This document shows, piece by piece, positions 1 to 64,000 of a stretch of DNA of 64,000 nt (positions are counted from its first letter, which is position 1; each line of letters begins with the position of its first letter). The DNA lies in NCBI GenBank assembly GCA_963700375.1, contig CAVOXF010000006.1:348021-412020 (forward strand). The letters are read 5' to 3'. The translations under genes and the position numbers were made by a program. The DNA is from an uncultured Actinomycetota bacterium (GTDB lineage: Bacteria; Actinomycetota; Acidimicrobiia; Spongiisociales; UBA5794). Under the pieces are notes generated by a model. The model was given only the letters and a program-made list of their open reading frames with translations. It was not told where the DNA came from and made no database searches.

Positions 1-18
1 AGCTCTTCCGGCGAGTCC

Positions 19-327
19 TCAGCGGCCGAGCGCCAATCGCAGATCCGGATCAGCCGACCAGTCGACAGTGTCCCACGGTGGCGCCTTCTCCTGCCCATCG
101 AGCCGCTCCGAGGGCAACCAGGTGTCCTCGACGAACGCCATGTGCTTGAGCAGCCCACCAAGTGTCACAGAGGAAGCGGCGACAGTCGCCGCAAGCCCGG
201 CAGCATCCAGCCCAGCGCACTTCCACCGGAGCGTCGCCCGCTGGTAGTCCAGGAACCCAAGGATGGTGGCCGCCTCGTCCCCGGCGATGGGCGGCTCCCT
301 ACGTCCGTGTTCGTCAGTGTCAGACAT
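19..327 (-). CDS. DinB_2/DUF664 (mycothiol-dependent isomerase N-terminal-like) family protein
   Basis: The 102-aa ORF has the N-terminal motif FLDYQRATLRWKCAGLD typical of DUF664/DinB_2 proteins. It is shorter than typical family members (about 170 aa). Confidence 0.45.
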   Translation of the reverse strand: MSDTDEHGRREPPIAGDEAATILGFLDYQRATLRWKCAGLDAAGLAATVAASSVTLGGLLKHMAFVEDTWLPSERLDGQEKAPPWDTVDWSADPDLRLALGR

Positions 328-382
328 GAGTGGACTCTACGCCGGACGTGCGGATCAGGTACCCCGCTACTCGGCCACTCAG

Positions 383-3300
383 CTACTCGACAGGCCACAT
401 CGTCCCGAGGAACTCGAGCAGCGCCCTCGCCACATCCTTCCTCGGGGCGGGGATGAACAGTGTCGATCCCCGAAGGACCGCACCCCGGGCGATGCGGTCC
501 AGACGGACCTCCTGTGACGGCCGCAGGTCGACCTTCGACATGCGAACCTCGTTGCGGACCTGGACGATCTCGTCAAGTCCGACACGGATGGCATCGACGC
601 GAAGCCTGGCCACGGTGATGAGTTCTTCCGCTTCCGGGGGCAGGAGCCCATAGCGGTCCTCCCACTCCACGACCACATCGTCCACCTCATCATCGGTCGT
701 AGCGGCAGCCAGCCGGCGGTAGCCCTCGAGACGGCCGTCGGCGTCGGACACGTACTCGTCGGGGAGTCGCGCCTCGATCGGAAGGTCGATCCGGATGTCG
801 TGCTCGACCTTCTGCTCGATCGGCTCTCCCTTCAACTCCTGAACCGCCTCGGCGACCAGTTCGGTGTAGAGGTCGAACCCGACCGCCGCGATGTGTCCGG
901 ACTGCGTCTCGGACAGGATGCTGCCTGCTCCGCGGATCTCCAGATCTCGCATCGCGAGTTCGAACCCGGATCCAAGGTCGGAGAACTCACCGATGGCCTC
1001 GAGCCGCCGGAACGCACTCTCCCCGATCCGCTCCTCCGGGGGGTGGAACAGGTAGGCATAAGCCCGTTGGCTCGACCGCCCGACCCTTCCCCGCAATTGG
1101 TAGAGCTGGGCCAACCCGAGCCGGTCGGCCCGTTCGACGATGAGCGTGTTCACCTGTGGCAGATCCAGACCGGACTCGATGATCGTGGTGGCGACCAGCA
1201 CGTCGTAGTCGCCGTTCCAGAAGTCGTACATGACCTGTTCGAGTTGCCCTTCGTTCATCTGCCCGTGAGCAATGGCGTACCGGGCGTCCGGGACGAGATC
1301 TCGCAGACGCGTCACGGCGTGGTCAATCGACTGGACGCGGTTGTGGACGTAGAAGACCTGGCCCTCGCGCAGGATCTCCCGACGAATCGCCGCTGAGACC
1401 GCCTGGTCGTCGTACGGACCGACATAGGTGAGGATCGGGTGCCGGTCCTCGGGGGCGGTCCGAATATGGCTGACTTCACGAATCCCGGTCAGCGCCATCT
1501 CGAGGGTTCTCGGGATCGGCGTGGCGGTGAGCGTGAGCGCATCGACGGATGACCGGATCGCCTTGATTCGATCCTTGGCTGCAACACCGAACCGCTGTTC
1601 CTCATCGATCACCAGCAGTCCGAGGTCACGGAAGTCGACGTCGGCCGACAGCAGCCGGTGGGTACCAACGACGATGTCGACAGAACCATCGGCAATCCCG
1701 GCAATTACCTTGCGCTGCTGGGCCGAAGTGAGGAAGCGGCTCAGCATCTCGACCCTGACTGGGAACGGGGCGAACCGCTCTTCCATCGTCGCGAAGTGCT
1801 GCTGGGCGAGGAGCGTCGTCGGAACCAGGAGGGCTGCTTGTTTGCCATCCTGCACTGCCTTGAACATGGCGCGGAGCGCCACCTCGGTCTTCCCGTACCC
1901 GACATCGCCGAAGATCAGACGATCCATCGGGGCTTCGGCCTCCATGTCGGTCTTGACGTCGGCGATCGCCGTCAGCTGGTCCGGCGTCTCTTCGTACGGG
2001 AATGCCGCCTCGAACTCCTGCTGCCACGGCGTGTCCGGTTCGAAACCGTGACCTGCCGTCCCCGCCCTCAGGCGATGCAGGTTCACCACGGCTTCGGCAA
2101 CGACCGCAACCGCCTTCCTGACCTTGGTGCGGGTCTGGGACCAGTCTGCGCCCCCCATGCGAGAAAGGCGTGGCTTCTCACCTCCGGTGTACCGGCGTAC
2201 GGCCGCGAGCTGATCGGTCGGGACATAGATCCTGTCACCGGCCGCGTACTCGACGAGCAAGTAGTCGCGAGCCGCCCCTGCCATGTCGCGATGTACCAGA
2301 CCCTCGAACCGGCCAACGCCGTGATGATGGTGAACGACGTAGTCGCCGGGGTTCAGATCCCGGTACGCCTCGTCATGGCGCTCGCCTCTTCCCTTGCGTA
2401 CCGTCCGGTGCGAGCGGCGGCGTCCTGCCACCTCCCGCTCACCGACGACCGCCACACCAAGCGCGGGGAAGACGAACCCGTTGTGGATGCCGGTTGGGAG
2501 CACCGCCGACCCGACGGTCTCCAGCGTGTCGACGACCGGGAGGCCGGCACCGGACTCAGCGAGAAGACCCGCAACCCGCTTCGCTGCGCTCATTCCGTCC
2601 ATGGCAACGATCACATCCACGTCGCGCACGCGTCCATCCGGTGATCGTCGTCGCCACGGATTCGGGATCGCCTGCGATGGCACCGAACCCACGCATCTCG
2701 AAGCCGACGTCGCCCGGCGACGCCGCCATCGGCGGCGCCTCGAGGACATCGATCCCCTCAGCGGGTTCGAGCGGTAGGTAGAGCGGCGGGTGTGCTCCGG
2801 CGTCTGGGCCGTCCTTGCCCCACGTCCCGGACAGGACGCCGGCAAGATCGGCTTCCTCGCCGATCAGTTCGCGGCATCGATCCTTCGCCCGTTCGGGGTC
2901 GAACAGCACCACGATCGCGGCGGTCTCGTCGAGCATCGTCTTCGGCGGCGACAGCCACGGCAGCCAGGACTCGATCCCGGGGAACCGGATGCCCTCGGCA
3001 ATCCGCTCCCACGTTGATGAACCCCACGGCGCGTCGACGATCAGGTCGGCGGCGCGGCGGCGCATGCCATCCGAGATCAGAACCTCACCTGCCGGGAACA
3101 CATCGATCTCGTCGAGGGAACCCTCCGACCGCTGGGTCGAGATCACGAACGGCCGCATCTCTTCGATCGTATCGCCCCAGAAGTCGATTCGAACCGGGAG
3201 CGACGCCTGGATTGGGAAGACGTCGATGATGCCGCCTCGAACCGCGAACTCACCCCTCCCCTCGACCCGCTCCGTGCGGCGGTACCCGACGTGGGCAATT

Positions 3301-3800
3301 CGGGCGACGAGGTCGTCGAACGGCACGTCGGTCCCCGTTGTCAGGCGAATGGGGTCGACGGGGGTCGAGCTGAGTCGTTGTGTCGCAGCCCGGACGGATG
3401 CGACGACGATAGCCGGTTCCCGGCTCGCGAGGGCATGACGGGCCACAATGCGATCGGCCATCGTCGAGATGCTCGGAGACACGTGCTCGAACGGCAGCGT
3501 CTCCCACGCCGGGAGATGGAATCCGTCGCAGGTGAAGAGCGCCAGATCCTCGGCAAGGTCCTCCGCCTCCCGTTCGCCCGGGACCACGGCGAGGATGCTG
3601 CGTCCGGTGCGTTCGGCGATTCCGGCGAGCACGACAGCCCGCAGCGCGGATGCCACGACGTAGCGTCCGGGGATCGGCGGAAGCTGGTCACGCCCGAAGC
3701 GTTCGAGTACGGAGGTAAGCGGAGCGACCACGAAGAGAGAGCGTACCGATCGGACCGGCCAACGCGTCAGCGCTCGATGAATCCCTCGCTCGCGAGCCAC
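383..3800 (-). CDS. mfd: Transcription-repair coupling factor Mfd, reading frame broken by an apparent single-base frameshift near 2610-2660
   Basis: The 414-aa ORF (2556..3800) carries the UvrB-like D1/D2 N-terminal domains. The 820-aa ORF (383..2845) carries D3/D4 (GDYVVHxxHGVGRF) and the superfamily-2 translocase motifs (GYGKTEVA, LLVIDEEQRFG, helicase C). The two frames differ by +1 and together total about 1139 aa, the normal Mfd length. The true start may be an internal GTG near 3740. Confidence 0.85.
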
Positions 3801-4795
3801 TCAACGGTTCGGCTCAGGGTCTCCCCGATCGGGGTGTAGACCATGCCGAGGTCCTCGATTGACCGGGTCACGTCGAAACGGTGACCGTGGAGCAGCGTTC
3901 GGAGCATCTCCACACAGATCGGGCGCTCCCGACCGAAAAGTCCAGCGACGGCAACCAGTGGGTACGCAGCAGCGGCCGCCCATCGGGGAAGCATCACAGG
4001 GTCGATGGGACGACCGATGACCTCGCCGAGTGTCGCAACAGCATCGCGAACGGTGATGCTCGCCCCGCTAACGAGGTACCTCGCCCCGTCTGCCCCGTGT
4101 TCGGCGGCCAGGAGGTGGGCCGAGGCACAGTCGTCTACGTCGACGATCGAGAGCGTGGTGTCGATCGCGACCACCCGCTTCGCGTTCAGCGCGAGCCGGA
4201 GAAGGAACGTCGACCCCCCGGACCGCCCAGGCCCCTGGACCGACGAAGGGTTGACGGCGACTGCCTCGATTCCGGTGCGTGCGGACTCCTCGAAGAACAC
4301 CTGTTCCCCGAGGTACTTCGATCGGGCGTAATGGGACAGAAAGCCCGGACCGTGCGGCGTCGACTCCGATGCGACCGTTCCCTCGGATTCGCCGATCGTG
4401 GCGGCCGATGACGTCAACACGATCCTGCGGACTCCTGCCTCGGATGCCGCGTCAACCACCGTTCGAACACCGTCGACGTTGGTTCGGTACATTGGCCCCG
4501 GGTCCGAAGGGCACATAGCGTTGACGCCTGCGACGTGGAAGACGATGTGGCAATCGGACATCCCTTCGAGCAAGGACGTCCGGTCTTCGACATCGCCGCG
4601 AACCGGGACCGCTCCCTTCGCTGCGAGTGCCCTCGCCGACTCAGCGGACCGGGCGAGCGCCCGCACGTTCGCTCCAGACTGCAGCAGTTGATCGAGAACG
4701 GCGCCTCCGACAAACCCGGACCCGCCGGTGACGAAGACCCCTGTGTGAGAGATCCCCGAGGCTGATGCCGCGAAGGTGACCTTCGCCGACCCCAC
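3767..4795 (-). CDS. NAD-dependent epimerase/dehydratase family (SDR) protein
   Basis: It has a Rossmann motif VFVTGGSGFVGG and the general epimerase/dehydratase architecture. The start is uncertain and may be internal. Confidence 0.7.
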   Translation of the reverse strand: MGSAKVTFAASASGISHTGVFVTGGSGFVGGAVLDQLLQSGANVRALARSAESARALAAKGAVPVRGDVEDRTSLLEGMSDCHIVFHVAGVNAMCPSDPGPMYRTNVDGVRTVVDAASEAGVRRIVLTSSAATIGESEGTVASESTPHGPGFLSHYARSKYLGEQVFFEESARTGIEAVAVNPSSVQGPGRSGGSTFLLRLALNAKRVVAIDTTLSIVDVDDCASAHLLAAEHGADGARYLVSGASITVRDAVATLGEVIGRPIDPVMLPRWAAAAAYPLVAVAGLFGRERPICVEMLRTLLHGHRFDVTRSIEDLGMVYTPIGETLSRTVEWLASEGFIER

Positions 4796-4798
4796 CGA

Positions 4799-5356
4799 CT
4801 AGTCCTTCGTGCGCGAGGTGGTGAACACCGAGCGGAACCGGGAGAAGTAATCGCCGGCGGATACGACCGTCACGATGACGGCCGCCGCCATGAACCACTC
4901 GTCGAGCCGCCACGGCCCGATGACGATGTCCAACCTGAGAATCGCGAGTGCGATAGCCGTGAACTGGAGAGCCGCCTTCGACTTGCCCCACATGCTCGGC
5001 GGCACCGTGGACGAATCCAGCGCGGCCACGCTACGCAGCCCCATGATTGCGACTTCCCTGGCAATGATGATGAATGCCACCCAGGTCGACACCGTCCCAA
5101 CCTCGACCAAGGCGATGAGCGCGCCGGTGACCAGGATCTTGTCCGCCACCGTGTCGAGGAAGGCCCCGAGCGTGCTGGTGAGCTGCCACCGGCGAGCAAG
5201 GTAGCCGTCGGCGAAGTCCGTGAGCGCTGCGATCACGAATACGACGGTCGCTGCGATCCGCGTCCCCTGACTATCGGTGCCCGTGAGGATGAGCGCCATG
5301 GCGACCGGCGTGAGGATCAGCCGGGCGATCGCGAGGAGGTTCGGAATCGACATCAC
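4799..5356 (-). CDS. pgsA: CDP-alcohol phosphatidyltransferase (phosphatidylglycerophosphate synthase-like)
   Basis: It has the motif DxxDGxxAR...G...D...D (DFADGYLARRWQLTSTLGAFLDTVADK) and multiple transmembrane segments. Confidence 0.75.
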   Translation of the reverse strand: MMSIPNLLAIARLILTPVAMALILTGTDSQGTRIAATVVFVIAALTDFADGYLARRWQLTSTLGAFLDTVADKILVTGALIALVEVGTVSTWVAFIIIAREVAIMGLRSVAALDSSTVPPSMWGKSKAALQFTAIALAILRLDIVIGPWRLDEWFMAAAVIVTVVSAGDYFSRFRSVFTTSRTKD

Positions 5357-5386
5357 GGTCAGATGGTAAGCGTTCTGCGCGGTCGG

Positions 5387-6868
5387 CTACTCGACCCAAC
5401 CCATCGAACGCTCGACGGCCTTGCCCCAGTCCCTGCACCGAAGATCCCGCTCCCCCGGGTCCATCGAGGGCGTGAACGTCCGATCCTCAGCCCAGTGTGC
5501 CGCGATTTCGTCGAGGCTCTCCCAGAATCCGACGGCGAGACCGGCCGCGTATGCTGCTCCGAGCACCGTTGTCTCGCTGATCTTGGGTCGAACGACGTCG
5601 ACGTCGAGCACGTCGGCCTGGAACTGCATGAGGATGTCGTTGACGACCATGCCGCCGTCGACCTTCAGTTCGGTAAGTTCGATGCCGGCGTCCGCCTCCA
5701 TGGCCTCGAAGACATCCCTGCTCTGGAACGCGGTCGCCTCGAGGACGGCGCGGGCAAGGTGGCCCCGGTTGGCGTAGCGGGTGAGGCCGGTGACCACGCC
5801 ACGGGCATCGTCTCGCCACCACGGAGCGAACAACCCGGAGAAGGCTGGGACGAAGTAGACGCCGCCGTTGTCGTCAACCTCGGCGGCGAGCTCGCTGATC
5901 TGTTCGGCCGAGTCGATCATCCGAAGGTTGTCGCGCAACCATTGCACCCCGGCCCCTGCGATGGCGACAGACCCTTCGAGTGCGTATCGCGCCGGTGAGC
6001 CCGCGAGTTCGTATGCGACGGTGGTGAGCAGGCCGTTGTCCGACCGGACGATCTGTTCGCCGGTATTGAGCAGAAGGAAACATCCGGTGCCGTAGGTGTT
6101 CTTTGCCATGCCCGGTTCGAAACAGGCTTGGCCGAAGAGGGCAGCCTGTTGGTCACCGAGGATCCCAGCAAATGGGACGCCATCGAGCGGTTCCCGGCAC
6201 TCGGCAACGAATCCGGAAGACGGGACGATACGAGGAAGCACCGAGCGGGGTACTCCGATGGCTTCAAGCAATCCATCGTCCCACGCCAACGTCTCGAGGT
6301 CCATGAACATCGTTCGGCTGGCATTGGTGACGTCCGTGACGTGCTCCCCGGTCAGATTCCACGCGACCCACGAGTCCATGGTCCCGAAGGCCACTTCGCC
6401 GGTCTCGGCTCGCACCCGCACGTCCTCGTCGTTCTCAAGGAGCCAGCGGACCTTCGGGCCTGCAAAGTAGGTGGCGAGCGGCAGACCGGTCTGAGCGCGG
6501 AATCGGTCGGCCCCCTCGTCTCCGCCGAGACGCCGACACAGTTCGGCGGTTCGCACATCTTGCCAAACGATGGCGTTCCCGAGCGGCTCGCCGGTCTCCC
6601 GGGACCACAGCAGCGTGGTCTCGCGCTGGTTCGTGAGTCCGACGGCGACAAGGTCGTCCGGGCGTGCGCCGAGTTGGTCGAAGGCCTCTCGGATCACCAG
6701 GTCGACATTGCGGCGGATCTCCTGCGGATCGTGCTCGACCCACCCGGGCTGCGGATAGATCTGCTCGTGTTCGCGCTGGGCCATTGCAACGATCTGACCA
6801 TGGTGGTCGACCAGCGCACATCGAGAAGAGGTCGTCCCCTGATCTATTGCCGCTACGTACGAAGTCAT
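5387..6868 (-). CDS. glpK: Glycerol kinase
   Basis: It is a 493-aa FGGY kinase with the N-terminus [16 protein letters not shown] and glycerol kinase signature regions. Confidence 0.9.
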
Positions 6869-6879
6869 CGGCGCACCTT

Positions 6880-7455
6880 TCAGTTGTTCAGCGCTCCCGC
6901 CGTCTCGCGGGCCGCGGCGCCGCCGGCAGCGGCGAACACCTCGACCACGCGAACGCTTCGGATGACCGCGTCGTCGACCGAAGCCCGTTCGACCTTAGCG
7001 AATCGATCGAGCACGTAGTCCGCAGGATCAACCCGATCGGGAGGTCGACCAACACCGATCTTCAGGCGCCAGAATTCGTTGGTGCCAAGCGAGGCGGCGA
7101 TCGAGCGAATCCCATTGTGGCCACCGGTTCCGCCGCCGAACTGCACTTTCAGCTTGGCAAACGGAAGATCGATGTCGTCGTGCACGATCAGGAGGCGGTC
7201 GCCGTCCACGTGCTCGTATCGAACCAGCGGGGCGATTGCCTGGCCGCATTCGTTCATGAACGTGCGTGGCAGGGCGAAGACGATCCGGGTCTGATCGATT
7301 CGCGTCTCCGCAACGTCCGACCGGATTCCGAGCCGCGCCTTCTTGAACGTGAGATTCGGATCCGCCGCGACCACAACCTCGGCGCCAACGTTGTGGCGCG
7401 TGCCGTCGTAGCGGGAACCTGGATTCCGCAGTCCGACGATGAGCTTGGTGTCCAC
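6880..7455 (-). CDS. pth: Peptidyl-tRNA hydrolase
   Basis: It is 191 aa with the N-terminus [21 protein letters not shown]. Confidence 0.9.
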
Positions 7456-7464
7456 GAAGCGGAA

Positions 7465-8130
7465 CTAGCCCTCGTCGGACCCGTCCTCGCCGGACACAGC
7501 GCCTCCGCCCTCTTCGCCCTCTTCGCCCGCTTCGCCCTCGACGAGATCCTCGGGGGCCTCTTCTTCTGCGACGGACGGGAGGAGCACGGTCACAAGCGGA
7601 CGGTCAGCCTCGGTGATGTAGGTGACGCCTTCGAGGACCGGGAGGTCTTCGACCTTGAGCGTGTCCCCGATGCCGAGCTCGCTGATGTCGACCTCGATCG
7701 ACGTCGGAATGGCGGTCGGCAACGCGGAGAGCATCACGGCATTCTCGATCATCTCGATGAAGCCGCCCTCTTCCTTCACACCGCGCGGCGTACCGGTGAA
7801 CTCGAGCCCAACCTCGGCATCGATTGCGACGTCGAGCGAGACCTTGATGAAGTCCAGATGCATGATGTCACCACGCACGGGGTCTCGCTGCACCTCGCGA
7901 GCAACGGCGAGAATCTCGTTCCCGCCATCGATCTGAACGTTGATGAGGGCGTTGAGGCCGGCGTCGGTGTGCAGAGCGCCGTGCAATTCGCGGCGATCGA
8001 CGGCGATCTCCTCGGTCTCGATCCCAACGCCGTACACGACGGCCGGAATCTGCCCCTCACGGCGCATCCGACGCGCCGGACGGCTTCCCGATACGGTGCG
8101 CTTGAGAGCGCGCAAGGTCTCCTGTTGCAT
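7465..8130 (-). CDS. rplY: 50S ribosomal protein L25 (general stress protein Ctc form, acidic C-terminal tail)
   Basis: It has the L25 core (RREGQIPAVVYG...). The start is placed at the internal ATG (MQQETL); the upstream part of the ORF looks like a spurious extension. Confidence 0.85.
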   Translation of the reverse strand: MQQETLRALKRTVSGSRPARRMRREGQIPAVVYGVGIETEEIAVDRRELHGALHTDAGLNALINVQIDGGNEILAVAREVQRDPVRGDIMHLDFIKVSLDVAIDAEVGLEFTGTPRGVKEEGGFIEMIENAVMLSALPTAIPTSIEVDISELGIGDTLKVEDLPVLEGVTYITEADRPLVTVLLPSVAEEEAPEDLVEGEAGEEGEEGGGAVSGEDGSDEG

Positions 8131-8223
8131 GGCTGGGCTCCTCGAAGAATGCTGCCGAAGTCCCGCAAGTGTAGGGCGAGGAAGCGCACAAAGCACTTTG
8201 CGCAGCGTCTTCGGCCTCGCCGG

Positions 8224-8631
8224 CTACCCGCTCACAAACGACAGGCGGATCGTGCGCGCCGCGTTGTCTTCGTTCGGGTCGACGAGAACGATCGACTGCC
8301 AGGTTCCGAGGGCAGGGCGGCCGTCGGTCACCGGGACCGTGATCGACGGAGCCACGAAGCCGGGCATCACGTGATCGGCGCCGTGGCCGGGAGATCCGTG
8401 CCGGTGTCGGTACCGGCGGTCATCGCGTGGCAGGATCTCGTCGAGGGCGGCCAAGAGGTCGATATCGCTTCCCGCGCCCGTCTCGATGATCGCAATCCCG
8501 GCCGTTGCATGGGGAACGAAGACGTTCAGCAATCCATCTCCTCGCCCGGTGACGAACCGCACAACGTCGGCGGTGAGGTCGAAGATCCCTCGTTGGTGCC
8601 CGGTCTCGATCGTGAAGACGTGCGTATCCAT
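8224..8631 (-). CDS. YjbQ/UPF0047 family protein (secondary thiamine-phosphate synthase-like)
   Basis: It is 135 aa with the conserved HVMPGFVAPS region of the YjbQ family. Confidence 0.65.
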   Translation of the reverse strand: MDTHVFTIETGHQRGIFDLTADVVRFVTGRGDGLLNVFVPHATAGIAIIETGAGSDIDLLAALDEILPRDDRRYRHRHGSPGHGADHVMPGFVAPSITVPVTDGRPALGTWQSIVLVDPNEDNAARTIRLSFVSG

Positions 8632-8653
8632 GGGCCGTCGCCTGACCGGTCGA

Positions 8654-9625
8654 CTAGATGTTCTCCCCTTCGAAGATGTCGCTCACCGAAGCATCGGAGA
8701 AGATCGCGTTGATCGCACCGGCAAGGATTGGCCCAACCGAGAGCACCGTGATCTTGTCGAGGTTCTTGGCCTCTTCAGGCAGCGGCAGCGAGTTCGTGAT
8801 GATGAGCTCATCGATCGGTGCCGCCGCAATGCGATCGACCGCCGGCGGCGACAAGACCCCGTGCGTCGAGACAACTCGAACCGAAAGGGCACCGCGTTGT
8901 TTCAAGAGTTCTGCGGCGCCGACCACGGTGCCTGCCGTGTCGATCATGTCATCGACGATGATGGCGTTGCGGTCCTTCACATCGCCGACGACCCAGAGCG
9001 TCGAGGTTTCGTTCCGGACATCAGCGGCCCGGCGTTTGTGGACGAATGCCACACGGGCTCCAAGATGGGCGGCGTATCGGGAAGCCAGCTTGACCCGGCC
9101 GGAGTCCGGGGAGACCATTGTCGTTCGACCCTCGGTGGTCTTGCGGAGGTAAGCCGAAAACAGGTGGAGCGCGGTCAGATGGTCGAAGGGCTTGTCGACG
9201 AATCCCTGGATCTGGCCGGTATGGAGATCGAGGCTGACGATCCGGTCTGCTCCGGCGGCGACGAAGAGATCACCCATCAACCTGGCCGAGATCGGCTCGC
9301 GGGGCCGTCCCTTCTTGTCCTGCCTGGCGTAGCCGTAGAACGGCACAACTGCCGTGATCCGCTTCGCCGACGCCCGCTTGAGAGCGTCGATCATGATCAA
9401 CTGCTCCATGATGTTGAAGTTGAGCGGCTGGGTGTGGCTCTGGATCACGAAAGCGTCGGCACCCCGAACGCTCTCGGTGTAGTGGATGTAGATCTCGCCG
9501 TTGGCGAACACGGAACGCTCAACTCCACCGAGTTCCACGCCCAGAATCCGCGCCACTTCTTCGGCCAGGGGTTCATTGGCGGAACCCGAGAACACCATCA
9601 ACCGTTTCTGGCTCCGAAGCTCCAT
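8654..9625 (-). CDS. prs: Ribose-phosphate pyrophosphokinase
   Basis: It is 323 aa (LMVFSGSANEPLAEEVA...) with a PRPP-binding loop. Its start overlaps the glmU stop by 1 nt. Confidence 0.9.
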   Translation of the reverse strand: MELRSQKRLMVFSGSANEPLAEEVARILGVELGGVERSVFANGEIYIHYTESVRGADAFVIQSHTQPLNFNIMEQLIMIDALKRASAKRITAVVPFYGYARQDKKGRPREPISARLMGDLFVAAGADRIVSLDLHTGQIQGFVDKPFDHLTALHLFSAYLRKTTEGRTTMVSPDSGRVKLASRYAAHLGARVAFVHKRRAADVRNETSTLWVVGDVKDRNAIIVDDMIDTAGTVVGAAELLKQRGALSVRVVSTHGVLSPPAVDRIAAAPIDELIITNSLPLPEEAKNLDKITVLSVGPILAGAINAIFSDASVSDIFEGENI

Positions 9626-11004
9626 TACTCCCCGTCCTGAGACGCCCGATGCTTCCTTCGCTCAGCGTAGCCAGGGATCTCCTCTTGGAGCGAACGCTCG
9701 ACGGCGAGCGCCCCTGCCGAGACATCATGACTGATCACCGAACCGGCACCGGTGTAGGCGTCATCGCCCACCGTGACCGGGGCAACCAGGATCGTATCAG
9801 AGCCGATCTTGACTCGATCTCCGATCCGCGTTCGATTCTTCTCGAAACCGTTGTAGTTGGCGGTGATCGTCGCGGCCCCAATGTTCGAGTCCTCGCCGAT
9901 CGTCGTGTCCCCGATGTAGCTGAGGTGCGGGATCTTCGACCGGGGCCCGACCTGTGAGTTCTTGACTTCGACGAACGACCCGGCCTTCGTATCGACGCCA
10001 AGCTCGGTGCCTGGTCGCAGATACGTGAACGGACCGACCGCTGCCAACGGGCCGACCTTCGCACCCTCAATGACGGCGAACCGCACCACGGCCGCGGCGG
10101 CGATGCGGGCGTCGGTCGCGTGGACGCTCGGCCCCACCTCGGCTCCGTTCTCAACCGATGTGGCGCCCTGGAGGTAGACATCCGGGTAGATCGTCGCGCC
10201 TGCGGCGACCTCCACATCCACATCGATGTACACACGCTCGGGATCGAGCATTGCGACCCCGGACTCCATCAACTGCCCGTTGATCCGGCCCCGCAGGACC
10301 TTGGAGGCGACTGCGAGTTCGGCGTGCGAATTCACGCCGAGGCACTCGGCCTCCTCTGCGGCGACACTCGAAACCTTCCGAGCGTCGGCGGCGAGGATCC
10401 CGATCACGTCGGTCAGGTAGTACTCACCTTGATCGTTGTCGCTCCCGAGGCGACTGAGGGCGTCGCCGAGAACGGCAGCGTCGAAGGCGTAGACGGAGAC
10501 GTTCACTTCCGAGATCGCCCGCTGTCGCGCGTTTGCGTCCCGTTCTTCAACGACGCCGATGATCTCGTCGTTCTGCCGTTCCACCCGTCCGTACCCGGTT
10601 GGGTCGGCGAAGAACGCGGTGAGCATGGTGGCCGCGGCCCCTTCCCGGCGGTGCGTCTCGAGGACCGACTCGTACGTCGCAGTCCGCAAGAGCGGCATAT
10701 CACCGAGGATGACCAGGACGGTGTCGATCCCGGACCCGCACGCCGCGAAACCGACGCGGGCTGCGTCGCCCGTCCCGAGCTGTGGTTCCTGGACAACTCC
10801 TACGGCGTGCGCGGGCAGCGCGGCAACGACGTCGTCGGCGCCGTAGCCGACGACCACGACCGTCTCGTCAGCGGCGAGGGGTTCGGCAGCCGAAAGTGCC
10901 CACCCGACAAGGCTGCGGCCGCAGGCGCGGTGCAGCACCTTCGGCAGATCTGACTTCATCCTCGTGCCCTTCCCTGCGGCGAGCACGATCACGGCAAGAC
11001 TCAT
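9625..11004 (-). CDS. glmU: Bifunctional UDP-GlcNAc pyrophosphorylase / GlcN-1-P acetyltransferase
   Basis: Its N-terminus is MSLAVIVLAAGKGTRM and it has hexapeptide repeats. The longer ORF reads through tRNA-Gln (translated as GGWCNWQH...), so the start is placed at the internal ATG at 11004. Confidence 0.9.
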   Translation of the reverse strand: MSLAVIVLAAGKGTRMKSDLPKVLHRACGRSLVGWALSAAEPLAADETVVVVGYGADDVVAALPAHAVGVVQEPQLGTGDAARVGFAACGSGIDTVLVILGDMPLLRTATYESVLETHRREGAAATMLTAFFADPTGYGRVERQNDEIIGVVEERDANARQRAISEVNVSVYAFDAAVLGDALSRLGSDNDQGEYYLTDVIGILAADARKVSSVAAEEAECLGVNSHAELAVASKVLRGRINGQLMESGVAMLDPERVYIDVDVEVAAGATIYPDVYLQGATSVENGAEVGPSVHATDARIAAAAVVRFAVIEGAKVGPLAAVGPFTYLRPGTELGVDTKAGSFVEVKNSQVGPRSKIPHLSYIGDTTIGEDSNIGAATITANYNGFEKNRTRIGDRVKIGSDTILVAPVTVGDDAYTGAGSVISHDVSAGALAVERSLQEEIPGYAERRKHRASQDGE

Positions 11005-11020
11005 GGAACCTCCATGGAGA

Positions 11021-11095
11021 TGGCTGGGGGGACAGGACTCGAACCCGTACTGGATGGACCAAAACCACCTGTGCTGCCAGTTACACCACCCCCCA
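11021..11095 (-). tRNA. tRNA-Gln (anticodon UUG)
   Basis: It folds as a cloverleaf by hand. The acceptor stem is UGGGGGG/CCCCCCA. The anticodon stem is GGUGG/CCAUC and the loop UUUUGGU gives anticodon UUG. The T-loop is TTCGAGT and CCA is encoded. Confidence 0.85.
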
Positions 11096-11169
11096 ACGGG
11101 GTGGGTCAAGAGGTTAGACGGGGTGAGCGTGTTGCGAGCTGCGAGCAGGGCGAACCTGGACGCCGCACC

Positions 11170-12090
11170 TCATCGGCGTGGTTCGGTCTCCCAACGCCGC
11201 CCTGCGTCGTCGCTTCGCTCCTGGGCGTCACTCCGTCCTTCGGCCGAGGCGACGATTTCCCAACCTCGGTTGATCGGCGTCACGGCCCTCGCGGCGGTGG
11301 CGCCGGCCGGGACGGTGGCGAGGGCGTCTTCGGCTTCTTCCCGGGTCGGGAAGTAGGAGAATAGGGCGGCACCACTGCCGGTCATCGCGACGGGGAGGCC
11401 CCAGCGGTGCGACAGTTCGGCCCGCCACTCGTCGATCTCCGGAGCAATGGCGACCGCCGCCGGATAGAGGTCGTTGACCAGCGGGGCATGGTCACGCAGA
11501 GCGGGCGGCAGGTCGGCGCCGGCAATCCCCGGGCCATCGGGCCCGCCAAGGACATCCCATGACCGGAAGACCGCACCCGTGCGGAGGACGATCGGCGGAA
11601 CGACAACGGCGAGCGCGAATCCGACCGCGTCCGGCAGCGGGGCCACGAATTCGCCTCTCCCCGTGACGATTGCCGTACCCCCCACGACCGCGAACGGGAC
11701 ATCGGACCCGAGATCAGCGGCCAGTGTCCGGATGTCGTCGAAAGGGACTGAGAATCGCCGGGCCGCGAGGTTGAGGGCTGCTGCCGCGTCGGCGCTCCCC
11801 CCTCCGAGCCCGGCAGGCGACGGGATCTGCTTCGTCACGACCACGCGCGTCGGCGCTGGGTGCTTTCCGAGGCGACGTGCCTCCGTAACGGCTCGCCAAG
11901 CGAGGTTTGTCGTGTCCGCCGGCGCACCGCCGCCCGGCACTGCGATCGAGTCATCAGCGGCGTCCTCGACCATGATCTCGTCGTACCAATCGACGGTCTG
12001 GAACAAGCCGCGGAGGGGATGGAATCCATCCGCGTCGAGGGACCGGACGCGGAGGCTCAGGTTGACCTTTGCGTACGCCTTGGCTCTCAT
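11170..12090 (-). CDS. ispE: 4-diphosphocytidyl-2-C-methyl-D-erythritol kinase
   Basis: It has the GHMP kinase motif PSPAGLGGGSADAAAA and the N-terminus AKVNLSLRV. It overlaps the ksgA stop with ATGA. Confidence 0.85.
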   Translation of the reverse strand: MRAKAYAKVNLSLRVRSLDADGFHPLRGLFQTVDWYDEIMVEDAADDSIAVPGGGAPADTTNLAWRAVTEARRLGKHPAPTRVVVTKQIPSPAGLGGGSADAAAALNLAARRFSVPFDDIRTLAADLGSDVPFAVVGGTAIVTGRGEFVAPLPDAVGFALAVVVPPIVLRTGAVFRSWDVLGGPDGPGIAGADLPPALRDHAPLVNDLYPAAVAIAPEIDEWRAELSHRWGLPVAMTGSGAALFSYFPTREEAEDALATVPAGATAARAVTPINRGWEIVASAEGRSDAQERSDDAGRRWETEPRR

Positions 12091-12899
12091 CGACCGGCCT
12101 CCTCGGCGATCAGCAGGAACGCGTCGGGATCGAGGTCCTCCGCTCGAGAGGTCGGGTCGATGCCGCAGCGCTCGAGAGTGCCCGATGGATCCGATATCAC
12201 GCGGGCAAGGCTCCTCCGCAGCATCTTTCTACGCTGTCCGAATGCCGCGGTCGCGACCTCAACTGCGCGCTCTGCGGCTGCCGGAGCCGGATGGCGTGCC
12301 AATGCAACAACGGCAGATGAAACGGAAGGAGCCGGGTAGAAGACGGTGGGCGCCACGGCGAAGGCGATCGAGCCGCTGGCGTGGAGCGCGGTGACGATCG
12401 AAGGGATGCCGTAGATCCGTGATCCAGGATCGGCGAGGAGCCGCTCGGCGACCTCGCGCTGAACAAGCATTACGAACCGGTCGATGTTCGGTGCGAAGCG
12501 GAGGGCATCGAGGACGATCCCCGTGCCCACGTTGTACGGCAGGTTCGAGACGAACGACCACGTCCCGGGACCAAGGTCCCGGCCGAGGTCTACATCGCCG
12601 GCATCGGTGTGGCGAATCTCGACGTTCTCGAGGGCACCAACCGTATGGCGGAGCACACGCACGAGGCCCGAGTCGATCTCGTAGACGACAACATGGGCGC
12701 CGGTGGCCGCGAGGCCGACCGTCAGAGCCCCGGTCCCGCCTCCGATCTCGACCACGTTCGAGCCGGGATCGAGGTTCGCCAACCGAACGATACGTTGGAT
12801 CACGTTCGGGTCGGCGAGGAAGTTCTGCCCGTAGGCCTGGTTCGGGCGAATACCGTACTCGTCGAGGAGGCTGCGCACCCCCGCCCTCCCCTGCGGCAT
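12087..12899 (-). CDS. rsmA: 16S rRNA (adenine1518/1519-N6)-dimethyltransferase
   Basis: It has the KsgA motifs GQNFL and VVEIGGGTGALT. The start is at the internal ATG (MPQGRAG), giving about 270 aa. The long N-terminal ORF extension is R/S/P-rich junk. Confidence 0.85.
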   Translation of the reverse strand: MPQGRAGVRSLLDEYGIRPNQAYGQNFLADPNVIQRIVRLANLDPGSNVVEIGGGTGALTVGLAATGAHVVVYEIDSGLVRVLRHTVGALENVEIRHTDAGDVDLGRDLGPGTWSFVSNLPYNVGTGIVLDALRFAPNIDRFVMLVQREVAERLLADPGSRIYGIPSIVTALHASGSIAFAVAPTVFYPAPSVSSAVVALARHPAPAAAERAVEVATAAFGQRRKMLRRSLARVISDPSGTLERCGIDPTSRAEDLDPDAFLLIAEEAGR

Positions 12900-12903
12900 G
12901 GAA

Positions 12904-13665
12904 TCAGGCACGCGGCGAGCCGAAGACGCGGGCTGCGTTCTCGATCGTGAGGCGAGCGACTTCGTCTTCGGGCATGCCCCAGAGATCGGCGAGCGTCGCC
13001 CCGTTGAATCGTGTCCACTCCGGGCGGTTCGGCTCTCCGCGGTGGGGCTCCGGGGCAAGGTACGGGGTGTCGGTCTCGACGAGCGTGCGCTCCGGTGGGG
13101 CCTCTGACGCGCCGAGGCGCACCGTGTTCCCGGTCGTGTAGGTGACGGGACCGGCGAATGAGAACGTTGCTCCGAGATCACGGAAGCGCTTGGTCCATCG
13201 CGGACCACCGGTCCAACAATGGAGGACGGCCTTCTCGCCGAGGTCCGCCTCGCCAAGGATCTCATAGATGTCGGCGAACGAATCCCGCGTATGCACGATC
13301 ACGGGCTTGTCGAGGTCGGAAGCGAGCTGGACTTGGTCGCGGAACGCCGTCTTCTGGGCCTCCTTCGGCGAAAGATTGCGGTAGTAGTCGAGCCCAACCT
13401 CACCGATCGCGGTTGCTTCGAGCGCAAGCGCGGTAATTCGCAGCCGTTCCGCGTCCCACCGATCGGCGTCGTGGGGGTGGAGGCCGGCCGCCCACAGGAC
13501 CCGGTCGGGGCGGCTCATGGCGATCTGCCGCGCCTGAAGGCTGGTTTCGAGATCGACGCCGGGTATGAGCATCCACTCGATGCCCTCGGCAACCGCACGA
13601 TCCACGGCCGCAACTGGATCGTCGAGCATGAATGCATGACAGTGACTGTCGACCCAGGCAACCAT
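12904..13665 (-). CDS. tatD: TatD family metal-dependent DNase/hydrolase
   Basis: It has the WVDSHCH N-terminal motif and HTRD and HCWTG motifs. The start is at the internal ATG (MVAWVDSHCH). Confidence 0.8.
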   Translation of the reverse strand: MVAWVDSHCHAFMLDDPVAAVDRAVAEGIEWMLIPGVDLETSLQARQIAMSRPDRVLWAAGLHPHDADRWDAERLRITALALEATAIGEVGLDYYRNLSPKEAQKTAFRDQVQLASDLDKPVIVHTRDSFADIYEILGEADLGEKAVLHCWTGGPRWTKRFRDLGATFSFAGPVTYTTGNTVRLGASEAPPERTLVETDTPYLAPEPHRGEPNRPEWTRFNGATLADLWGMPEDEVARLTIENAARVFGSPRA

Positions 13666-13672
13666 CAATCCC

Positions 13673-15334
13673 TCACTCGTCTTCGTCGAAGGGCTCCATC
13701 TTGGTGTAGAGCGGTCCCAACTCACCGAGTCGTGTCCCTGCCGGTACCGACGGCCGTACCCACGTCGGGCCGTACTCACCGAGTTCGACGGAAAGCGCCT
13801 CGAGCAGTTGCACCGAGGTGAACGGCAGGTACGGGTACAAGGCTACCGCGATCCCTGCAACGGCTTCGATGGCAACGGAGAGGGTCGTCCCGGTCCGGAC
13901 GAGGTCGGTCTTCGCCGTCTTCCACGGCTCACGGTCGTTGAGATAGACGTTCACGGTCTGCGCACCGGCCATCGCTCGCTGGAGACCGCTCCGGAGTCGC
14001 ACTTCGGAGATCTGACCGCCGACCTCGGCGAGCGTCGCGTCGACGGAGGCGAGCAACGCCTCGTCCTCGGCGTCGAGATCCACCGTTTCCTGGATCACAC
14101 CGTCGAAGTAGCGTCCGGTCATGGCCACCACGCGGTTGACGAGGTTGCCCCAGGTCGCGACCAGTTCGTCGTTCACACGACGAATCATGCCCTCGTCGGA
14201 GATGTCGGTGTCGTTGGTCTCGGGGAAGCTGATGGCGACGGCATAGCGAAGCGCGTCCGGCTCGAAGTGATCGATGTACCACGAGATCGAACGCCCGACG
14301 CCACGGCTCGCAGACCCCTTCTCTCCCCGGAAGGTGATGAATTGATTGGCCGGCACATCGGTCGGAAGGTTCAACCCACCGTATCCGAGCAGCAACGCCG
14401 GCCAGTACACGGCATGGAACGGGATGTTGTCCTTGCCGATGAAGTAGTAGCTCTCGGCGTCCGGGTTTTCCCACCAGTCTCGCCACGCTTCCGGCTCGCC
14501 GCGAAGCCGAGCCCACTCCTTGGTCGCCGAGAGGTACCCCATGACGGCTTCCCACCACACGTAGATCGACTTGCCGTCGCCGAGGTCGTCCACCGGCAGC
14601 GGGACCCCCCACTCGAGGTCCCGGGTGAACGCCCGATCGTGCAGTCCGTCGTCGACCATCCCGATCGCGAAGTTGATGACATGGGGCCGCCATCCCTCCC
14701 GGGTGCGAAGCCATTCGAGGAGCGGTTCCTGGAATTCCGAGAGCTTCCAGTAGAAGTGCTCGGTCTCGTGGAGCACCGGCACGGTCGTTGACAACTTGGA
14801 TCGGGGATCGATGAGGTCGATCGGGTCGAGCGTCCGGCCGCAATCGTCGCACTGGTCGCCTCGAGCATCACCGTATCCGCAGTGGGGACAGGTTCCTTCG
14901 ACATACCGATCGGGTAGGAAACGGCCGACCTCCTCATCGAAGAACTGCTCGGTGGTCTTGCGATAGAGGTAGCCGTTCTCGAGCAACCTCATGAAGAAGT
15001 CTTGAGCGACCTCGCGGTGAGTGTCGGTCCCCGTTGTGGTGTACAGGTCGTAGGTGAAGCCGAGGTCTTTCCAGTTCTGGGCGATCTCGCTGTGGTAGCG
15101 GTCGACGATCTCGGCGGGACTGACGCCCTCGTCATCCGCCCGTACGGTGATCGGTGTGCCGTGAACATCGCTGCCGGAGACCATGAGGACATGGTTGCCG
15201 ATGGCCCGCTGGTAGCGAGCGAACACGTCGGGAGGGAGGTAGGCGCCACCGAGGTGGCCGAGGTGGCGTGAACCACTGGCGTACGGCCATGCAACGGCAA
15301 CGAGAACGTTCTTCGGTGGTTGGGTGTCAATCAC
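13673..15334 (-). CDS. metG: Methionyl-tRNA synthetase
   Basis: It is a class I aaRS (PYASGSRHLGH HIGH motif; KMSKS-like region). The start is probably the GTG at 15334 (VIDTQPPKNVLV). The ORF is open up to 15457. Confidence 0.85.
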   Translation of the reverse strand: MIDTQPPKNVLVAVAWPYASGSRHLGHLGGAYLPPDVFARYQRAIGNHVLMVSGSDVHGTPITVRADDEGVSPAEIVDRYHSEIAQNWKDLGFTYDLYTTTGTDTHREVAQDFFMRLLENGYLYRKTTEQFFDEEVGRFLPDRYVEGTCPHCGYGDARGDQCDDCGRTLDPIDLIDPRSKLSTTVPVLHETEHFYWKLSEFQEPLLEWLRTREGWRPHVINFAIGMVDDGLHDRAFTRDLEWGVPLPVDDLGDGKSIYVWWEAVMGYLSATKEWARLRGEPEAWRDWWENPDAESYYFIGKDNIPFHAVYWPALLLGYGGLNLPTDVPANQFITFRGEKGSASRGVGRSISWYIDHFEPDALRYAVAISFPETNDTDISDEGMIRRVNDELVATWGNLVNRVVAMTGRYFDGVIQETVDLDAEDEALLASVDATLAEVGGQISEVRLRSGLQRAMAGAQTVNVYLNDREPWKTAKTDLVRTGTTLSVAIEAVAGIAVALYPYLPFTSVQLLEALSVELGEYGPTWVRPSVPAGTRLGELGPLYTKMEPFDEDE

Positions 15335-15459
15335 GGTGGTGCGATGGTAGCGGTGTGGCCCGATCTGGGGCGCGGAGCGAACGCCCAATCCGGCACGGTC
15401 CACCGGTACAATCGCCTCAGGAAGACTGATCGGCTCCGACCGTTGATGGAGGTTCACCG

Positions 15460-15699
15460 TTGGATACCGTGATGGTTCGCAAAATCGACGACCTCGGACG
15501 CATCGTGGTGCCGGCGGAGACGCGACGTCTCTTCAACATCCATGAAGGGGACGAACTCGAGATCGGTGTTGAGAACGACGCGATCGTGATTCGCAAACTC
15601 GAGGCGACCTGCGTGTTCTGCGGTTCGGCCGAGAACATCGTGGCGTTCAAGGGTCGCGGCGTGTGTTCGGAATGCCGCCGCTCCCTGACCGCCGACTAG
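15460..15699 (+). CDS. AbrB/MazE/SpoVT-type DNA-binding domain protein with a C-terminal CxxC...CxxC zinc ribbon
   Basis: It has VRKIDDLGRIVVPAETRRLFNIHEGDELEI (a swapped-hairpin AbrB domain) followed by CVFCGS...CSEC. A GGAGG sequence lies 9 nt upstream of the TTG start. An alternative ATG at 15471 would give MVRKIDD. Confidence 0.6.
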   Translation: MDTVMVRKIDDLGRIVVPAETRRLFNIHEGDELEIGVENDAIVIRKLEATCVFCGSAENIVAFKGRGVCSECRRSLTAD

Positions 15700-16528
15700 C
15701 GGCCCTGGATTCGAGCGCCGCTTCGTAGAGCGCACGGCGTGACACTCCAGTCTCGGCTGCGACGTCGCGTGCCGCATTCGAGAGTCGCTCCCCCGCCGAC
15801 ATGCGGTCTTCCAGCAGCATCAGGGCGGCCGCGAGGTCCGGAGGTTCTTCCGCCTTCCCCTCCACCACCAGGGTGAACTCGCCACGCGGCTCGACGTCAG
15901 AGGTCCAATGATGGACGGCCTCTTCGAGCGTCCCGGTCCAGATCTCCTCGTGGAGTTTCGTGATCTCTCTGGCAACCACGACGATCCTGCCGGGGCCCGC
16001 TCGCGCTGCCAGAGCGCTGAGATCCTTCACCACGCGGCTCGGGGCTGAGAAGAGGACAACCGGTCGCTCATCAGCCGCGACCACGGCGATGCGCCGCTCC
16101 CGATCCTCCCCGCCGCGCGGTAGGAAGCCCTCGAAGACGAACCGGTCGCCGCCGAGGCCGGCGACCGCGATAGCCGCGGTGACGGCACTCGGACCGGGAA
16201 CGACGGAGACAACAGCGCCAACAGATCGCGCGGCGCGTACCGCGGCGACGCCGGGGTCCGATACGGCCGGCATCCCGGCATCGGTGACGAGGGCGATCGT
16301 CCTTCCCTCTTCGAGCAACGACCGGATCTCGATCGAACGCTCCTGCTCATTGCCGACGAAGAACGATCTCATCTCAGCTTCGACGCCCAGTCGTTCGAGG
16401 AGCTTGCCGGTTCGACGCGTGTCCTCGGCGAACACAACCGAAGCGTCCGCGAGCGTCTGTTTGAGGCGCGGCGAAGCGTCGTCGAGGTTCCCGATCGGGG
16501 TGGCGCAGACAACAAGGCGGCCGGTCAT
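15647..16528 (-). CDS. rsmI: 16S rRNA 2'-O-ribose C1402 methyltransferase (tetrapyrrole methylase family)
   Basis: Its N-terminus is MTGRLVVCATPIGNLDDAS followed by SAVTAAIAVAGL. The start at 16528 overlaps the stop of the upstream DUF192 ORF with ATGA. Its 3' end overlaps the convergent AbrB-like ORF by about 53 nt. Confidence 0.85.
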   Translation of the reverse strand: MTGRLVVCATPIGNLDDASPRLKQTLADASVVFAEDTRRTGKLLERLGVEAEMRSFFVGNEQERSIEIRSLLEEGRTIALVTDAGMPAVSDPGVAAVRAARSVGAVVSVVPGPSAVTAAIAVAGLGGDRFVFEGFLPRGGEDRERRIAVVAADERPVVLFSAPSRVVKDLSALAARAGPGRIVVVAREITKLHEEIWTGTLEEAVHHWTSDVEPRGEFTLVVEGKAEEPPDLAAALMLLEDRMSAGERLSNAARDVAAETGVSRRALYEAALESRAASRRSGSGGIPNTRRDP

Positions 16529-16860
16529 TCGTCTGGAGATGGTAGGACGATGAGCGATGCCCCGGTGTCCGGTCCGCGTTCGACGATGGGCAACTCGAGG
16601 ATCCAGTCGCCGCGCGATGTGACGCGACGGCCGGGCATGAGGATGTCCTGGTGGACCACCGATCCGTCGCGGTCCAAGTGAACGATGCGGAGAGGACCCA
16701 CCCGGCCTCTCGAATACACCGAACCGGCACGCAGCAGCAGACCGCCCCCTGGATTGGCGCGGATCCCGACCAGTCGACCGGTGAACGACGTCGCAACGAC
16801 GACAGGCGGCGATCGCCAGGATCCCGCCGCCACAGTCACCAACCGCCCGGACCGGTACAC
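16525..16860 (-). CDS. DUF192/UPF0127 family protein
   Basis: The PLRIVHLDRDGSVVHQDILMPG...WILELPIVERG region matches the DUF192 pattern (PLDiiFld.dGrVv...yvLEl.aG). GC3 in the core is about 80%. A GTG start at 16860 is chosen. The longer form (to 17043) would overlap the bL37-like ORF on the opposite strand. Confidence 0.5.
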   Translation of the reverse strand: MYRSGRLVTVAAGSWRSPPVVVATSFTGRLVGIRANPGGGLLLRAGSVYSRGRVGPLRIVHLDRDGSVVHQDILMPGRRVTSRGDWILELPIVERGPDTGASLIVLPSPDE

Positions 16861-16888
16861 GCCATGCCCTGGTACGCTGCCGCCCACT

Positions 16889-16972
16889 ATGGCAAAGGCA
16901 AAGCGACGCAAGCTCCGCGCTCGCCGCAGCAAGGCGAACCACGGCCGCAAGCCGAACGCCGGCCGCGGCTGA
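16889..16972 (+). CDS. Candidate ribosomal micro-protein bL37-like (27 aa, highly basic)
   Basis: The ORF encodes MAKAKRRKLRARRSKANHGRKPNAGRG with GC3 of about 85%. It resembles the about-24-aa actinobacterial bL37 peptide, which I recall as MAK(R/G)..KK(R)DRKHSKANHGKRPNA. It is not in the ORF track as a separate ORF because it is embedded in the 95-aa ORF 16685..16972. Confidence 0.45.
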   Translation: MAKAKRRKLRARRSKANHGRKPNAGRG

Positions 16973-17126
16973 CCACAACCAGCCGTCCTCCGCTTCGATC
17001 CCCCGAACCGGCCCCGGTGCCTTTCGCGCGTCATGATTGACACCGTAGGGAGTCCCTCAACGCCGGGATAGAGGGTCGCCAGTCGTTAGTCGCCCGGACG
17101 ATGAGGTCTGGAGCGACGGTGTCCGC

Positions 17127-18509
17127 TCAGATCCCCAGTTGCCGTCTGATCTCTTCGCCGGCTGCTTTGTCGGTGGAGGCGATCCAGTAGATGCCGTCGT
17201 CGATCCGGTCGAGGAACGAGTAGACATCGCCCTGGCGGTACAAGAGACCTCCTGCCGACTCCTCCGCCGGTCCGGCATCCATGTCGTCGCGGATGTGCGC
17301 AATGAGCGCGTTGGCGAGTTCTTCGGCGTCCCGCTCGGAATCCCCGACGTATGACATCACCATCGCAAGGTCATCGCCCCGGGTGAACACCCGATAGACG
17401 TCGTTCCCCCACCCCGCCGCCGCCTGCGTGATCTCTCCCGGAGAGCCCGCACCGTCGAGAACGAGACGAAGACCCCACTCTCCGAACGTCGCCTCGTCGT
17501 AGAGATCCCAACCGTCCAACTCGACGGTGAGCGGAGCGAGGTCGCGAGGAAGTTCGTTGCGGGTATAGCGCGCCGGGTCAAGGATCTGCTCAGTGGTCTG
17601 TGGAGGGCTCTGGTACGCCTCATCGACCGCGGCAAGTCCCCCGGTTGAGGAGAGAGCGTCCACGAACACGAGGCCCTGGTCGTAGGGGAAGGTGAGATCT
17701 GCCTGGATCCAGCCCGGGACCGAATCGAGGACCGACGAATCGTACGACAGCGCTTCGGTTGCCGCTTGGACCGCCTCGGCCGGACTCATCCCCTCCATGT
17801 AGACGAACTGCGACCGAGTGGCATCACCCTCGATGAGCGCCTGGAACGCCGAAAGATCGTCACCGTTGCCACCGTCGATGAGCAGCTCGAAGCCGTCGTT
17901 GAAATCGAAGTGCTGGTCGGTGAGGGCGTGCACGAGCTCATGGAGGACCGTGATCTGCTGAAGTGGAGTGAAGCCATCCGGGGCGGCGGGCACGACCATC
18001 TCCTCGGCATCGCCGTCATAGAAGCCTGCGACTTGTTCGGTGTAGAGATCGATCAGCAGCTTGTAGAGGTCGGTTCCGGGTTCGAGCATTCCGAGCATGG
18101 AGAAGAAGTCACTGTCGACGGCGAGTTCCTCTTGATCCAGATCGTCCGCCACCACGTCCGACACGCGCTGTGAGAACTCGGCAGCGTCCAGGATGACGAC
18201 CGTCGGCGTTGCGATGAACGGCAAACCTCGCACCTGTTCGGCCTCGACCATCAAGGCTGCCAACTCCGACCGCATCTCTTCGACGACGGCGGGATCGATC
18301 GACTCCGAAGCCGTTCCCGGCACGGAAATGGTGGTCTGCGGGATCGACGTCGCCGTGGTGGTCGTGGAGTCGTCTGCGGCTTCGATCGTGGTCGTAGGTT
18401 CGCCGGCGGTGGTCGATATCGGGTCCGCATCGGGGCTGCAGGCGGACGCGATCAGGCTGAGGACGACGACGAGTCCCAGCAGCAGTCGGGAGCTGTATAT
18501 GCGGTGCAC
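17127..18509 (-). CDS. Secreted lipoprotein with HExxH zinc-metallopeptidase motif
   Basis: It has a signal peptide plus lipobox (LSLIASAC), a T/S-rich linker and a VLHELVHAL HExxH motif. The family is unassigned. Confidence 0.65.
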   Translation of the reverse strand: MHRIYSSRLLLGLVVVLSLIASACSPDADPISTTAGEPTTTIEAADDSTTTTATSIPQTTISVPGTASESIDPAVVEEMRSELAALMVEAEQVRGLPFIATPTVVILDAAEFSQRVSDVVADDLDQEELAVDSDFFSMLGMLEPGTDLYKLLIDLYTEQVAGFYDGDAEEMVVPAAPDGFTPLQQITVLHELVHALTDQHFDFNDGFELLIDGGNGDDLSAFQALIEGDATRSQFVYMEGMSPAEAVQAATEALSYDSSVLDSVPGWIQADLTFPYDQGLVFVDALSSTGGLAAVDEAYQSPPQTTEQILDPARYTRNELPRDLAPLTVELDGWDLYDEATFGEWGLRLVLDGAGSPGEITQAAAGWGNDVYRVFTRGDDLAMVMSYVGDSERDAEELANALIAHIRDDMDAGPAEESAGGLLYRQGDVYSFLDRIDDGIYWIASTDKAAGEEIRRQLGI

Positions 18510-18547
18510 GGCCGAGAGGCTACCGCTCCCTCCGCCAAACGCGGGGC

Positions 18548-19780
18548 TCAGCCCTCCTTGATCTTGTCGCCCTTGCCGATTACGACGAGTCCGGTTTCGG
18601 TGACGGTGAATCGTTCGCGGTCGGCAGCCTCGTCGACACCGATCTGGAATCCCTCCGGGATCACTACGTTCTTGTCGATGATCGCCCGGCGAACGACCGC
18701 GCCGCGGCCGATGACGACGCCGTGAAGGATCAGCGAATCCTCGACCGTCGCGTACGAATGCAGCCGCACGTCCGAGGAGATGATCGACCGGCGCGCCGTG
18801 CCGCCGGAGATCACGACGCCGGCACCGACGATCGACTCATACGCCGCGCCACGCCGATCGTCGAGGTCGAATACGAGCTTGGCGGGAGGAAGCGGCGGGC
18901 GGTGCGTCAGGATCGGCCACTTCTTGTTGTAGTACGAGAAGATCGGATCGACCCTGATCGTGTCCATGTTCGCCTGGAAGTACGCATCGAGCGTCCCCAC
19001 GTCACGCCAGTAGCCATGCTCTCTCTCGGTCTGGCCGGGCACGATGTTCTCGTTGAAGTCGTAGACACAGGCGGTGCCCTGCTCCACGAACGCCGGGATG
19101 ATGTTCCCGCCCATGTCGTGTTTCGACTCGTCGTTCTCGGCGTCGCCTTTGATGACTCTCCGAAGGGCCTTGGTCTCGAATACGTAGTTGCCCATCGACG
19201 CGAAAGCCCATTCCGGCTCACCGGGGATCGGCTTGGGATGCTCAGGCTTCTCGATGAACGAGACGATCTTGCCGTGCTCGTCAGCCTCGATGATCCCGAA
19301 ATCGGAGGCCTGATCGATCGGGACCCGAATCCCGGCGACCGTCGCAGAAGCACCGGACTCCACGTGTTGATTGACCATTTGACGCGGGTCCATCCGGTAG
19401 ATGTGATCGGCGCCGAACACGATTACATGATCCGGTTGCTCGTCGGTGAGGATGTTGAAGTTCTGGTAGATGGCATCCGCCGAACCGGAGAACCAGTGGG
19501 GGCCGCGTCGCATCTGCGCGGGAACGGGCGTCACATAGTTGCCGAGCATGTTGCTCATCGACCAACCGAGTGCAAGGTGCCGGTCGAGGCTGTGGCTCTT
19601 GTACTGAGTCAGAACGGCGATCTTCCGGTAGCCGCCGTTGACGAGATTGGAGAGGACGAAGTCGATCAGCCGGTAGATCCCGCCGAATGGAACTGCGGGT
19701 TTCGATCGATCCCGTGTGAGCGGCCAGAGCCGTTTTCCCTCACCACCTGCGAGGACGAGCGCGATGACCTTTGGTTCCAT
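18548..19780 (-). CDS. glgC: Glucose-1-phosphate adenylyltransferase
   Basis: It has the N-terminal nucleotidyltransferase motif [13 protein letters not shown] and C-terminal hexapeptide repeats. The start is at the internal ATG (MEPKVIAL), giving about 410 aa. Confidence 0.9.
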
Positions 19781-19790
19781 GAAGGACAAG

Positions 19791-20492
19791 TTAGTCGTCT
19801 CGGGGCGCGCCTTGGTGCCCGGTGAAGAGGCGACCGCCGGAGTACAGCGAAACGAGTCGCGCGACCACCACGACGAGGTAGACCTGACCGACGACGGCTT
19901 CCCCCGCCGCCGCGGCCCTACCGACGACACCGACCGGGTAGAAATCCCCGTAACCGAGCGACGTAATCGTCACGAAGCTGAAGTAGGTGAACACGGTTGT
20001 CGGCTCGGTGGCACCGAAGAAGCGCCCCGATCCGGACAGGAACGTGTCGATGAACAGGAAGAGGTCCGTTGCAGCGATGCCCAGCAAGATGAAGACGCTG
20101 AGGGCACCCAGAATCGTCTCGTAGGTCACCCTGCTGTGCTCCATCAGGCGCCGTAAAGCGATGACCGGCGCCGCCAGCACGAGCAGCAGCCACGCCAGGC
20201 CAGCGAAGCCGTACTGGGTGGGTGTGAGCACCATCGAGAGCACACCGGTCAGAACGCCGATCGCGCCGATGATCAGCACAACACGCCGTCCTCGTCGCCC
20301 GACACCTGCGGCGGTCACGGCCAGGAACAGCATCGCTGCGGTGAGCAGGGTGACCGTCACGGACAGAATCTCGGCCCATCCCTCCTGGTCGAGGTCAACG
20401 AGGAGGAGCAGTCCTGCGGTCGCCACCGTGACATAGAAGAGCAGGTCGAACCGGTCGTACAGCCTCGCCAGAGGGTCGTTCCTCGTCTTCAT
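19791..20492 (-). CDS. Two-TM potassium channel (Ion_trans_2)
   Basis: It has the selectivity-filter signature TITSLGYGD flanked by transmembrane helices. Confidence 0.7.
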
Positions 20493-20581
20493 GTCGTGGA
20501 GGGTAGACGAACGGACTTCGATGCAAGGAACCGCAAACCCCGCTGACGCTCCGGGGGCCAACGCCGCGGTGGCAACGGCGG

Positions 20582-21721
20582 CTATGACGGGGGCGGTTGC
20601 AGATTGCGGGTCTCGGTCGGCACCTCGCCGGCAAACTCGACCTGAGGGAAGTAGCAGGCGACCGGATGGCCTTGGCCCCGATCCTCGAGTGCCGGGATGT
20701 CACCGGCGCACACGTCCTGCGCCTTCCAGCAGCGGGTGCGGAACCGACACCCCGACGGCGGATTTGCCGGACTCGGCACATCACCCTCGAGGACGATTCG
20801 CTTGCGGTCGGCGCGCCCTGCCGGATCCGGAACGGGCACAGCCGAGAGCAGCGCCTGTGTATACGGATGTGCCGTGTTGTCGTAGACCCCGTACTCATCG
20901 CCATGCTCGACGATCTTGCCGAGGTACATCACGGCAATCCGATCGCAGAGGTGACGCACCACCGAGAGGTCGTGGGCGATGAACAGATAGGCGATGCCAA
21001 ATTCGTCCTGGATGTCCTCGAGCAGGTTCACGACCTGAGCCTGGACCGACACGTCAAGCGCCGAGACCGGCTCGTCGGCGATGATGATGCTGGGATCCAC
21101 GGCAAGTGCCCGGGCGACTCCGACGCGCTGCCGCTGTCCGCCGGAGAACTGGTGCGGGTAGCGGTTGATGTGGTTCGGATTGAGGCCGACCACCTCGAGG
21201 AGTTCCTGCGTCCTCTTCCGCCGGTCCTTCTTCGGCGTGGTCCCGTGCACACCCCACGGCTCGGAAATGATGTTACCGACCGTCATGCGGGGGTTGAGCG
21301 AGGCGTACGGATCCTGGAAGATCACCGAGATCTCCTTGCGGAGGTCCCTGAGCTGCCGCTTGTTCATCGAGAAGATGTCCTGGCCCTGATAGTAGGCAGC
21401 GCCATCCGTTGGCTCTTCAAGACGCAGGATCGTGCGCGCCGTCGTCGTCTTGCCACAGCCCGACTCGCCGACCAGGCCGAGGGTCTCGCTGGGGTGGAGG
21501 TCAAACGACACGCCGTCAACAGCCTTGACGTCGCCGATCTTCTTCTTGAAGAGGATCCCCTGGGTGATCGGGAAGTACTTGACGAGACCTTCGACTCGAA
21601 GGATCGGATCCTTCGATGCAGCACCCTTCTTCGTCACGGTCCCATGCTCCACGAGAGCAGCGGCAGCCTCGTGCGGCGAGACGGGCCAATCTTGAGGCTC
21701 CGGCGCGTCATCAGCGGTCAC
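20582..21721 (-). CDS. ABC transporter ATP-binding protein (OppF/DppF-like, with oligopeptide C-terminal domain)
   Basis: It has a Walker A motif GESGCGKTT, an ABC signature, a Walker B motif and a C-terminal oligo_HPY-type region. Confidence 0.85.
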   Translation of the reverse strand: MTADDAPEPQDWPVSPHEAAAALVEHGTVTKKGAASKDPILRVEGLVKYFPITQGILFKKKIGDVKAVDGVSFDLHPSETLGLVGESGCGKTTTARTILRLEEPTDGAAYYQGQDIFSMNKRQLRDLRKEISVIFQDPYASLNPRMTVGNIISEPWGVHGTTPKKDRRKRTQELLEVVGLNPNHINRYPHQFSGGQRQRVGVARALAVDPSIIIADEPVSALDVSVQAQVVNLLEDIQDEFGIAYLFIAHDLSVVRHLCDRIAVMYLGKIVEHGDEYGVYDNTAHPYTQALLSAVPVPDPAGRADRKRIVLEGDVPSPANPPSGCRFRTRCWKAQDVCAGDIPALEDRGQGHPVACYFPQVEFAGEVPTETRNLQPPPS

Positions 21722-22760
21722 GCTGCACCTCCTCCCAGTAGAAGCAAGAACTCTGGTGTCCGTCTCGGCCGATGCTCACCGGTTTGATCTCGTTCTGCGA
21801 ACACCGCGGCTGGACGAACGGGCACCTCGGATGGAACGGACAACCGGACGGGATGTTCAGAAGATCCGGCGGAGCACCCTGAATCGGCAAGAGCCGTTCG
21901 GTATGCATGTCGGTGCGCGGGATCGAGTCCATGAGGCCGAGCGTGTACGGATGGGCCGGATGGTGATACACGTCGTTGATCTCGCCGTCTTCCATGATCT
22001 CACCGGCATACATCACGACGACCCGGTCACAGACTTCGGCCACCACACCGAGGTCGTGGGTGATGAGGATCAGGCCCATGCCGGTGTCCTGCTGGAGATC
22101 GGCCAGGAGTTCCATGATCTGCGCCTGGACGGTGACATCGAGCGCGGTCGTCGGCTCGTCCGCGATCAACACATCGGGATCGAGCGATAGCGCCATCGCA
22201 ATCATCGCGCGTTGGCGCATGCCCCCGGAGAACTCGTGCGGGTAGGCGTTGACGCGCTGGCGAGCGTCGGGGATCCTGACCCGTTCCATCAGGTCGATGG
22301 CCTGCTCCTTCGCCTCCTTCTTGGAGAGGCCGCGGTGCTTGCGGAGCATCTCACCGATCTGCCACCCCACCGTGAAGACCGGATTCAGCGCCGTGAGCGC
22401 ATCCTGGAAGATCATCGCGATCTTCTGTCCGCGCACCTGCTTGGCCATGACGTTTTCGGGCAGTTGCAGCAGATCGACACCCCGGAACTTGACGCTCCCC
22501 TGCGTCACGAAGCCCGGGGGCGTGTCGAGGATCCCCATCACGGCCTGGGCGCTCACGCTCTTGCCGCTGCCGGACTCGCCGAGAATGGCGAGCGTCTCGT
22601 GTTCGTCGAGCGCGTACGTCAGCCCGTTCACAGCCTTGACGATCCCGTCCTCGATCCGGAATTCGACATGGAGATTGTCGACCTCCAGCAAGTGGGCATT
22701 CGGGTCGAATGGCTCGTCGCCGAGTTTGTTGTTCGTCGGTTCGATCGTGGTTGCCATCAC
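21711..22760 (-). CDS. ABC transporter ATP-binding protein (OppD/DppD-like)
   Basis: It has a Walker A motif GESGSGKS, an LSGGMRQR signature and an oligopeptide-type C-terminus. Confidence 0.85.
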
Positions 22761-23767
22761 CGAAGCTTCGGGTCGAGGGCATCGCGGAGTGCGTCACCCA
22801 TGAGAATGAACGAGAACACGGTGATGCTGAGGAAGGCACCGGGGAAGAGAAGTAGGTACGGCGACGTGAGGATGCGAGCCTGGGCGCCGCTGATCATCAA
22901 CCCCCACGAGATCGCCGGAAGCTGCAGCCCGACGCCAAGGAATGACAGCGCCGCCTCCGCAGAGATGACCGCACCGACGGTGATCGTGGCATACACGATG
23001 ACCGGTGCGAGCGAGTTCGGGAGGACGTGCTTCGTGATGATGTGGAGATTGCTCCCACCCATGGAGCGCGCGGCATCCACGTAGTCGGCGGATTTCGCGG
23101 CGATCACGGAGGACCGGACCAGGCGGAGCATGGTGGCCCATCCGAGGATGATGAGGACCAGGCTCACCTGAGCGACACCGCGTGTCGGGAACAGGCTCAA
23201 GATCACGATGCCGCCCAGGATGAACGGGATCACGAACATGATGTCCGTCAACCTGGCGATGATCGTGTCGGTCATGCCTCCGTAGTACCCGGCGGCCGAC
23301 CCGCCGATGAGGGCAATGAGGGTCGCAAAGAAGGTGACGACCAGCCCGATCGTGATCGAGACCCTGGCTCCGTAGATGGTTCGTGCGTAGTAGTCGCATC
23401 CTTGAATGTCGGTACCGAACCAATGCTCGCTGCTCGGAGGGAGCAGCGACTCGGAGAGGCTGCAGGCCCGTGGGTCGATCCTGGTGAACAGGATCGGGAA
23501 CAGCGCCATGACGACCATGATGATGATGAGGCCTGCCGATATCATGAAGATCGGCTTGCGGCGGAGTTGGCGCCAGGCGTCGCTCCAGAGGCTCGCGGTG
23601 CGGGCCTTCTCCTGATTCCCTTCTTCGATCCCAAGGACCGACTCGGTCGGGATTCTGGCTCCCATCGAGAACCGGGAACGGTCCTCCTTCTCGACCTGTG
23701 CCTCCAACGAGGCGGCGTCCTTCGAATGATCGCCGCCCTGCCGTGGGTAGCGCGGATTGTCAGTCAT
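22757..23767 (-). CDS. ABC transporter permease (OppC/DppC-like, BPD_transp_1)
   Basis: It is a multi-TM permease with an EAA-like loop. The start is placed at the ATG at 23767, which gives an ATGACTGA overlap with the upstream permease stop. Confidence 0.8.
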   Translation of the reverse strand: MTDNPRYPRQGGDHSKDAASLEAQVEKEDRSRFSMGARIPTESVLGIEEGNQEKARTASLWSDAWRQLRRKPIFMISAGLIIIMVVMALFPILFTRIDPRACSLSESLLPPSSEHWFGTDIQGCDYYARTIYGARVSITIGLVVTFFATLIALIGGSAAGYYGGMTDTIIARLTDIMFVIPFILGGIVILSLFPTRGVAQVSLVLIILGWATMLRLVRSSVIAAKSADYVDAARSMGGSNLHIITKHVLPNSLAPVIVYATITVGAVISAEAALSFLGVGLQLPAISWGLMISGAQARILTSPYLLLFPGAFLSITVFSFILMGDALRDALDPKLR

Positions 23768-24683
23768 AGCGAATCCGGGGGTCGAGGATGCCGTAGAGGA
23801 GATCGGCAACCAGGTTGGCAAACATGTAGACGACGATCATGAAGGTGGCGATGCCGACCACCACCGTTCCCTCTTGCCGCTGGACACCCTCATAGACCGC
23901 ACGACCGATGCCCGGAAGATTGAAGATGGTTTCCGTGATGATGGCACCGCCCATGAGGGCGCCGAGGTCGATAGCGAGGAAGGTCACGACCGGGATCATC
24001 GAGTTCCGGAGGGCGTGGATCCCCACCACCCGGCGACGGGACAATCCCTTCGAAGTCGCCGTCCGCACGTAGTCGGCCCGCAGGTTCTCGACGAGGCTCG
24101 TCCGCTGGAGCCGGGCAATGTAGGCGAGCGAAAGCGAGCCGAGGACCATCGCCGGCAGGAGGTAGCTGAACCAGCCGTCCCTGACACCCGACACCGGGAA
24201 CCATCCGAGCTTCACGCCAAACACAATCTGGGCGAGGAATGCCAATACGAAGATCGGGATCGCGATGACGACCAGCGTCGAAACCAAGACGAGGTTGTCG
24301 AAGAATTTCCCCTTCCTCACCCCGGCAAGGATCCCGGCGCCGATGCCGATCACCACCTCGAACGCGAAGGCGAGCAACGCGAGGCGAATCGTGACGGGAA
24401 GCCGTTGCTTCAGGAGTTCCGTCACCGGCCGATCGCGAAAGTCGACCCCGAAGTCACCCTGAGCCACATTGGTGATGTAGATCGTGTACTGCTTCCACAG
24501 CGGCTCGTCGAGGTGGTATCGCTCGTTGAGCGTGTCCAGAACCGTCTGGGGCATCACCTTCTCCCCGGCGAGCGCCCGGATCGGATCACCGGGGATCGCG
24601 AACACCAGGGCAAAGATCAAGAATGTGGCACCAAAGAACACGGGGATGAACTGAAGCATCCTACGTGCAATGTATCGGCCCAC
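23760..24683 (-). CDS. ABC transporter permease (OppB/DppB-like)
   Basis: Its N-terminus is VGRYIARRMLQFIPV. A GTG start at 24683 is preceded by GGGAGG. Confidence 0.8.
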   Translation of the reverse strand: MGRYIARRMLQFIPVFFGATFLIFALVFAIPGDPIRALAGEKVMPQTVLDTLNERYHLDEPLWKQYTIYITNVAQGDFGVDFRDRPVTELLKQRLPVTIRLALLAFAFEVVIGIGAGILAGVRKGKFFDNLVLVSTLVVIAIPIFVLAFLAQIVFGVKLGWFPVSGVRDGWFSYLLPAMVLGSLSLAYIARLQRTSLVENLRADYVRTATSKGLSRRRVVGIHALRNSMIPVVTFLAIDLGALMGGAIITETIFNLPGIGRAVYEGVQRQEGTVVVGIATFMIVVYMFANLVADLLYGILDPRIRYD

Positions 24684-24827
24684 GTGTCCTCCCGTTGTCG
24701 TCGGGCACTCTAGTTGATCTGGCACGCACTGTTCGCCAACCGTCCGAGACACAGTTGTGGGGCGGTCGATTGACCGCCCCACAACGTTTCAGGCTTCTTC
24801 CCTGGGACTAACCCTCAAAGTCGGGGT

Positions 24828-26538
24828 TCATTCAGGGTTCATCTCGGCATAGCCGACGATGTTGGAATAGAAGCTGTTGTTCTGCTGACCGTTTGCACCA
24901 TCAGCGCCGAAGCTCCAGGTGCGAACATAATCGGCTGCCGTGATCGGCGTCCCGTCGTGGAAGGTCCACCCGGGGTTCAGAGCAATCGTCCAGGTCTTGC
25001 CACCGTCCTCAGACGTTACCGCCTGCCGCGTGGACCAGGTACTGCTCGTTCGTCTTCGCATTGAAGTTGACGAGCGGTGCGTAGATCGCCCGCAGGACCG
25101 AGATGCCCTCGGACTCGTTGGAGTTCGTGGGGAACAGGTGCTCCGGTTCACTGACGTCCTGTGTGACGTTCCCGTCGATCGACTCGATCAGGGTGTAGCC
25201 GAGATCGTTGTAGGCGTCGATCCACACTTCGCTCACGTCCTCCGACCATACGTACTGGGTCTTGCCGAAGTAGACCGGCATGACCTGCGCGTCCTCACAA
25301 AGCATGTCCTCTGCCGCCCAGTAGTCGGCGAGGCCGTCTTCGAGGAGACCGCTGGCTGCGACCTTCTGAACGCCTGCTGCCAGGGCTGCATCGAAGTCGG
25401 GGTTGTTGTAGAACGTGTTGTTCGAACCGACCGGAGGAGCGTTGTACGAGGCGTACAGCGGCTCGAGGAAGTTGTACGGAGACGGATAGTCCTGGCCCCA
25501 CCCGAGGCGGAACGGACCGGTCGCTTCCTGGTTGTCCAACTTCGGAAGGTACTCGGAGAACTCGAGGGTCTCGAACGTGACGGTGCTCGTGTCGATGCCG
25601 AGGTACTCACCCCACATGTTCACGACCGCCTCGATCCAATCCTCGTGACCGGCACCGCTGTTGAACCAGACGGTGATCGGACCCGGGTCGCCTGCGGCGT
25701 CCCAGAGTTCCTTCGCCATCACCGGATCGAAGTTCCAGCTCGGGCAGACATCCGCACGGCCCTGCAGGTTCGGAGGAACCACTGAGTGCGCGGCGTCACG
25801 GCCACCGAGGAAGATCTTCTCCGCGATCGCCTCGCGGTCGACGGCCATCGAGAGCGCCTGACGGTGCTCCTTGGTGAACTGCGGCAGGTACGTCGGGAAC
25901 CCGAGATACGCGAAGCTCGTCGTGTAGACGTCGTTGTTGCGATCCGGGAAGTCCGTCTGATAGGTCGACAGGTTCTCGGTCGGGACGCTCGCCATCACGT
26001 CGAGGTTGCCGGCCAGCGCCTCGTTGTACGCGGTGGCTATCTCAGCGATGATCTCGAAGTCGAACGTGTCGATCTTCGCGGGATCCGGACCCTGGTAGTC
26101 CGCGTACTTCTCCAGCGAGATGCGCACGTCGTGCTCCCACGGAGCGGCCATCTTGAACGGACCGCTACCTACCGGCATCTCCTCGAAGGCGGCGGGATCT
26201 TCGAATGCCTGCGGGGGCATCGCGAAGTACGCCGCGTACGCCAGACGGAGTGGGAACTCCGGGTCTGCCGCTTCGAGCTCCACCGTGAAGGTGTTGTCAT
26301 CGACGACGGCCATACCTGCCAGCTGGCCCTCCATGGGCTCCGGCGGCGTGGTGTCGTCGGTGGGTGCTGTTGTCGTTGTGTCCGCGGCGGCCGGAGCCGT
26401 CGTGGTTGTCTCTGCGGCGGCCGGAGCCGTCGTGGTTGTCGAATCTGACGTATCGTCCGAATCCCCGCACGCTGCTGCTACAAGAGCAAGAACAGCGAGC
26501 AGGAGAACAAAGCGCCATAGCGATTTCTGTGATCGCAT
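24828..26538 (-). CDS. Family-5 (Opp/Dpp-type) ABC substrate-binding lipoprotein, apparently circularly permuted and frameshifted near 25010-25030
   Basis: It has a signal peptide plus lipobox (LVAAAC) and a T/A-rich linker. Canonical mid and C-terminal regions follow (VVDDNTFTVEL...PVGSGPFK...GWGQDYPSPYNFLEPLY...MPVYF). The canonical N-terminal segment comes last: LRAIYAPLVNFNAKTNEQYLVHAA, then a -1 frame change, then SEDGGKTWTIALNPGWTFHDGTPITAADYV. Confidence 0.7.
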
Positions 26539-26850
26539 GCCTTTCGCCTCCTGGTTGGTGTCGAGCTATCTCGACAATCGCGTGCCCGAGCATCGGACCG
26601 ATCGGTCAACTTGAGAGTGGATCGGCCGCTCCGTGCCCGTTGCACACGACACAATCTACACCGGTTGGCACGTCGAACGCTCCGATCTGCCCAGTTTCCC
26701 CGGTCCGCCGACGACCGCACCGCTGCCGCGCACAGCCTCCGCGGGCGGACGACCATCCGGCCTCGCCGGCAAAGAACCGGCACGCGCGGGTATTGGCCGA
26801 CCGCTGAAAGGCATTGAGGCCGCGACGATCGGCCGGTCGGCCGACACCGC

Positions 26851-27786
26851 CTACCGCTCCAGGAGAGACTCGACCTCGCCGACGGTCGGAGTCGATCGCG
26901 CCCCGGGTCTGGTGATCGTGAGTGCTGCGACCGCGTTGCCCCACCGGAGCGACTCCCCAACCGTTGAGCCACGAAGACGCGCTGCGATGAATCCGGCGTT
27001 GAACGCATCCCCCGCTCCGACACTGTCCACCATCGAGACCTCGAAGCCGGGAGCGACGACCACTTCGTCCGACGAACCGGCAACTGCTCCCTCCGGCCCG
27101 AGACGAGCGACCACGATTCGATCCTCACCAGCGAGTTCGACGGCGGCCGCGACGGGATCAGCGATTCCGGTGAGGGCTCCGACCTCGTCCGACGCGGCTC
27201 CGAGAACCACGTCCGAACATTCGACGGCCGCCTCGACGATCGCGCGGAATCCGTCGTCCCACCCCCAGTTCTCGAGCCGGAGGTTGAGATCGAACGACAC
27301 CGGGATCCCGGAAGAGTTCGCGACCGCCATAGCGTCGAGCAGCGCTTCGCGCGCCGGGGAGACCCGGAGGCAGATCCCGGACACGTGGAGCCACTCGACT
27401 CCGGAGACAGCGTTGACGGCATCGGTCGGAGCAAGGACGCTGTGGGCTCCGCCGATAGGTGGCCACACGTATATGAGTCGGTCGCCGTCCGATTGCACAA
27501 CGGCGATCACCGCGACGGTCGGAGCGTCGGTCGCGACCGACACGGTCGCCGTGTCGACTCCCGCCATTTCGAGGTCCGATACCGCGAACCGTCCAAATGA
27601 GTCGTCGCCGACGCTGCCGGCGAATCCCGTTGCGACACCGAGGCGAGCGAGCGCAGCTGCCGTGTTCGCGGCGGACCCGCCTCCGAACATACGCGGTTCT
27701 GGATTGGCGTGGGTTTCGAGTCGGTGCTCCGACGGGAGGCGGATCTCAATATCGACGTTGGCGTCACCGATCACGAGGACACTCAT
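26851..27786 (-). CDS. PfkB/ribokinase-family carbohydrate kinase
   Basis: It has N-terminal GG and MFGGGSAANTA motifs and a C-terminal VGAGDAFNAGF motif. Confidence 0.85.
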   Translation of the reverse strand: MSVLVIGDANVDIEIRLPSEHRLETHANPEPRMFGGGSAANTAAALARLGVATGFAGSVGDDSFGRFAVSDLEMAGVDTATVSVATDAPTVAVIAVVQSDGDRLIYVWPPIGGAHSVLAPTDAVNAVSGVEWLHVSGICLRVSPAREALLDAMAVANSSGIPVSFDLNLRLENWGWDDGFRAIVEAAVECSDVVLGAASDEVGALTGIADPVAAAVELAGEDRIVVARLGPEGAVAGSSDEVVVAPGFEVSMVDSVGAGDAFNAGFIAARLRGSTVGESLRWGNAVAALTITRPGARSTPTVGEVESLLER

Positions 27787-28457
27787 GTGAGAGCCTCGCT
27801 GTGAGCCGCTTCCCGGAAGCGGGCAACCAGGTCCAGGTCCTTGCTGAACCCGCCGGCCCCCGATGGCCGATTGGTGCGAGTCAATGAATCAACGCCCCAC
27901 GGTCGGACCGCGGCGATCGCTGCCGCCACGTTTTCGGGGTCGAGTCCGCCGGCGAGGATCACCGGCACGCCCACGGCTTCGACGATGGCGGCGCTCACAT
28001 CCCAGTCGTGGACAACGCCCGCTGCGCCGATGCCGGGGATATCGGGTGCGACCGAGTCGAGGATCAGATAGTCGACCACCTGTTCGTACGACCGGGCGAC
28101 GTCGACCGCCTCCGGTCCCGTCACCGCGATCGCCTGCATCACGGCGATGTCCGGCAGCGCGAGTCGCAGGTCGGCGACTGCATCAGGGCCAACCGCGCCG
28201 GACGCCCCACAGAGATGCAGGACATCGGGCTTCACCGTGCGGACCATGTGCTCGATCGCTCGCAGGTCGACCTCCACGCTGAGTGCCACCGATGTCGCAA
28301 TCCCCCCGAGCGATGCGCAGATGTCCTTCGCGAGGTCCAGAGCGATCTCGCCGGGCAGCCCGGTGGCGGCGGGGGTCACGCCCACGTGGTCGACACCGAG
28401 GCCGGCAACCGCCAGAGCCTCATCGACCGACTGCATCGTGTAGACCTGAACCCTCAC
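27783..28457 (-). CDS. Phosphoribosylanthranilate isomerase (TrpF)-like TIM-barrel protein lacking the catalytic Cys
   Basis: It has VHLCGASG and ILAGGLDPENVAAAIAAVRPWGVDS regions matching TrpF. The position of the conserved KICGiT Cys is occupied by VYTMQS. It overlaps the kinase with ATGA. Confidence 0.65.
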   Translation of the reverse strand: MRVQVYTMQSVDEALAVAGLGVDHVGVTPAATGLPGEIALDLAKDICASLGGIATSVALSVEVDLRAIEHMVRTVKPDVLHLCGASGAVGPDAVADLRLALPDIAVMQAIAVTGPEAVDVARSYEQVVDYLILDSVAPDIPGIGAAGVVHDWDVSAAIVEAVGVPVILAGGLDPENVAAAIAAVRPWGVDSLTRTNRPSGAGGFSKDLDLVARFREAAHSEALT

Positions 28458-28590
28458 GGACCCTCCATGTCTGCCCGGACGGTAGTGGAGTGTCCGAAAA
28501 TGGATGTGCCGAACGATCGGTGGAGGTTCGCGGTCGGTCGCCGGCCACCAGTCGTCAGTCGCGCGCCGCCGGGTTGGAATACGCGGTAGG

Positions 28591-28667
28591 CCTCATCTTG
28601 GTGGTTCAAGCTCCCGGAGGCCCTCCTGTCAACCGGCCTCCTCTTGGTGGTACAAGCTCCCAGGCGC
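28591..28667. promoter_or_regulatory. Two copies of a 30-nt direct repeat (26/30 identical) flanking an 11-bp palindrome GGAGGcCCTCC, in the sulfatase/TrpF-like intergenic region
   Basis: The copies are cctcAtcttggtggtTcaagctcccGgagg (28591-28620) and cctcCtcttggtggtAcaagctcccAggcg (28638-28667). A perfect 10-bp hairpin gcggattcgc-gga-gcgaatccgc lies at 28674-28696. Confidence 0.3.
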
Positions 28668-28732
28668 CCCCCTGCGGATTCGCGGAGCGAATCCGCGTCC
28701 CCCACCCTCCGGGCGGGGGGACAGGGGACCGC

Positions 28733-30142
28733 CTAGGTACCGGGGTAGGGGGCGTCGCCAACTTCTCGTTGAAGCCGGGCCAGTTCGGCCGAGAGTTCGG
28801 CCCGGATCTTCTGGTATTCCGGGTCGTCGATCACGTTGTTGACCTCGAGCGGATCTGTGACCAGGTCGTACAACTCCCACTCAATCGGATCGACAGGACC
28901 GTGGGCGCCCAGCTGTCCGAGCGGATCGTTGTAGTAGCAGATGAGCTTGTGGGTATTCGTACGCACCCCGTAGTGCGCCGGGCAGTTGTGGGCCGAATCT
29001 CGATGCATCCAGTAGCGGTAGTACATCGACTCGGGCCAGTCGTCGGGCGTGTCGCCTTCGAGGATCGGAGCGAACGATCGGCCCTGGACGTGTTCGGGGA
29101 TCTCGACCCCCATGAGGGCGAGCAGCGTTGGGCCGAAGTCGACGTTCACCACGATGTCGTCGCTGATCGAGCCAGGAGCAATCCGATTCGGGTACTGCAT
29201 GAGGAGCGGCATGCGGAGCGACTCCTCGAACATGAGCCGCTTGTCGAACCATCCGTGATCGCCGAGGAAGAACCCCTGGTCGGATGTGTAGACAACGATG
29301 GTGTTGTCGATCAGTCCGCATTCATCGAGGTGGTCCAAGAGTCGTCCGACGCTCTCATCCACAGCGGCGATGACACCGAGGTATCGCCGCATGTACCGCT
29401 GGTAGCGCCACGCGATCTCCTCGTCCTCGGTCAGTCCCTCTGGCACCACCGCGTTGAGATCGGTGATGGGGTCGAGATCCATCATGTGCATCCGCATCGC
29501 CTTGATCACGTCGGAGCGACCGTTGAGATCATCCCGCAGCGTGTAGGGCTCGGGGATATCGACGTCGTCGTACATCGTGAAATGCCGGGCCGCCGGTTCC
29601 CACGTTCGGTGTGGCGCTTTGTGGTGGCAGAAGAGCGCGAACGGCCGGTCTGCGTGGTCGTCGATGAATTCGATCGAGTCGTCGGTGATGAGGTCGGTGA
29701 CGTATCCGCCGCGCTCGACGATGCGACCGCCCTCTTCGATCATCACGGGATTGTGATAGTGCCCCTGACCGGGGAGCACCCGCCAGAAGTCGAAGCCGAC
29801 GGGATCATGGTTCGGACCGTGCCCCAGGTGCCATTTACCGATGAGGCCCGTCGCGTACCCGGCGTCCTGGAGAGCCTGAGGGAATGTCCAGAGGCTGTTG
29901 TCGAGTGGTGTATCAAGCGTCGTGACGCTATTCACGTGGTTGTACGTGCCCGTGAGGATCGCCGCACGGCTGGGCGTACAAATGCCGTTCGTGCAGAACG
30001 CCGAGTCCATGCGGATCCCGTTGTCGGCGATGCGATCGAGGTTCGGCGTCTGATTGACGCGGCTTCCATATGCCGAGATTGCGTGCGCCGCATGGTCGTC
30101 GGTCAGGATGAACAACAGGTTCGGTCGGGCGTTCATGTTCAT
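28733..30142 (-). CDS. Sulfatase (formylglycine-dependent arylsulfatase family), cytoplasmic
   Basis: It has the CTPSRAAILTG (C-x-P-x-R) signature and a GKWHLG motif. There is no signal peptide. The start is placed at MNMNARPNLLFILTDDH. Confidence 0.85.
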   Translation of the reverse strand: MNMNARPNLLFILTDDHAAHAISAYGSRVNQTPNLDRIADNGIRMDSAFCTNGICTPSRAAILTGTYNHVNSVTTLDTPLDNSLWTFPQALQDAGYATGLIGKWHLGHGPNHDPVGFDFWRVLPGQGHYHNPVMIEEGGRIVERGGYVTDLITDDSIEFIDDHADRPFALFCHHKAPHRTWEPAARHFTMYDDVDIPEPYTLRDDLNGRSDVIKAMRMHMMDLDPITDLNAVVPEGLTEDEEIAWRYQRYMRRYLGVIAAVDESVGRLLDHLDECGLIDNTIVVYTSDQGFFLGDHGWFDKRLMFEESLRMPLLMQYPNRIAPGSISDDIVVNVDFGPTLLALMGVEIPEHVQGRSFAPILEGDTPDDWPESMYYRYWMHRDSAHNCPAHYGVRTNTHKLICYYNDPLGQLGAHGPVDPIEWELYDLVTDPLEVNNVIDDPEYQKIRAELSAELARLQREVGDAPYPGT

Positions 30143-30465
30143 GCGGTCGCGATTCTCTTCACCATGGGTCCACGTTAGGTCGATGCGGAGCCTCGATGGC
30201 CTGGTCGGGATCCTGCTCACCATGCCAGTTCCGGGGATCGACGCCGACGGGCCGGCGTTGAGGGAACCCGGTTCGTTGCGCCGCTGCATGAACCGATAGT
30301 CAGCCCATGGACAGCTCGAGTCTCGAACTCAAGGGCGTAGGTCCTGCGACTGCGGAACTGCTCGCCGAGGCAGGAACGTGTCGGCCGAAAGGACGACACC
30401 GAGGAGACGAGATTCGAGGCCGGACAGGGCTCGAATCGAAGCCGACCGTTCACAGCCAAGTGCCC

Positions 30466-30542
30466 TGGTGGAGGTGAGGGGATTTGAACCCCTGACCCCT
30501 ACGTTGCGAACGTAGTGCTCTGCCGAACTGAGCTACACCCCC
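30466..30542 (-). tRNA. tRNA-Ala (anticodon CGC)
   Basis: It folds as a cloverleaf by hand with a G3:U70 identity pair. The anticodon loop is UUCGCAA and the T-loop is TTCAAAT. CCA is encoded. Confidence 0.85.
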
Positions 30543-30619
30543 GGACGGTCCGGGAGTGTATCAGGAGGTCGCCGTCATCGGTACCCGAGGTTGCGGCCAA
30601 AGGATCGACCAGCGGCCGG

Positions 30620-31246
30620 TCAGACACTGCCGAGTTGGGACCGCAGGCGCTCCTGGACGACAGCCGTTGTGAGGTCCGAACGGCTGCGCTCGATCAGCGA
30701 CCGGGCCACATCGGTCGTTCGGCGGAGGCCGGCGGTCATCCCATCGGGGTAGTCGAGCGATGTCAGCAAGTCGAGAACCGTTTCCATCGCCACGAACATC
30801 GCTTCGGCATCGCCGATCTTCCCGGCGCGCAGGAAATCGAGCATTCGCCTCCGCTGCTCGCCGATGGCCTCTCCCAAACCCTTGAGATACGGAACCGAAT
30901 GAACACCGATGTCGACCGGCAACGGAAGGGGTTGACCGGCCAGCAGAGCCGAGGTGAGCACTCCTTCTGCATACTCCTTGACCGCGTCGTAGAAGAATCC
31001 GGCGTGGTAGATGTCCTGGTGGGCGATCAACGACGCCTCGGCCTCCGCAATCAGCGCCCGGGCCTCGGCAAGCAGGACCTGCGCCTCCTCCCGCTCCCCT
31101 CGATGAAGCGCCCGGATGGCGTTGGCCGACGTGCGAATGATCAACCGGCAGTTCTTGAGCGCAAGCTCGCGTGCGGCGTTCTTCTGATCGAGGTCGGCGC
31201 GTACCGCCACTTCGATGGCGGTGAGGTCGGGTCGGGCGGCTTCCAC
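30620..31246 (-). CDS. Translin-family-like alpha-helical protein (tentative)
   Basis: It is 208 aa and all-helical. Its YLKGLGEAIGEQRRRM region resembles the translin/TRAX motif YLxGLxDLTGELxR. I cannot confirm the assignment without a profile search. Confidence 0.35.
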   Translation of the reverse strand: MEAARPDLTAIEVAVRADLDQKNAARELALKNCRLIIRTSANAIRALHRGEREEAQVLLAEARALIAEAEASLIAHQDIYHAGFFYDAVKEYAEGVLTSALLAGQPLPLPVDIGVHSVPYLKGLGEAIGEQRRRMLDFLRAGKIGDAEAMFVAMETVLDLLTSLDYPDGMTAGLRRTTDVARSLIERSRSDLTTAVVQERLRSQLGSV

Positions 31247-31250
31247 CGTC

Positions 31251-31724
31251 TCAGCCGGCTATGACCCGGACCGTCGGCGGAGCCGATTCGAAATCGAGAT
31301 CGGCTGCGGTAGTCGGTGCATCGAGAATCGATGTCTGGATCGGGACAACCGGAGCACGACGGACGGCGTTGGGCTGTTTCGCCGACAGCAGCATCGCCAC
31401 GTAGACACCGACGGCGAGGTCGACGGCGATCGTGATCCCGAGCCAGAGCATGCTCGACTGCACAACGGCAATCACAAGGGTGGCGAGCGCTGTGGCCAAC
31501 AGGACGATGAAGATGCGCTGCCGACGCCGCTCGGCATGGTGTTGGGCATACGCCGGACTCCCGACCTGCGCCGCCGTGATGCTCGCCAACTTCTCCTTCG
31601 AACGCGCGAACGCACGGGTCGTCGCCCGTGGGTTTTCACGTCGATGATCGAAGAAGGAGGGAAGCAAGAACGCTGCCCAACCGCCCGCGATCAGTATGAA
31701 AAAGATGATTTCCATCAGGTGCAC
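31251..31724 (-). CDS. Hypothetical membrane protein (2 predicted TM helices)
   Basis: It has hydrophobic segments IIFFILIAGGWAAFLL and IFIVLLATALATLVIAVV. It lies 4 nt upstream of the translin-like gene. Confidence 0.4.
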   Translation of the reverse strand: MHLMEIIFFILIAGGWAAFLLPSFFDHRRENPRATTRAFARSKEKLASITAAQVGSPAYAQHHAERRRQRIFIVLLATALATLVIAVVQSSMLWLGITIAVDLAVGVYVAMLLSAKQPNAVRRAPVVPIQTSILDAPTTAADLDFESAPPTVRVIAG

Positions 31725-31789
31725 TCCGCCGTTGCGCCGAGCGTAGGCTCGTGCCGCGCGGCCTCAAAGCACTGTTGCTGCCCGACCAC

Positions 31790-32278
31790 TCACACATTGT
31801 GGTCCGAAGTACCACGTACTAGCAACTCAATTCCGTGCGAGAGCGCCGGCAGGACCACCGCAAGCGACTCCTGAACGCCCTTGACCGAACCTGGAAGATT
31901 GACGATGAGCGTGGCCCCGACCGTCCCTGCGACCCCTCTCGACAGCATGCCATGCGGGTTTTCCCCGAAGGTCGCGGAGCGCATCGCCTCGGCGAGGCCG
32001 GGTGCCTCGCGCTCGAGAACCGCCTTCGTCCCCTCGGGCGTCAGGTCGCGTGGTGTGAGCCCCGTGCCACCGGTCGTCAGGATCAGGTCGACGGTCCCGG
32101 CGATCTCCGACAGCGTGGTTGCGACCGACTCGACGCCGTCGGGAATCACCCGATACTCGAGCACCTCGAGGCCGATCGATTCGAGCAGAGCGATGGCCGC
32201 AGGTCCCGACCGGTCCTCCGCAGACCCTTGCGAAACGCGGTCGGAAACCGTCACGACCGCGGCGGTTCGCTCACTCAC
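31790..32278 (-). CDS. mogA: Molybdenum cofactor biosynthesis protein MogA/MoaB
   Basis: It has the signature LILTTGGTGLTPRDLTPE. A GTG start is chosen because it overlaps the moaC stop (GTGAGTGA). Confidence 0.8.
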   Translation of the reverse strand: MSERTAAVVTVSDRVSQGSAEDRSGPAAIALLESIGLEVLEYRVIPDGVESVATTLSEIAGTVDLILTTGGTGLTPRDLTPEGTKAVLEREAPGLAEAMRSATFGENPHGMLSRGVAGTVGATLIVNLPGSVKGVQESLAVVLPALSHGIELLVRGTSDHNV

Positions 32279-32744
32279 GGCGCCACTCCCCCGACCGCCC
32301 GCCGGACTTCTCGAGGAGGCGAACCGATCCAATCTGTGATCCCCGGTCGACACCCTTGATCATGTCGTAGAGCGCCACGGCTCCGACTGCGGCGCCGGTC
32401 ATGGCCTCCATCTCAACACCCGTCTTGGCGGTCACGGTCGCGGTGACCGTGATCACGGCACCGTCGTGCGCCGGTTCGATCGCAACCGAGACCGACTCGA
32501 TCGGCAACGGATGACACAAGGGAACGAGCGCTGAGGTCTGCTTCGCCCCTTGGATGGCTGCGATCCGCACGGTCGCAACCGCGTCGCCTTTCGGAAGGTC
32601 ATCAGCAAACAATCTCTCCCTGGTCGACGCAGCCATCAACACGGTCGCTTCGGCCACGGCTCGGCGCGCGGTCGGCGTCTTCTCCCCGACATCGACCATC
32701 CGGACGTTCCCCGCCTCGTCTATGTGGGTGAGTTCATCGGTCAC
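32271..32744 (-). CDS. moaC: Cyclic pyranopterin monophosphate synthase MoaC
   Basis: It is 157 aa with MoaC conserved regions (MVDVGEKTPT..., ALVPLCHPLPI). Confidence 0.9.
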   Translation of the reverse strand: MTDELTHIDEAGNVRMVDVGEKTPTARRAVAEATVLMAASTRERLFADDLPKGDAVATVRIAAIQGAKQTSALVPLCHPLPIESVSVAIEPAHDGAVITVTATVTAKTGVEMEAMTGAAVGAVALYDMIKGVDRGSQIGSVRLLEKSGGRSGEWRRE

Positions 32745-33978
32745 CGAGTGCCTCCTTGCGGGTCCGCATTTCCGGCCAGTGAATCATCTCGAGCTCCACG
32801 CTACCGCCGGGCTCGACGCGTCCGACACCTACCGGCACCACGGCGAGGGCATCGGCAAAGGCCAGCGCCGACAGGACGTTCGACGACTGGCCTCCGGACA
32901 GGCGGGCGTGCCACACCCCGTCGCTGTCACGTTCGGTGCTGACCCGGACGAACACATTCTTCTCCGGGTTCGTATCGATCCCCGGATCGAGAACGCCCGC
33001 TACCCGATCCCGGAAGACCCGCTCGGCCCCCATCATGGTGAGGAGCGCCGGCCGCATGAACTGCTCGAACGAGACGAACACGGAGACCGGGTTGCCGGGA
33101 AGTCCGAAAAAGGGAATGCCGTCGACGGTGCCAAACCCGAACGGCTTGCCCGGCTGTATCGCGATCTTCCAGAAGTCAACCGTGCCGCGTTCACGGAGAG
33201 TCAGCTTCACCACGTCGTATGCCCCCATCGACACGCCACCGCTCGTCACCACCACATCGGCGTCGTGGACCGCGTCGTCGAGCGCGGCTTCGAAAGACCC
33301 CGGCGTGTCGGTGACGATGCCGTAGTCCCGCACGTCCGCGCCGAGTTCGTGGAGGAGTCCATGCAGCAGGGTGCGGTTGGAATCGCGGATCGCACCCGGT
33401 TGCAGGATCTGGGTCGACGGCGGAACCAACTCGTCCCCGGTCGACATGACGGCGACGATAGGCCGGTGCCGAACGAAGGGACGGACGCCCATCGATGCCA
33501 TGACCGAGGCGTGGGGCGCCCGCAGCCGCAGCCCGGCATTGAAGACCAGGGTTCCGGCCCGCACGCTTCCACCGGTCGGACGTATGTGGTCGCCGGCCGC
33601 CGCCGCCTCGAGGATCCGGACCCGGTCGTCGCCGACCGGCACGGTCGCCTCGACCGGCACGATGGCATCGGCCCCAACGGGGATCGGAGCACCGGTCATG
33701 ACCCGTGCTGCCGTACCGGGGGTGACTTCGGCGGTTGGGATCGACCCCGCGGCAACGTCGTCGACGACGATGAGGTCAGCGGGCGGTTGGGAGACGTCGG
33801 CGGACAGGACAGCGAAGCCGTCCATCGCCGAGTTCTCAAAACCGGGAAGGTCTTCGGGAGCGATGACGGCGCCGGCGAGGACGGCGCCGGCGGCTTCCTC
33901 AAAGTCGACCTCGGCCGGCACGAGCAGCGGGACGGAATCCAGAACCTCGGCCTGCATCTCTGCGAGCGGACGCATCAT
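32734..33978 (-). CDS. moeA: Molybdopterin molybdenumtransferase MoeA
   Basis: It has MoeA N- and C-terminal domains (SGGVSMGAYD, GLPGNPVS). The start is at MMRPLAEMQ and overlaps the plsY stop with ATGA. Confidence 0.85.
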   Translation of the reverse strand: MMRPLAEMQAEVLDSVPLLVPAEVDFEEAAGAVLAGAVIAPEDLPGFENSAMDGFAVLSADVSQPPADLIVVDDVAAGSIPTAEVTPGTAARVMTGAPIPVGADAIVPVEATVPVGDDRVRILEAAAAGDHIRPTGGSVRAGTLVFNAGLRLRAPHASVMASMGVRPFVRHRPIVAVMSTGDELVPPSTQILQPGAIRDSNRTLLHGLLHELGADVRDYGIVTDTPGSFEAALDDAVHDADVVVTSGGVSMGAYDVVKLTLRERGTVDFWKIAIQPGKPFGFGTVDGIPFFGLPGNPVSVFVSFEQFMRPALLTMMGAERVFRDRVAGVLDPGIDTNPEKNVFVRVSTERDSDGVWHARLSGGQSSNVLSALAFADALAVVPVGVGRVEPGGSVELEMIHWPEMRTRKEALGDR

Positions 33979-34577
33979 CCCGATACCGTTCGCTCGGAGC
34001 CGGCCGCCAGGCGCTTGATGTTCGGCACGTGCCGGGCGATCACCAGCACCGTGATGGCACCGGCCCAGGCGAGCGCCCAGCCTCGATAGCCGGAGATCGC
34101 GAGACCGGGGACGTACAGCACCATGGCACCGAGCGAGGCGATCGACGCCACCTTGAAGACGAGCGTTACGACAAGCCACGCGACGGCAAGGATCAGGCCA
34201 AACAGCGGGGCGAGGTAGACGGCGGCGCCGATAGCGGTGGCAACCCCCTTCCCCCCTCGGAAGCGGTGCCAGATCGGTGCGATGTGGCCGAGCACGGCGG
34301 CAAATGCGCACGCAACGGCAAGCGTCTCCGGTGTGACCGGGCCGCTGACCGATCCGGCCCACATGGATCCGATCGCTGCCGCCGCCGCACCCTTGACGGC
34401 GTCGCCGAGCAGCACCAGGGCGGCCGGGCCCTTGCCGAGGGAGCGCAGAACGTTTGAGGTGCCGGGGTTCCCGCTGCCGACGGTGTAGATGTCGACGCCG
34501 AGGAGCTTCGGCACGATGACCCCGAAGTCGATCGAGCCGATGAGATATGCGATCGCGAGGGGTATCAGAACGTCCAC
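33975..34577 (-). CDS. plsY: Glycerol-3-phosphate acyltransferase PlsY
   Basis: It has AYLIGSIDFG and GSGNPGTSN motifs. The start is probably GTG (VDVLIPL). The long N-terminal ORF extension is rejected. Confidence 0.8.
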   Translation of the reverse strand: MDVLIPLAIAYLIGSIDFGVIVPKLLGVDIYTVGSGNPGTSNVLRSLGKGPAALVLLGDAVKGAAAAAIGSMWAGSVSGPVTPETLAVACAFAAVLGHIAPIWHRFRGGKGVATAIGAAVYLAPLFGLILAVAWLVVTLVFKVASIASLGAMVLYVPGLAISGYRGWALAWAGAITVLVIARHVPNIKRLAAGSERTVSG

Positions 34578-34727
34578 CAGAGGAAGTTTATGCGGCCAAT
34601 GGAGCGAAGCTGCTTCCGCATTGCGCTCCAACGCGCAACAATGGGACCGACCCCTTCTCGCGGACAACCGAACGCAGGCCCCCCACCATTCCCCCTGCTT
34701 GCGTAAGGCGACCGCGGGGAGGGGTCG

Positions 34728-35294
34728 TTGATCGAACACCTTCCATCGCCCGTGCTCGGTCGATACCTTCAACGGGTGTTCTGGCTGATACGCCCTCCCT
34801 ACCTCCGATGGGTGGCCGCAGCAGCGGTCGTGCTCGCCGCTCTTCTGTGGGATCTCAAGGGCCGTGCCGAGTCTCCCTATCCGTTCGCCGCCAGTGAGAT
34901 CGCCGCCGGGACACCGATCACGGATTCAATGGTCGAGTGGCGCAACCTGCCTGACGGAGCCATGGCACTCCCTGACCTCAGCCGCCCCGTTGCGGCGAGA
35001 GACCTTCCGGCCGGTGAGCCGATCGTGCCTTCCGCCGTGTCGGAGACGACCGTGATACCTGACGGGTGGTGGTCCGTTCCCGTGCCGCTGTCGGCGGTGG
35101 CCGTCGCCGGGACCCCCGTACGTCTCATCGACACCGCATCAGGGATCGAGTCGGACGGCATCGTGGTCGCGGCCGGCACCGACGACCTGATGTCAATCGA
35201 CACATCGGGTATGGTCGCCGTCCCGCCGGAGACTGCCACCGCCGTCGCGATCGCGGCGAGAGAAGGATCCCTGGTCGTGCTCCTTGTGCCATGA
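34728..35294 (+). CDS. SAF-domain protein (CpaB/RcpC-like), N-terminal TM anchor
   Basis: It has a TM segment followed by IAAGTPITDSMVEWRNLP, a SAF-type beta region. It lies 21 nt upstream of uppP. Confidence 0.55.
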   Translation: MIEHLPSPVLGRYLQRVFWLIRPPYLRWVAAAAVVLAALLWDLKGRAESPYPFAASEIAAGTPITDSMVEWRNLPDGAMALPDLSRPVAARDLPAGEPIVPSAVSETTVIPDGWWSVPVPLSAVAVAGTPVRLIDTASGIESDGIVVAAGTDDLMSIDTSGMVAVPPETATAVAIAAREGSLVVLLVP

Positions 35295-35315
35295 CAGTCT
35301 CCTAGTCTCACGGCC

Positions 35316-36074
35316 ATGCTGAACGCCATCCTGTGGGGAGCGATCCAGGGCCTCACCGAATTCCTCCCGATCTCATCGAGCGGACACCTCGTGCTGATCC
35401 CGGCCCTGTTGGGGCGCGACGGGCCCGATCTCGCAACATCGGCGATGCTCCACCTCGGGACGCTGGTCGCCGTTCTCGTCTACTTCCGCACGGACCTCGC
35501 CCGCATGGCCCGGTTCGACCGTGCCGGCCGAAGAACGATCACCATCATCGCGATCGGGACGATCCCGGCCGTCATCCTCGGCCTCGCGTTCGAAAGCAAA
35601 CTCGACGAACTCACCGAACGGCCGACGGTGGTGGCGGCGATGCTGATCCTCACCGGGGTCATCCTCATGGCGACGATGCTGCTCCGCCCTGGAGACAAGC
35701 CCATCGAAGAACTCAGCCCGACCGACTCCGCGATCATCGGCTTCGCTCAGTCGTTCGCCCTGATCCCGGGGATCTCTCGTTCCGGAATGACGATCTCTGG
35801 CGGCCTGGTGCGGGGGATGTCGAGAGTCGACGCAGCCCGGTTCGCGTTCCTCCTCGGCATTCCGGTGATCGCCGGTGCCGGCCTCCTCTCCGTGGCGAAG
35901 GCCATCTCCGACGGAGAGGGCATCACGGCGTCCACCCTGGCCGGCATGGCGGTCGCCGCGATCACGGGCTACTGGGCGATCGCGTTCCTTCTCCGCGTGA
36001 TAGCCAAGGCGGGACTGGCCCCGTTCGGGATCTACTGCATCGCATTCGGGGTGGTGGCGCTGGTGCTTCTCTAG
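35316..36074 (+). CDS. uppP: Undecaprenyl-diphosphate phosphatase
   Basis: It is a BacA/UppP with N-terminus MLNAILWGAIQGLTEFLPISSSGHL and multiple TM helices. Confidence 0.9.
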   Translation: MLNAILWGAIQGLTEFLPISSSGHLVLIPALLGRDGPDLATSAMLHLGTLVAVLVYFRTDLARMARFDRAGRRTITIIAIGTIPAVILGLAFESKLDELTERPTVVAAMLILTGVILMATMLLRPGDKPIEELSPTDSAIIGFAQSFALIPGISRSGMTISGGLVRGMSRVDAARFAFLLGIPVIAGAGLLSVAKAISDGEGITASTLAGMAVAAITGYWAIAFLLRVIAKAGLAPFGIYCIAFGVVALVLL

Positions 36075-36189
36075 GTCGCCAGTTGCCAGTCGCCAGTCGC
36101 CGGAAGGACCAGATGCCGGTACATGATCGACTGAGGCGCCGCTCGAGCAGAACGACGCAGCAGACGGCGTATCGCTCCCGGTGACTGGA

Positions 36190-36220
36190 GACCGGGGACT
36201 GCCGACCGGGGACTGCCGAC
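36190..36220. repeat. Short tandem repeat (gaccggggactgcc x2.2) and nearby gccagt hexamer repeats (36066-36093) in a convergent intergenic region
   Basis: Both repeats are visible directly in the sequence. Confidence 0.5.
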
Positions 36221-36222
36221 TC

Positions 36223-37857
36223 TCAACCCCCGTACGCGCTGCTCATTCTCAGTTGTTCAGCGATGTGCACGTTGACGAGGGCGGGGACACCACTCTCCTG
36301 GGCCCGTTCGAGCGCAGGCCGGAGCTGTGCGGCGTCCTGCACGAACTCGCCGTAGCCGCCGAGCCCTTCGACCACGAGGTCGTAGCGCCGGACTCCGAGA
36401 TCTGAAGCGACGAGGCGGTCGGGATACAGCATCCGATGGATCGACTTGATGTTGTTCCATGCGCCGTCGTTCCCGACGACGCCGACCACCGGCATCCCGT
36501 GACGAACCAGCGAATCGAACTCCATCCCGTTGAACCCGAACGATCCGTCGCCGAACACGATGCCCACTCGTGTATCGGGTTCGACGGCCTTCGCCGCGAG
36601 GGCGAAAGGCGCTCCAATGCCGAGACAACCGAACGGGCCGGGGTCGAGGAGGCCACCGGGCCGACTCGTCCGAAGCCACTTGGCGGTGGTCGAAACGATG
36701 TCGCCACCATCGGCAGCGACGATGGTGTCGTCACCGAAGAAGTCGGCGACCTCACGCGCAAACCGTTCGGCATGCACCGGGCCACCACCGAGCGCCGCCA
36801 GTTCGTCTGCAACCGCCTGCTTCATCCGCTCGATGCCTGCGATCTGCTCGACCCAGGCGTCGCGTCCTGTGCCCTCGACGCGGTCCGCGAGCTGAGCGGC
36901 CACGGCGCCCGGATCGGCGACCACACCGATCGACGCGGCCCGGTTCCATCCGACCCGGGATGGCTCGGCGTCGACCTGGATCACGGCGGCGTTCGGAGCG
37001 ACCTGCTTCCCGAATCCGGTCCGAAAGTCCCAGTCAACCCCGAGAGCCAGGACCACATCGGCCGAGCGGAGGGCATCTGATCGAGTTCGATTACCGAGGA
37101 GCGGATGATCCCAACGCAGCGACCCGCGAGCGAGGCTGTTGAGGTAGACGGGGGCCTGCATCGCGTCGACGAGTCCGTTGATGGCCCCGATCGGATCACT
37201 GAAACGACTCCAGCGGTAGCCGGTGCCGGCAAACACCACAGGCCGCTTGGCGCGATTGAGTCGATCGACGACTTCCGTGAGCGTGTCATCGTCGAAGGCG
37301 GCCGGCCGGTCCGACCGGTAGCCGGACGGCCATCCAATTGAGTCCTCCTCGACCATCCCGGCCTGAACATCCCAGGGGATGTCGAGGAACACCGGGCCAC
37401 CGCGGCCCGCGAACGCATACCGGGCGGCGGTCGCGATGTACTCAGGTAGCCGGGCGGTCTCGTGCGCGGTGCCCGCCCACTTGGTGATCGAGTGGAACAT
37501 CCTCGGGTGGTCCATCTCCTGTAGGCCGCCGCGCAAGTCCTCCGTTGTGAGGTGCCTCCCACCGATGAGCAGCACCGGACTGTTCGCGAACCAGGCGTTC
37601 GCTATCCCGGTGATCGTATCGGTGACGCCGGGGCCGGCTGTTGAGAGAACGACCCCGAGGCGGCCGGTCAGCCGTGCGTACGCGTCGGCCGCATGGGCTG
37701 CGGCCTGCTCGTGCCGCACGTCGACGACGCGGATCCCCTCGTCGACGCACCCGTCGATGATCGGAAGGATGTGACCACCGGTCAGGACGAATACGGCGTC
37801 GACGCCCTCCGCCCGCAGCGCCCTCGCGATCGCCCGTCCGCCGTGGATCTTCGCCAT
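36223..37857 (-). CDS. Thiamine pyrophosphate-dependent enzyme (acetolactate synthase large-subunit-like)
   Basis: It has TPP_enzyme N, M and C regions (GPGVTDTITGIANA; GDGSFGFN...NDGAWNNI). The start is at MAKIHGG, giving about 544 aa. Confidence 0.8.
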   Translation of the reverse strand: MAKIHGGRAIARALRAEGVDAVFVLTGGHILPIIDGCVDEGIRVVDVRHEQAAAHAADAYARLTGRLGVVLSTAGPGVTDTITGIANAWFANSPVLLIGGRHLTTEDLRGGLQEMDHPRMFHSITKWAGTAHETARLPEYIATAARYAFAGRGGPVFLDIPWDVQAGMVEEDSIGWPSGYRSDRPAAFDDDTLTEVVDRLNRAKRPVVFAGTGYRWSRFSDPIGAINGLVDAMQAPVYLNSLARGSLRWDHPLLGNRTRSDALRSADVVLALGVDWDFRTGFGKQVAPNAAVIQVDAEPSRVGWNRAASIGVVADPGAVAAQLADRVEGTGRDAWVEQIAGIERMKQAVADELAALGGGPVHAERFAREVADFFGDDTIVAADGGDIVSTTAKWLRTSRPGGLLDPGPFGCLGIGAPFALAAKAVEPDTRVGIVFGDGSFGFNGMEFDSLVRHGMPVVGVVGNDGAWNNIKSIHRMLYPDRLVASDLGVRRYDLVVEGLGGYGEFVQDAAQLRPALERAQESGVPALVNVHIAEQLRMSSAYGG

Positions 37858-37995
37858 CGTGGTCTCCCAGGTCGAGTTCGGCCCATTCTGGTCGCTACGG
37901 TTGAGCCGCGGACGGAGACTCCGGACGATTAGTTCGTGGGAGCGGTTTACTTCCCGCTCCCCGTCCGCGAATGCGCGGACACCGGAGAGGACACG

Positions 37996-38415
37996 ATGTT
38001 CAAGCGCAAGACCAAAGCCCGCAAGATCCACCGCCTCAACGAACTGCAGCCGATGGTTGCATCGGGGCGCCCGGTTCTGATCAACTTCTTCCAGGTCGGC
38101 TGCGCTCCGTGTCAGGTGATGGACGGAATCGTCAACGAACTCGCCCAGGAGTATGGGGAGACGGCGCACGTCGTGAAGGCCGACATCGGTCGCGTGCCCG
38201 GCGCCATCGAGACCTACAAGATCCGCTCGACCCCCACCACGGTCCTGATCGCCCGGCCTCCCGACAAGACATCGAAGAGGGCCCAGAGGAAGACCCAGGG
38301 CACCAAGAATCGAACAGCACGGCCGACGCAGCGCTGGCGCGCCTCGGGCCTCGTCAAGAAGGATCAACTCCGGCGCGTGCTCGAGTCCAATGGCGCCACC
38401 CGCCTCGAGGCATAG
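37996..38415 (+). CDS. Thioredoxin-like protein (CxxC = CAPC) with a basic insertion before the C-terminal helix
   Basis: It has PVLINFFQVGCAPCQ and IRSTPTTVLI regions. A 25-aa K/R-rich insert sits between the last strand and the final helix. Confidence 0.55.
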   Translation: MFKRKTKARKIHRLNELQPMVASGRPVLINFFQVGCAPCQVMDGIVNELAQEYGETAHVVKADIGRVPGAIETYKIRSTPTTVLIARPPDKTSKRAQRKTQGTKNRTARPTQRWRASGLVKKDQLRRVLESNGATRLEA

Positions 38416-38442
38416 GCAGGCGGAACGACCGGCGACCGGACC

Positions 38443-39393
38443 CTACGCGTGGCCGGGTGCCTGCGGGATCGCGGCGAACGCCTGCTGCCGGGCCTCGATG
38501 ATCTCGTACCCGATCTGCTCAATGCTGTCCATGAGCCAGAGATAGGCGGCCTTTCCCGGCCGGAAGTCGGCTTCGGCCATCCCCTGGATCCGCCCCTGCT
38601 CCTGCAACTGCTTGACTCGGCGATGGTTGTCGACGGGTTCGAGGGTGTAGACGCCGAGCGTCTTGCCACCGTTCTGGTTCAGGATCGAGAAGCACGGCAC
38701 GTCTGAGGGGCCGTCGGCAATGTAGATCATGTGCCGCAGTGGAACCCTCCGTTCCTCTTCTCCGATTCTGGCGTTGACGTCGACCCCCGAGTTCCGGTTG
38801 ATGCCCTTGTTGATCTCGAAGAGAGCTCGGGTCTTGGCGGTGTTGTCGATCGCGTAGCCGAGGCGGGTGACCGGAGCGGAAGCCGAAGCCACCGGAAGCT
38901 GATCGAGATAGCCGGCCGGCGCCGGAGTCTCGATGAGGGTATTGGCCCAGATGCCGTCGACGTGATCGGCGAAGACACTGCCTTCGATCATCGGCAGGAT
39001 CCCGGTGGACACGATGTAGTGCTCAACGGTGATCCCCTGGGAGGCGAACTCCGGAATGTCAGCGACGCGCCGGCGGGTCTCTTTGAGGAAGTCCGGCATG
39101 CCGGGGGCGGGAAGGAGATCTGCGCCGAGTTCGAAGAGCCGTTCGTTCGTGAGGCCCTTGAAGATGCCCTCGCGAACGTAGGTGAGGAGATGGCCGAGAT
39201 ACGCGATGTCCCGCTGGATGCGAATCCCCTGTCGACCGTAGTACTCGACGAGACCGTCGACTTCGGCCCAGAAGACGGCCGGATCCACGTCGTACGCGTC
39301 GAAGATGGGGTCCTGCATGTTCCCCGGGATGAGCGTGCGGTCGAAATCCCAGACCAGGGCGATCACGGTCTGGGTGTAGAGGGGAACCGGCAT
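38443..39393 (-). CDS. HAD-superfamily hydrolase
   Basis: It has motif I LVWDFDRTLI and motif IV IYIADGPSD. Confidence 0.65.
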   Translation of the reverse strand: MPVPLYTQTVIALVWDFDRTLIPGNMQDPIFDAYDVDPAVFWAEVDGLVEYYGRQGIRIQRDIAYLGHLLTYVREGIFKGLTNERLFELGADLLPAPGMPDFLKETRRRVADIPEFASQGITVEHYIVSTGILPMIEGSVFADHVDGIWANTLIETPAPAGYLDQLPVASASAPVTRLGYAIDNTAKTRALFEINKGINRNSGVDVNARIGEEERRVPLRHMIYIADGPSDVPCFSILNQNGGKTLGVYTLEPVDNHRRVKQLQEQGRIQGMAEADFRPGKAAYLWLMDSIEQIGYEIIEARQQAFAAIPQAPGHA

Positions 39394-39435
39394 GATGGAG
39401 AGGTTAGATGCTCCGCCGACGACGGTGCGATCCCA

Positions 39436-39822
39436 TCAGGGCGTCTCGAAAGCCCCGAACACAACCGAGTCCTCGACCGTCCACCATCCCTGCAGCTTGC
39501 ACGGGGTGCCGCGGAGCCCGTCATGGGCTTCGCCGAGGCGGTCGAGGGAGACGAGCACGATCGTGGAGAACCCCTTCGCGTTCAGCGCCCACGTGGCCGA
39601 GGCGATGGCAGCGGCATCGACGTCGGCGTCGAGGACGATCTCAATCGCTCGGTCGGCCGACCCGACGACGGCACGGACTGCTCCAAGATCGGAGGGAACC
39701 GAGAGAAGCTCGGCAAGCGGCACCTCGGTGGCGAGATCACAGCGTCTGGCGTACACGTCGAGTGTCGCCTCCATCACGCGATCAACATCCGTGATCGCCG
39801 ATTCTCGTACTGCTACCGCCAT
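39436..39822 (-). CDS. Hypothetical protein (128 aa)
   Basis: It is an ORF with protein-like composition, co-directional with and 42 nt upstream of the HAD gene. No family was recognised. Confidence 0.35.
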   Translation of the reverse strand: MAVAVRESAITDVDRVMEATLDVYARRCDLATEVPLAELLSVPSDLGAVRAVVGSADRAIEIVLDADVDAAAIASATWALNAKGFSTIVLVSLDRLGEAHDGLRGTPCKLQGWWTVEDSVVFGAFETP

Positions 39823-40023
39823 AATCCCCTCCGTGTCTTACACCAGTGTAATTCGCCGGAACCCTTGAGGCAAAAGGAATCCAACGTCGACGGCACGGCG
39901 GTGCGTCGGGAGCAGGGCCGGCACTGAGTGCCGGCAACGGGGATCGAACCACACGCGCTCCCGTCTCGAGACCGCTTCACGGGCGTTGCGAGGCTATCGT
40001 CTCGACCCGTCAAGGAGCAGCAG

Positions 40024-41418
40024 ATGCAACGCGAACTCGTCAGACACATCCTCGAACGAGAAGACTTCGGAGCCACCGTCACCGTGGCAGGATGGGTCAG
40101 GACCCGCCGCGACTCCAAAGGTGGGTTCTCGTTCATCGAGCTCACCGACGGTTCGACGATGACCGGGCTTCAGATCATCGCCGACAACGAACTCACAAAC
40201 TACGTATCCGATGTCCTCAGCCTCACGATCGGCAGCTCGGCACGGATTACGGGGGTTCTCACCAAGTCGCCCGGCAAGGGTCAGCGGGTCGAGATCAAGG
40301 CCACCGAGGTCGAACCCTTCGGTCTCGCCGACCCCGAGACCTACCCGCTGCAGAAGAAGCGCATTTCGTTCGAGCACCTCCGCGAGATCGCTCACTTGCG
40401 CCCGCGCACGAACACCCTCGGTGCCGTCGCTCGGGTGCGCAGCGCCTTGTCGTACGCCACACACCGATTCTTCCAGGAACGGGACTTCCTCTATCTCCAC
40501 ACGCCGCTGATCACCGCGAGCGATGCTGAGGGCGTTGGCGAGATGTTCCGGGTCACAACGCTCGACCCGGCCGCTCCCCCGCGCACGGACGACGGAGCGG
40601 TCGACTACTCGCAAGACTTCTTTGGGAAGTCGGCGTTCCTGACCGTGAGCGGCCAGCTCAACGCCGAGGCCTACGCACTCGCCGTCGACCGCGTCTACAC
40701 GTTCGGGCCGACATTTCGTGCAGAGAACTCGAACACCCGGCGCCATCTTGCCGAGTTCTGGATGATTGAACCCGAGATCGCATTCGCGGACATCAACGAT
40801 GACAGCGACCTCGCCGAGGACTACGTGAAGTACCTCATCCGATACGTGCTCGACAACAACATGACCGACCTGGAGTTCTTCAACCAGTGGGTCGACGAGA
40901 CGCTGCTCGGCACGCTGATGTCGGTCGCCGACAGCAGCTTCGAACGGATCACCTACACGGAAGCGGTCGACCTCTTGGCGAAGGCGGACGTGTCGTTCGA
41001 GTTCCCGGCCGACTGGGGCCAGGACTTGCAGTCCGAGCACGAGCGCTACCTGACCGAGCAGGTGTTCAGGAAGCCGGTGATCGTCACCGACTTCCCATTC
41101 GAGTTCAAAGCGTTCTACATGCGACGGAACGACGACGGAAAGACCGTCGCCGCCATGGACGTCCTCGTGCCGGGGATCGGTGAGATCGTCGGCGGGAGCC
41201 AACGGGAAGAGCGCCTCGACGTGCTCGTCGACAGCATGCGACTCAAGGGCATGAACGAGGATCACTACTGGTGGTACCTCGATCTGCGACGATTCGGCAG
41301 CGCCCCGCACGCAGGGTTCGGGCTGGGGCTCGAACGCGTGGTTCAGTTCACCACGGGCATGCAGAACATCCGCGACGTCATCCCGTTCCCGCGCACGCCC
41401 CGCAACGTCGAGTTCTAG
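40024..41418 (+). CDS. asnS: Asparaginyl-tRNA synthetase
   Basis: It has an N-terminal OB fold and class II motifs, including [21 protein letters not shown] and [12 protein letters not shown]. The start is at MQRELVRH. Confidence 0.9.
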
Positions 41419-41439
41419 TCCCCGCGGTCGGCGACGGGT

Positions 41440-42453
41440 TCACGGGGCGGACACGACGTAGTCGTCGGACTCGTCGTCCCAGAGGAGATCCACATACCCG
41501 CTGGCAGCTGCTGCCTTGACGAATTGGAGGAAGCCGGAGTATCCGAGTTTCTTCTCCGAGAAACTGCCGTCCCGTTTGCGCATTTCGTTCTTCAGGCCCG
41601 ACAGAGCGACCGGTACGCCGCCCTTGCCGAGAGAAGCGACGGCGTCATTGAGCATACCGAAGCCCGCTTCCTCTCCCCTCCCGGACTTCGAGAACCGAAC
41701 GGCCGGATCACCTTGGGAGTCCTCGTAGTCGAGTTCGACTACGCCCTGATCGGCGAGGTGGCGCATGAGTTCGCCGAATGCGCGGAACCCGTAGTCGGTC
41801 TCGGTGAACGTGGGGTCCTTGCGCAGCAGAGCCCGCTTGAGGCTCGAAGCCCGGACGTCGCCGTTCCCGGCCCGGATCAATCCGGCGAGCGTGGGGACGA
41901 TCAAGGCGTCGGGCGACTCGGTGGTCGCCGCGATCGCCTTCTCCTCCTTGGGCCGTTCCTTCTTCGGCTTCCGATCGGGGATATCGACTCCGGCAAGGTT
42001 CTCGTAGAACAGAAACTCGTCACAGGCGGCAGGAAGCAGTTTCGACGTCGAACCCTTGAGTCCAACACCGACGACCCGCCGGTTCCGCTCGCGCAGCTTG
42101 TGGACGAGGGGCGTGAAGTCCGAGTCGCCGGTGCACAACACGAACATCGTGACGTAGTCGCGTTCGAAAGCGAGTTCGACCGCGTCGACCGCCATCTTGA
42201 TGTCTGCGGCGTTCTTACGGACCGCGCCTTTCCGCTGTGGAATCTCGATCAATTCGATCTGGTTGTCGGTGAGCATCCGACGGTCCTTCTCGAAGTAGGT
42301 CCAGTCGGCATAGGCGCGGCGAACCACCACACGACCGCGCTCTGCGAGGGCGTCGGCGACAGGCTTGAAATCGAACTCGATCCCAAGGTCTTCTCGCGCG
42401 CCGATCGCGAGGTTCTCGTAGTCGATGAACAGGCCGATGCGTTCTTCTTCCAT
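41440..42453 (-). CDS. NYN (LabA-like) domain protein with two C-terminal OST-HTH/LOTUS domains
   Basis: It has an N-terminal NYN region (GLFIDYENL...RAYADW...TGDSDFTPLV) and two LOTUS-like repeats (LIRAGNGDV...LADQGVVEL; SGLKNEMRKRDG...SGYVDLL). Confidence 0.7.
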   Translation of the reverse strand: MEEERIGLFIDYENLAIGAREDLGIEFDFKPVADALAERGRVVVRRAYADWTYFEKDRRMLTDNQIELIEIPQRKGAVRKNAADIKMAVDAVELAFERDYVTMFVLCTGDSDFTPLVHKLRERNRRVVGVGLKGSTSKLLPAACDEFLFYENLAGVDIPDRKPKKERPKEEKAIAATTESPDALIVPTLAGLIRAGNGDVRASSLKRALLRKDPTFTETDYGFRAFGELMRHLADQGVVELDYEDSQGDPAVRFSKSGRGEEAGFGMLNDAVASLGKGGVPVALSGLKNEMRKRDGSFSEKKLGYSGFLQFVKAAAASGYVDLLWDDESDDYVVSAP

Positions 42454-42465
42454 GCACGCAGCGTA

Positions 42466-43224
42466 TCAGGCGGCGCGGTCCGGGGATCTCCACTCCTGGA
42501 GCGTGTGCGAGATCCACGCCTGGCAGCGGTCGAGAATCTCAACCGGGGACTCACCTGGGTGACGGAATACCGGCTCGCCGAAACGCACCCGCACCTTCGT
42601 TCCGTAAGGAATCGGGAACATGTTTCGCTGGAAGACCCTCCATGAGCCTTCGATGGCGGTCGGGATGATCGGAAGGCTCGGTGCAGCCTCCATGATCGCC
42701 GCGAGGCCACCGACTCGGAAGTCCCCCAGTTCGCCTGCTCGTGAGCGCGTCCCCTCGGGGAAGATGACGACCGACACATCTCGTCGCTCGGCCTCGGACG
42801 CCATCTCGGCGATCGCCTCCATTGCCTGGTCGCGGTGTTCACGGTCGATGACAGCGTTGCCGCCGTATCTCAGATTGAGCGACACGCTCGGGAGGCCTCT
42901 GGCGAGTTGCTTCTTCGCGACGTACTTCGGATAGTTGCGGGGCAGCAGACCGCCGAAGATCGGCACGTCGTACATCGACTGGTGGTTCGACACGAAGATG
43001 AAGCCGCCGTCCGGAGCGAACCGGTCTCTCCCCTCGGTCTCGACACGGATCCCGGAGATGCGGAACACAGCGACGAGCGTCTTCTGGAGGCCGGCCATCG
43101 CTTTCTCGAATGGGCGTTGTCCGAACGGCAGGGCACACAGGCCGATGAGGTGGAAGACCGCGAGTGTGAGGCCGAAGGCGGCGACGGTCGGGACCGTGAA
43201 CAACCAATCTCGAAAACGCTTCAA
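42466..43224 (-). CDS. plsC: 1-acyl-sn-glycerol-3-phosphate acyltransferase
   Basis: It has NHQSMYD and FPEGTRS motifs. A TTG start at 43224 overlaps the hydrolase stop (TTGA), giving about 252 aa. Confidence 0.8.
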   Translation of the reverse strand: MKRFRDWLFTVPTVAAFGLTLAVFHLIGLCALPFGQRPFEKAMAGLQKTLVAVFRISGIRVETEGRDRFAPDGGFIFVSNHQSMYDVPIFGGLLPRNYPKYVAKKQLARGLPSVSLNLRYGGNAVIDREHRDQAMEAIAEMASEAERRDVSVVIFPEGTRSRAGELGDFRVGGLAAIMEAAPSLPIIPTAIEGSWRVFQRNMFPIPYGTKVRVRFGEPVFRHPGESPVEILDRCQAWISHTLQEWRSPDRAA

Positions 43225-44097
43225 TTCAGGCTCGATTCTCTGCGCAGGAAGAGGATAAGTGCATCGTTGACCTGTTCGGGCTGCTCCTGTTGGGTCCAAT
43301 GGCCGCTGCCGGTGATCGGGACCACCTCGAGGTTCGGCACCCATCGTCGCATGCCGTCGGCGAGGGTCGGCGGCAGGATCGGATCGCGATCAGCGGTGAG
43401 CATGAGGGTCGGCTGCGTGATCGGCGCGTTGGCGAGGCTCATGGTGGCCGCGGCATTGGCATCGATGTTGCGATACGGGCCGAGCGGACCGAAGACACCA
43501 CCCCGGATGAAGGCCTCCCGATAGACGGCGAAGTCGGTGTCGGTCATGAATCCGGGGTCGGCAGCGATGCCCATGATAGACGGCGCGCAACCATGCATCC
43601 GGGTCGGAGTCGAAGGCTGCCTCCGTCACGCCGACCTCCTGGAAGCCGAGGACATAGCCGAAACGGTCGGCGAGGTGCTCCCGGATGACCGCCGTCGACG
43701 GAAAGCCGGCGCAGTAACCGCGGTACGGGACGTTGAGGCTGACGACCCTTTCGACCCGATCCGGGTGCAGGAGCGCGGTGCTCCAGACGACGATGCTGCC
43801 CCAGTCGTGCCCCACGAGCGTCGCTCGCTCGATATCGAGCACGTCGAGCAGGCGGACGGCGTCGGCGACCAGGCTGCGCAGACCGTACGCCTCCACGTCG
43901 TCGGGCTTGGAGGAGCCGCCATATCCGCGCTGGTCATAGGCAATCGCCCGGAAACCCGCTGCGGCGAGAGCCGGCACCTGGTGGCGCCACGAATAGGCGA
44001 GTTCGGGAAAACCGTGGATGAAGACGACGGCCTCACCGGCCCCCTCGTCGACGGTCGCGAGGTCCACGCCATTGAGGGCGTGCATGGTCTGATCCAT
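43221..44097 (-). CDS. Alpha/beta-hydrolase (epoxide hydrolase/haloalkane dehalogenase-like), frame broken by an apparent single-base frameshift near 43553-43575
   Basis: The 235-aa ORF has HGFPELAYSWRHQ and GHDWGS motifs. The 125-aa ORF in the -1 frame has the cap and C-terminal regions (TDTDFAVYREAF...GPYRNID...GSGHWTQQEQPE). Together they total about 292 aa. Confidence 0.7.
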
Positions 44098-44137
44098 ACC
44101 CCGAGGCTAGCGCAGGCAATCAACGGGCTCCATGACG

Positions 44138-44262
44138 CTGCGAACCCAGGGTTCTCCGCTTTCTATTTGGCGCCGACCGCCCACAGAACGATCGGGGCCA
44201 CCGCGGCCCTCCATTCCGCGGGCTGTCGGCGCCACATACGGGGTGGAGAACCCTGGGTTCGC
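44138..44262. repeat. Nested perfect inverted repeats (19-bp outer TGCGAACCCAGGGTTCTCC/GGAGAACCCTGGGTTCGCA; 9-bp inner GGCGCCGAC/GTCGGCGCC)
   Basis: The repeats were found by direct inspection. The outer arms are at 44138-44156 and 44244-44262. The inner arms are at 44168-44176 and 44224-44232. Confidence 0.6.
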
Positions 44263-44271
44263 AGATGAAGA

Positions 44272-44350
44272 TGACCGCTTCGTGCCGAAGGGGGGACACG
44301 GCACGAAGCGGTCGACTTGGACGACCGGCGGTTGGGGCCGATCGGTCGTC
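44272..44350 (-). ncRNA. Candidate structured sRNA / terminator: two adjacent hairpins with C-rich loops on the minus strand (6C-RNA-like)
   Basis: A 15-bp perfect stem gaccgcttcgtgccg/cggcacgaagcggtc has a loop that reads UGUCCCCCCUU on the minus strand. A 9-bp stem ggacgaccg/cggtcgtcc (44318-44350) has a loop that reads AUCGGCCCCAACCGC on the minus strand. The strand and identity are uncertain. Confidence 0.3.
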
Positions 44351-44569
44351 CGCAGCCCATCGGACCTGACCGCGGGAGAAAGAAGGGGGATGCGGCCGCG
44401 TCCAATGAACAGTCTGAATTGTGAGGCCCTTCACAGGACGGACGGGCGGAAACATGCCTTCCGAGCTGCTGGGGTTGCCGATCCTCGAGAGATCGGCTCC
44501 AAGGACCTCATCGGAGGCTACCGACAGGCCCGGATAGCGGCACCAATGTGAGACAGAATCTCCGGGATT

Positions 44570-45046
44570 TCAGCCGGGCGATTGCCAGCGATCTTCCGGG
44601 ATCTCCACGAGGACCGCTGAGCCCTTCGCCGTCACGACTCCGTCCACCGAGAGATCCGTTTCGACGATTGCTTTCCGTCCCGTGATCTCGACGAGCCGGC
44701 CGGTGAGGTGCATCGTTCCAAGCGGCGTCGGCAGCACATAGTCGATCTCGAGATGGGCCGTGACGAACCGCGGCGACGGATCGTCACCGACCCTCTTACC
44801 GTCGCGCTGCATCGCGAAGATCGCGGCCGAGCCGGTCGAATGGCAGTCGATGATCGAGGCTACGATCCCGCCGTACGCATACCCGGGAACGGCCGTGTGA
44901 TGGGGCTCCGGCGTGAACTCGGTCACGGTACCGCCGTCATCGGAGCGAGTCTTGATCTGATGCCCGACCTCGTTGAGCCGACCACAGCCGTAGCAGTGGG
45001 ATACGTCCTCTGGATACAGATCCTGGACCGCAATCCCGTCAGCCAT
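44570..45046 (-). CDS. Hotdog-fold thioesterase (PaaI/YbgC-like)
   Basis: It is about 158 aa. The GGIVASIIDCHSTGSAA region is typical of PaaI-type thioesterases. The start is at MADGIAV, 7 nt after the S9 peptidase stop. Confidence 0.65.
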   Translation of the reverse strand: MADGIAVQDLYPEDVSHCYGCGRLNEVGHQIKTRSDDGGTVTEFTPEPHHTAVPGYAYGGIVASIIDCHSTGSAAIFAMQRDGKRVGDDPSPRFVTAHLEIDYVLPTPLGTMHLTGRLVEITGRKAIVETDLSVDGVVTAKGSAVLVEIPEDRWQSPG

Positions 45047-46970
45047 CGCTGTGGCCTTCCGCCGACCCGCCACCCAGGTCGAGGATCGGGATGTCTCCCG
45101 AGGGCGTGAATCCGAACACGATTCCGTAGAACGCCAGCTCGGTTTCGAGGCTGTGGATGACATTGGCGGCCTGACGGAATCCATGCCCTTCGCCTTCGTA
45201 TTCGATGTGCACGTGAGGAATGCCGCGGCTCGCGAGCGCCTCGGCGATCACGACCGCTTGACTCGGAGGAACGACCTTGTCCTCGAGCCCCTGGAACAAC
45301 GCCACCGGAACGTCGATCTCGTCGACCGAGTGCAGCGGGGATCGCTTGCGCCACACCACGGGGTCGTTGCCGATCAGGCGCGTCTCGTAGCGTGACTCGA
45401 ACTTGTGGCTGTCGCCCATCAGCATCTCGATGTCGGCGATGCCGTAGTAGGAAGCACCGGCGGCGAAGCAATCACGGAAGGCCAGCGCGGCGAGCGTTGT
45501 GTACCCACCAGCGCTCCCGCCGCTGATAGCGAGCCGTTCGCCGTCGACCTCGCCGATCGACGCCAAGTACTCCGCGGCTGCGACCGCATCATCGACGTCG
45601 ACGACGCCCCACTCCCCTTCGAGCTTCTCGCGGTATTCCCGTCCGAAGCCCGTCGACCCGCGGTAGTTGACATCTACAACACCGAACCCGCGGGACGTCC
45701 AGAACATGGTCTCAAGGCTGAATACCGGTGAGACACTCGACGTCGGCCCGCCGTGGATGTGCACGAGCAACGGCGGACGCTTCCCCGCCGGCCCCTCGAA
45801 ATCGGGATTCGCGGGCGGGTAGTAGACGGCGTGAGCGGTGTCGCCGCCCGTCGTGGGGAATGCGATGAGACGCGGATCGGACCCGTACGCGGCATCGACA
45901 TGCGAGGGATTCGAGCGGACGACTGATGCCCTACCGGCGTCGGCATCGAACTCGACAAGCGCCGTCGGTCGGTGCGGGTGTGCGCCGATGAACCAGACTC
46001 GGTGATCGCCGTCGGTGATGAGGTGGTGCCCGTAGCTGGAATAGTCGAGATCGGTCCGCACCACCGTGCCGTCGCGGCCGATGATCCCGAGGCGTTGCGT
46101 CCCGTTCTCTGTGATGACCGCTGCGATCCGACCGTCGGAGAGGAATCCGTACCACGAGGATCCGAACACCCACGCTGGTCCGGCGAACTCGGCAGCCGTC
46201 GAGACGATCGGACTCGTTGTCCCGCCGTCGAAGCGATGAAGGTTCCACCATCCGGTTCGGTCCGAGGCGAAGACGAGGCTCCCGTCGGTGTCCCACTCGG
46301 GCTGAACGACCGACTCGTCGACTCCGCCGGCAACCACACTCCGGTCGGTCGGATCGGCTGCGTCCGCAACGACCAGGCGAGTCCCGTCCCACGGCATATT
46401 GGGGTGGTCCCATTCGACCCAGGCCAGTCGCGTTCCGTCAGGCGAGACCCCCGGCGATGCGTAGAAGTCGCTGCCGGTCGCGAGAACGCTGCACGTGCCA
46501 TCGGCGCCGACGGCGACCAATTCGTTGACCGCTTCTCCCTCAGCCGGATGTGTCTCGCGGACGGCTATCAGCGTCCCGTCCTCCATGCGCACGACGTCCG
46601 CGAACCGTACCGAGAGCGGTCGCTCAGGTTCGGCCGTCAGCGGTGCCACTCCCCCACCGCCGTCCGAGCGGTACAGACGTTGATCCTCGAAGTCCGAGTA
46701 GACGAGGACTCCCCCGTCGGCCCGGTATGCACCGCCCCCGTATTCGTGGGCCGTCGTGCGGACGCTCACCGTGTCGGGCAGCACGTCGCCGACGTCGCCG
46801 GACGCGGCGCGGCGCACGAGCGCCGTGCGGCCACCTTCCGACGGGCGCATCTCGAGCCAGTACAAGGACCCCGCGTCGAACTGAATATCGGAGAACCGGA
46901 CGATGCCGGCGACGGTATCCGCGGCCGCGACCGGCGACTCCCACGATCCGAAGGGTGCAATGGTGCTCAT
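45039..46970 (-). CDS. S9 family serine peptidase (prolyl oligopeptidase/acylaminoacyl-peptidase-like)
   Basis: It has an N-terminal beta-propeller and a C-terminal alpha/beta catalytic domain with the GGSAGGYT nucleophile elbow. Confidence 0.85.
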   Translation of the reverse strand: MSTIAPFGSWESPVAAADTVAGIVRFSDIQFDAGSLYWLEMRPSEGGRTALVRRAASGDVGDVLPDTVSVRTTAHEYGGGAYRADGGVLVYSDFEDQRLYRSDGGGGVAPLTAEPERPLSVRFADVVRMEDGTLIAVRETHPAEGEAVNELVAVGADGTCSVLATGSDFYASPGVSPDGTRLAWVEWDHPNMPWDGTRLVVADAADPTDRSVVAGGVDESVVQPEWDTDGSLVFASDRTGWWNLHRFDGGTTSPIVSTAAEFAGPAWVFGSSWYGFLSDGRIAAVITENGTQRLGIIGRDGTVVRTDLDYSSYGHHLITDGDHRVWFIGAHPHRPTALVEFDADAGRASVVRSNPSHVDAAYGSDPRLIAFPTTGGDTAHAVYYPPANPDFEGPAGKRPPLLVHIHGGPTSSVSPVFSLETMFWTSRGFGVVDVNYRGSTGFGREYREKLEGEWGVVDVDDAVAAAEYLASIGEVDGERLAISGGSAGGYTTLAALAFRDCFAAGASYYGIADIEMLMGDSHKFESRYETRLIGNDPVVWRKRSPLHSVDEIDVPVALFQGLEDKVVPPSQAVVIAEALASRGIPHVHIEYEGEGHGFRQAANVIHSLETELAFYGIVFGFTPSGDIPILDLGGGSAEGHSDG

Positions 46971-46986
46971 TGCCGGATGGTAGGCC

Positions 46987-48726
46987 TCAGCGGTACATCG
47001 CCTCGATCTGGTCGCTGAAGTGCTCGCGCACGACCTTCCGCTTCACCTTCATCGTCGGGGTGAGCTCCCCGTGCTCGATCGAGAGCGGCTCATCGAGGAT
47101 GACGAACTTCTTCAACTGTCGTACGCGAGCGTTCGAGCCGTTCACCTCGTCGACAGCGGCTTGCACCGAAGCCTGGACTTCATCCTCGGTCATCCCCTCA
47201 GCGGCCTCGGGATCAACCGAGATCAAGGCGGTGAGGAACGGTCGCTGATCACCGATCACCACAACTGTTCCGATCAACGGGTTCGTCTGGAGGGCCGTTT
47301 CGATCAACGACGGCGTCACGTTCTCACCACCGGCGGTGATGATGATGTCCTTCTTGCGGTCGGTGATGAACAGGAACCCGTCGTCGTCGATTTCGCCGAT
47401 ATCGCCGGACTTGAGCCAACCGTCCTCGGTGAGCGCCTCGGCGGTTGCCTCGGGGTTGTTGAGGTAGCCGAGGAACAGATTGGGGCCACGGACGAGGATC
47501 TCGCCGTCCTCGCCGATCTTGAGCTCGACGCCGGGGAGCGCCGGCCCGACCGACCCGATGCGATTCCCGTCCGGCTCGTTGAACGAGCACACGCCGGTGC
47601 ACTCCGACTGCCCATAGAGCTGCAAGAGCTGCATCCCGAGGCCGGAGAAGAACTCCGCAATCGTCGGCGACAGCGGCGCAGCAGACGAGAACATGTAGCG
47701 GCAGCGATCGAGGCCCATGGCCTCCTTCGCCTTGGAATAGACGAGCTTGTCGAACAGGCCGTACTGCGCGGCGACCAATCCACCGGGCTGGTCTCCGCGG
47801 TCCAACGCGTCAGTGTGTTGGCGCCCCACCGAGAGCGCGCGGTTCGCTATCGCCGCCTTGACGCCGCTGGCTTCACCTAGCTTCTCCGAAACCGCGGCGT
47901 AGAACTTCTCCCACACCCGCGGAACGGCGAAGAACGCCGTCGGGCGGACCTCTTTGAGGGTGTCGGCGAGCCGGAAGATGTCCGGTTCGAAGTAGATCTT
48001 GATGCCCATCACGGCGGGCGCGAGGATCGACACGATCTGTTCGGCGATGTGAGATAGGGGCAGATACGAGACGGCGGAGTCGGCTGGGCCGAGCTTGATG
48101 AATCCCTGAACGGACTCTGGGAGGAACACGAGCGCCTCGTGCGGCAGGACCACGGCCTTCGGCGGACCGGTCGTGCCCGAGGTGTAGATGAGCACGGCCC
48201 CATCACGGGGCCCGAGCGCCGCGAGGCGATCGTCAACGAGGCCCATTTCGACTTCACTACCCGCTCCAATGAACTCGTCCCACGTCATCACCCCATCCGC
48301 GTTGGAGGATGTGCCCGGCATGAGGACGATGTGGTTGAGGGTCGGGATGTCATCGCGAATCGCCAGGATCTTCTCGAGCTGCGCAGCGTTCTGGACGAGA
48401 ACGACGGGTGACTGGGAGTGCCCGACAACGTAGGCGCACTCTTCGGGCGAGCTCGTCGGATAGATTCCGGCCGGCATCGCGCCGACGGCCATCGCAGCCA
48501 CGTCGAAAATGACCCACTCCGGGGTATTCGTTCCCAGGATCGAGACCGCCGATCCCGACTCGACACCAAGGCCGATCAATGCACGCGCTGCGGCCTTGAC
48601 GTGATCCGCATAGCTCGACCAGCTCGTCGAAACCCATTGGCCATCACTGCGAACCGCATATGCATCATCCGGGCCGCGCTCGGCCCCGGTCTTGAGAATC
48701 TTGTGGGGGATCGTCTCGTACGCCAT
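46987..48726 (-). CDS. Long-chain-fatty-acid--CoA ligase (AMP-binding, FadD-like)
   Basis: It has YTSGTTGPPK, GQSECTG and GWLKSGD AMP-binding motifs. Confidence 0.85.
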   Translation of the reverse strand: MAYETIPHKILKTGAERGPDDAYAVRSDGQWVSTSWSSYADHVKAAARALIGLGVESGSAVSILGTNTPEWVIFDVAAMAVGAMPAGIYPTSSPEECAYVVGHSQSPVVLVQNAAQLEKILAIRDDIPTLNHIVLMPGTSSNADGVMTWDEFIGAGSEVEMGLVDDRLAALGPRDGAVLIYTSGTTGPPKAVVLPHEALVFLPESVQGFIKLGPADSAVSYLPLSHIAEQIVSILAPAVMGIKIYFEPDIFRLADTLKEVRPTAFFAVPRVWEKFYAAVSEKLGEASGVKAAIANRALSVGRQHTDALDRGDQPGGLVAAQYGLFDKLVYSKAKEAMGLDRCRYMFSSAAPLSPTIAEFFSGLGMQLLQLYGQSECTGVCSFNEPDGNRIGSVGPALPGVELKIGEDGEILVRGPNLFLGYLNNPEATAEALTEDGWLKSGDIGEIDDDGFLFITDRKKDIIITAGGENVTPSLIETALQTNPLIGTVVVIGDQRPFLTALISVDPEAAEGMTEDEVQASVQAAVDEVNGSNARVRQLKKFVILDEPLSIEHGELTPTMKVKRKVVREHFSDQIEAMYR

Positions 48727-48871
48727 GGCGACTCCTCTTCACACCGCGGACACGTGACGTCAATCTACGCTGTACCGCAGGTGCATGTCGCCGAAATGCC
48801 GGGTTTTCCTCCAGTCGAACCCGCCTCAGCGAGCCTGGCACACCATCCGGGCCGCCCGCGGGACGCCGTAC

Positions 48872-49657
48872 CTATAGCTCGGTCCGGTTCCACATCCAGT
48901 AGGCGACGACGGTGAAGACGACACACGCGAGGCTCGTCGTCACGATGGCGCCGTACGACGGTACGGGGAGCCCCGAGATGATCGCACCGACAACGCTCGT
49001 CTCCTCCCCGTCGATCGGAACGACGAGGGACCACGGCAAGAGCGCCAGCAGACCGGGCAGGCTTCCCAACAACTGCTGGCCGAACGCGAACGCGAGAGGG
49101 ATCGCGATGACCGGCCCTGCCGAGTCGAAGACGGTTCCGAGCATGAGCGTGAGTGCGAGATAGAAGAGGAGATTGAGCGCTGCAACCGCTGCTCCGGCAG
49201 CGAACCGTGGGATCGAGACCTCGATGCCCGCGAGAGCCAATTGGATGAGCAGGGCTGCCGATGGGATCGCGATCATCGTGGCAACCACGCCAACCGCATT
49301 CGGTACGAGTTTGGCCGTCAGGAAGGCCTGCCTGGAGACCGGTTTGGACAGGACCCAGGCCGCGGTGCCGCTGCGCTTCTCGCCGACGACCACCTCCTGC
49401 ATGAGGATGGCGACGGCGATCGCAGCAAACATCGTCATCACGCCGTACAGGGTGAAGACATCAAGTCCGTCTGAAGCATCACTCCAAATGACCACGGCGA
49501 GGGATCCGTTGATCACCAGTGTCCAGAGCAAGGACTGCACCCACCAGTTGTTCGTCCGCCACCACGAGCCGAACGCTGCTCCCATCAGGTTGGACAGACC
49601 GCTGCGCCACCCACTCTGGCCGACCCGATCGAGGCCGGTCACACCCGTGTCAGACAT
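48872..49657 (-). CDS. ABC-2 type transporter permease
   Basis: It has six predicted TM helices. It immediately follows the ABC ATPase with a 4-nt gap. Confidence 0.65.
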   Translation of the reverse strand: MSDTGVTGLDRVGQSGWRSGLSNLMGAAFGSWWRTNNWWVQSLLWTLVINGSLAVVIWSDASDGLDVFTLYGVMTMFAAIAVAILMQEVVVGEKRSGTAAWVLSKPVSRQAFLTAKLVPNAVGVVATMIAIPSAALLIQLALAGIEVSIPRFAAGAAVAALNLLFYLALTLMLGTVFDSAGPVIAIPLAFAFGQQLLGSLPGLLALLPWSLVVPIDGEETSVVGAIISGLPVPSYGAIVTTSLACVVFTVVAYWMWNRTEL

Positions 49658-50612
49658 CGCTGCGGTCCTGTTGCACGAGATCAACGAACACGTCTTCGAG
49701 ACTGGCCCTGTTCCGCTTGAATTCCCTTACGACGAGCGAGTCGTCGGCAAGGAGGACTCGCTGGATTTGCGAGTCGGCGGCTTCGGTATCCGAGACCGCG
49801 ATGGTCAGGTGAGCTGAGTCCCCGGTCTCATCGACGGTGACTTCATCTACCCATGACTGTGCGACGAGCGCCGATCTCGCCCGTTCGACGTCGCCCTGCA
49901 CCTCCACCGAGTAGGAGGACTTGGTCTCCCTCTCGAGGATTGTGCCGATGGGGCCTTGAGCGACGATCTCTCCATGATTCAGGATGCACACGGTGTCGCT
50001 CACGCGTTGAACATCGTCGAGGATGTGGGTCGAGTAGAACACGGTCGACGTCGTGCGGAACTGCTCGAGTATCGAGAGTACATCCCGCCGACCGATCGGA
50101 TCGAGCGCGGCTGCGGGTTCATCGAGGATGAGCAGCTCCGGTGCGTGAATCTGTGCCTGCGCGATCCCGAGACGCTGCATCTCCCCGCCCGAAAACGTCT
50201 TGACGGGTCGGTCGCTCTTGTCGTTCAGGCCGACGAGCTCCAACATCTCCGAGACACGGTCGTCGATTCGGCTCGCGGGGCCCGAGAAGAAGAAGCCGGC
50301 CGCGAAGCGCAGCGTCTCTCGGGCCGTCATGTGCTCGTAGAACCTCGGTTCCTGTGGTAGGTATCCGACCCGGGAGCGGATGGCGGGGCTTTCACGCTCG
50401 ATGTCGAGACCGAAGATGGTTCCCGATCCTGCAGTCGGGCGAACCAGGCCGAGGAGCATCTTCATCGTGGTTGTCTTCCCCGCACCGTTCGGGCCGAGGA
50501 AGCCGAAGATTGAGTGGCGCGGCACCACGAGGTCCAGGTTCCTGACCACATCTACATCGTCGTAGGTCTTGGTCAGGTTCTCAGTGCGGACAATCGTCTC
50601 GTCGCGAATCAT
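49650..50612 (-). CDS. ABC transporter ATP-binding protein (ABC-2/DrrA-like)
   Basis: It has a Walker A motif GPNGAGKTT, an LSGGEMQR signature and a Walker B motif. The start is at MIRDETIVRTENL. Confidence 0.85.
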   Translation of the reverse strand: MIRDETIVRTENLTKTYDDVDVVRNLDLVVPRHSIFGFLGPNGAGKTTTMKMLLGLVRPTAGSGTIFGLDIERESPAIRSRVGYLPQEPRFYEHMTARETLRFAAGFFFSGPASRIDDRVSEMLELVGLNDKSDRPVKTFSGGEMQRLGIAQAQIHAPELLILDEPAAALDPIGRRDVLSILEQFRTTSTVFYSTHILDDVQRVSDTVCILNHGEIVAQGPIGTILERETKSSYSVEVQGDVERARSALVAQSWVDEVTVDETGDSAHLTIAVSDTEAADSQIQRVLLADDSLVVREFKRNRASLEDVFVDLVQQDRSDV

Positions 50613-50747
50613 GCCGTCATCCCGTGCGTCCGATCGAGGTCGAGTCCAGAACCTAGCGGAAATGCCCGCGGCGGGACCGACAATATGGCCGACTTCGTGA
50701 GCAGAGTGAACGGTGCCATCAATTGCCGGCGGCGATCCGGTCACGGA

Positions 50748-53700
50748 CTACCGCGTGGCGGCCCGCCTCGTTGCTCCCACGGCTTCGCCGAGCGGTCTCG
50801 CCTTGAGGGCGACCGCTCTTTCTTCCGCCTCGTCCAACAGCCGAGCCGCTTCGGGATCGGCTGCGTCGCGCTGGAGGAGAGCCTGTGCCAGCCGCCACTT
50901 GGCCTTGGCCGCGAGATAGGGCACATCGCTCCAGGCCTCGAGGGCGAGCCGCCAGAGGTCGGGGTCGTTCACCCCGTGTGCGCGTGCGAGGTCAGCAGTC
51001 GCCGTGGCCTCGGCAGCACGAGAGAACGGTGTCGAGACGCCGCCTGCTGCAAAACGACCGTGCCATTCATCGGCCGCCTGGATCCATTCTGACGTGGCAA
51101 TGCCCGACTCGACGCAGTCAGCAACGGTCTCGATCGCAATCGTTGCGAGGTACATCACCTGTCCCCATGCCTCATTCCTGTCGAGCAGCCGGAGACCCTC
51201 CGCTGCGACGCCGTATGCAGCCGACAGGTCTCCATGCCATCTGAGGTCTGAGACGCGACTCGCCCAGTAGGGACCCTGGAGCTGTGCATCCATCTCCTCG
51301 ATCGCCAGAGCTCCCATCCGATCGAGTTCGCGTTGCGTTGCCGCGTCATCACCACGCTCGGCCGCAAGTTCAAGGACACCGAGTGAGAGGTTGATATCGG
51401 CATGCTCCAGGTCCGCAGACTGGGGCATCGCCGCGAGGTGCTGCTGCGATTCATCCCAGCGACCCATTTCGAAGAGGAGACCTGAGGCATTCCCGTGCGG
51501 CATGACTTCCCACAAGTGCCAGCCCACCTCCCGGGCGCGCGCGATGCCCCGCTCGGTGAGTTCGAGAGCCTCCGCAAGCCGGCCGTTCTGACCCAACACC
51601 GACCCTTGGTTGACGAACACGATGAGCTGTTGCCGCAGCACCCCGAGCGTCTGCGAGCGCTCAGCCAGCAGTTTGAAGCAGTGGCTCGATTCGTCGATGT
51701 CCCCAAGACTGCCGGTCGCCGTCACCAGCGCGACGAGGGCTTGGAGTTCGGCCTTCTCGCTCCCCGTCTCCTTCGACAGCGCCAGCGCCTCCCGAGCGGT
51801 TTCGATCGCCTCGGAGTACTGGGCATTCAGCATGAGTCCCGCGGCCGTGCGCGCGAGGATCTCCGCATGGGACCGATTCGGCGGTTCCTTGGGTACAAGG
51901 CGCAGGGCTTCGTCGGCCATCTCGCGCGATTGCACCTGCCGACCCTGGAGCCACACCTGCTGGCTCATCGCGTTGATCAACAGAGCTCGTGTTCGATCAT
52001 CGAGATCCTTTCGGGCCAGCTCGGTAGAGATTCGGTCGGTCGCCGCCTCCGGGTATCCGCCGACGGCACCCTGCACTTCGACGAGTCGGCTCACGAGGTC
52101 GGCATGGTCCGCCCCTGCCGTGCGTTCCGGATCATCGAGGTCGTCCCAGAGGTCAAGGGCAAGTTCCATATAGCCAATCGCGTCTGAATCAGCGAACGCT
52201 GCCTCTGCGGCGTCGGCTGCGGCCATGGAGCACTCGAGCGCCTTGTCGGGCCGCTCGGCGTGGAGCCAGTGCTTCAACAGGCCGGCCGGTGGCGCGTTCC
52301 GCCGTTCGAGAGCCTCACCGACGGCCCGGTGCAGGCGAGTACGACGCCTGATTGCGAGTCCGTCGTACAGTGTCTGACGAACGAGCGCATGGGCGAATGC
52401 GAACTCATCGGCACCGTCACCTTCGACGACGACCCTGGCATTGACCGCCGCATCGACAACAGCATCAACCGAACGCTCATCGAGACCCGCGATTGACCCT
52501 GCCACATCGATCGAGAAGGTCGGTCCAATCACCGCCGCCACTTCGAGTGTGGATACCGCGTCTGCGCCGAGCCGATCGACCCGTGGGCCGATGACCTCGC
52601 ACAACCCTTCCGCAATGCCGTAGTCATCGATGGCCGTGTCGGAGTTCCACTGACCGTTGGCATCGACGGCGCCCTCATCCTGAAGGTGGCTCGCGATCTC
52701 TTCAATGAAGAACGGGTTGCCCTGCGTGTCCTCTGCGATCGACTCGACGACGTCCGCCCCTGCCACGGCGCCGAAACGGGCAGACACCATCTCGTGAACC
52801 TCACCGTCGGTCAACCGCTGGAGAGGAATCCGGATGATGCGGTGCTCTTGGCGGAGGTCCGTGAGGAGGCTGGGAAGAGGGTGGCTCCGAACGAGATCCG
52901 TGTCGCGGTATGTACCGATCAGGAGTGCGGTGAGCTCATCCTTGCGGGCCAGGTGGGCCAGCACCGCGACGGTGTGTTCATCGGCCCAGTGAAGATCGTC
53001 GAGCACGACCACGGTCGGTGGCTCATCTTCTTCTGACGCAAGGAGAGCGGCAAACGCCTCGGCCATCAGGTACTGCGTAGTGTCGAGGTCGGTCTGGATC
53101 GGCACCGGCAGCCCCTTGGGCACCTCGATACCGGGCACCAACTGTGCGATGTTGCCCGCAGCCGGACCAACGCCCTGCAAGAGGCGCGGTCGCGCCCCAA
53201 GCACTGAGCGGGCGACCTCGAGGAATGGCTGATAGGGAGTCGCCGCGTCCGGAGTGCACCGACCGGCAACGACGACGGCTCCCCGATCGGCGGCTGTCCG
53301 ACACCAGGCCGAGGTCAGCGCTGTCTTGCCCAACCCGGGCTCTCCGATGACAGCGGCGAACTGCACCGATTCGTTGGTTGCGGCATGGGCATCATCGAGT
53401 TGCTCGAGCGGCGCCTCGAGACCGATGAGGCTTGTCGGAATGGCACGACTGAGAAGAACAGGGAATGGAACAGCGGTGCGATCCTTCGTGCTTGCTTCCC
53501 GCGGTGTGTCGGATATCGACCAAAGCTCGATCGCATCGTCGACGCCCTTGACGTGCTGCGCGCCGATCGACGTGTATCCGAAGTGAGCTCTCCGACCAAT
53601 CAGGGACCGGACCGTGTCGGCAATGAGGAATTACCCTGCATCAGCCGCGTCGCAGACCCTCGAGGCCACAGCCACCGGAAGACCGATGACATCGCCGTCT

Positions 53701-54020
53701 TCCTTGGCGACTTCGTCGGCGTTGATCCCGATCCGTACGCCGATCCGGCGAGCCTCTTCGGCCTGGCTGCTGTAGAGGGCGATCCCTTCCTGGATGCCCT
53801 GGGCCGCTACCACGGCATCCACCGACGAGTCAAAGACGGCGAGGGCACCGTCGCCGAGATTCTTGATGAGCCGACCACCAGTCGGCAGCAGGGCGTCGCC
53901 AATGATCCGGTCGTGTTCTGCGCCAATCGCGTCGGCGACATCATCTCCGAGTCGCTCCCGGAGGCGCGTTGAACCGACAAGATCCGTGAACAGAACCGTC
54001 GCCAATCCACTCGTCGCCAT
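50748..54020 (-). CDS. Class III adenylate/guanylate cyclase - AAA/STAND ATPase - TPR regulator, interrupted by one in-frame TAA at 53631-53633
   Basis: The cyclase domain (VLFTDLVGST...IKNLGDG...GINADEV) is at 53631..54020. The same reading frame continues after the TAA as FLIADTVRSLIGRRAHF...LKGV..., then a P-loop AVIGEPGLGKTAL, a VVVLDDLHWAD motif and about 500 aa of TPR-like helices (50748..53366). Confidence 0.75.
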
Positions 54021-54141
54021 GAATCTGAACCTATCAGTGCCGCACCCGGTACCCCCCGGACAAGTCGAGGCGTTCCCCGTTCCTCGCCGATGCGGCCGAT
54101 CTCACAGCGCACGCATCCTGCGAGGGTATCCTCCGGCGCCA

Positions 54142-54192
54142 CGCCCTCGTAGCTCAGGGGATAGAGCACCGGTTTCCTAAACCGTTGTTGGG
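54142..54192 (+). pseudogene. tRNA-Arg (anticodon CCU) 5' fragment: acceptor 5' strand, D-arm, anticodon arm and variable region only
   Basis: The fragment GCCCTCGTAGCTCAGGGGATAGAGCACCGGTTTCCTAAACCGT matches the actinobacterial tRNA-Arg(CCT) 5' two-thirds. No T-arm or 3' acceptor strand follows. The antisense ORF translates as the classic tRNA artefact LYPLSYEG. Confidence 0.5.
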
Positions 54193-54653
54193 GGTCTTTC
54201 CCGCCAAGGAAGAACGGCTGGAAGCCTTGCTGTGCTTGCGTTTTCGCCTCTCATCCTCTCGCATCATTTCTCGCGTTTTCACTCCCGTTGCGGCCCAGGT
54301 GCGGCCCAAACGCGGCCCAGAGCTTCCGCACTCGAAACGAGCAGCGGCAAGTGTCCGTCGAGGAGTTTCAACGAGTATCGACACAGAACCGGCGCGGGGA
54401 ACCCGAGCAGCAGCGTCGGCCATGGTTGGCCAGCGACTTGGAGGCAGGATTCCGGGCCAGCGTTGGAGCTCGGAGCCGAATCAGGCCAATCTCCTGACCA
54501 GATCTTCATGGCGAACCACAACGCCATCCCTCCACCTTCATCGCGAGGAGTCACGTTCACGGGTGTGGTGTATGGGGGGTTCCGTTCTGAGGGTGCTTCC
54601 TGTTGGGTGATCACCGCGTCAGGCGCACAGTTGTACGTGCCAAGTGACCGTGA

Positions 54654-54863
54654 GGAGAACGCGGTGTGTGGCGCTTCGACCGGGGTGACCGAGCTACCAG
54701 CCGGCAAACGGTTCGCCGCTATCGGCGGGATCTACCCGGCGAGCTGACCGACGCGTATGCCGGATTCATCCACTTCCACGATCACCACCGAGTCCACCGA
54801 GTACTCGGATGGGCCACCCCCACCAGCCTCATCCAGGACAACCTCCCCGTAGAGCACATCTAG
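54654..54863 (+). mobile_element. Remnant of an IS481/IS3-type (rve) transposase C-terminus inside a lower-GC, non-coding-looking stretch (about 54190-54860)
   Basis: The tail ...DLPGELTDAYAGFIHFHDHHRVHRVLGWATPTSLIQ matches the integrase-core C-terminal motif (YNxxRxHxxLGxxTPxx). Stops lie directly upstream in the same frame. No intact DDE domain was found. Confidence 0.45.
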
Positions 54864-56809
54864 GCGCTCTTGATCCTCGTACCGTTCATCACGCGCCGTG
54901 ATCGGATCAGTTCGGCGACGGACCACGCTTGGAACGGGCATCCTGTTGCCTGGTGAGGCACGGTTCCTTCGGCCGTCTCCGATACGGACCCGAGGCCGTA
55001 CTCGGTGAGGTGCAATTCGAGGCCATCGAGAAGCCCCCCAAGGTCGCCGCCGGCGCGGTCGACCGCGTCGGTGAACGGGCCGATCATCCACGGCCACACG
55101 GTCCCTTGGTGGTAGGCGGCGTCGCGTTCGGCGGGGCCTCCGCGGTGGCGGCCCTGATACGCCGGGTCACGAGGAGAGAGCGAACGCAAGCCTATGGACG
55201 TCAACAGGTCAGCGCGGCACGCAGCCACGATTCGGGCCGCTTGCGCAGGGTCGTCGATGGGTCCATACGGAAGCGAGACCGCGAGGAGTTGGTTCGGCCG
55301 GAGTTCCATCGAGACTGCGCCGGAGGGGTCGATCCGATCCGCGAGACCGAGCCCGTTGACGGGGAAGGTTCGTCTGAACGACGCCACGGCCCGCTGTCGC
55401 AGGGCCTCCCACTCGCCGGCGTCGAGTCCGACCCGGGTCAGCAGATCGACCGCTGTCCCAAGCCCGTTGATCCACAGCGCCTCTACCTCGACCGGATACC
55501 CGGCCCGCGATGTCACCGGTCGGCCGTCGATACGGGCGTCCATCCATGTCAGCGCCCAGCCGTCCGCACCGCCCCGCAACAGTCCGGTCTTCTCGTCGAC
55601 GCCGATACCGAAACGAGTTCCAGCTCGGTGTGATGTCAGCACGCTCACGACGGTGTCGGCCAGGTCGGCGGCGAGATCGAGATCGCCGGTGACGGTGACG
55701 TGCCGTCCGAGGGCGTGGAGGAACCACAGGGTTCCGTCGATGGTGTTGTACTCCAGGGTTCCGACGTCGGCGGTATTGGCGAGCATGCCTTCCGATACGG
55801 TGTCGGCCGCCCGAGCGAGGACCGACCGGCCCTCTGCGGCCCGACCGGTGCACAGGAAGAGGCCCTCGTACGATGTGAACAGGTCGCGGGACCATTCCCC
55901 GAACCAGGGGTAGCCGGCGACGGCTCCGCGTCCGCCGGGTGTCTCGACGATGAATTGGTCAGCCGCCACGGCGAGGATGCGGTCGATGTCGTCCCGCGCA
56001 CCGGCCTGCACGGCGAGTGCGGCGCTGCGCGTCCGCGCTGCGGCGATGATCGCCGCAGCGTCAGTCGGCGCGGCGCCGAGATCGGTCGTCGCCGTGACTC
56101 CCATCACGTCGCCGGCCTTGAGGTCCGCGTGGAAGGTACCGGCCGCCCAGAGGTCCTCGGTGGCGCCCAGTCCTCTGGCCGCCTCCTCACGATGGAATTC
56201 GCCGCGGTACCACGATCCGCCGGGCACATAGCCAGGTCCGTCCACGCGATAGCGATCCTCGAACACGAAGCCGGACGCCGTCGGCTCGATGTCCGGGTCG
56301 GCCGCGGCGAACCGGTCCCCGTGCTGGTCACGCCAAGTGCATAGGGGCGTTACCTCCAGTCGAGCCTCACCGGTAGTGACCCGGTGGACAATCGCGACGG
56401 TGGCCGTTCCGTGCGCCATGGCCACCTCGACTTCGATCTGGACCGACCCGAGGTCATAGCGCCAACGCGGTACCCCGTCGTCCAGGTCGAATCCAGCCAG
56501 GTACTCGTCTCCGCGAGGGTCGACGGAGTTGGCCCATTCGTGGGTGGCCAGACGGATCCGATGGTCGCCGATCACCACGACCGCGTCCAACGCGGCGAGG
56601 CCGAGCATCCGTGAGGCACCGGCCGGTGCCGTGGCCGCGATCAGCAGCCCGTGATACCTTCTCGTGCGCATTCCTGCCACGGTGCCTGCGGCGTAGCCCC
56701 CCAACCCGTCGGCCACCAGCCATTCGCGCGTGTCGCGGCTTCGTCGAGGGAGCCGCAGACGCCGCGACCGAACGCGATGCGGACTCCCGGCATCATCGGG
56801 TCCAATCAC
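54860..56809 (-). CDS. Glycogen debranching enzyme-like protein (GDE_N + amylo-alpha-1,6-glucosidase GDE_C)
   Basis: It has an N-terminal GDE_N-like region and a C-terminal (alpha/alpha)6 region with YHQGTVWPW. Confidence 0.75.
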   Translation of the reverse strand: MIGPDDAGSPHRVRSRRLRLPRRSRDTREWLVADGLGGYAAGTVAGMRTRRYHGLLIAATAPAGASRMLGLAALDAVVVIGDHRIRLATHEWANSVDPRGDEYLAGFDLDDGVPRWRYDLGSVQIEVEVAMAHGTATVAIVHRVTTGEARLEVTPLCTWRDQHGDRFAAADPDIEPTASGFVFEDRYRVDGPGYVPGGSWYRGEFHREEAARGLGATEDLWAAGTFHADLKAGDVMGVTATTDLGAAPTDAAAIIAAARTRSAALAVQAGARDDIDRILAVAADQFIVETPGGRGAVAGYPWFGEWSRDLFTSYEGLFLCTGRAAEGRSVLARAADTVSEGMLANTADVGTLEYNTIDGTLWFLHALGRHVTVTGDLDLAADLADTVVSVLTSHRAGTRFGIGVDEKTGLLRGGADGWALTWMDARIDGRPVTSRAGYPVEVEALWINGLGTAVDLLTRVGLDAGEWEALRQRAVASFRRTFPVNGLGLADRIDPSGAVSMELRPNQLLAVSLPYGPIDDPAQAARIVAACRADLLTSIGLRSLSPRDPAYQGRHRGGPAERDAAYHQGTVWPWMIGPFTDAVDRAGGDLGGLLDGLELHLTEYGLGSVSETAEGTVPHQATGCPFQAWSVAELIRSRRVMNGTRIKSA

Positions 56810-59450
56810 CTGCGTAGGGATCTGGGCGACAGATAAGGTCGGCTACCAACCCGGTCCAGCCGGTCTGGTGTGTGGCCCCGAGCCCGGCGCCGTCATCCCC
56901 GTGGAAGTACTCGTTGAACACGATGTTGTCCCTCCACCGCGGGTCGTTCTGCAGCTTGTCGACCCATCCGTGGCACGGCCGACGACCGTCGGGTCCGCGG
57001 AGGAACAACGAGATGAGCCGGCGCCGGAGGGCCTCTGCAGCCTCATCGAGCGTCGCCATCTGGCCGCTGCCGGTCGGGTATTCGAGGGTGACGTCCCTTC
57101 CGAGGGAGCGAGCGGAGTTCTGCAGGCCGCGGAGCACGAGAAAGTTGACGGGCATCCACACGGGCCCGCGCCAGTTGGAGTTGCCGCCAAACATCCCCGT
57201 CGTCGACTCGGCAGGCTCGTAGTCAACGGAGACGACCGACCCGCCGAGCTCAACCCGCACCGGGTGGTCCTGGTGGTATTTGGACAAAGCGCGCAACCCG
57301 TAGGGAGAGAGAAACTCGGCCTCGTCGAACACCCGGCCGAGGACCCGGACTCCGTCTCCCGGGGGAATGACCCCAAGGGCGATTCTGTCCCCGTCGGCGT
57401 CGGCAATCACCCGTCCGCGTGTCCCGGCGAGCGCCTCGACGTCGAGACGTCCGCGAGTCGAGGCGAAGCGCTTGTTCAGGGTTCCCAGCGATCCCAGGGC
57501 TTCGGGACCGAGCACGGCGGTCGCCATGAGTGGCAGTACGCCAACGATCGATCGAACCTTGATGGGCACCCCTGCGCCGTCGGCGGAGCGGAATACGTCG
57601 TAGTAGAAGCCATCCTCCGCATCCCACAGGCCCGACGCCCGCATGGCGTCGACGATCAGGACGTAGTGCGCTACGAACTTCACTTCGATGTCCGTCCATG
57701 CGTCGTCTTCCTCGGCAAGGACTCTGGCCATTTCCAGGAGGTTGAGCGCGTAGAACGCCATCCATGTGGTTCCGTCCACTTGCTCGAGGGTCCCCCCGGG
57801 GGGGAGGTTGGACCGGTCGATGGCACTGATGTTGTCCAATCCGAGGAAGCCGCCGGAGAAGACGTTGTTGCCGTCCGGGTCGACGCGGTTGACCCACCAG
57901 GTGAAGTTCAGCAGCAGCTTCGGCAGCAGGCGTGCAAGGAAGGTTCGATCGCGCCGACCGTCGATATCCCACACGTGCAGTGCGGCCCAGGCGTGCACCG
58001 GCGGGTTCACGTCACCGAACGCCCATTCGTACGCCGGCAGTGCCCCATTGGGGTGTTGGAACCATTCCCGGCACAGCGCCAGCAGCTGGTACTTGGCGAA
58101 TGCAGGATCGAGATGTGCCAGGGCGATCGTATGGAAGGCCAGGTCCCAGGCGGCGAACCACGGGTATTCCCAGGGGTCGGGCATCGACAAGATGTCTCTG
58201 GCGTCCATGTGCGTCCACCCGGCATTTCGGCCACGTCGACGTTCCGGCGGCGGTTGCGGCTGGGTCGGGTCGCCGTCCAGCCAGCGTTTCAGGTCGTAGT
58301 AGTAGAACTGCTTTCCCCAGATCATGCCCGCGAATGCTTGACGCGCAACGAGGTGCTCGTCGTCGTTGGCCGTCACCGGGATGACCTCGTCGTAGAACTC
58401 GTCTGCCTCCGTGCGTCGCGCCGCGAGGACCTTGTCGAACGGCTTGCCGAACGCCGGTTTCGTGGACGGTGGACGCAGGCGGACGCGCACGACCTGGGTC
58501 TCTCCCGGCGCAACGGACAGCTGATACCAGGCGGCGCACTTGGTCCCCTTGCGATCGGGATTCACCGTCGGTGCGCCGTCCACGACGTGGTCGTTGATGC
58601 CGTCCTTCGCGTACGCGGGTGAATCCTCGGAACCGTACAACCGTTCCAGATTGGTGTCGTTGTCGCAGAACAGCAGATCCGGCGACGAACCATCCGGCGC
58701 GACATCGAGATCCCAAAAGAGATCGCCGAATACGGGATGCTCCACGGTGACACGGTCGGGCTTGGCTGTCTGCAACACCGGGCGGTCCGCCTCGGCTGCC
58801 CATGACCAGGTGTTGCGGAACCACACGTGAGGAAGCACATGCAGCGTTGCCTGGTCCGGGCCGGCGTTTGTGACGCTGATCTCCATGAGCACGTCGTGCG
58901 GATCGGCCTTGGCAAATGCCACGTCGACCACCCAGTACCGGTCGTCATCGAACACGCCGGTATCCATCAACTCGTATTCGGGCTGGCTCTGGTCACGCCG
59001 ACCGTTCTCTGCCACCAGCTCGCCGTACGGAAACTCGGCCTGGGGGTAGTGGTAGCGCCACCGCAACCACGAGTGGCTGGGGAGCGCGTCGAGGTACCAC
59101 CAGTATTCCTTGACGTCCTCGCCGTGGTTCCCTTGCGGACCGGTGAGGCCGAACATGCGTTCCTTGAGGATCGGGTCGCGACCATTCCACAGGGCGAGGG
59201 CCATGCAGAGGTTCTGGTGCACGTCGCTGATGCCGGCCATGCCGTCTTCGCCCCAGCGGAAGGCACGGGATCGGGCGTGATCGTGAGGGAAGAAGTCCCA
59301 TGCCGTACCGTCGCGGCTGTAGTCCTCCCGCACGGTCCCCCAGGAACGCTCGGATAGGTAGGGCCCCCAGTGGTACCAGGGCGTCGACTCGGCCAAACCG
59401 TCCTCGGGATGGCCGAAGGACTCGACTCGCTTGCGTTCGGCACCGCTCAT
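56793..59450 (-). CDS. GH63-family glycoside hydrolase (processing alpha-glucosidase / mannosylglycerate-hydrolase-like)
   Basis: It is about 885 aa with GH63 (alpha/alpha)6 catalytic-domain signatures (WGKQFYYYD, GGFLGLDNI, GPVWMPVNFL). An ATG at 59450 overlaps the gluconolactonase stop with ATGA. Confidence 0.7.
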   Translation of the reverse strand: MSGAERKRVESFGHPEDGLAESTPWYHWGPYLSERSWGTVREDYSRDGTAWDFFPHDHARSRAFRWGEDGMAGISDVHQNLCMALALWNGRDPILKERMFGLTGPQGNHGEDVKEYWWYLDALPSHSWLRWRYHYPQAEFPYGELVAENGRRDQSQPEYELMDTGVFDDDRYWVVDVAFAKADPHDVLMEISVTNAGPDQATLHVLPHVWFRNTWSWAAEADRPVLQTAKPDRVTVEHPVFGDLFWDLDVAPDGSSPDLLFCDNDTNLERLYGSEDSPAYAKDGINDHVVDGAPTVNPDRKGTKCAAWYQLSVAPGETQVVRVRLRPPSTKPAFGKPFDKVLAARRTEADEFYDEVIPVTANDDEHLVARQAFAGMIWGKQFYYYDLKRWLDGDPTQPQPPPERRRGRNAGWTHMDARDILSMPDPWEYPWFAAWDLAFHTIALAHLDPAFAKYQLLALCREWFQHPNGALPAYEWAFGDVNPPVHAWAALHVWDIDGRRDRTFLARLLPKLLLNFTWWVNRVDPDGNNVFSGGFLGLDNISAIDRSNLPPGGTLEQVDGTTWMAFYALNLLEMARVLAEEDDAWTDIEVKFVAHYVLIVDAMRASGLWDAEDGFYYDVFRSADGAGVPIKVRSIVGVLPLMATAVLGPEALGSLGTLNKRFASTRGRLDVEALAGTRGRVIADADGDRIALGVIPPGDGVRVLGRVFDEAEFLSPYGLRALSKYHQDHPVRVELGGSVVSVDYEPAESTTGMFGGNSNWRGPVWMPVNFLVLRGLQNSARSLGRDVTLEYPTGSGQMATLDEAAEALRRRLISLFLRGPDGRRPCHGWVDKLQNDPRWRDNIVFNEYFHGDDGAGLGATHQTGWTGLVADLICRPDPYAGDWTR

Positions 59451-60430
59451 GGGGCGCTCCTTCTCTTGGTTGGTGGATCGATGACCCGACCGGTGATCGT
59501 CTGCCACCAGTCGGTGTCCGGGATGAATCGTGTGGCGGGTCGGCCCGTAGCGTGCGTATCGGTCCGGTATACGAGGCCGGCGGCGGGCTCAGTGCGACGC
59601 CGCGCATCGGTCCAGCCTTCGGTCCCGGTCGTGACGTAGAGCCGGTTCATCTCAACGCCTCCGAAGGCGCAGCTCGTGGTTTGTTGGGCCGGAACGGGCA
59701 CGACGGCGCGCTGTGAACCATCCGGTGCATAGCGATTGACCCGTCCCCCTCCGTAGATGGCGATCCACAGGTCTCCGGCTGCGTCCACGGTCAATCCGTC
59801 TGGCGCCCCAAAATCGTCGGGCACGGTGATAAGAGCCGTTCCCCCGGAAATCGTGCCTCTGAAGGCGTCGAACTCGAAGGCGTAGACGATTCGAGGACCG
59901 CTATCCACCATGTACATGGTGCCGCCGTCGGGACTCCACCCTATGCCGTTGGGGATCGTCAGGCCGTCGAGTATCTGTTCCGTCTGACCGGTCGGGCCGA
60001 GGCGGTGGAGGGCGCCGCCTCCCGTGTGGTGATCATCCGCCATGGATCCGGCCCAGAAGCGGCCCTGAGGATCGCAGGCGCCATCGTTCATCCGTGCCCC
60101 GACTGGAGCCACCTCGACGATGGCCCGCAAGGGCCCGTCGGGAGCCAGATAGACGAAGCCTTGCCCGGCCGCGAGCAGCCAGCCGTCATCTCCCTCGATC
60201 GGCGCGATCGCACCTACCGTCCCGGGAACCTCGTACACACGGACAGGCGTCAGCCCGCCGTCATCATCAACCGTGTCCCGGTAGACCCGTCCAGCCAGGA
60301 TGTCTACCCGCAGCAGCTCCTGGCGGCGGTCGTCCCATCGCGCACCTTCGCCGAGGACGGTCTGGTGAGCCGTGCAGGCCACGACCGTGGCTTCCCCTTC
60401 TATCTCGAACGAGTCGTCCCGGACTGTCAT
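59447..60430 (-). CDS. SMP-30/gluconolactonase/LRE-like beta-propeller protein
   Basis: It has SGL-family repeats (NDGACDPQGRFWAGSM, PNGIGWSPDG, PDGLTVDAAGDLWIA). Confidence 0.75.
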   Translation of the reverse strand: MTVRDDSFEIEGEATVVACTAHQTVLGEGARWDDRRQELLRVDILAGRVYRDTVDDDGGLTPVRVYEVPGTVGAIAPIEGDDGWLLAAGQGFVYLAPDGPLRAIVEVAPVGARMNDGACDPQGRFWAGSMADDHHTGGGALHRLGPTGQTEQILDGLTIPNGIGWSPDGGTMYMVDSGPRIVYAFEFDAFRGTISGGTALITVPDDFGAPDGLTVDAAGDLWIAIYGGGRVNRYAPDGSQRAVVPVPAQQTTSCAFGGVEMNRLYVTTGTEGWTDARRRTEPAAGLVYRTDTHATGRPATRFIPDTDWWQTITGRVIDPPTKRRSAP

Positions 60431-60432
60431 CG

Positions 60433-61479
60433 TCAGCCTCCGAAGTCGACGACAACCTTGATGTCATCTGGGCCGCGCACCAGTGCGTCTTCAATATTCC
60501 CGGGCGGCACGCGCCGCGAGATCAGCCGCCCGAGCCAAGCCGGGTCAGCCACCGCGAGCGCTTCGGCTGCCCGGTAGAAGTGCCGCCGGTTGGCGTTGAC
60601 CGAGCCGACGATCACGTTGTTGCGAAGGACGAGAGCCGTCGCCACGTCGGCGGCCGGCAGTTCGGCCGATCGCCCACCGCTTCCCACGCCCGTCAGGCAG
60701 ACGACGCCGCCCGCAGCGACGTGTGCGATCGAATCCACAATCACCTGGCCCACCCCGGTGCACTCGATGATGGCGTCGGGTTCAAACCCAACGTCGGCGA
60801 CGGCCCCGGAGTGGAAAGTAGCGCCGAGATCGCGCACGAGTTCCGGCTTGACGCCTCCTGTGACGCGATCGAGAACGTGGACCTCGAGCCCGTGCTCGAC
60901 ACCGATGAGTGCAGCGAGCAGCCCGATCGGGCCTGCGCCGGTGACGAGTGCCCTCCGCGGATTCCAGAATGCACGCGCTCGCATGGCCGCGACTTGTTCC
61001 CAGGCCTTCACCACCACGGTCGTCGGCTCGAGGAGCACGCCGAGGGTTCCGAGGGCGGGGTCCACCTTCGTGAGAAAGCCCGGCTCGATCCGCCAGCGCT
61101 CGGACATGAACCCGTCGATCTCCTTGATGCCGCGTTCGGTGTAGCGCCCGTTTCGGCACATGTCCCATTCGCCGACTGCGCAGTTGGGGCAAGGTACGGG
61201 GTCGGGGCGCCGAACGATCCCGACGACGAGGTCGCCGCGCTCGACGCCGCTGTTGTGCCCTGGGTCCACGACCCGACCGAGCGACTCGTGGCCAAGTATC
61301 AGCCGATCCCGCCCAGGGGGCGCCCATCCGTAGTTGCCGGAAGCGATTTCCACGTCCGTGCCACAGATGCCGACGGCAACAGCCTCGACGAGGATCGATC
61401 CGTGGCTGTCGTCGGGTTCGGGTACCTCCTCGTAGCGCGCGGTCCCGGCCTGACCCGGCCGAACGGTTACGGCTCTCAT
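60433..61479 (-). CDS. Zinc-binding medium-chain dehydrogenase (glucose/sorbitol/threonine-DH-like)
   Basis: It has GICGTDVE and GHE zinc motifs and a GAGPIG Rossmann motif. The start at MRAVTVRPG overlaps the upstream stop with ATGA. Confidence 0.85.
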   Translation of the reverse strand: MRAVTVRPGQAGTARYEEVPEPDDSHGSILVEAVAVGICGTDVEIASGNYGWAPPGRDRLILGHESLGRVVDPGHNSGVERGDLVVGIVRRPDPVPCPNCAVGEWDMCRNGRYTERGIKEIDGFMSERWRIEPGFLTKVDPALGTLGVLLEPTTVVVKAWEQVAAMRARAFWNPRRALVTGAGPIGLLAALIGVEHGLEVHVLDRVTGGVKPELVRDLGATFHSGAVADVGFEPDAIIECTGVGQVIVDSIAHVAAGGVVCLTGVGSGGRSAELPAADVATALVLRNNVIVGSVNANRRHFYRAAEALAVADPAWLGRLISRRVPPGNIEDALVRGPDDIKVVVDFGG

Positions 61480-63203
61480 CGGGCGGCTCTCTCGCCCATT
61501 GGTGAGGGATTCTGTTCGCCGGTCATGAGGATCGCGTGCGAGAGCATCCCGCCGGAGCGGGTCTTGGCATCGAAACCGTGCTGGACCAGGAGGCGCGTCG
61601 CCGTGTAGGCGCGCTGCCCGGAGCGACACAGGACATGGATCTCTCGATCCTTCGGAAGCTCATCGAGCCGGGAACGCAGCTCACCGAGGGGGATATTCGT
61701 TGCACCCGGCACGTGTTCGACGGCCAGCTCGATCTCCTCTCGGATGTCGAGGATGAACTCTGTCTCGTTCTGCCCCCAATGGCTGATCGGCATGTCGCCC
61801 CGAAGAACGTCCGCGCCGATCATGCCCGCGAAGTTCACCGCGTCCTTGGCGCTGCCGTACGGCGGCGAATAGCACAACTCCGCCTCTTCGAGGTCGTAGA
61901 CCGTTGCGCCGAGCTGAATCGCCAAGGCAAGATCGCTGATGCGCTTGTCGACACCGTCGGGGCCTGCGGCCTGGGCACCGAGCAGCCGTCCATCCGAAGC
62001 GCGGAACAGGATCTTCATCGCGATCGGCGCCGCGCCCGGGTAGTAGCCGGCATGCGAATTCGGGTACAGGTAGACCTTCTCGAAATCGGTGTCACCCCGC
62101 CGGACGAGGGTCTTCTCGTTCACGCCGGTCCACGCGACCGCCGAACCGAAGAGGCCGATGATGGACGTTCCCTGGGTGCCGCGGAACCGAGAATCCCTTC
62201 CCGCGATCACATCGGCCGCGATTCGCCCCTGCCGGTTGGCAGGACCGGCGAGCGCCATGAGCGTCCACTCCCCGGTGAGAGCATCTCGCACCTCGACAAC
62301 GTCCCCGACGGCGAAGATGTCGGGGTTGCTGGTCCGCATGTGCTCGTCGACGCGGATGCCGCCACGATCGCCGATCTCGACCCCCGCGGCGTTGGCAAGC
62401 GTCGTGTCGGGCCGCACACCGAGGGCGAGAATCACCAGCTCTGCTTCGTACAGCGCCCCTGACCGTGTCGACACACGAAGGGATCCGCTTGCGGACTGCT
62501 CGAATCCGGCAACGCCATCGCCGAGCACAACCTTCACGCCGTGAATCTTGAGGAAGTCCTCGACGAGCCGTCCATACTCCTGATCGAGCGGTGTCAGCAA
62601 TTGGTCCGCCAACTCGAGGACGGTGACCTCGAAACCCCGCTGGGTGAGATTCTCAGCGGTCTCGAGACCGATGAAGCCACCTCCCACCACCACGGCCTTC
62701 TGTTTCGGCCGAACGGTCTGGAACCCCGAGTAGCGCTCCATCCCCGCGAGGAAGCTTGTTCCACCGTCGATCCATTCGCGGATCTCGCGGGCGTCAGGGA
62801 CCGTGCGGACCTGGAAGATGCCCGGCAGGTCGATGCCGGGCAACGGCGGATGGATCGATGCCGCTCCAGGAGAAAGCACGAGCTTGTCGTAGCTCTCCGT
62901 CGAGACGCTGCCGGAGGCAACGTCTCTCAATGTGACGTTCTTGTCGGCTGCCGAGATGTCGATGACCTCACAGCCCGTGCGGCAGTCGATCCCGAACTGT
63001 GTGCGGAACAACTCTTCGTTCGCCACCAGCAAATCCGAATCCTGCTCGATCACGCCTCCAATGCGGTAGGGCAACCCGCAATTGGCATATGACACGTATG
63101 GGCCGCGTTCGAGGAGGAGGATGTCCGCCTGCTCGTCCAATCGGCGCAACCGCGCCGCACACGATGCACCGCCCGCCACGCCACCAACAATTATGATTCT
63201 CAT
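61476..63203 (-). CDS. CoA-disulfide reductase fused to a C-terminal rhodanese domain (CoADR-RHD)
   Basis: It has an FAD motif IIIVGGVAGGASCA, a redox Cys in SYANCGLPY and an NADH motif VVVGGGFIGLE. A C-terminal rhodanese region has HVLCRSGQRA (the active Cys). Confidence 0.85.
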   Translation of the reverse strand: MRIIIVGGVAGGASCAARLRRLDEQADILLLERGPYVSYANCGLPYRIGGVIEQDSDLLVANEELFRTQFGIDCRTGCEVIDISAADKNVTLRDVASGSVSTESYDKLVLSPGAASIHPPLPGIDLPGIFQVRTVPDAREIREWIDGGTSFLAGMERYSGFQTVRPKQKAVVVGGGFIGLETAENLTQRGFEVTVLELADQLLTPLDQEYGRLVEDFLKIHGVKVVLGDGVAGFEQSASGSLRVSTRSGALYEAELVILALGVRPDTTLANAAGVEIGDRGGIRVDEHMRTSNPDIFAVGDVVEVRDALTGEWTLMALAGPANRQGRIAADVIAGRDSRFRGTQGTSIIGLFGSAVAWTGVNEKTLVRRGDTDFEKVYLYPNSHAGYYPGAAPIAMKILFRASDGRLLGAQAAGPDGVDKRISDLALAIQLGATVYDLEEAELCYSPPYGSAKDAVNFAGMIGADVLRGDMPISHWGQNETEFILDIREEIELAVEHVPGATNIPLGELRSRLDELPKDREIHVLCRSGQRAYTATRLLVQHGFDAKTRSGGMLSHAILMTGEQNPSPMGERAAR

Positions 63204-63617
63204 GCAGTCAAGTATCGCACCAGGTGGCGCCAACTCGCTCGTCCGGGCGGCACGCGGATGCACGGCCGCCAGACTTGCCGTCCGTGGCCACGGTAGTTGC
63301 TCCAAGGATCCGCGTTGGCGTTCCGCGCGGACTCCGGGGCCGATCCGCCCGATGCACCCGATGCCGACTCCGCTCACCGTCGCGTGCCAGCTCGCGTGAA
63401 ACCGTTGATGGTGCACGACCCAATCGGCGGCCGATCCCACACCTCGACCCGCTCCACCTCAGTGACCTACGCCACAACCACCTCCTCGATGAGACACCAC
63501 AACTCTCACCGAGTGTGTTGCGTCCACCCCCAGAGACCACAGCCGACATGGGCGGGACGAGGCTGGATGGAAGCTCCGGTACGCATATGATCCGCGAGCG
63601 AATGGAGGAGGAGAATC

Positions 63618-64000
63618 GTGTCGGAGTTGGTTGTTGTTACAGGTGCCCTTGGAAATGTTGGTGGAGGAGTCGTTGCGTCGCTCGCTGAACGAGGCGTCCC
63701 AGTCCGTGTGGCTGACATCAATGAGGGTGCCCTCGCAGAACGGTTCCCAGAGTGTGATCGTGCCTTTCTGGACTACACCGAGCCGTCGACATTTGATACG
63801 GTCGTGGCGGACGCTCGTCGAGTGTTCCTGATCCGGCCTCCCGCAATCTCCCGGGTGTCGAACACGATCAACCCGTTCATCGATGCGGCCCAGGAACACG
63901 GTGTCGAACACGTCGTGTTCTCGTCGGTTGCCGGAGCAGAGTCGAATCGGATCGTGCCCCACCATCGCATCGAGAAACACTTGATGGAGTCATCGATGGC
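63618..64000 (+). CDS. NmrA-like / NAD(P)H-binding family protein (5' partial, runs off window end)
   Basis: A GTG start is preceded by GGAGGAGGAG. Its N-terminus is VVVTGALGNVGGGVV. GC3 is only about 63%, well below the rest of the window. It is not in the ORF track because it has no in-window stop. Confidence 0.55.
   Translation, partial: MSELVVVTGALGNVGGGVVASLAERGVPVRVADINEGALAERFPECDRAFLDYTEPSTFDTVVADARRVFLIRPPAISRVSNTINPFIDAAQEHGVEHVVFSSVAGAESNRIVPHHRIEKHLMESSM

Follow-up and report, generated by a model that had tools for sequence, protein, structure and literature searches.

The 6C family of small RNAs is characterized by a structure of ~80 nt whose two loops each contain six or more conserved cytosines (PMC5014011). 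The 6C RNA of M. tuberculosis was described as having three loops, L1 to L3, with conservation of L2 and L3, and the C-rich loops of 6C RNAs were found to need no chaperone for binding to G-rich ribosome-binding sites (PMC6486639). The same work cites a hypothesis by which C-rich stem-loops act as alternative terminators (PMC6486639), and GlxR was reported to bind upstream of the 6C gene of C. glutamicum (PMC5014011). The family (RF01066; B11/ncRv13660c of M. tuberculosis, scr3558 of S. coelicolor, and cgb_03605 of C. glutamicum) is the closest known system to the RNA described here.

Among dispersed palindromic elements, the ERIC/IRU and Correia-type MITEs of Enterobacteria and Neisseria are imperfect palindromes of ~100–155 bp, which carry TA target-site duplications and for some of which the parent transposase family is known. 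REPINs are inverted doublets of REP sequences with unique spacers, which leave singlets after excision and build mosaic arrays (PMC3337134).

The window analyzed here, i.e., the whole 64-kb stretch of DNA with a GC content of 64.8%, originates from an uncultured Acidimicrobiia bacterium. Within it, a gap of ~470 nt (44098-44569) sits between two minus-strand genes, encoding a 4HBT/PaaI thioesterase (stop codon at 44570-44572, the upstream flank) and an alpha/beta hydrolase (ATG at 44095-44097, the downstream flank); the minus strand of the gap is the sense strand for both. Orthologous loci were collected via thioesterase homologs and by a metagenome scan using two conserved loop motifs of the gap, and in all the loci obtained the thioesterase gene was followed by a gap of 450–510 nt. 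Loci L083–L108 originate from metagenomes of sediment and soil. We consider it fairly probable that the gap is composed of three functional units of the minus strand: a 6C-like RNA, a palindromic repeat, and a leaderless-type promoter.

Two open reading frames, of 139 aa and 111 aa, cross the gap. Pfam returned nothing for either of them, and GC at the third position, which gives a strong signal in the two flanking genes, was flat over the gap, hence the gap is non-coding and the coding potential of both frames was ruled out, as expected from the earlier remark that they did not look protein-like. No tRNA or tmRNA was detected within the gap.

The original prediction, made from the sequence, had placed four inverted repeats in this region. 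All four are present, with coordinates off by 1–2 nt at most. The outer one is perfect, as claimed, but measures 20 bp instead of 19 bp (CTGCGAACCCAGGGTTCTCC, 44138-44157 / 44245-44264). This 20-mer has no further occurrence in the 64-kb window, where 0.02 occurrences were expected, and the repeat extends into arms of 51 nt that are 82% complementary and enclose 25 nt. The inner perfect repeat of 9 bp (GGCGCCGAC / GTCGGCGCC) was found at 44170-44178 / 44224-44232. The 15-bp perfect hairpin (44273-44287 / 44299-44313) displays the anticipated CCCCCC in its minus-strand loop, UGUCCCCCCUU, and the 9-bp hairpin (44319-44327 / 44343-44351) a CCCC-containing minus-strand loop, AUCGGCCCCAACCGC. Relative to dinucleotide shuffles, the gap folded exceptionally well on both strands, with an MFE of -249 kcal/mol (z = -8.1) for the plus strand and -264 kcal/mol (z = -10.0) for the minus strand; none of 100 shuffles folded as well.

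Outside the palindromic repeat, the rest of the gap matched orthologous loci only. A family-specific covariance model, R1, built from 15 orthologs, matched the full extent of a three-hairpin RNA at 44268-44414 of the minus strand with 156.3 bits versus 26.8 bits for the plus strand. Each orthologous locus contained one match, of 139–162 bits in the sense and ~25 bits in the antisense orientation. Model R1 revealed no second copy either in the 64-kb window or in 80 loci of the repeat, and no matches to the RNA were found in viral contigs or plasmids. The RNAalifold analysis of 16 non-redundant orthologs showed a highly conserved core and predicted three hairpins. In the consensus structure of 44 pairs, 96.7% of the cells were paired and 11 pairs showed compensatory changes, whereas a control with slid partners gave only 26–51% pairing; the covariation score was not matched by any of 500 shuffles. 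The RNA is encoded by the minus strand, since the U.G pairs of helix 2 would be A.C mismatches on the opposite one, and this assignment is also backed by the scores of R1 on the two strands (156 versus 27 bits).

The 3' hairpin (44273-44313, minus strand; hairpin 2 of 6C) comprises the 15-bp stem and the loop UGUCCCCCCUU at 44288-44298. All 15 pairs of its stem, helix 6, were 100% paired among the orthologs, 5 of them with compensatory changes, and the 11-nt loop had one variable position only, reading U-N-UCCCCCCUU in 16/16 sequences. In the orthologs, a short U-rich tail with just 3–4 U within 10 nt comes after the stem, and a scan with a consensus terminator called none in the region. The 3' hairpin is probably the intrinsic terminator of the 6C-like RNA. 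The middle hairpin (44319-44351, minus strand; hairpin 1 of 6C) has a 9-bp stem and the loop AUCGG-CCCCAA-CCGC. Its helix 5 (12 pairs) was 97.4% paired with 2 compensatory pairs, and the loop motif UCGGCCCCAACCG (UCGG-CCCCAA-CCG) was identical in 16/16 sequences, an invariance that is partly ascertainment, because most orthologs were retrieved with a pattern requiring both conserved loop motifs.

The 5' hairpin domain (44355-44411, minus strand) consists of the stem UGUUCAUUGG / CCGAUGGGC, which closes a large loop; its helix 2 was 98.4% paired. The loop harbors a CU-rich tract (44374-44389, minus strand; CCCCCUUCUUUCUCCC in the window, CUCCCUCCUUCCUCCC as the family consensus) conserved among the orthologs, which presumably resembles the 3' end of 16S rRNA (CCUCCUUUCU), i.e., is anti-Shine-Dalgarno-like. 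Another hairpin, GCUAUC/GAUAGC, located upstream at 44517-44538, showed mixed covariation and is not claimed.

The two C-loop hairpins had been proposed to represent a 6C RNA. In a search with 141 nt, RF01066 did match both of them on the predicted minus strand (44270-44354; model positions 1-75, the full model; 30.7 bits, E = 0.0096), but the score lies under the Rfam gathering score of 47. RF01066 was the best Rfam family over the full length in 5/5 lineages tested, which are mutually homologous, so that their matches are not independent evidence. The scores of 30.7 bits (window), 33.0 (L103), 31.4 (L100), 35.4 (L034), and 33.5 (L090) all fall below 47 and thus below the formal threshold of membership. 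6C was absent from the results of a whole-window Rfam search at the gathering level. A search with 901 nt at E ≤ 10 also missed it, an artefact of filtering, as the 141-nt search recovered the match. Sub-threshold Rfam matches to MIR1151 and THF were dismissed as noise from generic hairpins.

The window RNA shares with 6C its occurrence in the actinobacterial phylum and a core of ~80 nt with two adjacent hairpins exposing C-rich loops. Both stem-loops of the 6C architecture are present, with helices 5 and 6 being 97–100% paired, 7 compensatory pairs, and a match along the full covariance model. MAGs containing related loci carry Acidimicrobiia or Actinomycetota in their titles, in line with the high-GC Gram-positive hosts of 6C. 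The second loop, UCCCCCCUU, with its six contiguous and invariant C, is identical to the family consensus UCCCCCCcu. As with L1 of M. tuberculosis 6C, there is an extra, less conserved hairpin on the 5' side, and the 3' hairpin is terminator-like and U-poor, as in 6C. In contrast to 6C, the window family scores only about 31–35 bits against the gathering score of 47, and its first loop, whose invariant motif UCGGCCCCAACCG holds eight C in total, contains CCCCAACC with four contiguous C only, versus six in 6C. Neither the conserved CU-rich, anti-Shine-Dalgarno-like tract of the 5' domain nor the location directly after a PaaI-thioesterase gene is a feature of 6C. Most likely, the RNA is a form of the actinobacterial 6C sRNA that has diverged in Acidimicrobiia and that, by analogy, would act as 6C does, through pairing of its C-rich loops with targets. 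A literature search found no paper linking 6C with Acidimicrobiia.

The 6C-like RNA follows a thioesterase ortholog in every locus fetched. Conservation in the alignments extends up to the thioesterase stop codon, across a conserved but less well-defined stretch between that codon and the 6C-like core (44415-44569, minus strand). An element always found after the thioesterase stop, with conservation reaching it, fits a cis-acting 3' UTR, and the C-loop hairpins might accordingly serve the thioesterase mRNA only as terminators or 3'-end stabilisers, with no trans-acting sRNA and with a convergent match to 6C. The short U-rich tail after the last hairpin, the 6C scores below the gathering threshold, and the proposal of C-rich stem-loops as possible alternative terminators cited in PMC6486639 all agree with such a role. 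A constant loop, however, is not required for plain termination, for which a stem is enough. In the 16 aligned sequences, the stems show covariation, but little or no change is seen in the CU tract or in the loops UCCCCCCUU and UCGGCCCCAACCG. Because the retrieval pattern prescribed both loop motifs, this contrast can be judged only from the CU tract and from independently retrieved orthologs. Moreover, a stack of three conserved hairpins whose loops are C-rich fits the 6C architecture, and the top Rfam match in the five lineages was 6C and no generic hairpin family. We therefore regard the purely terminating role as unlikely and retain the interpretation of the element as a 6C-type RNA.

Downstream of the 6C-like RNA, most loci carry the hydrolase gene, and L098, L100, L105–L108, and L006 carry a convergent gene instead. 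Since the downstream gene varies, the RNA belongs to the 3' side of the thioesterase gene or constitutes an independent gene, and is not a leader of the hydrolase. No promoter for the RNA was indicated by a sigma-70 scan; candidate -10 sites (CAGACT/GAAGAT-type and CACAAT) were noted, none of which could be placed with confidence. Within the conserved stretch preceding the core lies a CRP/GlxR-type palindrome, TGTGAAGGGCCTCACA (44420-44435), which is kept in the clade of the window and in L103 only and is degenerate in the other loci.

At the other end of the gap, the hydrolase start is preceded by a leaderless-type promoter (44095-44109 including the start codon, minus strand), in which a -10-like TAGCCT (44104-44109) is separated by 6 nt from the ATG. 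The arrangement of TAGCCT, TACCCT, or TAGGCT, then 6 nt, then ATG or GTG, was encountered in all orthologous loci read. We take TAGCCT-N6-ATG to represent a -10 box of the TANNNT type, as in leaderless mRNAs of actinobacteria, and its conservation points to a separate start for the hydrolase gene, downstream of the repeat. A long, structured gap upstream of a same-strand gene could also be viewed in its entirety as a cis-regulatory leader, a riboswitch or an attenuator, of the hydrolase gene. This seems extremely improbable, given that the conserved RNA accompanies the thioesterase gene even where a different gene lies downstream, that it ends in a terminator-like hairpin, and that the repeat and the conserved leaderless-type promoter intervene between it and the ATG. 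The sole match to a riboswitch family was that to THF on the plus strand, at 20.6 bits versus a gathering score of 36, which is noise.

The second element of the gap is a REPIN/MITE-like palindromic repeat of 133 nt (44135-44267), with no strand assigned, composed of two inverted units around a spacer. Its layout reads ACGCTGC, GAACCCWGGGTTC, an arm of ~35 nt, a spacer of ~22 nt, another arm of ~35 nt, GAACCCWGGGTTC, and GCAGCGT. In the window, the 13-bp palindromes GAACCCWGGGTTC occupy 44142-44154 and 44248-44260, and the hypervariable spacer of ~22 nt occupies 44190-44211. One-genome-per-species contigs were searched for GAACCCAGGGTTC and GAACCCTGGGTTC separated by 78–108 nt. The search yielded 82 exact-pattern copies, almost all in MAGs of Acidimicrobiia or Actinomycetota; as the copies were collected by an exact-palindrome pattern, the conservation of the palindrome is partly ascertainment. 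Individual genomes carried many copies on many contigs, e.g., ~20 in MFD03804.bin.3.97 (CAWAUO01), ~18 in bin30015 (JANTHO01), and ~10 in GMC6.maxbin2.077 (JAOZRW01), so the sequence is clearly multi-copy. Hence, the proposal that the gap combines two features, a 6C-like sRNA and a miniature element of the REP/MITE type, was supported, and none of the findings named beforehand as speaking against it (no Rfam match, a single-copy repeat without a transcript, or a conserved open reading frame) was obtained.

The copy in the window shares 89% identity with the 133-nt consensus of 20 copies of 119 nt, mostly paralogs from MFD03804.bin.3.97, and other genomes have their own subtypes of 108–130 nt. 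The arms are imperfect complements of each other which differ identically in every copy, and two arm types occur. The same asymmetry of the arms in all copies, together with the hypervariable spacer, suggests copying from a master sequence and not independent formation of hairpins. A possible G.U asymmetry was considered as a sign of an RNA role of the repeat and discarded, with the outer stem favoring the plus and the inner stem the minus strand. No matches to the repeat were found in viral contigs or plasmids, and the literature search retrieved no paper with the palindrome sequence, nor one connecting REP with Acidimicrobiia. The repeat is a previously undescribed family.

Copies of the repeat were located between called genes in 71 of 81 cases. 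They have housekeeping genes as neighbors, and 570 neighboring ORFs included no recurrent transposase-like family. The flanks of the copies showed no consistent direct duplication of a target site, nor was a parent element encountered. The copies were oriented both ways with respect to the flanking genes, without bias. Integron attC sites were rejected as an identity of the repeat, the copies being dispersed on many contigs beside housekeeping genes. The stop codon of an inbound gene lay exactly 6 nt from the palindrome on 22 of the 57 element sides that had such a gene end nearby, and at 3–14 nt on most of the others. Among the adjacent stops, TAA or TAG was used in 31 of 41, versus 143 of 454 other genes of the same loci (Fisher p = 5e-8), and TAA alone in 15 of 41 versus 11 of 454. 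Either the ends of the element supply the stop codon or its insertion or retention is tied to stop codons containing TA.

At the locus of interest, the state of the repeat varied among the orthologs. The window, L085, L091, L094, and L034 had the full doublet, L089, L095, and L104 retained a single palindrome, tandem extra units occurred in L090, L093, and L099, and L103 had no repeat. In L006, a gene is located between the 6C-like RNA and the repeat, which demonstrates that the two features are independent. Among the collected copies of the repeat, some occupied mutually orthologous sites of different genomes, e.g., L003, L010, L032, and L040.

These data bear on whether the doublet is instead a functional site of the host, either paired operators for a dimeric protein or a bidirectional terminator, spread by selection and not by transposition. 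Each arm contains a perfect 13-bp palindrome, GAACCCWGGGTTC, and the two are 106 bp apart (~10 helical turns). Different genomes retain copies at orthologous sites, and the copies stand directly after stop codons, with 22 of the 57 inbound stops exactly 6 nt away, and no transposase was found near them. On the other hand, an identity of ~90% over ~110 nt, asymmetric arms included, goes far beyond the needs of a binding site. Presence/absence polymorphism and tandem units at the site, as in the description of REPINs (PMC3337134), are typical of replicating repeats, and so are genome-specific subtypes. A host site spread by selection is in our opinion quite improbable, and a replicating repeat is the preferred explanation of the doublet.

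Compared with the REPINs and BIMEs of Pseudomonas and Enterobacteria, the Acidimicrobiia repeat has the same inverted units with palindromic cores, a spacer unique to each copy, and a hairpin fold, here with two 51-nt arms, 82% complementary, around the spacer. It also has many dispersed copies (82, on many contigs, mainly extragenic, with the palindromic core GAACCCWGGGTTC), vertical inheritance, genome-specific subtypes, single palindromes where the doublet is missing, and tandem and mosaic arrangements. It differs from REPINs in having no GTAG-type 5' motif, in its greater length (133 nt), and in its host, an actinobacterial class. Unlike for REPINs, no RAYT was found near the copies, a weak test, in which an E. 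coli RAYT sequence was compared by tblastn with 0.86 Mb. With ERIC/IRU and Correia MITEs the repeat has in common the size of ~130 nt, long terminal inverted repeats, a hairpin if transcribed, intergenic positions near gene ends, and the lack of coding capacity. Unlike them, it has no consistent target duplication in its flanks; of the MITE hallmarks, the inverted ends are present, whereas a consistent direct duplication and a parent element were not seen. Both features of the gap belong to known kinds, the one being a sub-threshold 6C-type RNA and the other a REPIN/MITE-like repeat family.

A working model of the gap may be outlined as follows. A structured RNA of ~145 nt would be made either as the 3' UTR of the thioesterase mRNA or from its own promoter, and its three hairpins would display pyrimidine- or C-rich single strands, i.e., a CUCCCUCCUUCC-type tract, CCCCAA, and UCCCCCCUU. 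By analogy with 6C, the C-rich loops might repress translation of target mRNAs by pairing with their G-rich ribosome-binding regions, and the last hairpin could also end transcription. Directly downstream of the RNA, the repeat would be a dispersed non-coding doublet working like a REPIN or a MITE, in which two inverted units of ~55 nt could form a hairpin of ~55 bp in RNA or in DNA that is single-stranded. The family appears to be vertically inherited in Acidimicrobiia and to have been gained, lost, or tandemly expanded at this site. The repeat probably persists as a semi-selfish element, and it may act as a transcriptional insulator or a 3'-end stabiliser after stop codons. The leaderless-type promoter following it would then start the hydrolase gene. 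A more far-reaching version, which we find doubtful, is that such repeats are REPIN-like replicators of Acidimicrobiia without a classical RAYT, inserted or retained precisely at gene ends, often supplying the TAA or TAG stop codon 6 nt away and doubling as bidirectional terminators or insulators, which at this locus would insulate the 6C-type sRNA from the leaderless promoter.

Acidimicrobiia are a large, mostly uncultured class, and 6C-type RNAs in its members would stay unannotated at the Rfam gathering score. In practice, a long Rfam search (901 nt) can lose a 6C match that is seen with 141 nt. Sequences from Acidimicrobiia could extend the 6C family and offer a conserved 5' domain for testing. 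The repeat, in turn, represents a REPIN-like system outside Proteobacteria, in which such systems have been studied best, and its unusually precise adjacency to stop codons combined with the strong enrichment of TAA and TAG makes both the choice of sites and the use of the repeats by the host as terminators testable.

The 6C-like RNA (window 44268-44414, minus strand), a conserved three-hairpin element, was not returned as 6C when 901 nt (43900-44800) were searched against Rfam at E ≤ 10. A search with 141 nt (44240-44380) recovered 6C at 30.7 bits, a sub-threshold match which the speed filters conceal in the 901-nt search. R1, the covariance model built specifically for this RNA from 15 orthologs, gave a weak match away from the orthologous locus at L047, one of the loci with repeat copies (4475-4605, 23.8 bits, E ~0.002); this match is probably spurious.

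In other actinobacteria, 6C genes adjoin a HAD-like gene. Approximately 5 kb separate the 6C-like RNA from a HAD-family hydrolase gene (PF12710; 38443-39393, minus strand), which is syntenic at the orthologous loci L085 and L089. Just upstream of the RNA core, at 44420-44435, there is a perfect CRP/GlxR-type palindrome, TGTGA-N6-TCACA, which is kept in the clade of the window and in L103 and is degenerate in the other clades. GlxR binding upstream of the 6C gene has been reported in C. glutamicum (PMC5014011).

The alpha/beta hydrolase gene downstream of the intergenic gap (43221-44097, minus strand) occupies two ORFs in the window. Comparison with L083, whose contig is 98% identical to the window and encodes an intact hydrolase of 287 aa, revealed that a 1-nt insertion at approximately 43575 (GTCTAT[C]ATGGGC) breaks the reading frame. 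The split gene is either a pseudogene or the product of an assembly or sequencing indel. At its start, the arrangement TAGCCT-N6-ATG (44095-44109), kept in the orthologs, looks like a leaderless-mRNA promoter. In L036 and L044, the repeat copies are also followed by a similar motif, GCGCTAGCCT.

The repeat itself, a REPIN/MITE-like palindromic doublet (44135-44267 in the window), was analyzed together with its flanks in loci L001-L082. In 22 of 57 cases, a distance of exactly 6 nt separated the stop codon of the inbound gene from the GAACCCWGGGTTC palindrome. TAA and TAG were strongly over-represented among the stops next to the repeat (31/41 versus 143/454 in other genes, p = 5e-8), TAA alone accounting for 15/41 and 11/454, respectively. 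The sole non-actinobacterial match to the two-palindrome pattern came from Shewanella atlantica (L066, 2670-2787) and has an unrelated, AT-rich interior. Since the sequence AATTAAAGAAyCTCAGATAC recurs after each palindrome, this match may represent a distinct Shewanella repeat or a chance similarity.

A different architecture was found in L093 (2923-3218), where the left half-unit is present in four tandem copies with a period of ~59 nt, followed by a single inverted right unit. Tandem left half-unit arrays ending with one inverted right unit occur also in L090, L099, and L101; therefore, the repeat also expands by tandem duplication.

Follow-up and report, generated by a model that had tools for sequence, protein, structure and literature searches.

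The 64,000-nt stretch of DNA analysed here (the window) comes from an uncultured Actinomycetota bacterium (GCA_963700375.1 CAVOXF010000006.1:348021-412020) and contains a gene for a large signalling protein that is interrupted by one stop codon. Translation of the minus strand from 54020 down to 50748 gives 1090 codons with a single internal stop, a TAA at codon 130 of 1090 in the context CDAADAG-stop-FLIADTVRSL; the residues flanking it in the translation are VASRVCDAADAG on the N-terminal side and FLIADTVRSLIGRR on the C-terminal side. A mechanical ORF list reports the two parts as ORFs of 129 aa (53631..54020) and 872 aa (50748..53366) in a common frame, in agreement with the preliminary description of this DNA, which had placed a cyclase ORF and an AAA-TPR ORF in one frame separated by a single TAA. 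A tblastn search with the orthologue P0001 as query recovered the locus as one segment spanning 54020..50763. The gene has no indels, and its frame is otherwise perfectly kept. A 1090-codon frame with one stop that is collinear over its whole length with orthologues of some 1090 aa lies far beyond what chance would produce. The features of the gene are collected in Table 1.

Table 1. Features of the interrupted gene, in window coordinates.
Feature	Position	Strand	Description and basis
Whole disrupted gene	50748..54020	-	Class III cyclase domain, AAA_16 (STAND) NTPase and TPR repeats; translation, and Pfam on the joined sequence
Premature TAA, codon 130	53631..53633	-	Replaces Gln of the cyclase motif G-Q-I-L-V-T/S; orthologue codon CAG
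5′ fragment, 129 codons	53634..54020	-	N-terminal three quarters of the cyclase homology domain
Codons 131-170, C-terminal cyclase strands (FLIADTV...G...VKGV...ELWS)	53511..53630	-	Severed by the stop; PF00211 match crosses the stop
GTG, codon 219	53364..53366	-	Earliest in-frame ATG/GTG/TTG past the stop; gene callers' start of the 872-aa ORF; inside AAA_16
AAA_16 / STAND NTPase, residues 198-367	52920..53429	-	PF13191, E=5e-21, 76 bits
Walker A GEPGLGKT	53322-53345	-	Motif read in the translation
C-terminal helical-repeat (TPR-like) region, about residues 641-1090	50751..52100	-	Sub-cut-off TPR_12 and TPR_2
Codon 317, TAC (Tyr)	53070..53072	-	Invariant in orthologues; intact in the window, TAG in L001

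The domain make-up was read from a Pfam run on the joined sequence, in which the stop had been replaced by Gln. In this reconstructed protein, positions 9-179 of the 183-position Guanylate_cyc profile (PF00211) match residues 7-167 with a score of 25.6 bits, above the cut-off of 21.9; the 129-aa fragment alone reaches 19.5 bits against the same cut-off and covers profile positions 9-113 of 183. The solved cyclase homology domains 3mr7, 1ybt (M. tuberculosis Rv1900c/LipJ) and 4wp3/4wp9 (Ma1120) align over their full length to residues 5-175 (E=3e-22 to 1e-15), which places the stop within the catalytic fold, and the 129-aa product lacks the last ~40 residues of that fold. The sequence past the stop had been described as an open linker; it is open, but by the Pfam and PDB alignments it encodes the C-terminal third of the cyclase domain. 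Both metal-binding aspartates, D13 (FTDLVGST) and D57 (LGDGALAVF), align with the Asp residues of 3mr7 and 1ybt and are shared by 90% or more of the aligned orthologues; the 129-aa fragment also retains R121, the Arg of helix alpha-4. Comparison with 3mr7 thus shows both Asp and the Arg kept in a copy truncated at residue 129, whereas the Asn of 3mr7 (VNVAARL) corresponds to an Ala (PVAVASR) both in the window copy and in every aligned orthologue. We take this Asn to be the transition-state Asn that pairs with the helix alpha-4 Arg; the Asn-Arg pair (G-x-x-V-N-x-A-A/S-R) is a marker of catalytic competence and not of fold membership. Because of the Ala at this presumed transition-state position, even the intact orthologues may be weak or atypical cyclases.

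Downstream of the cyclase domain, the AAA_16 match (76 bits) is above its cut-off of 32.6 bits, and a Walker B motif (VVVLDDLHWAD) can be read in the translation of the window copy. In the C-terminal region of the window copy, TPR_12 reaches 25.0 bits (cut-off 30.1) and TPR_2 20.9 bits (cut-off 27); the orthologues and the near-identical 772-aa database protein P0005 have precomputed matches to PF13424, PF17874 and PF07719. PF00196, the LuxR/GerE helix-turn-helix, has no match on the joined protein and occurs only in more distant matches such as P0080. The GTG from which the 872-aa ORF is called lies 88 codons past the stop and 21 residues into the AAA_16 match. No Shine-Dalgarno-like purine run precedes this GTG at 53366, which is weak evidence against a restart because the native start is likewise without a clear Shine-Dalgarno sequence.

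Among 5.8 billion proteins searched, upwards of 25 full-length single-protein orthologues were found; they measure 1079-1142 aa, many of them exactly 1090 aa, and show 43-77% identity over 96-100% of the query. Their sources are mostly Acidimicrobiia or Actinomycetota MAGs, and the best match among GTDB genomes is an uncultured Acidimicrobiaceae MAG at 64% identity. These actinobacterial class III cyclase-AAA_16/STAND-TPR proteins have the same length and domain order as the reconstructed protein and resemble it from end to end; on the sequence comparison, the architecture is of a widespread actinobacterial cyclase-AAA_16-TPR type. Motifs common to the Acidimicrobiia orthologues include FTDLVGST, LGDGALAVF, GLPVAVASRVC, GEPGIGKT and VVLDDLHWADE. 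The JGI annotation of the group is 'class 3 adenylate cyclase/tetratricopeptide (TPR) repeat protein', and the group is known from sequence alone. No split protein was found among the full-length orthologues, and those aligned are all single proteins, which disposes of the possibility, named in the preliminary description as a refutation of its reading, that orthologues are naturally encoded as two genes.

At the column of the stop, Gln is present in 15 of 15 aligned full-length orthologues, within the motif GQILVTDTV, and its codon is CAG in each of the four orthologue DNAs that were read (L081, L082, L002 and L003). The preliminary description had expected a Gln codon here, correctly as to the residue but not as to the codon, which it gave as CAA. 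With CAG in the orthologues, a TAA needs at least two substitutions, so the single-step change from CAA to TAA that had been proposed does not account for it. The wider proposal, that the locus was formerly one gene for a protein of about 1090 aa and that a nonsense mutation has broken it at a conserved Gln codon, is borne out by the intact single-protein orthologues.

Both further assemblies of this lineage that were found carry the stop. Near-identical proteins in the database are fragments only, namely P0005 (772 aa, 99% identity) and its cluster-mate P0121, which is exactly the 872-aa ORF of the window and sits on an NCBI/ENA contig of 830,685 bp; the search of 5.8 billion proteins found no intact allele above 77% identity, only these two truncated products. 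P0005 lies on an 820,706-bp ENA contig (ERZ25039600 contig_22607; the locus is here called L001), which matches the window at 99.52% identity over 9437 nt, ungapped, with 45 SNPs. Codon 130 of L001 is TAA, and none of the 45 SNPs falls at the stop. A third assembly was found by a pattern scan of JGI metagenomes in which the stop codon was entered as NNN; this locus (Ga0316195_10017808, here L083) shares 99.8% identity with the window across 1057 nt and has TAG as codon 130. Three independent assemblies of one species-level lineage (NCBI/ENA, ENA ERZ25039600 and JGI Ga0316195) therefore all have a stop at codon 130. Because they differ from one another at other sites, a base-calling error is excluded, and the occurrence of the mutation in no fewer than three genomes of close relatives indicates that, as read from these assemblies, the stop is real and inherited. 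L083 groups with the window at seven of eight sites, and the TAA of the window is nevertheless common to L001. The codon may accordingly have passed either from CAG through TAG to TAA, or from CAG through CAA and TAA to TAG. L001 carries a second nonsense mutation, in which Tyr317 has changed from TAC to TAG (window position 53070), as seen in one metagenome assembly, and the gene caller has split the locus into products of 98 and 772 aa.

The differences between the window and L001 indicate how the gene has evolved relative to its neighbours. Within the 3.27-kb gene there are 21 SNPs, 13 non-synonymous and 8 synonymous, and in the 6.2 kb of flanking sequence, which comprises four and a half genes (an ABC transporter pair, an AMP-binding enzyme, an S9 peptidase and the start of the next gene), there are 24, 7 non-synonymous and 17 synonymous. 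The contrast between the two ratios (13:8 and 7:17) gives a modest signal of relaxed selection (Fisher p=0.038, from 45 SNPs). When the differences were polarised with the orthologues, nine of the 13 non-synonymous changes proved to be derived in the window copy, and five derived replacements in the window (L157V, R201L, R391Q, E431D and L841P) fall at residues invariant in 15 orthologues. L083, which covers three of the polarised differences (codons 157, 193 and 201), has the window allele at L157V and R201L and the L001 allele at 193, so both of these replacements are real variants. Set against the orthologue group, the window copy has the stop at Gln130 together with 14 substitutions at columns where all other orthologues agree, compared with six in P0001, which stands at the same nearest-neighbour distance as the window copy, and zero to six in the other orthologues that have a neighbour of at least 72% identity. 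One of these replacements, G102D, lies in the conserved RIGINAGE strand, and three others, P470A, R474C and R479P, fall in the YGIPEGVREVIGRR motif.

A Tajima relative-rate test against P0001 with eight outgroups showed no acceleration (~80 versus ~80 unique changes), which implies that the gene spent most of the history of its lineage under constraint. The lack of both indels and an overall rate acceleration indicates that the inactivation is recent, and, in view of the non-significant relative-rate test, no long-standing decay is claimed. Together, these patterns indicate a recently inactivated gene at an early stage of decay. That the stop varies between TAA and TAG yet stays a stop is also compatible with a stop that is maintained.

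We consider the locus to be, with a probability of roughly 0.9, an ordinary young unitary pseudogene of a cyclase-STAND-TPR signalling gene of about 1090 aa. The ancestral single gene would have joined a class III nucleotidyl-cyclase output to a STAND/AAA_16 switch and a TPR sensor or scaffold. In the intact protein, the TPR region may have sensed a ligand or partner, the AAA_16 module would then have switched and oligomerised, and the cyclase domains would have been brought together as active dimers, a mechanism suggested by that of STAND proteins in general. A nonsense mutation at Gln130, from CAG to what is now TAA or TAG, would have inactivated the gene inside the cyclase fold. Translation is expected to end at codon 130; the resulting 129-aa fragment, in which the cyclase domain is without its final core strands, would in all likelihood neither fold nor be active. 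Efficient translation of the STAND-TPR part is improbable, since a ribosome would find no in-frame start until 88 codons on, inside the NTPase domain. This position of stop and restart argues against the stand-alone cyclase and orphan STAND module into which the gene had been proposed to be split. Subsequent drift would have added the second stop in one lineage and, in the lineage of the window, the replacements at orthologue-invariant residues. On this reading the inactivation would be recent relative to the split from the nearest intact orthologue, at 76% identity.

Three other explanations for the stop have to be weighed against a pseudogene. The preliminary description had allowed for a sequencing or assembly error hiding a true CAA or CAG codon in an intact gene. 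One base change would restore a sense codon were the ancestor CAA, and the window apparently derives from a metagenome-type assembly, where consensus errors can occur. The same error would have to have arisen in three assemblies from different data sets, even as different stop codons, and would have to turn the CAG of the orthologues into TAA by two changes; moreover, synonymous changes make up most of the SNPs of the flanking genes, a pattern of real variation and not of noise. We regard an error as next to impossible. The stop could instead be decoded, for example as Gln, by programmed readthrough or local recoding, giving a regulated full-length protein. Such a mechanism would agree with a downstream frame that stays open over 960 codons and in which conservation can still be recognised, and with the persistence of a stop, TAA or TAG, at codon 130 in three strains. 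It is difficult to reconcile with the second in-frame stop of L001, 187 codons downstream, with the excess of non-synonymous changes at invariant residues, and with the fact that none of the 15 aligned orthologues has a stop at codon 130. In folding, a 121-nt segment around the stop and beyond it shows no advantage over shuffled versions (z=0.32), which removes the candidate stimulatory RNA element, and the TAA is directly followed by U. UAAU is the most efficient terminator context in termination studies of E. coli. TAA also serves as the normal terminator of glmU (9625..11109, minus strand), where it overlaps the prs ATG, and this rules out a reassignment of TAA; of 27 high-GC3 stop-to-stop frames that are 600 nt or longer, 16 end in TGA, 10 in TAG and 1 in TAA, and no other long frame was found that needs an internal TAA as sense. 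A suppressor tRNA was likewise discarded as a candidate, the tRNAs of the window being only an ordinary tRNA-Gln(TTG) and a tRNA-Ala(CGC). As regards RNA elements that might stimulate readthrough, an Rfam search of 53500-55000 found nothing but a partial tRNA. A tRNA-Arg(CCT) is truncated at 54184, either by a rearrangement of the genome or by a join in the assembly. Readthrough, which had been raised at the outset, therefore appears highly improbable.

A functional gene fission would hold that the stop has been selected and that the N-terminal cyclase fragment, the restarted STAND-TPR protein, or both are functional. The stop persists in three strains, the called products of 872 aa (window) and 772 aa (L001) keep Walker A and Walker B, and the expression of truncated mycobacterial mclx forms has been argued to be possible (PMC4452763). 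Against this, the break lies inside the cyclase fold and not at a domain boundary, the earliest restart costs the AAA_16 match its first 21 residues, and in L001 the STAND part carries a further break, which falls between Walker A and Walker B. The replacements R201L, R391Q and L841P at invariant sites of the window copy, and the finding of no split protein among the full-length orthologues recovered, speak against it as well, and we judge a fission to be quite improbable. Taken more broadly, the stop might be retained either because low-level readthrough doses the full-length protein or because the 129-aa half-cyclase or a restarted STAND-TPR protein regulates paralogous cyclases; we think this very unlikely, and were it true, the locus would represent a gene fission that is functional and has become fixed in a lineage of Acidimicrobiia. 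No compensating paralogue was found within the window.

The nearest studied relatives of the pseudogene by architecture are the mclx genes of M. tuberculosis (Rv0386, Rv1358 and Rv2488c), which encode a cyclase homology domain followed by an ATPase and a LuxR domain (PMC4452763). These genes have repeatedly been pseudogenised in clinical strains by what are reported as frameshift indels, and the high conservation of the remaining sequence has been read as a sign of recent pseudogenisation (PMC4452763). Like them, the window gene combines an N-terminal class III cyclase with a P-loop ATPase and has suffered a single disabling mutation in an otherwise conserved sequence. Unlike them, it has no LuxR/GerE helix-turn-helix, its lesion is a nonsense substitution and not a frameshift, and there is no orthology between the two; judged by domain content, the window gene is not a member of the mclx family. 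By analogy, however, the phenomenon is the same, namely the recent loss of a redundant signalling gene. Partial profile similarity extends to the TOMM kinase/cyclase fusion (TIGR03903) and to Pycsar PycC, in the shared cyclase and AAA_16/TPR regions. NCBIfam gave far-sub-threshold matches only, and the TIGR03903 score of 157.2 bits against a cut-off of 705.75 led us to reject membership of the TOMM family. PADLOC returned only weak PycC matches confined to the cyclase domain (E=2e-8), and membership of PycC, and with it of a defence system, was likewise rejected.

The practical consequence is a correction to annotation: the ORFs of 129 and 872 aa would be best described as one pseudogene, and not as a 'stand-alone cyclase' and an 'AAA family ATPase'. 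Beyond annotation the case has little importance. It does offer a clean and datable instance of the recent loss of one member of a large cyclase-STAND-TPR family in uncultured Acidimicrobiia, and it has a parallel in the analogous mclx genes of M. tuberculosis, which have been pseudogenised repeatedly (PMC4452763). A public protein collection meanwhile has entries for the 872-aa and the 772-aa fragment as proteins in their own right, and in the gene calls for L001 the 5′ fragment is supplanted by a spurious 195-aa antisense ORF.

The premature stop of the cyclase gene lies in a local cluster of base changes within a conserved beta-strand, and this cluster is common to all three stop-carrying strains. 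Over the five codons from the stop onward, 7 of 15 bases differ between the window (TAA TTC CTC ATT GCC) and the nearest orthologue (CAG ATC CTG GTC ACC), such that the residues following the stop read F-L-I-A in the window and I-L/V-V/I-T in all orthologues. Upstream of the stop, the alignment column of window residue 117 (alignment A1, 15 full-length orthologues) is Ala throughout the ~1090-aa cyclase-STAND-TPR orthologue group, in the motif GLPVAVASRVC. We take this column to correspond to the transition-state Asn that is canonical in class III cyclases. Even the intact orthologues may carry a cyclase domain with weak catalytic activity or a repurposed function.

In the public assembly of L001, a contig of the same species-level lineage, a 195-aa antisense ORF is annotated as a gene, replacing the 5′ cyclase fragment. 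This ORF gave no Pfam match and is most likely a gene-calling artefact due to the pseudogene. The ABC-transporter ATPase and ABC-2 permease genes downstream of the cyclase gene have an identical arrangement in L001, and the premature stop could exert a polar effect on them if they are co-transcribed with the cyclase gene.

Features discussed in the text, with window coordinates
Feature	Window	Strand	Remarks
glmU stop TAA overlapping prs ATG (TAATG)	9623-9627	-	
tRNA-Gln(TTG)	11021-11095	-	just upstream of glmU
ABC-transporter ATPase + ABC-2 permease pair	48872-50744	-	directly downstream of cyclase gene, same strand
195-aa ORF antisense to cyclase fragment	53385-53972	+	L001 5095-5682 (-)
Change cluster at and after stop	53616-53633	-	comparison with nearest orthologue
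tRNA-Arg(CCT), incomplete copy	54143-54184	+	counterpart in L001 4850-4924

A tRNA-Arg(CCT) gene is divergently oriented to the cyclase gene. It is complete in L001, and L083, a JGI contig that also carries a stop at codon 130, matches L001 across it free of gaps; the window copy stops after nucleotide 42, exactly where synteny with both contigs ends. The missing 3′ part is absent from the whole window, as are the upstream genes of L001 (DMT_YdcZ, abhydrolase, amine oxidase and response regulator). Beyond the break, the window has instead a set of carbohydrate genes, namely those for GDE, an MGH1-like/GH63-like hydrolase, gluconolactonase, glucose dehydrogenase and a rhodanese-domain-containing pyridine nucleotide-disulphide oxidoreductase; no integrase was observed. 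The discontinuity represents either a rearrangement with its breakpoint inside the tRNA or an assembly join; a real rearrangement would mean that this tRNA-Arg(CCT) copy has been lost from the genome that contains the window.

Elsewhere in the window, the mechanical glmU ORF, with a TTG start at 11109, overlaps tRNA-Gln(TTG), and because of this overrun the true glmU start must lie further in.

Follow-up and report, generated by a model that had tools for sequence, protein, structure and literature searches.

Genes for tRNAs are classic attachment (att) sites, and integration into a tRNA gene normally regenerates the tRNA, leaving 3' rather than 5' fragments behind. Insertion sequence (IS) elements commonly cause deletions adjacent to themselves. 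Among the actinobacterial members of the IS481 family, ISLxc2 from Leifsonia xyli and ISRe46 from Rhodococcus equi display an NCTAGN duplication and an inverted repeat starting with TGT, and the TAG in the right copy of the duplication is the stop codon of the transposase (PMC2516522, PMC6794481).

The locus described here holds a broken tRNA gene and IS debris within one intergenic gap. In the window (the whole 64-kb stretch of DNA that was analysed, from an uncultured actinomycete), a 5' fragment of a tRNA-Arg(CCU) gene is followed by orphan DNA, by a putative IS481-family remnant, and by the convergent gene for a glycogen debranching enzyme (GDE). A previous sequence-only reading had regarded the locus as the scar of a mobile element. 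Our analyses do point to a rearrangement through the tRNA gene and to IS481-family debris, but not to a causal link between them, as the two are 475 bp apart and the remnant is anchored on the GDE side and has no catalytic core. We favor, with moderate confidence, the view that the locus is a composite scar of unrelated events that took place at different times.

The tRNA-Arg(CCU) fragment and the junction at 54184/54185

The features at the left of the locus are as follows.

54143..54184, plus strand: 5' fragment of tRNA-Arg(CCU), positions 1-42; pseudogene, 42/42 identical to the intact gene (L084:1016-1057)
54184..54185, no strand: rearrangement breakpoint within the tRNA gene, between tRNA positions 42 and 43 (blastn against L084)
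50748..54020, minus strand: cyclase-AAA-TPR regulator gene in one frame with a single in-frame stop (Pfam; single-frame translation ...DAADAG, stop, FLIAD...)

From 54143 onward (the fragment starts here and not at 54142), the window reads GCCCTCGTAGCTCAGGGGATAGAGCACCGGTTTCCTAAACCG and then continues with unrelated TTGTTGGGGGTC.... The fragment includes the acceptor 5' strand, the D-arm, and the anticodon arm except for the last base of its 3' strand, with the anticodon CCT at 54176-54178, and is missing the T-arm and the 3' acceptor strand. In the 64-kb window, ARAGORN detected only tRNA-Gln (11021-11095) and tRNA-Ala (30466-30542) and nothing near 54143, and a scan of the window with Rfam at gathering thresholds agreed with this result. 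At relaxed thresholds, the Rfam tRNA model RF00005 scored 25.8 bits over 54143-54196, with 19 T-arm positions collapsed to 1; this is below the gathering score of the model, which is 29. A search of 53900-55100 with Rfam at E<=10 returned nothing apart from this sub-threshold tRNA. The sequence-only reading, according to which the 5' two-thirds of a tRNA-Arg(CCT) is present and its T-arm and 3' acceptor strand are gone, is thus borne out by the 42/42 match to L084 and by the tRNA finder, which calls no intact tRNA at the site.

Two other interpretations of this segment were considered and rejected. One was that a mutated 3' half of the tRNA follows 54184; local alignment to positions 43-76 gave p=0.72 against random window segments, a score below the random mean. 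The second was a tRNA-like RNA with no T-arm, in which cmscan paired GCCCUCG with UGGGGGU; its fold (z=-0.6) was no better than those of shuffled sequences, compared with z=-3.1 for the intact orthologue. By eye, 54185-54206 slightly resembled a T-arm. As no T-arm or proper acceptor stem can form, the fragment is a dead pseudogene, and it should be annotated as such. The segment 54143-54184 does not provide the complete cloverleaf of a functional tRNA gene; as befits a truncated pseudogene, it is matched by L084 at all 42 nucleotides and, further upstream, over 1015 bp of flank (99.8%).

L084 is the one contig that was returned when metagenome contigs were scanned for an exact pattern composed of 7 nt of upstream flank and the 42-nt fragment. 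Positions 1-1057 of this contig are 99.8% identical to 53128-54184 of the window (2 mismatches in 1057 bp by blastn), and the identity extends exactly through tRNA position 42 and no further. The tRNA gene of L084 continues with GGTGTCGGAAGTTCGAATCTTCCCGAGGGCG, giving an intact 75-nt tRNA-Arg(cct) at 1016-1090 (ARAGORN) that folds into a cloverleaf. On its 3' side are a GNAT-like ORF, a small membrane protein, and an alpha/beta hydrolase. Nothing in the window matches L084 1058-3605; the downstream DNA and proteins of L084 are absent from all 64 kb, and the right flank of L084 shows no similarity to 54185-54700. The genuine 3' segment of the tRNA, present as a single copy in L084, was not found on either strand of the 64 kb with up to 3 mismatches. 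Because the identity with L084 stops after position 42 and the downstream genes of L084 are absent from the window, we take 54184/54185 to be a sharp and real rearrangement breakpoint, as judged by this comparison of contigs. As to its type, a spontaneous deletion by illegitimate recombination would be the simplest reading.

Another possibility, which we regard as unlikely, is that the breakpoint is real but the event behind it was an inversion, translocation, or segmental duplication, so that the 3' part of the tRNA or a second locus survives and tRNA-Arg(CCU) has not been lost. Only one side of the rearrangement is visible, as the window represents 64 kb of an 830-kb contig, and AGG remains in use, at 3.3 per 1000 codons (nine well-supported window genes). 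In the case of a duplication, the 2 mismatches in 1057 bp could reflect divergence between paralogues. On the other hand, the tRNA 3' segment is absent from the 54 kb on the left and the 9.8 kb on the right, and L084 passes without a break from the flank common to both contigs, through the tRNA, to a right flank of its own, which argues against two copies of the flank, although in the L084 genome only. If GGAAGTTCGAATCTTCCCGAGGGCG and L084:1091-3605 were both missing from the source genome, this would mean a deletion; if they were found inverted beside new DNA, an inversion; and if a full second locus were found, a duplication. On the composite-scar view, the AGG codons must be read by another tRNA-Arg, either a second CCU copy or a UCU species acting by wobble, encoded outside the window. 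If the source genome were to have no other tRNA-Arg(CCU), the locus would represent a natural case of the recent loss of an AGG-specific tRNA in an organism that still uses AGG codons.

We give a still smaller probability to the junction being an assembly chimera, with the real genome carrying an L084-type tRNA locus and the orphan, IS, and GDE region situated elsewhere. The junction is present only in the window's own assembly, and no independent contig crosses it. The independent contigs on the right side stop before reaching it (L003 and a Logan contig at ~54277-54290, L089 at 54652), and exact-protein look-ups of six window ORFs gave no contig reaching further left than ~54277. The two independent short-read contigs ending at 54277-54290 hint at a nearby branch in the assembly graph, and the 99.8%-identical L084 continues differently. 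Assembly chimeras, though, normally join at shared sequence, whereas the junction here lies inside a tRNA gene that is unique. There is no repeat common to both sides; the region is single-copy in the window, the right flank of L084 is unlike 54185-54700, and the contig is long (830 kb).

The IS481-family remnant and the orphan DNA

The features at the right of the locus are as follows.

54660..54749, plus strand: putative IS481-family transposase fragment, residues ~110-138 (DRAT..RRYxRDxPGEL, just before the DDE core); HMM iE 3.7e-8
54750..54858, plus strand: putative IS481-family transposase C-terminal fragment, residues ~285-320, extending into the right inverted repeat; HMM iE 2e-12
54666..54863, plus strand: 65-aa ORF (from the ORF list), an in-frame fusion of both transposase fragments with no HTH and no DDE core
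54859..54864, no strand: TCTAGG, NCTAGN-type target hexamer flanking the IS right end (read from the sequence)
54860..56809, minus strand: glycogen debranching enzyme gene (GDE_N + GDE_C), intact; Pfam E 2.5e-87 and 3.4e-57

A six-frame search with an HMM of four IS481-family transposases gave two matches only, at 54660-54749 and 54750-54860, and tblastn of the transposase pieces against their relatives gave E values of 1e-10 to 1e-19. The transposase similarity on which the sequence-only reading depended is thus found by both profile HMM and tblastn. The segment 54660-54749 is 79% identical at the amino acid level to the L088 transposase (tblastn, E 8e-12) and 73% identical to L088:1049-1133 at the nucleotide level (blastn). 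The segment 54750-54858 displays 87% nucleotide identity to L087 and 82% to L088, and 95.6% over 90 bp to another truncated copy in L001/L002; a longer fragment from L002 matches plasmid genes annotated as IS481-family transposase with ~53% identity. With the 65-aa ORF as the query, the NCBIfam IS481 model (NF033577) is matched at E=0.013 over profile positions 241-283 of 284, with a score of 15 bits against a cut-off of 224, and homologue searches returned few relatives, mostly fragments. L087 and L088 carry essentially full-length copies of a closely related element. The transposase of L087 occupies 304-1269, and the IS in L088 is 1065 bp in length (616-1680), with inverted repeats GTGTG...CGGGGAGGTTGTCC and (C/G)TAG flanks.

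Based on these similarities, 54660-54858 is classified as an IS481-family remnant. About 146 codons including the DDE core are deleted between the two pieces, which are fused in frame, and the surviving portion is ~200 bp out of roughly 1065 bp. The sequence-only reading had described the C-terminal ~45 residues of an rve-type transposase; the assignment as a transposase tail holds, with IS481 as the family, but the remnant combines ~36 residues of the C-terminus with 29 that immediately precede the core, and is not a run of 45 contiguous ones. The 65-aa fusion ORF is presumed from its composition to be non-functional and should be annotated as an IS481-family remnant. It is kept open in all strains seen.

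The right inverted repeat of the element, as the reverse complement, is TGTGCTCTACGGGGAGGTTGTCC; on the plus strand, it ends with ...GAGCACA at 54858, where the element ends, and is followed by TCTAGG. This end can be aligned, without any offset between bases, to the right inverted repeats of four reference elements, L085, L086, L087, and L088. L085 and L086, which are elements of the kind matched by the L002 fragment, have the same end structure, and these two and L088 are flanked by CTAG. The TAG at 54861-54863 is the stop codon of the transposase-remnant ORF, and the CTA at 54860-54862 is, on the minus strand, the stop codon of GDE, so that both stops overlap in the single CTAG at 54860-54863. 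The transposase tail therefore does abut the 3' end of the debranching-enzyme gene, as had been read from the sequence. The locus provides a clean, small illustration of how one CTAG palindrome serves as the stop of both a transposase and a convergent host gene after insertion of an IS481-family element. The GDE protein is 100% identical to the public protein P0007, encoded on an 830,685-bp contig. At the left, a search for a TGT-type inverted repeat, as found at both ends of the family, gave no convincing candidate and only TGTGCT at 54231, and no left copy matching the TCTAGG on the right was found.

Between the tRNA fragment and the remnant lie the following.

54185..54659, no strand: orphan non-coding DNA, 475 bp; no codon periodicity and no Pfam/NCBIfam match; from 54290 on, also found in a second strain
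54289..54321, plus strand: three tandem 11-bp units, TGCGGCCCAGA-like, with the core GCGGCCCA three times (Tandem Repeats Finder: period 11, 3.0 copies, score 45)

There is no codon-position GC periodicity across 54150-54662, and Pfam and NCBIfam searches of the orphan DNA gave no matches, in accordance with the previous observation that the region has no convincing ORF. It had also been described as visibly less GC-rich. This is only marginally so, with values of ~0.57-0.65 here (~0.61 in the orphan DNA) versus 0.648 for the window, 0.62-0.66 in the left flank, and 0.67-0.72 in GDE. When plasmid and phage DNA were searched for the orphan sequence, there was no match, and neither the 11-bp repeat array nor the tRNA 3' half was found when viral contigs were scanned. 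Among 1.84 billion representative proteins, there was no genuine relative; the single protein matched was an artefact, a 2687-aa protein in which a tandem repeat was weakly matched eleven times. The GCGGCCCA repeats, as three 11-bp units, are helically phased.

We also considered whether the orphan DNA might be the decayed N-terminal third and 5' untranslated region of the same IS. Weak collinear tblastn matches of the orphan DNA to distant transposases had looked suggestive. With L087 and L088, the closest full-length relatives, nothing upstream of 54660 was matched, and the HMM likewise found nothing there in six frames. When the N-terminal 110 residues were aligned as a profile with frameshifts tolerated, the score was 39.8 versus a null of 35.5 +/- 5.3 (p~0.18), and global nucleotide alignment of the orphan DNA to L088 was gap-ridden and unconvincing. 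This origin is not supported; the one hint of it is the TGTGCT at 54231, which is identical to the right inverted repeat over the initial 6 nt of the latter and is situated 432 nt upstream of the codon for residue 111, compared to 433 nt in L088. The 54231 site matches the right inverted repeat at 8 of 20 positions by eye, which is at chance level beyond the hexamer. The left part of the IS could persist here, degraded beyond recognition.

A function for the DNA between the tRNA and GDE, as a domesticated regulatory region, a small RNA, or a mini-protein derived from an IS481 element, seems to us implausible. Some observations could speak for it. In comparisons of strains, identity is 97.5% for the IS remnant and 94.1% for the orphan DNA (the latter with L003), whereas the third-codon positions of GDE differ by ~11%. 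A block of 96 nt at 54400-54495 is invariant and folds slightly better than shuffled sequences (z about -2). The helical phasing of the GCGGCCCA repeats and the 65-aa fusion kept open in all strains seen could be added to these.

Relative age and proposed history of the locus

The same truncated remnant, with no indels, adjoins GDE in three other assemblies. L003 is 94.8% identical to the window over 54290-55388, and L089, which was reached via the cluster member P0128, is 96.7% identical over 54652-57435. The third is a Logan contig of ERR12037370 that encodes exactly the 65-aa and 82-aa ORFs of the window. The 65-aa ORF of L003 (P0001) is 91% identical to that of the window, and the two differ at 5 nucleotides, all at codon positions 1 or 2. 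Since L003 and L089 carry the same truncated remnant, the insertion of the IS, its 5' truncation, and its internal deletion would all predate the 3-5% divergence among these strains. The truncation of the tRNA appears recent, because the window and the contig that carries an unbroken tRNA differ by only 0.2%, compared to 3-5% for the strains bearing the remnant. This suggests that the IS remnant is older than the tRNA truncation, an ordering that compares divergence at different loci in different contigs. GDE loci from other genomes (n=80, 57-77% amino acid identity) share synteny only to the right of 54860, comprising the GDE/GH pair and genes further right; there is no tRNA-Arg near GDE in the best 33 of the 80 loci and no homologue of the L084 flank genes in any of the 80, and these loci are too distant to define the ancestral arrangement.

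The composite scar that we favor would have arisen in three steps, the first two of which are shown by the sequence. First, an IS481-family element inserted at the CTAG overlapping the GDE stop codon, in a manner typical for the family. Second, this element lost its left end, its N-terminal 110 codons, and, by an internal in-frame deletion, its whole DDE core, resulting in a 200-bp immobile remnant that became fixed in related strains. Third, and much later, a rearrangement would have removed everything rightward from position 43 of tRNA-Arg(CCU), joining the 42-nt 5' piece to pre-existing non-coding DNA, 475 bp from the IS remnant; the breakpoint itself is seen in the comparison with L084, and the type of event would be as proposed above.

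A direct role of the IS481 element in the truncation, through an adjacent deletion or through recombination between two IS copies of which one was in or next to the tRNA, is very unlikely in our judgment. What speaks for it is that an IS481-family remnant lies in the same intergenic gap, and that the TGTGCT at 54231 is preceded by CCTTGC (NCTAGN with one mismatch) and is placed at the distance from residue 111 that is expected of a left repeat. The DNA from 54185 onward, however, is not an IS end, the resemblance at 54231 to the right repeat is the 8 of 20 positions given above, and there is no transposase similarity upstream of 54660 in any frame. Even if the left repeat were at 54231, 46 bp of non-IS DNA would precede the breakpoint. 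The remnant has no DDE core and is found in identical form in strains that are 3-5% diverged, which indicates that it was already dead. As it has neither a catalytic core nor a left end, the IS remnant could not itself have caused the break.

The domains that Pfam detected around the locus are metabolic, transport, and regulator domains only. Within ~10 kb on the left and right are genes for the cyclase-AAA-TPR regulator, an ABC transporter, an AMP-binding enzyme, an S9 peptidase, and GDE; the same interval also encodes a gluconolactonase, a glucose dehydrogenase, a pyridine-nucleotide oxidoreductase, and an MGH1/GH63-like hydrolase. The regulator gene is probably a pseudogene; its in-frame stop is at 53631-53633, the first three bases of the 53631-54020 ORF, whose 129-aa product is also encoded in L084. 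A Pfam scan of the ORFs revealed no integrase or other mobility gene within ~10 kb on each side.

The sequence-only reading had also proposed that an element integrated in the tRNA, a claim that is not supported, as there is no integrase within ~10 kb, no copy of the tRNA 3' end in the 64 kb, and the tRNA was left broken. The scar of a tRNA-targeted integrative element, whether by imprecise excision or by an integrase recombining a core in the anticodon loop with a secondary site, is highly improbable. In its favor, tRNA genes are classic att sites, the break is only 4 nt 3' of the anticodon loop, and the three 11-bp GCGGCCCA repeats at 54289-54321 are imaginable as arm-type binding sites. However, no integrase, excisionase, or other mobile gene lies within ~10 kb, neither the window nor L084 has an att-like repeat of the 3' end of the tRNA, and the genes downstream of the tRNA in L084 are not element-like. 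The scans of viral contigs, as noted, found no copy of the repeat or of the tRNA 3' half, and a site-specific integrant would have spared the tRNA, as integration normally restores the gene and any fragments left are 3' ones. A tRNA gene beside mobile-element debris does not by itself mean that integration took place there.

Comparison with known systems

The locus is an ordinary scar of known kinds and not a new kind of element. Its importance beyond annotation is small; it is the mark of a structural polymorphism that arose recently between near-identical strains of an uncultured actinomycete.

Compared to the att sites of tRNA-integrating islands and prophages, the locus is similar in that a tRNA gene is situated at a boundary between conserved and variable DNA. 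It is unlike them in that the 5' part of the tRNA is what is present here, the tRNA has not been regenerated, and there is neither an integrase nor a direct repeat.

The right half of the locus resembles the actinobacterial IS481 family represented by ISLxc2 and ISRe46. Its two transposase fragments are similar to transposases of the family, TGTG... begins the right inverted repeat, which also contains ...GGGAGGTTG, and the insertion at CTAG, the NCTAGN flank on the right, and the use of TAG as the transposase stop are shared. Unlike the members of the family, what is found here is a remnant with no DDE core, N-terminal HTH, recognisable left inverted repeat, or left direct repeat. A further similarity is seen with TnRErm46, in that the palindromic CTAG also holds the stop codon of a host gene, as has been described for the adjoining parB.

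The left half corresponds to the truncated tRNA pseudogenes that are found at deletion and rearrangement junctions, with perfect identity up to a sharp breakpoint, unrelated DNA thereafter, and a near-identical strain in which the gene is intact. From these, the locus differs in no substantive way.

Conservation and repeats across the scar

Comparison of the window with L003, a contig of a diverged strain that carries both the IS481-family transposase remnant and the adjoining glycogen debranching enzyme gene (GDE), indicated that the non-coding scar is better conserved than the third-codon positions of GDE, approximately 11% of which differ. The remnant (54660-54859) displayed 97.5% identity to L003, and a 96-nt block of the orphan DNA (54400-54495), whose folding on the plus strand gave a z of about -2, harbored no differences at all. 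This high conservation could be due to chance, recent recombination or constraint. Two short repeats lie within the scar:

54289-54321, three tandem 11-bp units with core GCGGCCCA, inside the orphan DNA
54785-54802, perfect 9-bp tandem duplication (CCACCGAGT x2), within the C-terminal transposase fragment

The 11-bp units are spaced one helical turn apart, and the array is retained in L003 with 1 substitution; it was not found in viral contigs. The 9-bp duplication codes for HHRVHRV. Two independent short-read contigs, L003 and one Logan contig of ERR12037370, terminate near 54277-54290, their ends no more than about 13 bp apart and some 100 bp rightward of the tRNA junction. These nearly coincident ends suggest a branch in the assembly graph, brought about by strain variation or a repeat boundary.

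Other copies of the IS481 lineage

Another truncated copy of the same lineage as the remnant is present on two contigs:

L001:343-565 and L002:1751-1973, C-terminal ~100 codons, with a frameshift

This copy is 95.6% identical to window positions 54760-54849 and is situated upstream of an Lcl_C-domain gene, a context that differs from that in the window. Close database relatives were retrieved as short annotated protein fragments (65-151 aa), and the contigs behind two of these, L087 and L088, carry nearly full-length copies. No left inverted repeat was recognizable (L087:1-310) for the otherwise full-length L087 copy, and similarity between L087 and L088 starts only at the start codon region. 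The L087 copy thus seems to be likewise 5'-truncated or recombined.

Genes flanking the scar

50748-54020, minus strand, cyclase-AAA_16-TPR regulator gene left of the tRNA, single frame of ~1090 codons
53631-53633, minus strand, in-frame stop of the regulator, first three bases of the 53631-54020 ORF
54860-59507, minus strand, paired genes for GDE and for a glycoside hydrolase (MGH1/GH63-like)

The regulator frame is interrupted only by this one stop (...DAADAG*FLIAD...). The 129-aa ORF upstream of the stop is unchanged in L084, an independent contig with an intact tRNA-Arg(CCU), and the stop is therefore not a sequencing error. The gene is probably a recent pseudogene.

On the other side, the public protein P0007 (618 aa), identical to the window GDE, starts 31 codons downstream of the start of the longest ORF. 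Should the GTG at 56809 be the GDE start, the two genes of the pair would overlap by 17 nt. Their synteny extends across many MAGs of the Actinomycetota, Chloroflexota and Dormiibacterota.
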